From IMG/VR virus record IMGVR_UViG_3300048576_000272, positions 1-24,125 of that record: a stretch of 24,125 nucleotides of DNA. One strand, written 5' to 3'. The position numbers and the translations under genes are program-made. Below the pieces are notes generated by a model. That model searched no databases. It was not told the origin of the DNA and worked only from the letters and a program-made list of their open reading frames with translations. Below are positions 1 through 24,125 of the stretch, one piece after another; the stretch's first letter is position 1; each line of letters opens with the position of its first letter. This stretch comes from a virus (Duplodnaviria; Caudoviricetes).

Positions 1-2
1 CG

Positions 3-161
3 GACTACGCGACGGCCCGCACCAGGCTCATGAGCGACCCCGTGCTGTGGCTCGACGGCCAGTGGCGCGCCTGGGTCAATGTGTACCCGCGCGGGCCGCT
101 GTTGGTCTGCTGCGATGAGCTGACCCCGGTTGATCTTTTCGGACGGGAGGTAGGGCGATGA
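3..161 (+). CDS. 3' end of a phage hypothetical protein (5'-truncated by the window)
   Basis: Open frame from 3 (DYATARTRLMSDPVLWLDGQWRAWVNVYPRGPLLVCCDELTPVDLFGREVGR*); its TGA at 159-161 overlaps the next ATG (ATGA coupling). Confidence 0.6.
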   Translation, partial: DYATARTRLMSDPVLWLDGQWRAWVNVYPRGPLLVCCDELTPVDLFGREVGR

Positions 162-358
162 TCTGGCGCTTGCTGGTGCTTTGGAGCGTGTACTCGGTCT
201 TCGTCTACGTGGATGCCGCGTTTGGCCGGCCGGCCGCGTGGGCGGCAGTGGACGTGCTGGCCGTAATATCGCTGCCTCTTTCCAAGATCGCCGCGCACCT
301 GGCCGAGTTGGCGGAGGCCCAGCGTAACCGGACAGCTAGCAAGGAGACGGCCAGATGA
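158..358 (+). CDS. Small phage membrane protein (1-2 TM), hypothetical
   Basis: GGGAGG SD upstream, ATGA overlaps on both sides, hydrophobic N-terminal half. Confidence 0.7.
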   Translation: MIWRLLVLWSVYSVFVYVDAAFGRPAAWAAVDVLAVISLPLSKIAAHLAELAEAQRNRTASKETAR

Positions 359-867
359 CCTTCGACACCCGCAAGTCCCTGCTGGCCAAGGTGCACATCG
401 CCAAGGCGCAACTTCAGCTTGATGACGCGGCATACCGCGCCGTGCTGGCGCGCTTCGACGCGGCCAGCGCCGCCGACCTGGACATGGGCGGCCTGGAAAA
501 GCTGCTGCATCACTTCGCCAAGCTGGGCTGGGAGGCCAAGACCGCCCGCAAGCGCAAGGGCGACAAGCACGGTGCGCCGTCCACCCTGGCCCGCAATGGG
601 CGCAAGGGCGCGGCCAAGCCCTACGACCGCTCGGCCCTGCTGACCAAGATCGAGGCCCTGCTGGCGGACAAGGGCCGGGAACAGGGCAAGCACGTGCCCT
701 GGGACTACGCCGCCGCTATCCTCAAGCGCATGTACAAGGTGGACCGGATGGAGTGGGCCACGGCCGAGCAGCTCAAGGGCGTCATGGTGGCCATCATGAA
801 GGGCGGCAGGCGCAAGAAGCGCCCGGCCCCGGTTCTCCCTGTCGAGGTGGAGCATGCCGCGCCCTGA
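355..867 (+). CDS. gemA: Mu GemA/gp16-family protein (DUF1018)
   Basis: N-terminal LAKVHIAKAQLQLDDAAYRAVL..F...SAADL motif and C-terminal KIEALL..W.YA.AI.KRMYKVDRMEW pattern typical of gp16; AAGGAG SD; sits directly before the Mor-like gene. Confidence 0.88.
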   Translation: MTFDTRKSLLAKVHIAKAQLQLDDAAYRAVLARFDAASAADLDMGGLEKLLHHFAKLGWEAKTARKRKGDKHGAPSTLARNGRKGAAKPYDRSALLTKIEALLADKGREQGKHVPWDYAAAILKRMYKVDRMEWATAEQLKGVMVAIMKGGRRKKRPAPVLPVEVEHAAP

Positions 868-1288
868 CATGCCGAAGATCCCCGAGTCGCTGCTGGCGCA
901 GCTGCCGGGCGTGCTGGCAACGGTGGCGCAGGCCGCCGGCCTGCACGCGGCCGTGCAACTGGCCAAGGCGCGCGGCGGTGGCCGGGCCTACATTCCCGCG
1001 CCGCAGGCTATCCACGCACGACACTGGCTTGCCCAGGCTGTGGGGCTGGACGCCGCCCTGGCCATCGCCCAGGCCCTGGGCAGCGGCGAGGTGGAGGTGC
1101 CCCTTGGCCCCTACGCGGGCAACCGGGCGGCCGTGTGGGCGGCCATTGAACGCGGGTTGAAGGACGGTTTGAGCGTGGAGCAGGCCGCGCGGCAGGTGGG
1201 GGTGACGGCAAGGACGGTGCGGAGGCATAAGATCGCCGAGGGCGGCGGGAATGAAGGGTGGTGCAAGCTGCCATTGGCTGAAAGTTGA
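854..1288 (+). CDS. Mor/C-family transcription activator with C-terminal HTH (probable late-gene activator)
   Basis: G..AAVQLAKARGGGRAYIP Mor-like dimerisation segment; C-terminal GLSVEQAARQVGVTARTVRRH helix-turn-helix; position between gemA and lysis genes. Confidence 0.82.
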   Translation: MPRPDMPKIPESLLAQLPGVLATVAQAAGLHAAVQLAKARGGGRAYIPAPQAIHARHWLAQAVGLDAALAIAQALGSGEVEVPLGPYAGNRAAVWAAIERGLKDGLSVEQAARQVGVTARTVRRHKIAEGGGNEGWCKLPLAES

Positions 1289-1313
1289 CAGTCGTCGATG
1301 GAACGCATAACGA
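1285..1313 (+). promoter_or_regulatory. Possible sigma70 promoter for the AT-rich two-gene insert
   Basis: Perfect TTGACA at 1285-1290 overlapping the activator stop codon; -10 at 17-bp spacing (TAACGA) is weak. Confidence 0.3.
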
Positions 1314-1388
1314 AAAACCTGTAACTGGCTCATCTAATGGTATGAGCCCTTTAAGGAGCCCCAACAAATTGCAATGGAGGGAGGCAAC

Positions 1389-2324
1389 ATGACGGCTAAG
1401 CCCAAAAAGAAACCCAAAAGACTTCTGTACTTGCGTGCGTCTTTCAGCAAGCCGGATGACAAAGCCCCCTCGAGAACATTAGAAATTTATCTGCGCAAGG
1501 CATACAAATCATTGCCCAACGTTGAAGATAGGGTTGTTGAATATGCCGGGCAATCTTGGTTTGGAAATTGGTTCGAAACAGAAGAAGATTGCATCTTTTT
1601 TCAGTTCTCCGCGGCAACCCCAGGAGAGAATGCAACGATAGTTCCAACGAGTGGGTTGAAGGTTCCTACTATAGACCTTAAGCCGACTGCGCCCCCCAAA
1701 GACAGTGAATTCTCGGATGGAGACATTATTTGCTGTGTCAAGAATGATGATATTTTCGCATGTTGCTCACATCTACGTGATTCAGCGATTCGCCCTTACC
1801 TTCTGGCGTTATTTTCAGCTGTAGACATAGGGGATAGAACGAGGACGTTACAAATTGATCGTCCTGGTAATTTTGATAAAATCAGAATGATCAAAAGCGC
1901 TGGGGTGAAGAGTATCATACTCAATGCAGCTCTGGATTCCTCTGAATTTCAACGCCTCGACAAAATTAAGCCTAAAGGCTTCTTTCATAACCTTATACGG
2001 GATCTATCAATACGAGACAGGGGCCTAGTCGAAGCCGCCCGTGCGGCGGGGAGTATGTTCAAGGTGGGCATAACCGTCCCCAAAAAGGGACAAGTCGGAC
2101 CGCTAAAGTGGTTTGATGAGGTGGCAGAAGAGACTCTCGACGAGGGTATCCCTTACCGAATCGAAACGCGCGATGGAAAAGTGATTACTCCGGAAGAGAT
2201 CACTATTACTCGGCCAGAGCGTTTTGAAGCCTTTGGAAAGACAGTCTTCAGAAGTGAAGCGATGACAAAGCTTAGGGAGTTTAAAGATGATTTCCTTAAC
2301 CAAATCCCTGTCCGAAGGAAATGA
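1389..2324 (+). CDS. Accessory (moron) soluble protein, about 311 aa, RexA-like by size and layout; putative phage-exclusion sensor
   Basis: Markedly lower GC than flanks; GGAGGGAGG SD before ATG 1389 (ORF track starts at 1374); coupled to a downstream 4-TM gene. Confidence 0.6.
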   Translation: MTAKPKKKPKRLLYLRASFSKPDDKAPSRTLEIYLRKAYKSLPNVEDRVVEYAGQSWFGNWFETEEDCIFFQFSAATPGENATIVPTSGLKVPTIDLKPTAPPKDSEFSDGDIICCVKNDDIFACCSHLRDSAIRPYLLALFSAVDIGDRTRTLQIDRPGNFDKIRMIKSAGVKSIILNAALDSSEFQRLDKIKPKGFFHNLIRDLSIRDRGLVEAARAAGSMFKVGITVPKKGQVGPLKWFDEVAEETLDEGIPYRIETRDGKVITPEEITITRPERFEAFGKTVFRSEAMTKLREFKDDFLNQIPVRRK

Positions 2325-2820
2325 TGAGCGTAACTGGGGGCTAATCGGCTATCTTTTGTTGTGTACTGCGGCAAGCGGAGTTGCAACGTATTTTGTCCCG
2401 GCATATGTCGGGAGGATAAAAGATGTTGTTGCACTTGTGGCAACAATAATGCCAATATTGACTGGATTTACTATGGCCGTCATTGGGATTGTCGGTGGCC
2501 TAGACTCTGTTCTGTCATCATTCTCGTGGCAAAACCTTCAACTATATGAAGAATCATTCAACGCAAAAATTCGGCGGCAGGCCTACCTGTGCGTTCTGCA
2601 ATTGATATCTTTGTGTCTAGCGCTCATTCTCACAGCAATAGGTGACAAGGATATTGCTTATATAACCATTAGCCGCGTTTTTGTATTCTTTGCATGTGTC
2701 TCCTTGCTGACGTCTTTCACTTTCCCACTCTCCTTGCATGCAATTCATAAAGAGCGCTACGAGCTGTTGATGTGTGAACGCGGTGCCCCCTCGATTGAGC
2801 CGCCCTCGACGCCCTCTTGA
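2287..2820 (+). CDS. Accessory 4-TM membrane protein, 177 aa (RexB-like putative effector)
   Basis: AGGGAG SD at 2274-2279; four hydrophobic segments (about aa 17-39, 46-70, 99-118, 123-148); overlaps the upstream gene by 38 nt; low GC. Confidence 0.65.
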   Translation: MISLTKSLSEGNDERNWGLIGYLLLCTAASGVATYFVPAYVGRIKDVVALVATIMPILTGFTMAVIGIVGGLDSVLSSFSWQNLQLYEESFNAKIRRQAYLCVLQLISLCLALILTAIGDKDIAYITISRVFVFFACVSLLTSFTFPLSLHAIHKERYELLMCERGAPSIEPPSTPS

Positions 2821-2869
2821 CTCCCCCCGCCCCCGCGTGCCATTCCCCGCATACTGCCTAATCCCTCTT

Positions 2870-2919
2870 CGCCCCTGACATTTGTCCGCGTTAGAGCGCG
2901 GCCCTTGCCGAAGTAGATT
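2870..2919 (+). promoter_or_regulatory. Late promoter upstream of lysis operon (Plys-like) with activator dyad
   Basis: CCCCTGACATTTGTCCGCGTTA..GCGCG.CCC motif shared with 12661-12692; GACA-TT-TGTC dyad; -10 TAGATT at 2914-2919; no consensus -35. Confidence 0.72.
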
Positions 2920-3019
2920 TGCCTCCGTTGCGGCGTGTTGCCGCTTGTACCCCTCCGCCTCCCTCCCGGTTCCGTGCCTGGCCGGGAGGGAGCACCGGGG
3001 GGAGAACCCCGGAGGCGTC

Positions 3020-3364
3020 ATGAATCGCATCAAGGCGTTCCTTGCCCGGCTGCTCGCTTGGCCCCGCATGGGCTGGAGCGCGGCCGCCACCCTCGGCCTC
3101 GGCTTTGTCGTGTTCCTCATCGCCCCGCAGCAAATCGGCGTGCTGGTCTACAAGCTCGTGTGCATCACCGCCGGGGCCGTGGCCATGTACTACCTGTTCC
3201 GCGAGCTGTTCCCGTACAACCGCCCGTCCACCATGCTGATGACCCCGGACGAATCCGGCTTCCGCGCCATCCGGGCCGGGTGCCAGGTGCGCTACTGGAT
3301 CGCCGTTGCCTTGCAGGGGCTGGCGGCGATTGCCGGCGCCCTGGCCGTGGCCTTGGCGCTGTAG
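3020..3364 (+). CDS. Putative holin (2-3 TM)
   Basis: GGAGG SD then ATG 3020; TM segments; IAPQQIGVLVYKL...LFPYNRP motif as in Mu-like holins; immediately upstream of the endolysin. Confidence 0.82.
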   Translation: MNRIKAFLARLLAWPRMGWSAAATLGLGFVVFLIAPQQIGVLVYKLVCITAGAVAMYYLFRELFPYNRPSTMLMTPDESGFRAIRAGCQVRYWIAVALQGLAAIAGALAVALAL

Positions 3365-3373
3365 GGGGCGGGC

Positions 3374-4096
3374 ATGAAGATCCGCGTGGATTGGATGGCC
3401 GCCCTGGAACTCGTCGTCGGCGGCTTCTGCTGGGCCGTCGGCCTGTTCCTGGCCGCGCTGCTCTTCAGCTTCGTGCACGGCCTCATCTTCCCGAAGGCGG
3501 CCAACGCCGCCGAGCCCATCCCCGCCGCCGCCCTCAAGTACCGCTCGGAGGTCATCCGCGCCGCGCGCGTGGAGGCGGGCCTTAACGCCCCGGTGGCCGT
3601 GTTCGCGGCGCAGCTGGAGCAAGAGTCCGGCTGGAACCCGCAGGCCCGGTCGGTGGTTGGCGCGTCCGGCCTCGGGCAATTCATGCCCGCTACGGCCAAG
3701 GATATGGGGCGCTCCCGCCCGGACCTCGGCCCCGCGATCCCGACCAACCCCGGCTGGGCCATCCGCGCGCTAACCGCCTACGACCTGGCCAACCTGAAGC
3801 GCGTGCGCGCCGCCACCCCGGCGGACGCCTGGGCCATGGCCCTGGCCGCGTACAACGGCGGGCTGGGCTGGGTGTACCGCGACGCCGCGCTTGCCAAGCG
3901 CCAGGGCCTGGACCCTGCCCGCTGGTGGGGCCACGTGGAGACGGTCAACGCCGGGCGCACGGTTGCCGCCAAGCGCGAGAACACCGGCTACCCGCGCGCC
4001 ATCCTGCTCAAGCGGCAGCCCAAGTACCTGGCCTGGGGGCCGGGCGTGTTCGTTGGGCTGGGGCTGGTCTTCATCCACCGGAGGAGGTTGCGCTGA
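3374..4096 (+). CDS. Endolysin, SLT-type lytic transglycosylase with N-terminal TM/SAR segment
   Basis: QLEQESGWNPQARS.VGASGLGQFMPAT catalytic motif, AAYNGGLG, RENTGYPRAIL; hydrophobic N-terminus. Confidence 0.92.
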   Translation: MKIRVDWMAALELVVGGFCWAVGLFLAALLFSFVHGLIFPKAANAAEPIPAAALKYRSEVIRAARVEAGLNAPVAVFAAQLEQESGWNPQARSVVGASGLGQFMPATAKDMGRSRPDLGPAIPTNPGWAIRALTAYDLANLKRVRAATPADAWAMALAAYNGGLGWVYRDAALAKRQGLDPARWWGHVETVNAGRTVAAKRENTGYPRAILLKRQPKYLAWGPGVFVGLGLVFIHRRRLR

Positions 4097-4674
4097 TGTG
4101 GAACATCATCAAGGGCTGGTTTGGCGGGTCGAGCCTGACCGCCTGGCTGCTGGTGCTGGCGCTTGCCGGCACCATCGCCGGGGGCTGGTGGGGCTGGAGC
4201 CACGGCGCGGCCAGCGCCCGGGCGGAGCTGGAGGCCGACTACGCCGCCAAGCTGGCGGAGGGCTACCGCGAGGCCGCCGTGAAGCAGCAAGAGGCTTACA
4301 ACCGGGCCAACGCCCTGTCCATGGACGTGTACAACACCCGGCGCGAGCTCGCATCCGCCCGCGCCGACATCACCCGGAGGATAGCTCATGCGGCCGCTTC
4401 CGTTCCTGCTGATTGCGTGTTTGGCCCTGAGTTTGTGGGCGTGTGGAACGACGCGCTCGGCCTGCCCGCCGCCCCCGGCGTGCCCCAGGGTGGTGATTCC
4501 GGCGGAGCTGGCGGCAACGCCACGGCCGCCGGACCCGCTGACGCCGGGGTACGCGGCCTCGCACCCGTAAGCGCGGCCGACCTGCTGGCGCACATACGCG
4601 ACGTGGGTCAGTGGTGCCGCGAGTCCGCGGCGGTGGGCGCGGCCCGCCTCAAGCTCCTGGAGGAGGCCCCGTGA
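4096..4674 (+). CDS. Rz-like inner-membrane spanin
   Basis: GGAGGAGG SD; ATG overlaps endolysin TGA; N-terminal TM then coiled-coil-like segment; CVFGPEFVGVWN and DLLAHIRDVGQWCR segments. Confidence 0.8.
   Translation: MWNIIKGWFGGSSLTAWLLVLALAGTIAGGWWGWSHGAASARAELEADYAAKLAEGYREAAVKQQEAYNRANALSMDVYNTRRELASARADITRRIAHAAASVPADCVFGPEFVGVWNDALGLPAAPGVPQGGDSGGAGGNATAAGPADAGVRGLAPVSAADLLAHIRDVGQWCRESAAVGAARLKLLEEAP
4388..4570 (+). CDS. Rz1-like outer-membrane lipoprotein spanin embedded in Rz in an alternate frame
   Basis: GGAGG SD at about 4376-4380; signal peptide with lipobox SLWA-C; proline-rich mature part. Confidence 0.78.
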   Translation: MRPLPFLLIACLALSLWACGTTRSACPPPPACPRVVIPAELAATPRPPDPLTPGYAASHP

Positions 4675-5063
4675 CCTTCGCCGAATTCGCATCCACCGCC
4701 AACGCCTGGACCCTGGCCCTGACCATTGTGGTGGGGCTGGTGCAATGCTTGGTGCTGTGGGCGCTGTGGAGCCTGCGCAAGGCCTTCGTGACGCCCAAGG
4801 TATGCCAGGAATGCCGGGCCGCGTGCCGGGCGCAGGTGGACCGCCGTTTCGACAAACAGGAAACGACTGCCGGCTCCCTGCACGACAAGGTGGCCCTGGC
4901 CGCGGGCAAGGACGAGCTGGCCCAGGCCGCCACCGCGGACGAGGCCCTGCGCGGCGACATCAAGGCGCTTGTGGCCACCGTAAACGGCTTGAAGGAACAG
5001 CAGGGAGCCCTGGCCCGCCAGGTGGGGCTGCTCATGCAACATCATTTGGGAGGGGGCCGGTGA
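4671..5063 (+). CDS. Mu gp25-like membrane-anchored coiled-coil protein (DUF2730-like)
   Basis: GGAGGAGG SD, GTG 4671 overlapping the Rz stop; N-terminal TM; C-terminal LRGDIKAL...L heptads; synteny. Confidence 0.7.
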   Translation: MTFAEFASTANAWTLALTIVVGLVQCLVLWALWSLRKAFVTPKVCQECRAACRAQVDRRFDKQETTAGSLHDKVALAAGKDELAQAATADEALRGDIKALVATVNGLKEQQGALARQVGLLMQHHLGGGR

Positions 5064-5383
5064 ACGCCTTTGAACGCCTGTTGAACGAGGACCGCCGCCT
5101 GGTCATTTTGCGGCTGCTGCTGCAAGACCCCGGCTACCGTCTGAACGCCTTCGTGCTGCGCCCGGCCCTGGGCGCCATGGGCCACACCGTGAGCATGGAC
5201 AAGGTGGAGGGCGACCTGGCTTGGCTTGCCGAGCAGGGGCTTGTCACCGTGGGCAAGGCCTCGGACGTGACCGTGGCCACCCTGACCCAGCGCGGGGCGG
5301 ACGTGGGCGCGGGCCGCGCCACCGTGCCCGGCGTGAAGCGACCCGAGCCCGGCGGGGCTGATTCCTGCGGGCCGGAGGCCTAG
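5060..5383 (+). CDS. Mu gp26-like winged-helix protein
   Basis: GTG 5060; EDRRLVILRLL...DLAWLAEQGLV...ATLTQRGADV.AGRATVPGVKRPEP is characteristic of gp26. Confidence 0.85.
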   Translation: MNAFERLLNEDRRLVILRLLLQDPGYRLNAFVLRPALGAMGHTVSMDKVEGDLAWLAEQGLVTVGKASDVTVATLTQRGADVGAGRATVPGVKRPEPGGADSCGPEA

Positions 5384-5386
5384 GCC

Positions 5387-5956
5387 ATGCCGCGCACGTC
5401 CACCGTCCGCCGCCTGCCGCCCGGCCTGCGGGAAAAGATCGGCCAGTTGCTGGACCAGGGCCACACTCTCACCGAGATCAAGGCCGCCCTGGACGGCCTG
5501 GGGGCGGAGGTCTCGCGCTCGGCCCTGGGCCGCTACAAGCAGCAGGTGGACAAGGTGGGCGAAAAGCTGCGCCGCTCGCGCCAGGTGGCGGAGGCGCTTG
5601 TGGCCAAGCTGGGCGACGCGCCGGAATCCAAGTCCCTGCGGCTCAACGTGGAGCTGATGCACGGCGTGCTCACGGACCTGGCCGTGGCCGCCAACGCGGG
5701 CGACGAGGACGGCGAGGCCGAGGGCGGCAAGCCCGTGGTGCTGGAGCCCATGGACGCCATGCTGCTTTCCAAGGCGTTGGACCATCTTTCGCGCGCCAGC
5801 AAGGCCGATGCCGAGCTGGTGGGCAAGATCCGCGAGCAGGCCGAGGCCGCGGCGCGCAGGGCCGCGGCGGAAACCGCCGTCACCGCCGCGCGCAAGGGCG
5901 GCCTCTCCGCCGAATCGGCGGACGCCATCCGCCGCGAGATTTTGGGGATCAAATGA
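5387..5956 (+). CDS. Mu gp27-like putative small terminase subunit (DUF3486)
   Basis: MPR.STV.RLP, VSRSALGRY and GLSAE.ADAIRREILG motifs; precedes terL. Confidence 0.88.
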   Translation: MPRTSTVRRLPPGLREKIGQLLDQGHTLTEIKAALDGLGAEVSRSALGRYKQQVDKVGEKLRRSRQVAEALVAKLGDAPESKSLRLNVELMHGVLTDLAVAANAGDEDGEAEGGKPVVLEPMDAMLLSKALDHLSRASKADAELVGKIREQAEAAARRAAAETAVTAARKGGLSAESADAIRREILGIK

Positions 5957-7452
5957 CCGCGCCCGGAATCGCATCTGCCAGCGCCCCGGCCGTTCTGCTG
6001 CCCTATCAGCAGGCCTGGGCGGCGGACCAAGCGCCCGTGAAGGTGTGCGAAAAGTCGCGCCGCGTGGGCCTCTCCTGGGCGGAGGCCGGGGACTGCGCCC
6101 TGTCCGCGGGCTCCGTTGCCGAGGCCGGCGGCATGGACGCCTGGTACGTGGGCTACAACCAGGACATGGCCAAGGAGTTCATCCGCGACGTGGCGGACTG
6201 GGCGCGCCAGTACAACCTGGTGGCGGGCGAGGTGCAGGAGGAATATCTGAAGGACGAGGACAAGGACATCCTCACCTTCGTGGTGCGCTTCGCCTCCGGC
6301 TTCCGCGTCACGGCGCTTTCCAGCCGCCCCAGCAACCTGCGCGGCAAGCAGGGCATCGTCATCATCGACGAGGCCGCCTTCCACGAGCAGTTGGAAGAGC
6401 TGCTCAAGGCCGCCTTCGCCCTGCTCATTTGGGGCGGCCGCGTGCGCATCATCAGCACCCACAACGGCACGGACAACCCCTTCAACGAGCTGATCCTCGA
6501 CATCCGCGCGGGCAAGAAGCCCTACAGCCTGCACCGCATCGAATTCCGCGAGGCCGTGGCCCAGGGCCTGTACCGGCGCATCTGCCTGGTGCGCGGCACG
6601 GCCTGGACGCCCGGGGCCGAGGAAGCCTGGGTGCGCGAGCTGTACGAGTTCTACGGCGAGGCCGCCAGCGAGGAGCTGGACGTGATTCCGCGCGCGGGCG
6701 GCGGGGCCTGGCTCACGCGGGCGCTCATCGAATCGGCCATGGAAGAAGGCGTGCCGGTGTTCCGCCTGGCCAAGCCCGACGAGTTCACCCTGCTGCCCGC
6801 GCACATCCGCGAGGCGGAGATCCGCGACTGGTGCGAGGAGTTCCTGGCCCCGGCCCTGGCCGCCCTGAACCCCGGGCAGGACCACTTCCTGGGCGAGGAC
6901 TTCGCCCGCAGCGGCGACTTGACGGACCTGTGCCCCCTGGCCCAGGCGCAAAACCTGGGCCTGCGCACGCCCTTTGTGGCGGAGCTGCGCAACATCCCCT
7001 TTGAGCAGCAGCGCCAGGTGCTGTTTTACATCGGCGACCGGCTGCCCCGGTTCCGCGCCGCCGCGCTCGATGCGCGCGGCAACGGCCAGTACCTGGCCGA
7101 GGTGGCCATGCAACGCTACGGCGCGGGCCGCGTGGCCCAGGTGATGCTTTCCACCGAGTGGTACCGGGAGAACATGCCGCCGCTCAAGGCCGCCCTGGAG
7201 GACAAGACCCTTTCGGGCCTGCCGAAGGACGCGGACCTGCTGGCCGACCTGCGCGCCGTGCGCATGGAAAAGGGCGTGGCCAAAGTGCCGGACAACGCCC
7301 GCGTGCGCGGCGCGGACGGCCGCGACCGGCACGGCGACTTCGCCGTGGCGCTCGCCATGGCGCACTTTGCCGCACGCACCATGGAGCCCGCCCCCATTGA
7401 ACACACGCCGCTGAACCAGCCCCGCTTCACCACCAGCCTGCGCGACTACTAG
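5953..7452 (+). CDS. Terminase large subunit (Mu gp28-like)
   Basis: LLPYQ adenine-binding motif, EKSRRVGLSW Walker A, VIIDEAAFH Walker B, ISTHNG, nuclease GEDFARSGD and RHGDFAVA. Confidence 0.95.
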   Translation: MTAPGIASASAPAVLLPYQQAWAADQAPVKVCEKSRRVGLSWAEAGDCALSAGSVAEAGGMDAWYVGYNQDMAKEFIRDVADWARQYNLVAGEVQEEYLKDEDKDILTFVVRFASGFRVTALSSRPSNLRGKQGIVIIDEAAFHEQLEELLKAAFALLIWGGRVRIISTHNGTDNPFNELILDIRAGKKPYSLHRIEFREAVAQGLYRRICLVRGTAWTPGAEEAWVRELYEFYGEAASEELDVIPRAGGGAWLTRALIESAMEEGVPVFRLAKPDEFTLLPAHIREAEIRDWCEEFLAPALAALNPGQDHFLGEDFARSGDLTDLCPLAQAQNLGLRTPFVAELRNIPFEQQRQVLFYIGDRLPRFRAAALDARGNGQYLAEVAMQRYGAGRVAQVMLSTEWYRENMPPLKAALEDKTLSGLPKDADLLADLRAVRMEKGVAKVPDNARVRGADGRDRHGDFAVALAMAHFAARTMEPAPIEHTPLNQPRFTTSLRDY

Positions 7453-7467
7453 CGCAAGGGAGCCCCC

Positions 7468-8994
7468 ATGGCCGAAACCAAGGATTTGCGGCAGGAGGTC
7501 GCCACCACCGCAAAGGACATCCTGTTCCCGGCGTTCGACGGCATTTTACGTAACGCGGATGATACCCTGCTGACCCGTGGCGGCGGCGAGGGGCTCAAGA
7601 TCTATGACGCGCTGGAGCGCGACGGCTCCGTGTACGGCTACCTGGGCAAGCGCAAGCTGGCCGTCACCGCGCGCCCGTGGGAAGTGGTGCCCGGCGGCCC
7701 TGGCCGCAGGGAGAAGCAGGCAGCCGAGCTGGTGAAGGCCATGCTGGAAACCGTGGGCTTTGACCGGCTGTGCATGAACCTGATGGACGCCGTGCTCAAG
7801 GGCTTTGCCGTGGCCGAGATATTGTGGGAGACGGACGGCGCCACGTACTTTCCGCGCGAGATCAAGGCCAAGAACCAGCGCCGCTTCCATTTCGACACCG
7901 AGGGCGAGCTGCGCCTGCTGACCCCGCAGGACCTGTACCGGGGCGAGGCCGTGCCGCCGCGCAAATTCATCGTGCACACCTTCGGCGACAAGGACGGCAG
8001 CCCCTACGGCCTGGGCCTGGGCACCAGGCTGTTCTGGTACGTGCTGTTCAAGCGGGAGGACTTCCGCTCCTGGCTGCTGTTCCTCGACAAATTCGCCAGC
8101 CCCACGGCCGTGGGCAAGTATCCCCCGGGCTCCGGCCAGGACGAGAAGCAAAAGCTCCTCGACGCCTTGGGGGCCATCGCGCGCGACGCCGGCGTCATCA
8201 TCCCCGAGGGCATGGCCGTGGAGCTGCTGGAGGCCAAGCGCGCCAGCGCGGGCAGCCACGAGGCCTTTTGCCGCTACCTGGACGAGCAGATAGGGCTCAT
8301 CATTTTGGGCGACGCCCCGGGCGCGAAGGACTCCGGCGGGGCGCTGGCCAGCGCGGCCATTCTGCGCAACGAGGTGCGCCTGGAGCTGGTTGCGGCGGAC
8401 GCCGACCTGCTTTCGGCCACGCTGAACCGCACCCTGCTGACGTGGATCACCGAGCTGAACGTGCCCGGGGCCATTCCCCCCACGGTGTGGCGCGACGTGA
8501 AGCCCGCCGAGGACCTGAAGGCCCGCAGCGAGCGGGACAAGAACCTTTCCTCTTTGGGCTACCGGCCCACCCTCAAGCATGTGCAGGAGATCTACGGCGG
8601 CGAGTGGGAACCCCTCCCCGGCTTCGGCAAGGGCCAAACCGGACAGCCCGGGCGGCCCGGCCCGGGCGTTGCGCAGCCGGACGGCGCGGACGCCTCGGCC
8701 TTTGCGGAGGCCGCCTTTGCCGATGCCACGGCCTACCCGGACCAGCTGGCGCTCGATGACGCGGCGGGCAACCTGCCCGCCGACGAGCTGGACCAGGCCA
8801 TGCGGGCCTTGCTCAAACCCGTGGTGCAACTGCTGGCGGGGGGCGGCAGCGCCGAGGACGCCATGACCAGGCTGGAGGAGATCTACCCGGACCTGGACGC
8901 CACCGCGCTCGCCACCATGCTGGCCCGCGCCATGTTTGTGGCCGAGGTCTGGGGCAGGCTTTCAGCCGACGCGGAACACGGGGCCGAGGGCTAG
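7468..8994 (+). CDS. Portal protein (Mu gp29, DUF935)
   Basis: KRKLAV..RPW, DAVLKGFAVAEILW, W..FLDKF.SP..VGKYP, C-terminal LARAMFVAEVWGR. Confidence 0.93.
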   Translation: MAETKDLRQEVATTAKDILFPAFDGILRNADDTLLTRGGGEGLKIYDALERDGSVYGYLGKRKLAVTARPWEVVPGGPGRREKQAAELVKAMLETVGFDRLCMNLMDAVLKGFAVAEILWETDGATYFPREIKAKNQRRFHFDTEGELRLLTPQDLYRGEAVPPRKFIVHTFGDKDGSPYGLGLGTRLFWYVLFKREDFRSWLLFLDKFASPTAVGKYPPGSGQDEKQKLLDALGAIARDAGVIIPEGMAVELLEAKRASAGSHEAFCRYLDEQIGLIILGDAPGAKDSGGALASAAILRNEVRLELVAADADLLSATLNRTLLTWITELNVPGAIPPTVWRDVKPAEDLKARSERDKNLSSLGYRPTLKHVQEIYGGEWEPLPGFGKGQTGQPGRPGPGVAQPDGADASAFAEAAFADATAYPDQLALDDAAGNLPADELDQAMRALLKPVVQLLAGGGSAEDAMTRLEEIYPDLDATALATMLARAMFVAEVWGRLSADAEHGAEG

Positions 8995-8997
8995 GCC

Positions 8998-9261
8998 ATG
9001 GAATTGAAGCTCGAAGATCTCACCAAGGACGAGCTGATCTTGCTCATTCGGCAGCTCCCGGTGCTCGGCCCAAGTCAGCGGGACATGCTGCGCATTCGTT
9101 GGGATACTTTGACGAAAAAAGGGCATGCCTTGCTTGGCGAGAGCATCAAGGCCGGGGAGGCCGGAGACATGAAGCTAGCGGACCGGCTGTATGATGAATC
9201 TGCGCGGGTGAGGAAGAAGGCAGACGCTGTATTCGCGGAGATGTGTCCATGCCCGAAGTGA
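8998..9261 (+). CDS. Small helical hypothetical protein inserted between portal and MuF
   Basis: 87-aa ORF filling the gap and overlapping the MuF start; more A/T at third codon positions than its neighbours. Confidence 0.65.
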   Translation: MELKLEDLTKDELILLIRQLPVLGPSQRDMLRIRWDTLTKKGHALLGESIKAGEAGDMKLADRLYDESARVRKKADAVFAEMCPCPK

Positions 9262-10484
9262 ACCTCGCCTATGCCTGCGGCCTGCCGCCGGAGAAGGCCA
9301 TCGCCTACTTTGAGGCCAAGGGCTACGCGTTCTCGTGGGACTGGCGCGAGGTGTGGCAGGAGGCCCACGCCAAGGCCTTCACCGTTGCGGGGGTGCTCAA
9401 AAGCGACGTGTTGCAGGACATCCGCGCGGGCGTTCAAACGGCGTTGAAGGAGGGCAAAACGCTCTCCCAATTCGAGCGCGAGCTGGAGCCCCTGCTGAAA
9501 AAACGCGGCTGGCTGGGCAAGGGCGAGGTGCGCAACGCCGCCACCGGCGAGGTGGAGGGCCGCCGCCTGGGGCCGCACCGCCTGACCACCATTTACCGCA
9601 CCAACATGCAGACCAGCTACATGGCCGGGCGCTACAAGAGTTTCATGGAGAACGCGGCGGCCCGCCCCTATTGGGAGTACGTGGCCGTCATGGACAGCCG
9701 CACCAGGCCGGAACACGCCGCCCTGAACGGCCTGGTCTTCCCCGCCGGCGATCCTTTCTGGAATTCGTTTTGGCCGCCAAACGGCTACCGCTGCCGCTGT
9801 CGGGTGACGGCGCTGACCGCGCGGGAGGCCAAGGCCGAGGGTGTGCGCCTGGTATCGTCCGAGGGGCGCATCACCGAGAAGGAAGTGCCGGTCGGTCGCT
9901 CGCGTCCTGGTCAGCCCGCGCCCAAGGCCAAGGTGGCCAGCTTCGAGCTGCGGCCCGGCCTGTCCATCTCGCCGGACCCCGGCTTCAGCTACAACCCGGG
10001 CAAGGCGGCCTGGCCCGGCTTGCAGGACGTGCTGGCCCGCAAGATGGAGGCCGCGCCGCAAGCCATCGCCTCCGGCCTGGCGCGCGGGCAGGCCGCCGGG
10101 CCGGGCTTCCGGGAGTTCCACGCCAAGCCCTCCGGCAACTGGCCCATCGCGCAGATCCCGCCGGAGGACGCCAAGGCCATCGGCTCAAAGACCGGCACGG
10201 TGCTGCTTTCGGCGGACACCATGCTAAAGCAGAAGGATCACCACCCGGAACTGACCCCGGAGGATTACGCATTGGTGCAGGCGGCCGTGGACAAGGGCGA
10301 GAGAATCCAACAGACAGCGCACAAGCTGGCCTACGTCTTTGATAGTGCCGACGGCGCGGTTACTGTGGTGAAGGCAACCCAGAGCGGCGACAAAGTGTAT
10401 CTGGCCAGCCTGTGGAAGCTTGGAAAGGACGAAAAGGACCGTTCGCGCATCGTTGCCCAGCTGCGAAAGAAGGTCCAGAAATGA
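9249..10484 (+). CDS. MuF (gp30) minor head protein with C-terminal extension resembling a phage BECR (PBECR-type) nuclease
   Basis: LPPEKAIAYF..KG, RLTTIYRTNMQTSY.AGRY, DSRTRPEH, WPPNGYRCRCRV, PDPGFSYNPG; about 140-aa tail with LSADT..KQ..HHPEL..EDY and VVKAT..G.K.YL.S; GGAG SD before ATG 9249. Confidence 0.88.
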   Translation: MPEVNLAYACGLPPEKAIAYFEAKGYAFSWDWREVWQEAHAKAFTVAGVLKSDVLQDIRAGVQTALKEGKTLSQFERELEPLLKKRGWLGKGEVRNAATGEVEGRRLGPHRLTTIYRTNMQTSYMAGRYKSFMENAAARPYWEYVAVMDSRTRPEHAALNGLVFPAGDPFWNSFWPPNGYRCRCRVTALTAREAKAEGVRLVSSEGRITEKEVPVGRSRPGQPAPKAKVASFELRPGLSISPDPGFSYNPGKAAWPGLQDVLARKMEAAPQAIASGLARGQAAGPGFREFHAKPSGNWPIAQIPPEDAKAIGSKTGTVLLSADTMLKQKDHHPELTPEDYALVQAAVDKGERIQQTAHKLAYVFDSADGAVTVVKATQSGDKVYLASLWKLGKDEKDRSRIVAQLRKKVQK

Positions 10485-10622
10485 CGAAGGCCGCACCAAG
10501 TGCGACCTTCAATCTAACGGGCGGTGGGGCCTACCTTCCGCTTGCGCGGGAACCCCACATGGCGCTCCGACGTTTCCGCCGTGCTACGGCAGGTAGAGTG
10601 TCACCGTGTCGCGCCCGTTATG
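10485..10622 (-). ncRNA. Structured non-coding RNA (multi-stem, pseudoknotted) convergent with MuF
   Basis: Closing stem 10515-10523/10612-10620; stem 10524-10529/10553-10558; GCAA and GAAA tetraloop hairpins on the minus strand; pseudoknot CUACCU/AGGUAG; upstream sigma70 promoter. Confidence 0.7.
10486..10510 (-). terminator. 3' hairpin or terminator of the antisense RNA (possibly bidirectional)
   Basis: Minus strand GAAGGUCGCAC-UUG-GUGCGGCCUUC, 11 bp with one G-U pair (a C-A mismatch on plus), followed by GUCAUUUCU (weak U tract). Confidence 0.55.
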
Positions 10623-10627
10623 ATAGC

Positions 10628-10656
10628 CATATAGGGCGGACGCAAAAGGATGTCAA
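10628..10656 (-). promoter_or_regulatory. Sigma70-type promoter driving the minus-strand RNA
   Basis: TTGACA (10656-10651), 17-nt spacer, TATATG (10633-10628); predicted +1 at about 10621, at the base of the RNA closing stem. Confidence 0.68.
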
Positions 10657-11169
10657 ATGATCGAAGCCCAGCTTGATTCCACGGAGATGCGGCGCGCACT
10701 GGAAATGCTGCGCGTGAGCTGCCTGGACGCCTCGCCGGTGATGCGCGTCATCGCGGGCGACATGGAGCGCGCGGTGGAAAAAAACTTCCGCAGCGAGGGC
10801 CGGCCGGCCTGGTTGGGGCTGGCCCCCGGCACCATCGCCGGGCGCATCAAAAGCGGCACTTGGCCGGGCAAGATTCTCCAGCGCACGGGGCAGTTGGCCA
10901 GCAGCATCGAGGCGCACTCCGACTCCACCAGCGCCACCGTGGGCACCAACCTGGCGTATGCGGCCATCCAGCAGTTCGGCGGCAGAACGCGTGCCCACAC
11001 CATCACCGCGCGCAAGGGCAAGGCCCTGGCCTTCGGCGGCATCTTCCGGCGCTCCGTCCGCCACCCCGGCTCCAACATCCCGGCCCGGCCGTTTTTGGCG
11101 CTGGACCGCGACGACGAGCGGCAGATTCAGGAGTCGGTGCTGCTGTTTCTGACGGGGCGGATCGGGTAA
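10657..11169 (+). CDS. Phage virion morphogenesis protein (Mu gpG/gp31-like)
   Basis: NF.SEGRP.W..L...T, KILQRTGQLASSI, VGTNLAYAAIQQFGG, IPARPFL motifs. Confidence 0.92.
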   Translation: MIEAQLDSTEMRRALEMLRVSCLDASPVMRVIAGDMERAVEKNFRSEGRPAWLGLAPGTIAGRIKSGTWPGKILQRTGQLASSIEAHSDSTSATVGTNLAYAAIQQFGGRTRAHTITARKGKALAFGGIFRRSVRHPGSNIPARPFLALDRDDERQIQESVLLFLTGRIG

Positions 11170-11273
11170 GCCTGGAGGCTGCCCCGTTGCTTTTTCAGCC
11201 AATTTGCCGCAAGGATACCTATACTTGCGTGGCGGAATTTCTTGCCCCGGAACTCGTAAATGAGAGGAAGAGC

Positions 11274-12473
11274 ATGTCCTGTTGTAAATGTGAAAAATAT
11301 GGATGGGACGAACCACAACCGGTTGTCTTCCATGCACCAAGGGGGAAGCAAAGGGGGTATTGTGTCTTTCATGCCCCTTCAAGGCAAAAAGGAATACCTG
11401 GTGACGAGTTTCAAGACATCGTACTCAAAACGATAGAAGAACATAGATCAAAATTTCAACATAATGATATAGAAATACTGTGCAACTTAAGCGGGACAAT
11501 ATTCCCATCGGACATACTATTCAGCACGCAGACTGTACCTCGCCATTTCCCCGGTATGAATTTTAGATATTGCATTTTTAAAGAGAATGTTAATTTTATT
11601 CATGCCTATTTCGATGACACAACATCCTTCAGTCATTCAAAGTTTCTAAAAAACGCAAACTTTAGTTCCGCAAAGTTTAAATGCAACGTAAGCTTTAATG
11701 GTACACTTTTTTGTCGTGTTTATTTTGACGCCACTCAGTTCAAGAAGCTTGCAATTTTTGAAAAATCTCACTTTTCTGACAACGCCTCTTTCTTTGCATG
11801 TGAAGGTGCTAGTGACTCAATTATTATTAACTCAGTTGACAAGAGTTCAATACAAAATATGTACTTTACGAGTAGAGAAGTCAATCTACTAGATTTCCAG
11901 CAATGTGTATTCCCATGTTTTTTACGACCAGAGGAAGCATTAAAGATTTTTCTTGCCGAAGAGCTATACCGTAGTCTAAAGCAAAAAGCCGCAATGAAGC
12001 ATAACTATGCGATGGTTTCAGAGTTTAACTACAAAGAAAATCTCATGCATTTTCATGGTTTGCTCCAAACTAAAAGAGAGAAATTATACCTGTCAATTAT
12101 TGAGAATGAAGAATCAAATAAAATTGGAAAAATTTTTTACTTCATACTCCTTGTGATAAAGACACCAAAGATACTGTTTACGATTGATTTTTGGTATTGG
12201 TTACTAAGCGGCTTTGGGGAAAGGGATCACCGGGCATTGTCTTGGCTCGTGTTACTGCTAATCTTGCCTCTGTTACTAAATGTCATCCTTCCGCAGATTG
12301 ATTCATTCCCTTGCAGCGACTTGATAAATTCAACTCTCAATTATATACCATTTACTAAAGAATTGCCGGGGCATAGTGGCTGGCTTCGTCTGGGGCAAGG
12401 TCTGAGCCAGCTACTCATTACCATTCAGGCCACCATTTACGCCTTCGCCCTCCGCAACCGCTTCAGGCGTTAG
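11274..12473 (+). CDS. Accessory pentapeptide-repeat protein with Cys/His-rich N-terminus and C-terminal TM segments
   Basis: AT-rich; GAGG SD before ATG 11274; repeats NFRYCIF/NFIHAYF/SFSHSKF/NFSSAKF/SFNGTLF/YFDATQF; YCVFH motif; LSGFGER..RAL.WL followed by TM helices. Confidence 0.8.
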   Translation: MSCCKCEKYGWDEPQPVVFHAPRGKQRGYCVFHAPSRQKGIPGDEFQDIVLKTIEEHRSKFQHNDIEILCNLSGTIFPSDILFSTQTVPRHFPGMNFRYCIFKENVNFIHAYFDDTTSFSHSKFLKNANFSSAKFKCNVSFNGTLFCRVYFDATQFKKLAIFEKSHFSDNASFFACEGASDSIIINSVDKSSIQNMYFTSREVNLLDFQQCVFPCFLRPEEALKIFLAEELYRSLKQKAAMKHNYAMVSEFNYKENLMHFHGLLQTKREKLYLSIIENEESNKIGKIFYFILLVIKTPKILFTIDFWYWLLSGFGERDHRALSWLVLLLILPLLLNVILPQIDSFPCSDLINSTLNYIPFTKELPGHSGWLRLGQGLSQLLITIQATIYAFALRNRFRR

Positions 12474-12660
12474 CAAGATGCCACCCCGCACTTTGCCCGC
12501 CGAAATCCATTAAACACGCTGTTAAACGCCCCTGAAGCATTTTTAACGCGGTTTGCGCTTTCGACCCGGCCCCGGCTGGCGGGGTTGCAATCGCCGCCGG
12601 TTTCGGCGTAGGGTCCGCCAACACCTCCCCACCTCCTGAAAAGCCAGCAGGGACAACGCC

Positions 12661-12708
12661 CCCCGGACATTCGTCCGCGTTATTGCGCGCCCCGTCATCA
12701 CGCATGAT
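12661..12708 (+). promoter_or_regulatory. Late promoter upstream of protease/scaffold (PI-like)
   Basis: CCCCGGACATTCGTCCGCGTTA..GCGCG.CCC, the same motif as upstream of the holin; -10 CATGAT at 12703-12708 at the same 37-nt offset. Confidence 0.72.
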
Positions 12709-12715
12709 GCGGGGC

Positions 12716-13897
12716 ATGAACACACCCGCACCCATCCATATCTTCCGGCTCGGCACGCACACCGACGTCAGCGGCAAGACGCTGGCCTTCGGCGAGGCCG
12801 AGCTGGAAGCGTCGGCAAAGGCCTACGACCCCGCCCTGTTCGAGGCCCCCCTTGTGGTGGGGCATCCGCAGCTTGACGCGCCGGCCTACGGCTGGGTCGA
12901 ATCCCTTTCCTTCGGGCAGGGCGGCCTGGTCGCCGCGCCCCGCCAGGTGGACCCCGCGTTTGCCGAGCTGGTGCGCGCGGGCCGCTTCAAGAAAATCTCC
13001 GCCAGCTTCTACCTGCCCGATTCCCCTGCCAACCCCGCGCCCGGGGTGCTCTACCTGCGCCACGTGGGCTTCCTCGGCGCGGCCGCCCCGGCTGTGAAGG
13101 GCCTCAAGCCCGTGGAGTTCGCCCAGGCCGAAGAGGGCGTGGTGGAATTTTCCGATTCCTGGGCGGAACGCCAGAACGCCGGCCTGTGGCGCTCCCTGCG
13201 CGAGTGGCTTCTGGCCAAATTCGGGCAGGAGGATGCGGACCGGGCCGTGCCCGGCCACCAGGTGGAAACCGTGGAGGAGGCGGCCCGCAAGGAGCTGCCG
13301 GAGGAACAGTCGCAACCCGCGTTCGGGGAGCCCGGCGCGGCCAACCCCAACCCCCAGGCCCAGGCCAAGGAGGAAAACGTGGACCAGAAGGAAAAGGAGG
13401 CCCTCGCGGCTGAACGCGCCAAGCTCGCCGAGGAGCGGGCCGCGCTGGAAAAGCAGCGCGCGGACTTTGCCGAGCGCGAGACCAAGCTGAAGGAAACCGA
13501 GGCGGGCCGCATCCATGCGGAGCACGTGGCCTTTGCCGAGAACCTGGTGAAGGAAGGCAGGCTCTTGCCCGCCAACAAGGAGGCCACGGTGGGCCTGCTC
13601 GACAGCCTGGCCGTTTCGGACGCGGTGCTCTGCTTCGCGGAAGAGAACGGCGCCAAGGTCGAAAAGGGCGCGCTGCAAACCATGAAGGACATGCTGGCGG
13701 CCAGCCCCAAGGCCGTGGCCTTCGGCGAGCTGGCCACGGGCGAGCTGGGCGCCGGCGGCTCCGTCAGCTTCGCCGCGCCGCAGGGCTACGCCGTCGATAC
13801 CGACCGCCTGGCGCTGCACGGCAAGGCCCTGGCCTACCAGGCCGCCCACCCCGGAACCGAATACAGCGCGGCCCTGGCGGCCGTGGGAGGCAACTAG
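12716..13897 (+). CDS. Prohead protease/scaffold (Mu gpI-like)
   Basis: IHIFR.GTH, YDP...EAPLVVGHP..DAPAYGWV, GRFKKISASFY, YLRHVGFLGA..PAVKGL; coiled-coil scaffold C-terminus. Confidence 0.92.
   Translation: MNTPAPIHIFRLGTHTDVSGKTLAFGEAELEASAKAYDPALFEAPLVVGHPQLDAPAYGWVESLSFGQGGLVAAPRQVDPAFAELVRAGRFKKISASFYLPDSPANPAPGVLYLRHVGFLGAAAPAVKGLKPVEFAQAEEGVVEFSDSWAERQNAGLWRSLREWLLAKFGQEDADRAVPGHQVETVEEAARKELPEEQSQPAFGEPGAANPNPQAQAKEENVDQKEKEALAAERAKLAEERAALEKQRADFAERETKLKETEAGRIHAEHVAFAENLVKEGRLLPANKEATVGLLDSLAVSDAVLCFAEENGAKVEKGALQTMKDMLAASPKAVAFGELATGELGAGGSVSFAAPQGYAVDTDRLALHGKALAYQAAHPGTEYSAALAAVGGN
13379..13897 (+). CDS. Internally initiated scaffold protein (Mu gpZ-like)
   Basis: AAGGAGG SD at 13367-13373 then in-frame GTG at 13379, directly after a P/Q/N-rich linker. 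Confidence 0.65.
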   Translation: MDQKEKEALAAERAKLAEERAALEKQRADFAERETKLKETEAGRIHAEHVAFAENLVKEGRLLPANKEATVGLLDSLAVSDAVLCFAEENGAKVEKGALQTMKDMLAASPKAVAFGELATGELGAGGSVSFAAPQGYAVDTDRLALHGKALAYQAAHPGTEYSAALAAVGGN

Positions 13898-14236
13898 ATG
13901 GGCAAGCAGTGCACCACCATTCTGGCCCTGTCGTTGAAGGCCACCGGCGATATCGCCGCGTACCGTTTCGTGAACCCTGCCGGCGCGCAGGCCGGGGCCG
14001 GGGCGAACGCCCTGGGCGCGTCCGAATATGCCGCCTCCGCCGGCGAAATGGTGGGCGTGGCCAACCTGGGCACGGCCATTGTGGAGGCCGGGGCCGCCGT
14101 GGCCGCCGGGGCCGCCGTCCAGTCCGATGCCTCTGGCCGCGCCATCACCAAGGACACCGGGGCCACCGTGGCCCGCGCCCTGGAGGCTGCGGCCGCCGCG
14201 GGCGACTTCATCGAAGTGGCCCTCATTCCCAACTAA
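13898..14236 (+). CDS. Capsid decoration/cement protein (DUF2190-like)
   Basis: GGAGG SD; Ala/Gly-rich; VEAGAAVAAGAAVQSDASGRAI and ARALEAAAAAGDFIEV motifs; precedes the MCP. Confidence 0.85.
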   Translation: MGKQCTTILALSLKATGDIAAYRFVNPAGAQAGAGANALGASEYAASAGEMVGVANLGTAIVEAGAAVAAGAAVQSDASGRAITKDTGATVARALEAAAAAGDFIEVALIPN

Positions 14237-14266
14237 CCGCCCGACAATCCAAGGAGCTGTTTCGAC

Positions 14267-15190
14267 ATGATGAATCCCAGCCAGGCGAGGGTCATCGACC
14301 CCATCCTGACCACCGTGGTCCAGGGCTACAAAAACCCCGAGTTCGTGGGCGGCGCGCTGTTCCCGCGCGTGCCCGTGCCCGTTTCCGGCGGGCAGATTCT
14401 TGAATTCGGGAAGGAGAGCTTCCTGGCCTACAACACCCGGCGCGCCCCGGGCGGCGGCACCAAGCGCATCTCCTTCGGCTACCTGGGCAAGCCCTACGCC
14501 GTGGAGAACCACGCCCTGGAGGCCCCGGTGCCCCGCGAGCACCTGCGCGACGCCGGCAAGATTCCCGGCATCAACCTGGGCACCCGGGCCGTGAACCTGG
14601 TCATGCGCGCCGAGGGCCTGGGGCTGGAGATCCAGCAGGCCGCGCTTGCCACCGACGCCAGCCAATACGGCGCGAACAACAAAATCACGCTCTCCGGCAC
14701 GGACAAGTTCAGCGACGACACGTCCAAGATCTTCGCCACCTTCGACGACGCCAAGGAAGCCGTGCGCAGCAGCTGTGGCATGTACCCCAACGTGGCCGCC
14801 TTCGGCCCCAAAGCCTTCAAGGCCACCAAGCGCCACGCCGCCGTGGTGGACCGTTTCAAGTACACCAGCAAGGAATCCATCACCCCCGAGATGCTGGCCG
14901 GCGTGCTGGAGCTCGGCCGCGTGGTGGTGGGCCAGGCCGTGAAGGCCTCGGATGCCGGGGCCATGAGCGACGTGTGGGGCAACTACATCGTGCTGGCCTA
15001 CGTGCCGCCCGCGCCCAGCCAGGCGGAGGAGCCGAGCTACGGCTACACCTACACCCTGGAAGGCCACCCCATGGTGGAGACCCCGTATTGGGACTCCAAC
15101 TCCAAGAGCTGGATCTACGGCGTGGTGGACGAGCGCGTGCCCGTGCTTTCCGGCATCGCCTCCGGTTTCCTCATCATCAACCCGTTCTAG
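14267..15190 (+). CDS. Major capsid protein
   Basis: AAGGAG SD; RVIDPILT.V.QGY.N..FVG..LFP.VPV, PSYGYTY and GFLI.N motifs; 307 aa; synteny. Confidence 0.9.
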   Translation: MMNPSQARVIDPILTTVVQGYKNPEFVGGALFPRVPVPVSGGQILEFGKESFLAYNTRRAPGGGTKRISFGYLGKPYAVENHALEAPVPREHLRDAGKIPGINLGTRAVNLVMRAEGLGLEIQQAALATDASQYGANNKITLSGTDKFSDDTSKIFATFDDAKEAVRSSCGMYPNVAAFGPKAFKATKRHAAVVDRFKYTSKESITPEMLAGVLELGRVVVGQAVKASDAGAMSDVWGNYIVLAYVPPAPSQAEEPSYGYTYTLEGHPMVETPYWDSNSKSWIYGVVDERVPVLSGIASGFLIINPF

Positions 15191-15199
15191 GAGGCCGCC

Positions 15200-15400
15200 A
15201 TGCCGAGCTACCTCGTCAAAGAACCGCTCAAGCACGACGGCCAGGGCTACGCCCCCGGCGACAGCGTGGAAATGGACGCCAAGGCAGCGCGCGAGCTGCT
15301 GGGCCTGGGCGTGCTTGGCCCCGTGACCAAGACCAAGGCCAAGGCCGAGGACAAGGCCGCTGACGCCGGAACCCCGGCTGAAGCCGAGGAAGGAAAGTAG
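15200..15400 (+). CDS. Small head-associated hypothetical protein (gp35 position)
   Basis: AGGAGG SD; YLVKEPLKHDG..Y.PGDSVEM motif common after the MCP. Confidence 0.75.
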   Translation: MPSYLVKEPLKHDGQGYAPGDSVEMDAKAARELLGLGVLGPVTKTKAKAEDKAADAGTPAEAEEGK

Positions 15401-15402
15401 CC

Positions 15403-15828
15403 ATGGCCTACGCCACCAGCTCGGACATGGCCGCCCGGTTCGGCTTGCAGGAGGTGATAGCCCTCACCGACCGGGAAAACACCGGCGACGTGGACGAGAC
15501 CGTGCTGGGCGCGGCCCTGACCGAGGCCACGGCCGAGGTCGAGGGCCACCTGGCCGGGAGGTACGCCCTGCCGCTGGAGCAGGCGCCGCAGCTGGTGGTT
15601 GGCCTCGTGTGCGACATCGCCCGGTACCGGCTGTGCGGGGCAAGCGCCCTGGAGACCGACGCCGTGCGCAACCGCTACCGCGACGCCGTGCGCATGCTGG
15701 AAATGATCGGCGCGGGCAAGGTCAGCCTGGGGCTTACCCCGGCCGGACAGCCCGCGCCCAGCTCCGGCGGCGTGCAGGTGCGGCCCGGGGAGCGCAGCTT
15801 CCCCCCCGGCAGCCTGAAGGACTGGTGA
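15403..15828 (+). CDS. Head-tail connector (Mu gp36/gpJ, DUF1320)
   Basis: MAYAT..DM..RFG, L.GRYALPL, CDIARYRL, RYRDAVR.L..I.AGKVSLG. Confidence 0.92.
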   Translation: MAYATSSDMAARFGLQEVIALTDRENTGDVDETVLGAALTEATAEVEGHLAGRYALPLEQAPQLVVGLVCDIARYRLCGASALETDAVRNRYRDAVRMLEMIGAGKVSLGLTPAGQPAPSSGGVQVRPGERSFPPGSLKDW

Positions 15829-15832
15829 GGCC

Positions 15833-16453
15833 ATGAACCTGACCCTTGAAGTCATCGAGGACGCCATCAAGGCGCGCATCATCGCCGCCAGTGCCTCCGG
15901 CGAGCTGGGCTACCGCATCAAGTCCGTGGCCACCTACGCGGGCGAGTTCGACGATGCGGCCAGCCTGGCCGAGGTGATCCGCGCCCTGCCGGGCGTGTGG
16001 GTGGTGCTGGACAGCTGCGGCAAGCCGGAGCGCAAAGGCCCGGACAAGTGGAAGGTGCCCGTCACCTTCGCCGTCATGGTGGGCGCGCGCAGCGCCCGCA
16101 GCGCGGAGGCGGCCCGCAAGGGCGTGCACACGGCCCACGGCTTTGAGCCGGGCAGCTACCGGATGATGGAGGACATGCTGGACCTGTTCCTGGGGCAGGA
16201 CCTGGGCCTGGCCATGGACCCGCTCATGCCCGGCGAGTCCGTCACCGTGTACCAGACGCGCGTGGCCAGCCAGGGGCTCTCCGTGCTGGGCATACGCCTG
16301 CACACGCATTTTCTCCGGGTGGGCCGCAACACCCGGGATGCCCTGGCCGCGCCGGAGCTGAAGACCGTGGGCATCAACTACTACCTGAAACCGGGTGACG
16401 ACATACCCGACGCCACCGACCTGGTGCAGTTCGGTGGGGAGGAAGAATCATGA
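15833..16453 (+). CDS. Tail terminator / head-tail joining protein (Mu gp37/gpK, DUF1834)
   Basis: IEDAI..RI, V.TY.GEFD, LP.VWV, LGQDLGL...PL.PG; synteny. Confidence 0.85.
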   Translation: MNLTLEVIEDAIKARIIAASASGELGYRIKSVATYAGEFDDAASLAEVIRALPGVWVVLDSCGKPERKGPDKWKVPVTFAVMVGARSARSAEAARKGVHTAHGFEPGSYRMMEDMLDLFLGQDLGLAMDPLMPGESVTVYQTRVASQGLSVLGIRLHTHFLRVGRNTRDALAAPELKTVGINYYLKPGDDIPDATDLVQFGGEEES

Positions 16454-16668
16454 AAGTGAAAGCCGCAACCGGCCTGCGTGTGCCCAAGGAAAGCAAGCCG
16501 CGCCAGTACATCACCGACGCCGAGTCCGTGGAGGTTCCCGGAAGCGCCTACTACCTGCGCAGCGTGGCCATTGGCGACCTGGTGCGCACGGACGTGGCCA
16601 CGGAAACGGCCGCGACCACGCCCAAGTCCCAGAAGGCCGCCACGGCCGCCACCCAGGCCCCGGAATAA
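16450..16668 (+). CDS. Mu gp38-like protein (DUF2635)
   Basis: MKVKAA.GLRVPKE.KPR.YITD...VEVP.SAYY.R....GDLV. Confidence 0.88.
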   Translation: MKVKAATGLRVPKESKPRQYITDAESVEVPGSAYYLRSVAIGDLVRTDVATETAATTPKSQKAATAATQAPE

Positions 16669-16678
16669 GGAGGACCCC

Positions 16679-18103
16679 ATGGCCAGCAAGAATATCTCCT
16701 TCGACAAGATCGCCGGCTCCATCCGCAAGCCGGGCAAGTACTTCGAGTTCAATACCAAATTGGCAGTGCACAACCTGCCCGCCAACACCCAGGAGCTGCT
16801 GGTCATCGGCCAGCGCCTGGCTTCCGGCAACGTGGCGGCCATGGTGCCCACGCTGGTGTTCAGCGACGCAGAGGCGGCAACGTACTTCGGGGCGGGCAGC
16901 ATACTGCACCGCATGGTGCGCGCCGCCATCAAGGCCAACGCGTACCTGTCCCTGACTTGCCTTGCGGTCGAGGACGCCACAGCGGGCATCGCCGCCATCG
17001 GCGGTCTGGCGCTCACCGGCACGGCCACCGGCTCCGGCGTGGCCACCCTGAAAGTGGGCAAGGATCTGATTCAGGTCGCGGTGGACAGCGGCGACACCGC
17101 CTCCGAGGTGGCCACCGCGCTGGTGGCCCAGGTTGCGCAGCAGCTGGACCTTCCGGTGGCCATCACTGCCGCCCAGACCGCGCTCACCATCACGGCCAAG
17201 CACAAGGGTACCCTGGGCAATGCCATCGCTTTGTCCTTCACCAGCACGGCGTCCGGCCTCGCTGGCGTTGTGACAGCCATGACCGGCGGCCAAGTGGACC
17301 CGGATATCACCGGGGCCCTGGCTCTTGTGGCCGGGGCGGGCCACACCATCATCCTCTGCCCGTACACGGACGAAACCAACCTGACCGCCCTGCGCACCCA
17401 CCTGGACTTCACGGGCGGCCCGATGGAGCAACGCGGAGCCACGGCCTACTACGCGCAGACAGGCAGCATCGCCAGCGCCACGACGCTGGCCGCCAAGATC
17501 AACAACGGCCGCGTGGTGGGCGCGCTGTTGCGCGGCTCGCGCAGCCTGCCCTGGGAAATCGCCGCGGCCCTGGGCGCGGTGGCGGCCAGCGAGGAAGACC
17601 CCGCCATGCCGCTGAACACGCTGGCGCTGGCCGACATTGACGTGCCGGACGTGGCCGACCGCCTGATGCGCACTGAGCAGGAAGTGCTGCTGCACAACGG
17701 CGTGACCCCGCTTGAGGTGGGGCCGGACAACAACAGCGTGCAGATCGTCCGCGCCATCACCACTTACCAGGTCAACGACGTGGGCGTGGATGACGAGAGC
17801 CTGCTCGACGTCACCAGCATCCGCACCCTGGACTACACCCGCAAGGCCATGCGCGAGCGCATCTCGTTGCGCTTCCCCCGCGCCAAGCTCTCCGAACGCA
17901 CCCCGGCCAAGGTCCGCAGCGAGCTGCTCGACGTGGCCTACATTCTGGATGACTTGGAGATTTTGGAAAACGTGGAACTGTACAAGGACTACCTCATCTG
18001 CGAGCGCGACCTTCAGTCCGCAACCCGCCTGGATGCGCGGATTCCTGCGGACGTGGTGAACGGCCTGCACGTGTTCGCCGCGCGCATCGACATGTTCCTG
18101 TAA
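16679..18103 (+). CDS. Contractile tail sheath protein (Mu gpL)
   Basis: AAGGAGG SD, ATG 16679; ISFD.I..SIRKPGKYFEFNT, EEDPA.PLNTL, LL.NGVTPL, VRAITTY, VVNGLHVFAARID. Confidence 0.95.
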   Translation: MASKNISFDKIAGSIRKPGKYFEFNTKLAVHNLPANTQELLVIGQRLASGNVAAMVPTLVFSDAEAATYFGAGSILHRMVRAAIKANAYLSLTCLAVEDATAGIAAIGGLALTGTATGSGVATLKVGKDLIQVAVDSGDTASEVATALVAQVAQQLDLPVAITAAQTALTITAKHKGTLGNAIALSFTSTASGLAGVVTAMTGGQVDPDITGALALVAGAGHTIILCPYTDETNLTALRTHLDFTGGPMEQRGATAYYAQTGSIASATTLAAKINNGRVVGALLRGSRSLPWEIAAALGAVAASEEDPAMPLNTLALADIDVPDVADRLMRTEQEVLLHNGVTPLEVGPDNNSVQIVRAITTYQVNDVGVDDESLLDVTSIRTLDYTRKAMRERISLRFPRAKLSERTPAKVRSELLDVAYILDDLEILENVELYKDYLICERDLQSATRLDARIPADVVNGLHVFAARIDMFL

Positions 18104-18137
18104 CCGCCAAACCGGCGTTTAACGGAGGTTCAACGCA

Positions 18138-18509
18138 ATGAGCACTGATTATGTGGGCGCCATCGTCCTGTCGGTCAACGGCGCGGACTACGACGTGGAG
18201 TCCATGGACACTACGGACAAGACCGGCCGCAAGGTGGTCAAGACCATGAACCGCCTTGGCCGCCCGAAAGGCACGGCGAACGGCATCAAGGAATTCAGCC
18301 TCAAGGTCACGGTGGCCATTCCCGCCACGGGCGAGCCGGACTGGTGGAACCTGAAGGACGCCAAGCTGACCATTGAGCCCCTGGACAACGCCGCCGCCAC
18401 GGTCACGTACTCCGGCTGCGCCGTGGAGGAAGTGGGCAGCAAGTACGTGGTGGACGGCGAGGCCAAGCGCGACCTGACCCTGCACGCCCTGAACCGGGTG
18501 GAGGAATAG
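18138..18509 (+). CDS. Tail tube protein
   Basis: GGAGG SD; YVGAIVL.VNG, TGRK.VKTMN; 123 aa directly after the sheath. Confidence 0.85.
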   Translation: MSTDYVGAIVLSVNGADYDVESMDTTDKTGRKVVKTMNRLGRPKGTANGIKEFSLKVTVAIPATGEPDWWNLKDAKLTIEPLDNAAATVTYSGCAVEEVGSKYVVDGEAKRDLTLHALNRVEE

Positions 18510-18511
18510 GC

Positions 18512-19018
18512 ATGCACGACATCCTCGCCAAGCTGAAGGCCAGCGGGTCGACAATCCGCCGCGTGAGCCTGCCCCGCAAGGAGGGCGACGGCCCGGAGCT
18601 GGGCCTGCGCATCCTTACCGAGGCCGACTACCTGGAAGCCGGGCTGTGTGCCCTGGACGCCCTGCGCGCCCGGGGCCACGAGGACGCCAACCTGGCCAAC
18701 TCCGAGCTGTTCGAGGGCGCCAAAGTGACGGAGCTGCTGGCCCGGGCGCTGGTGGACCCGGCCGAGGGCAAGCCCCTGGCCAAGGACGCCTCCGAGCTGC
18801 GCGGCGTGCTTTCCCGCGCGGACAAGGTGTTCCTCATCGACCAGTACCTGGATTTCGAGCGGGAATACGCCCCCTCGGAAATCAACATGGACGGCGAGGC
18901 CTTTGCCGAGCTGCTGGCCGAGGTAAAAAAAAATCCCGCGACGCCGCGTTTGAGCGATTCCAGTTCCGCCACGCTGAAAAGGCTCGTGCAGTCTTTGGCC
19001 GCGCCGGAAGGGATTTGA
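18512..19018 (+). CDS. Tail assembly chaperone (gpG-type, unshifted product)
   Basis: Between tube and TMP; contains slippery A9 run at 18925-18933. Confidence 0.8.
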   Translation: MHDILAKLKASGSTIRRVSLPRKEGDGPELGLRILTEADYLEAGLCALDALRARGHEDANLANSELFEGAKVTELLARALVDPAEGKPLAKDASELRGVLSRADKVFLIDQYLDFEREYAPSEINMDGEAFAELLAEVKKNPATPRLSDSSSATLKRLVQSLAAPEGI

Positions 19019-19164
19019 CGCGCGGCGAATGGCTGTACCTGCTGGGCATGGCCCTGGCGGAGATTGAGGACGCCAAGGCCGCCGCGGATGACGGCGCGAC
19101 GAAACGCTTTGTGGCCACCAGGCGCAAGCATAAACCGAACACCAGCAAGAGGCCCCGACCGTGA
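18512..19164 (+). CDS. Tail assembly chaperone GT-type fusion via -1 programmed frameshift at about 18925-18933
   Basis: GTA AAA AAA AAT gives an A-AAA-AAA heptamer; the -1 frame is open to TGA 19162-19164, which overlaps the TMP GTG. Confidence 0.72.
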
Positions 19165-21014
19165 GCAGCAATCTGCAACTCTACATGCGCCTGAATTGGG
19201 ACGGCAGCCGTGCGGCCGCCGGCCTGAACCAGGCCTCCGCGCAGGTGAAGCGCTTTGCGGACGGGGCCTCCAAACAGTTGAGCGGAGTCCGCAAGACCAT
19301 GAGCGCCATGTCCGCAGACTTTGGCGGGGTCTCGAACATCACTCGCCTTGTGGGGGCTTACGCCGGGCTGCAAACGGCGCGGGAGGCCATGGCCAAGAAC
19401 ATGGATTTCGACAAGATCATGCTGGAATCGAAACAGCTTGCGGAAATGACCGAGGCACAATCGGCGCGCATGCGCTCCCTGGCCCTGGAACTCTCGAAGG
19501 CCAATCTCGCCACGCCGCTGGAGAACGCGGACGCCATCCGCACCTTGGCTAACGCCGGCATGAAGTACGAGGAGATCGAGGAGACGCTGAAGCGCCTTGG
19601 CCCGGCGGCCGCCGCCTTCCGCTCCAGCATGAAGGAAATGGCGGACCTGGATTATGACCTCATCACGAAGTTCCGCATAGACCCGAAGCAGCTCGATGAG
19701 CTGCACAACATGGTTTACTACCACGCCAAGGCCGGGCGTTTTGAGGCCAAGGCCATCAGCTCTTTTGCGCCGCAGTACCTGGCGGCCACAAGCCTCATGG
19801 GCATCAGCGCCTCCCAGGGCATGAATTTCACCGGCGGGCTTTTGCAGGCCCTTCAGAAGATCAAGCCGCAAACGAATCCCGGCGAGGTGGTGACTCTCAT
19901 CGAACACGGCCTGTCTCATCTCATCAACCCGCGCGAGACCAAGCACCTCAAGCAAGTTACGGGCATCGACATCAAGAAGTTTGCGCCTAACGGCAAATTC
20001 GCGGGTGAGGACGGGCTTCAGGGCCTGTTCGGACTGGTTGAGGCCATGCGCAAGGCTGGTCTGCACAAGGACCAGTACAAGCTGGCGTCAGTATTCCGCG
20101 ACGCCTACGAGCGGCAGTTCTGGACCGTCGTCTTAAAGGACTTCGACGCCATCAAGGCGGCCATGCAACAGGCCTCGCTGGCTTCAAAGGCCAATCAGAT
20201 AGGCAAGGACTACGCCGAGATCATGACCCATGATTACGCCAAGTCCCAGCTTGTGGACAATGCGCTTGAACGCGCCAAGCAGAGCCGGGCCGTTACGGCC
20301 GGCGTCAACATCTGGACCGCGCTCAAGGGCTTTGCCGTTGAAAATCCCCTGCAAGCGCTGATGCTTGGCGGCGGCTTGGTGCTGGGCGGCAAGATGCTTT
20401 ACGGGCGCATGGCCAAGGGCAAAGGGGGCGCAGCCGGCGGCATGGCCGACGCGGCCATGGGCCTGGCCGGCGTGCAGCGTGTGTTCGTGGTGAACATGCC
20501 CGGAGCGGGCGGTATGGGCGGCGGGCAGCTGGCCCTGCCCCCGGGTGCCGGATGGAGCCCGGAGCAAGCGGCCAAGGCGGCCAGATGGAAGAACGCCCTT
20601 GGCGCTGCCAAGAGCACCGCCCTTGTCGGGGGGGCCTTCACCGCCGCCACCACCGGGCTTGAGGCCTACAACGTGTACAAAGACACCCAGCTGAACGCCG
20701 AGGCCAAGAAGACAGAGTACGGGCGCATTGCTGGCGGCGCGGCCGGTGAGATCGGCGGCATGGTCATCGGCGGCATGATCGGCTCACTTGCGGGGCCGGC
20801 GGGAACGGTCATCGGCGCTTCCATCGCCGGGGCAATCGGAAAGCATCTCGGCGAGTGGGCAGGAAAGGAGCTTGCGACCAGCAGCCCTTCGGGCGGGGCA
20901 ATGGCGCAGGGAATGGTCATCCGAAACGTGCTCGACATCCATCTGGACGGCGACCGCATCTATCGGAACACCTTTGATAAGGCGGCGCGCGAGTCGCTGC
21001 GCGGGGCGTGGTGA
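19161..21014 (+). CDS. Tail tape measure protein
   Basis: 617 aa, helical, Ala/Gly-rich; AGRFE motif, VQRVFVVNMP, GGMIGSLAGPAGTVIGASIAGAIG; position after the chaperones. Confidence 0.9.
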   Translation: MSSNLQLYMRLNWDGSRAAAGLNQASAQVKRFADGASKQLSGVRKTMSAMSADFGGVSNITRLVGAYAGLQTAREAMAKNMDFDKIMLESKQLAEMTEAQSARMRSLALELSKANLATPLENADAIRTLANAGMKYEEIEETLKRLGPAAAAFRSSMKEMADLDYDLITKFRIDPKQLDELHNMVYYHAKAGRFEAKAISSFAPQYLAATSLMGISASQGMNFTGGLLQALQKIKPQTNPGEVVTLIEHGLSHLINPRETKHLKQVTGIDIKKFAPNGKFAGEDGLQGLFGLVEAMRKAGLHKDQYKLASVFRDAYERQFWTVVLKDFDAIKAAMQQASLASKANQIGKDYAEIMTHDYAKSQLVDNALERAKQSRAVTAGVNIWTALKGFAVENPLQALMLGGGLVLGGKMLYGRMAKGKGGAAGGMADAAMGLAGVQRVFVVNMPGAGGMGGGQLALPPGAGWSPEQAAKAARWKNALGAAKSTALVGGAFTAATTGLEAYNVYKDTQLNAEAKKTEYGRIAGGAAGEIGGMVIGGMIGSLAGPAGTVIGASIAGAIGKHLGEWAGKELATSSPSGGAMAQGMVIRNVLDIHLDGDRIYRNTFDKAARESLRGAW

Positions 21015-21019
21015 TAGCC

Positions 21020-22234
21020 ATGGCCTGGGAAGATACCATGCACGACGCCAAGTGGCGCGATGTCGTCTTTGACTGCCAACTGGCGGACGACGACGGCGAA
21101 CGGCACGCGGCGGAGCACACCCGCCCCTTTGTGGACGGCGCGAAGATGGAAGACCTGGGGCGGGGCGCGCGGCGCATCCGCATGAAGGCCATCTTCTTCG
21201 GCGACGACTACGAGGAAAAGCTGAGAAAGTTCGTCGACGCGCTGGAGATCCCCGGCGAGGGCGACCTGGTGCATCCGGTGTTCGGGCCGCTCAAGGCCCA
21301 GGTGCTGCCCTGGCACATCCACCACGAGGCCGAGCTTGTGGATCAGGCCGAGGTGGAGGTGTCCTTTGCGGAAAGCGCCCTGGCTACGCCCATTTTCGCG
21401 GAGGCCAAGCCGAAGCAAAAGGCGGCGGCAGTTGCCGCCAAGTCCTCCACCGCGCGCAGCGCCGCGGCGGACGTGCTGGCCAAGGCCGCGGCCGCCTGCA
21501 AAAAGGCCATGGCCATGAGCCGCGCGGGGTTGCGCGTCATCGCCGAGCTGAAGGCCATGGTCGATTCCGCCACCACCAGCGGCTCGGGCATATTGAGCCT
21601 GCCGCGCGTGTGGGCCACGGACGTGGCCAGCCTCATCGGCAGCATTGTGGACCTCAAAAGCGGCGGGGCTTCCGCCCTGGCCGACTTCAAGGCCGCGTAT
21701 TCCATCCTGACCGGGGCGATCCTGTCGCTGACCGGCACGGGCTCCGGCAGCGGCGACGGGAATTCGGACGCCGCCCTGCCGCTCACTTCCGGGGAAGAGC
21801 TGGAGCAGGTGCGCGCCCATGTGGAGCTGGAGCGCGCGCTCGGCGTTGCCGAAGCCGCCCAGGCCGTGCTGGAGGCCGAGGCCGAAACGCCCACCCTCAC
21901 CCCGGCGGAAGTCGAGGCCGTGGCCGCGCAGACGCGCAAGCTGATCCAGGCCCGCATAGACGACTACCGCGGGCTGTTCGGGCTGGAGGATTCGCGCCCG
22001 GTTGTGGAGGCCCTGAAGGACGTGGCCGCCGCCGTGCAGCAGGCCGCCGCCGCCATTCTGGAAGCCCGGCCGCCGTTGGTGGCGCACACCGTGGCCGCGC
22101 GCACCTGCCCGCGCCTGCTGGCTCATCAGATTTACGGCGACCACACCCGGGCCGGAGAGATTGTGCGGCTGAACACCCTGGCCGACCCCAACTTTTTGAC
22201 CGTCGGGACGGTGCTCCGTGTCTACGCAGAATAA
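21020..22234 (+). CDS. DNA circulation protein (Mu gpN-like)
   Basis: AW..TM.DA.WR.V.F, EH.RPFVDGA..EDLGR.AR, G.LVHPVFG, C-terminal LLAH..YGD.TRA.EI.RLN. Confidence 0.9.
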   Translation: MAWEDTMHDAKWRDVVFDCQLADDDGERHAAEHTRPFVDGAKMEDLGRGARRIRMKAIFFGDDYEEKLRKFVDALEIPGEGDLVHPVFGPLKAQVLPWHIHHEAELVDQAEVEVSFAESALATPIFAEAKPKQKAAAVAAKSSTARSAAADVLAKAAAACKKAMAMSRAGLRVIAELKAMVDSATTSGSGILSLPRVWATDVASLIGSIVDLKSGGASALADFKAAYSILTGAILSLTGTGSGSGDGNSDAALPLTSGEELEQVRAHVELERALGVAEAAQAVLEAEAETPTLTPAEVEAVAAQTRKLIQARIDDYRGLFGLEDSRPVVEALKDVAAAVQQAAAAILEARPPLVAHTVAARTCPRLLAHQIYGDHTRAGEIVRLNTLADPNFLTVGTVLRVYAE

Positions 22235-23414
22235 GGCGCAGGCCAAGAGCTGGCAGCCGGAGGCCGAACGCGTGGCGCTCCTGGTGGGCGGCAAGGCGCA
22301 GGACCAATGGCAGAGCTACGAGGTGGACTCGGACCTGTTGACCCCGGCGGACGCCTGGCGCGTGCGCCTGGGCCTGCCGCTCGATGACGCGGGCGCGGCC
22401 TCCATACCTTCGGAGCTGGTGCCCGGGGCGGAGGCGCAACTGCGCATCGGCGGCGAGCTGGTGATGACCGGCCGCATCGACGACATGCGCCTGCGCGTGG
22501 ACAAGCGCGCCCACAGCCTGGAAATCACCGGGCGCGACGGCGCGGCGGCCCTGCTCGACTGTTCGGCCCCGCTGGTGGGCGGGCGCAAGCTCACCCTGGA
22601 GGAGATCCTCGTCAAGGTGGTGCGGCCGCTGGGCGTTACCAAAGTGCGCCTGGCCATGGCCAAGGGCGTGGCCCGCCAGCGCGAAAAGGTGACCGTGGAG
22701 CCCGGCGACACCGCCTGGGACACCCTGGCCCACGTGGCCGAGGCCAACGGAGTGTGGCCCTGGATGGACCCGGACGGAACGCTGGTCATCGGCGGGCCGG
22801 ACTATACCGACGCCACCAACCCGGCCGTAGCCACCCTGTGCCTGGCCGCGCGCAAGGCGGGCGAGGCCGGCGTCACCAACGTGGCCGGCATGGAGCTGCG
22901 CCGCTCCGTGGCGGAGCGGTACAGCATCGTCACCGTGCTGGGGCAAACCCACGGCACCGAGGAGACCGAAGGCAAGCGCGGGCTCAAGTCCTCCGCCGTG
23001 GACCCGGACCTGGAGGCCGTGTGGTCCCGCCGCAAGATCATCACCGACTACGAGGCCGACAGCGTGGCCGTGTGCCGCTCGCGCGCGCAAAAGCTCCTGG
23101 CGGACAGCCGCCTGCGCGGCTTTGAGCTGCGGGTGGAGGTGCAGGGCCACCGCATCAACGCACCTGCCATGCCCGGCCACGGCAAGCTGTGGACGCCCGG
23201 CCAGCGGGTGCAGGTCATCGCCCCGGCCGTTGGCCTTATGGGCACGTATTTTCTCATGGCGCGCACGTTCACCCTGTCGCCGGCGGAGGGCACCGTAACC
23301 CGGCTTTCCCTGCGGGAGGACAAGGTGTGGATTCTGGAAGCGCATCCGCACAGGCGCAAGCACCGCAAAGGCAAGCATTACGCCCCGGAAGTCGGCTCGG
23401 AGGTCTCCGAATGA
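22218..23414 (+). CDS. Baseplate hub protein (Mu gpP/gp44-like)
   Basis: W.SYEVDSDLLTPADAW, VMTGRID, GRD.AA.LLDCSAP, VEPG.TAWD, V.GHR....LWTPGQRV. Confidence 0.92.
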   Translation: MSTQNKAQAKSWQPEAERVALLVGGKAQDQWQSYEVDSDLLTPADAWRVRLGLPLDDAGAASIPSELVPGAEAQLRIGGELVMTGRIDDMRLRVDKRAHSLEITGRDGAAALLDCSAPLVGGRKLTLEEILVKVVRPLGVTKVRLAMAKGVARQREKVTVEPGDTAWDTLAHVAEANGVWPWMDPDGTLVIGGPDYTDATNPAVATLCLAARKAGEAGVTNVAGMELRRSVAERYSIVTVLGQTHGTEETEGKRGLKSSAVDPDLEAVWSRRKIITDYEADSVAVCRSRAQKLLADSRLRGFELRVEVQGHRINAPAMPGHGKLWTPGQRVQVIAPAVGLMGTYFLMARTFTLSPAEGTVTRLSLREDKVWILEAHPHRRKHRKGKHYAPEVGSEVSE

Positions 23415-23977
23415 AGAAGCTCGTCATGGATTGCGTGCGCCAAGCCCTGGCCGGGGTGCGCCAGGCGTACCGCGCCAGGCTGACCTCCCGCTCGGACGGA
23501 GCCGGCGTGCAGCTGGTGCAGGGCGAGGCCCTGGCCGACGAGGTTTTGCAGGCGGGCGAGCTGTTTCAGCAGTTCGGCTTCACCTCCGCGCCCCCGGCGG
23601 GCACCCAGCTCATCGTGCTGCCCCTGGGCGGACGCACCGCGCACAGCGTGGTCATCGCCACGGAAAACGGCGCGTACCGCGTGGACGTGAGTGGCGGCGA
23701 GGCCTGCATCTACAACATGTGGGGCGACAAGGTGCATTTGAAGCAGGAGCGCATCGAGGTGGAGACAAAGACTTTTCAAGTGACGGCCACGGAACAGGTG
23801 CTCTTCAAAACGCCCGCGTTCAACATGGTCGGCCCGGACGGCGGCACAACCGCCGCCAGCGTCGGCGGCAGCCTGCATGCCTCCGGCGACATGACCGCCG
23901 GGGCGGTGAGCCTGCGCGGCCACGTGCACCCGGAAAACGACAACGGCGGACCGACCGGCGCGCCCGTGGGAGGCTAG
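23411..23977 (+). CDS. Baseplate spike protein (Mu gp45/gpQ-like)
   Basis: ATG 23411 overlapping the gpP stop; ELFQQFGFTS.PPAG, PLGGRT.H.VVIATE; C-terminal H-x-H (GHVHPE) metal-binding tip. Confidence 0.92.
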   Translation: MKKLVMDCVRQALAGVRQAYRARLTSRSDGAGVQLVQGEALADEVLQAGELFQQFGFTSAPPAGTQLIVLPLGGRTAHSVVIATENGAYRVDVSGGEACIYNMWGDKVHLKQERIEVETKTFQVTATEQVLFKTPAFNMVGPDGGTTAASVGGSLHASGDMTAGAVSLRGHVHPENDNGGPTGAPVGG

Positions 23978-23978
23978 C

Positions 23979-24125
23979 GTGGACGCACTCCTCGACCCTA
24001 CCACCGGCGGCTACGTGCTGACCGCAGGCGCGCTGACCCCGGACCCGGCGCGCGGCCTGGCCAACGCGGTCTATCTGCGGCTCATGACGCCGCTGGGCAG
24101 CTATTGGGCCGACGCCACGCTCGGT
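23979..24125 (+). CDS. Mu gp46-like baseplate wedge protein, 5' part (truncated by the window)
   Basis: GGGAGG SD, GTG 23979: MDALLDPTTGGYV...LANAVYLRLMTPLGSYWADATLG. Confidence 0.85.
   Translation, partial: MDALLDPTTGGYVLTAGALTPDPARGLANAVYLRLMTPLGSYWADATLG

What the first reader, a model, noticed from the sequence alone, without database searches (positions are those of the whole stretch)
10515..10620. Fold of the antisense RNA itself: compact multi-way junction with long-range pseudoknot
Seen in sequence: about 106 nt closed by a perfect 9-bp stem with two internal domains, each capped by a GNRA tetraloop. The single-stranded CUACCU of domain 1 is complementary to AGGUAG in the internal loop of domain 2. 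A competing GCCGU-AGC-ACGGC hairpin (10578-10590) could allow an alternative conformer. Inference: this is tertiary-structured RNA (ribozyme-like, tRNA/rRNA mimic or protein-binding scaffold), not a simple antisense. I cannot assign it to a named Rfam family.
Basis: partly seen in the sequence, partly recalled or inferred. Interest (0 to 1): 0.75.

Follow-up and report, generated by a model that had tools for sequence, protein, structure and literature searches.

The report
Pseudoknotted RNA partner of phage toxin
A conserved, knotted ~100-base RNA gene, absent from the RNA family catalogue, sits tail-to-tail with a predicted RNA-cutting domain on a phage head protein in many Mu-like phages and travels with that domain, so it likely acts as an RNA antidote where such toxins normally have a protein one.

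Summary
The fold is real and belongs to a widespread RNA family with no Rfam match. It is a four-way junction with a 5-bp loop-loop pseudoknot. The pseudoknot is Watson-Crick in 430 of 430 cells of 86 homologs and perfect in 34 of 40 held-out homologs found by a model that did not contain it. The GNRA loops and the competing hairpin are not conserved. The RNA lies on the minus strand behind a positionally conserved sigma-70-like promoter, tail-to-tail with the MuF head-protein gene, whose C-terminal domain has an invariant His and Lys and weak PBECR/RelE-like signals. RNA and domain form one cassette: RNA distance tracks the domain (partial rho 0.81), not MuF-N or gpG. MuF relatives lacking this domain lack the RNA (0 of 30). 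Stand-alone domain-plus-RNA pairs and orphan or tandem RNA copies also occur. Best reading (0.55): a protein-binding RNA antitoxin for a virion-borne RNase, working like type III toxin-antitoxin but not a member. Binding, toxicity and transcription are untested. An anonymous 2023 candidate may cover part of the motif.

The parts
10515..10620 (-). Structured core of the non-coding RNA: four-way junction P1/P2/P3/P5 plus optional P6 and a loop-loop pseudoknot
   Evidence: Covariation on 86 homologs, model R1 89 bits, held-out test
10586..10607 (-). P2 arm (10607-10603 with 10590-10586); its loop carries the 5' pseudoknot strand; most conserved part
   Evidence: Pairing kept in 40 of 40 held-out rows, 4 by one-sided change; part of that set was selected by a pattern containing P2
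10592..10596 (-). Pseudoknot 5' strand (CUACC)
10531..10535 (-). Pseudoknot 3' strand (GGUAG), in the loop of P5
10564..10584 (-). P3 arm: conserved base with an A.A mismatch and a bulged G, variable tip (GAAA here)
   Evidence: 7 of 8 pairs change on both sides, 84% cells paired; loop type variable
10524..10558 (-). P5 arm, running into P1 with no linker; holds optional P6 (10549-10538)
   Evidence: 97.8% cells paired, 5 of 7 pairs compensatory; P6 absent in 44 of 86
10628..10656 (-). Predicted sigma-70-type promoter: -35 at 10656-10651 (perfect consensus, between the gpG ribosome site and start codon on the other strand), 17-nt spacer, -10 at 10633-10628
   Evidence: Same position in 34 of 66 domain-linked homologs against 1 and 2 in controls; 24 of 97 score at least 9/12 against 1 reverse-complement and shuffle max 5. 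The strict scanner did not call it
10485..10511 (-). Terminator-like hairpin ending at the MuF stop codon
   Evidence: 1 found, 0.7 expected by chance, so weak alone; similar hairpins in L004, L005, L007, L008, L010, L012
9243..10484 (+). MuF (gp30-like) minor head protein, 413 aa
   Evidence: Pfam Phage_Mu_F E 1.9e-26; PHROG 220 minor head protein and DNA pilot
10098..10484 (+). MuF C-terminal domain, predicted BECR/PBECR-like RNase; His334 (10242-10244), Lys377, Ser389
   Evidence: Invariant His and Lys in 43 neighbours; AlphaFold pLDDT 96; weak PBECR3/MuF_C, HigB/BrnT/RelE and viral MuF-C matches
10657..11169 (+). gpG-like virion morphogenesis gene, divergent flank (not co-varying with the RNA)
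   Evidence: Pfam Phage_tail_S E 1e-25

Best explanation
The element is a separately promoted, pseudoknotted non-coding RNA gene that is inherited as one cassette with the C-terminal domain of the phage head protein MuF, and it likely binds and silences that predicted RNase as an RNA immunity factor. Shown by comparison: the fold, the strand, the tail-to-tail position, the cassette behaviour, and the lack of room for an immunity gene. Inferred: (1) host RNA polymerase makes the RNA from the minus-strand promoter, also in the lysogen, without reading into the lytic operon; (2) the RNA folds into a compact, roughly tRNA-like shape with the kissing helix as elbow and the conserved P2/junction bases as protein-contact face; (3) it blocks the His/Lys active site of the tail domain while MuF is made late in infection; (4) MuF enters the head and the next cell, where a cell already making a matching RNA would be protected and a naive one transiently poisoned; (5) orphan and tandem RNA copies would serve as spare immunity or counter-defence.
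For: Fold. Strand: G.U against A.C counts 43:7 in P3 and 88:2 in P5. Promoter. RNA-first: 53 of 76 loci with enough flank have the domain within 60 nt, always convergent, never on the same strand (11 short-flank loci dropped; the profile was built from such neighbours). MuF-first: 12 of 14 loci with the domain carry the RNA, 0 of 30 without it (some are near-duplicates or cut short). Domain-first in sampled genomes, seeds excluded: 11 of 21 loci carry it (3 of 3, 5 of 13, 3 of 5), where the RNA occurs in only 8 of 151 genomes. Cassette: n=24, rho RNA-domain 0.84, RNA-gpG 0.38, RNA-MuF-N 0.29; partial 0.81 (0 of 500 permutations), 0.09 and -0.10. Seven intact stand-alone 135-172 aa domains keep the RNA, so the link is to the domain, not the head. 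[quoted passage not shown]
Against: No binding, toxicity or transcription data; RNA-seq contigs were uninformative. The RNase call is weak: no Pfam hit over cut-off (6 of 43 PBECR3 at E<=0.05), no Foldseek PDB match at E<=0.001, profile comparison to PBECR2-type tails not significant (E 0.17), Atlas recognition under its threshold. 21 of 76 RNA copies have no domain nearby, and only 2 of 21 of those have the promoter. 10 of 21 domain-first loci have no match to the model. The RNA persists beside His-less domains (L095, L324). P6 shows 0 G.U against 5 A.C. Adjacency alone can explain joint transfer, though gpG is equally adjacent. Conservation across domains about 40% alike also fits a common fold with another job.
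Confidence: 0.55

Rival explanations
1. The RNA is a cofactor, cargo or dedicated substrate of the tail domain: an RNA-protein particle packed into the head and delivered with the DNA, in which the tRNA-like RNA positions, activates or is processed by the nuclease.
For: Same cassette evidence. Junction order matches a tRNA cloverleaf (1-nt link P2-P3, about 5-nt link P3-P5, none P5-P1). RNA is kept beside His-less domains. Iyer 2017 suggests RNA binding for the inactive MuF-C of Mu.
Against: No variable unpaired guide segment: the variable parts are paired. No tRNA call. A host-type promoter facing away from the late operon fits protection better than late packaging. Orphan copies have no partner in cis.
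Confidence: 0.17
2. Cis-antisense control (type I-like): the RNA pairs with the MuF-gpG part of the late transcript and triggers its decay, limiting leaky toxin expression; the fold only stabilises it.
For: Opposite strand, own promoter, fixed convergent geometry.
Against: The RNA covers neither the MuF start nor, as a rule, its coding region (gaps mostly 1-46 nt). Complementarity is automatic in cis and would not need a conserved pseudoknot, conserved junction bases, or the strict link between loop length and one P5 base (23 of 23 and 75 of 75). Orphan and tandem copies lie on the sense strand of other operons.
Confidence: 0.12
3. A self-cleaving or other catalytic RNA that was recruited next to these genes.
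For: Compact pseudoknotted fold, conserved junction bases, copies without the protein, one just after a tRNA gene (L093).
Against: No Rfam ribozyme match even at E<=10. The plus strand has an HDV-like helix order, but wobble counts and the promoter favour the minus strand. Co-variation with one protein domain is unexplained.
Confidence: 0.07
4. A structural RNA of head assembly, like phi29 pRNA (recalled): the kissing strands pair between molecules to make a ring at the portal.
For: Lies in the portal-MuF-gpG-protease module; covariation cannot tell intra- from intermolecular pairing.
Against: Absent from 30 of 30 MuF loci without this domain; tracks the domain, not MuF-N or gpG; present beside stand-alone domains.
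Confidence: 0.04

Closest known systems
Type III toxin-antitoxin systems (ToxIN; PMC8860590, passages)
   Same: Predicted RNase beside a pseudoknotted non-coding RNA, no protein antitoxin.
   Different: One ~100-nt four-way-junction RNA, not tandem repeats; downstream on the opposite strand with its own promoter, not upstream in one operon; toxin is BECR-like and mostly fused to a virion protein.
MuF polymorphic toxins (Jamet 2017, PMC5576092, passages)
   Same: MuF with a swappable C-terminal domain and a small linked gene directly behind it, in a temperate-phage head module.
   Different: The linked gene is an RNA on the opposite strand, not a small immunity ORF.
PBECR / MuF-C domains (Iyer 2017, PMC5512222, passages; bioRxiv 10.64898/2026.08.28.747851, passages)
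   Same: MuF fusion and solo forms; His in the first helix, late Ser/Thr.
   Different: Below every Pfam cut-off; 1,746 clusters at 50% identity match the profile. No RNA partner in the passages seen; no ncRNA terms in the preprint.
Anonymous candidates DNAVirus_1035, _615, _4683 (Fremin 2023, PMC10690425, supplement rows)
   Same: DNAVirus_1035 is 76 nt, lies within 25 bp of gpG-type genes in 33 cases, has opposite-strand partners and Desulfovibrionales/Rhodobacterales hosts.
   Different: Sequences could not be read, so identity is unverified; 2-3 covarying bases, no pseudoknot, partner or function in the rows seen.
Pseudo-ToxI of phage TE (PMC3475682, abstract)
   Same: Precedent for phages carrying extra antitoxin-like RNA copies without the toxin.
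   Different: Different RNA and toxin; here only inferred for the orphan and tandem copies.
tRNA cloverleaf and its mimics (recalled)
   Same: Four arms in the same order, last arm continuous with the closing stem, second and fourth loops in contact.
   Different: Loop contact is a 5-bp Watson-Crick helix; no CCA end, no conserved anticodon-type loop; not called by ARAGORN or Rfam.

Membership tests
Type III toxin-antitoxin (ToxIN-like) | Antitoxin is a tandem array of short repeats | tested here: not met
   Single copy beside the domain in aligned homologs; two-copy cases seen only without the domain
Type III toxin-antitoxin (ToxIN-like) | RNA upstream of the toxin in one operon, terminator between | tested here: not met
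   Convergent in 53 of 53 adjacent cases, none on the same strand
Type III toxin-antitoxin (ToxIN-like) | Antitoxin RNA is pseudoknotted | tested here: met
Type III toxin-antitoxin (ToxIN-like) | Toxin of a known type III family | tested here: not met
   No such Pfam or PDB sequence match; fold hits are HigB/BrnT/RelE, weak
Type III toxin-antitoxin (ToxIN-like) | RNA binds and inhibits the toxin directly | not testable with these tools
   Needs binding and rescue assays
MuF polymorphic toxin | MuF domain with variable C-terminal extension in a phage head module | tested here: met
MuF polymorphic toxin | Small immunity ORF directly downstream | tested here: not met
   172-nt gap holds promoter, RNA and terminator; many homologs leave 1-46 nt between stop and RNA. 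An 82-codon frame overlaps here; its conservation was not formally tested
PBECR RNase | Profile score over the Pfam cut-off | tested here: not met
   Best PBECR3 E 3.9e-5, below cut-off; 6 of 43
PBECR RNase | His in N-terminal helix, C-terminal Thr/Ser, helix plus strand meander | tested here: met
PBECR RNase | Significant structural match to a solved BECR nuclease | tested here: inconclusive
   Foldseek best E 0.018 HigB2, BrnT prob 0.91 at E 0.1; viral MuF-C models E 1e-4; the VIA-align search never ran
Known Rfam families (ribozymes, riboswitches, c4, tRNA) | Covariance model match | tested here: not met
   20 related loci gave only two true tRNAs
tRNA / tRNA-like | CCA end, T-loop consensus, ARAGORN call | tested here: not met

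The most novel reading that the evidence does not exclude
Temperate phages use a whole class of structured RNAs as immunity genes for virion-delivered BECR nucleases: each nuclease lineage has its own knotted RNA on the opposite strand (this family, a second double-pseudoknot class, and kissing-hairpin RNAs beside PBECR2 tails), and orphan copies are traded as counter-defence. This would be polymorphic-toxin immunity by RNA, with a tRNA-shaped inhibitor.
Probability: 0.4. Interest if true: 0.92.

Novelty: new variant of a known kind. Interest (0 to 1): 0.8.

Why it matters
In the papers read here, MuF toxins are credited with protein immunity genes, and ToxIN-type RNA antitoxins are repeat arrays upstream of their toxin. 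A single tertiary-folded RNA that guards a virion-borne nuclease would join the two fields and explain why many MuF tails have no immunity ORF. It would also give the predicted PBECR RNases a first partner. The pair is small (about 128 aa plus about 100 nt), has natural compensatory variants and stand-alone forms, and can be tested directly in a laboratory strain.

Tried and rejected
Rfam at gathering and at E<=10, ARAGORN: nothing. BLAST in annotated phages and plasmids: no RNA match, none for the stand-alone domain, one weak F-protein hit not followed. One DNA pattern was mistyped and found nothing. The loose genome pattern was mostly chance: 20 of 121 loci passed the model at 35 bits or more. 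RNA-seq for homolog L077: 16 RNA runs hold the region, but four laid runs were whole contigs with flat depth, no evidence on transcription. Motif-seeded locus searches with the domain alignments could not run. VIA-align structure search never ran, so the fold assignment rests on Foldseek. Profile comparison with PBECR2-type tails not significant; no solved relatives by sequence. A generic MFE-based pseudoknot test on other MuF-tail RNAs, with mononucleotide shuffles, supported only L029 of 25; those RNAs stay leads. Rejected: conserved conformational switch and conserved GNRA caps; plus-strand HDV-like reading; riboswitch (no same-strand gene follows in the domain-linked copies). Literature searches found no paper on this pairing; term searches in PMC11109978 and PMC5737381 main texts found no MuF mention (their supplements not seen). 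The library lacks most subscription papers, and the Fremin 2023 alignment files were unreadable. No complex prediction was sent (the tool does not take RNA partners).

Full report
Setting. The window is a Mu-like phage late region: terminase, portal, MuF (9243-10484), gpG (10657-11169), protease. The finding lies in the 172-nt gap between MuF and gpG. Rfam and ARAGORN find nothing. Single-strand folding is only mildly better than shuffles, so the window alone does not prove a structure.

The RNA family. Eight had no closing stem and were set aside as chance matches, and five mis-parsed rows were dropped, leaving 98. Anchored on positions only, the five bases before P2's 3' strand pair with the five before P5's 3' strand in 96 of 98 rows; 13 of 15 distinct combinations are perfect against a shuffle mean of 1.0. 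An 86-row alignment (near-duplicates and two long insertions left out) gave 95.1% of cells paired and 30 of 43 pairs with changes on both sides, against 38-44% for slid controls (one search had a mis-set P3). P1 ends were picked to pair and P2 was fixed by the pattern, so P3, P5 and the pseudoknot carry the evidence. A covariance model without the pseudoknot found 40 further copies: 34 pair 5/5 and 38 at least 4/5, with five new helix sequences; two misses are alignment shifts. The sixth pair, the GNRA caps, P6 and the competing hairpin are not conserved. Loop-2 linker length and the base before P5's 3' strand change together without exception (23 and 75 rows), which points to a fixed three-dimensional geometry.

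Strand and signals. Wobble counts favour the minus strand in P3 and P5, not in P6. A TTG..TA promoter pattern sits at a fixed distance before P1 in 34 of 66 domain-linked copies (controls 1 and 2) but in 2 of 21 orphans. In the window the -35 box is perfect and the predicted start falls at P1. A terminator-like hairpin follows, weak on its own. Transcription is not shown: the public RNA runs were contigs.

The partner. The convergent gene ends in a domain of about 125 aa with invariant His and Lys and a late Ser/Thr, 1,746 clusters strong at 50% identity. The model is confident (pLDDT 96; helix-rich start, then a strand meander). Its nearest named relatives are PBECR3 and MuF_C (below cut-off; Atlas 0.90-0.92 with low recognition), HigB/BrnT/RelE (not significant) and viral MuF-C models; a profile comparison with PBECR2-type tails failed. 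An RNase is therefore likely, not shown.

Association. RNA-first, 53 of 76 loci with at least 500 nt of flank have the domain within 60 nt, all convergent; 2 have it farther off; 21 lack it. Of the 53, 45 are MuF-size and 8 short (7 intact stand-alone genes, 1 fragment). MuF-first, 12 of 14 loci with the domain have the RNA and 0 of 30 without it do. Domain-first in three genome samples, 11 of 21 non-seed loci have it, one about 400 nt away. Of the 10 misses, two carry a second RNA class with a like P5 loop by eye, several have other closed stems behind a promoter-like site, and some are split, cut short or His-less. In 24 loci with all four parts, RNA distance follows the domain and not the two flanking structural genes, which follow each other (rho 0.77). 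These loci are related and the test is not tree-aware. Named hosts in the genome scan include Alpha- and Betaproteobacteria and Desulfobacterota records. Orphan copies occur in varied phage and chromosomal settings, two cases in tandem, one behind a tRNA gene.

Mechanism. MuF toxins are thought to ride in the head, and most are followed by a small immunity ORF (PMC5576092, passages). Here that slot holds an RNA gene with a host-type promoter facing away from the lytic operon, which would let it be made in the lysogen and straight after infection. I take direct inhibition of the nuclease as most likely (0.55), then cofactor or cargo (0.17), cis-antisense (0.12), ribozyme (0.07), pRNA-like (0.04). 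Every functional step is inferred.

Known systems and novelty. It would work like type III toxin-antitoxin (PMC8860590, passages) but fails membership on repeats, gene order and toxin family. PBECR papers (passages) name no RNA partner in what I saw. Nine topic searches found no description; the library omits most subscription papers. Anonymous candidates in Fremin 2023 (supplement rows) may cover part of the motif; their sequences were unreadable.

Verdict. Observation confirmed with corrections; an uncatalogued, well-supported RNA family tied to a predicted phage RNase domain; new variant of a known kind; interest 0.8.

Noticed in passing
L019:3735-3860, L306 and L327 behind the domain gene (opposite strand): A second RNA class beside the same domain family: like P5 loop and pseudoknot strand, different core, and a second pseudoknot with a compensatory change, by eye.
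   Followed up: partly
L023, L029, L030, L031, L038, L041, L304, L305, L328-L336, behind the tail gene: MuF or solo proteins with PBECR2-type tails also have an opposite-strand gap with promoter-like sites (10 of 18, against 0 of 12 short MuF at that distance) and two-hairpin kissing loops by eye; the generic test backed only L029.
   Followed up: partly
L211:2990-3217; L301:1341-1606: Two tandem RNA copies with different pseudoknot sequences and no nuclease domain nearby; L211 is on the sense strand before a Mu-like protease gene.
   Followed up: partly
L093:2446-2616: Orphan RNA begins a few bases after the 3' end of a tRNA gene on the same strand.
   Followed up: no
L296:1359-1560: RNA flanked by two similar gpG-like starts with only a scrap of the MuF end between them, like a deletion remnant.
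   Followed up: no
L082:986-2537: This RNA family lies 155 nt from a MuF with a true PBECR2 tail, with another structured stretch between.
   Followed up: no
window 11274-12473 (+): Low-GC (39% against 65%) pentapeptide-repeat gene with predicted membrane end inserted between gpG and the protease; looks like an accessory gene.
   Followed up: no
window 1374-2820 (+): Two-gene low-GC (46%) insert between the late activator and the lysis genes; only an unnamed PHROG matches the first.
   Followed up: no
window 8998-9261 (+): 87-aa ORF without family match between portal and MuF, overlapping the MuF start.
   Followed up: no
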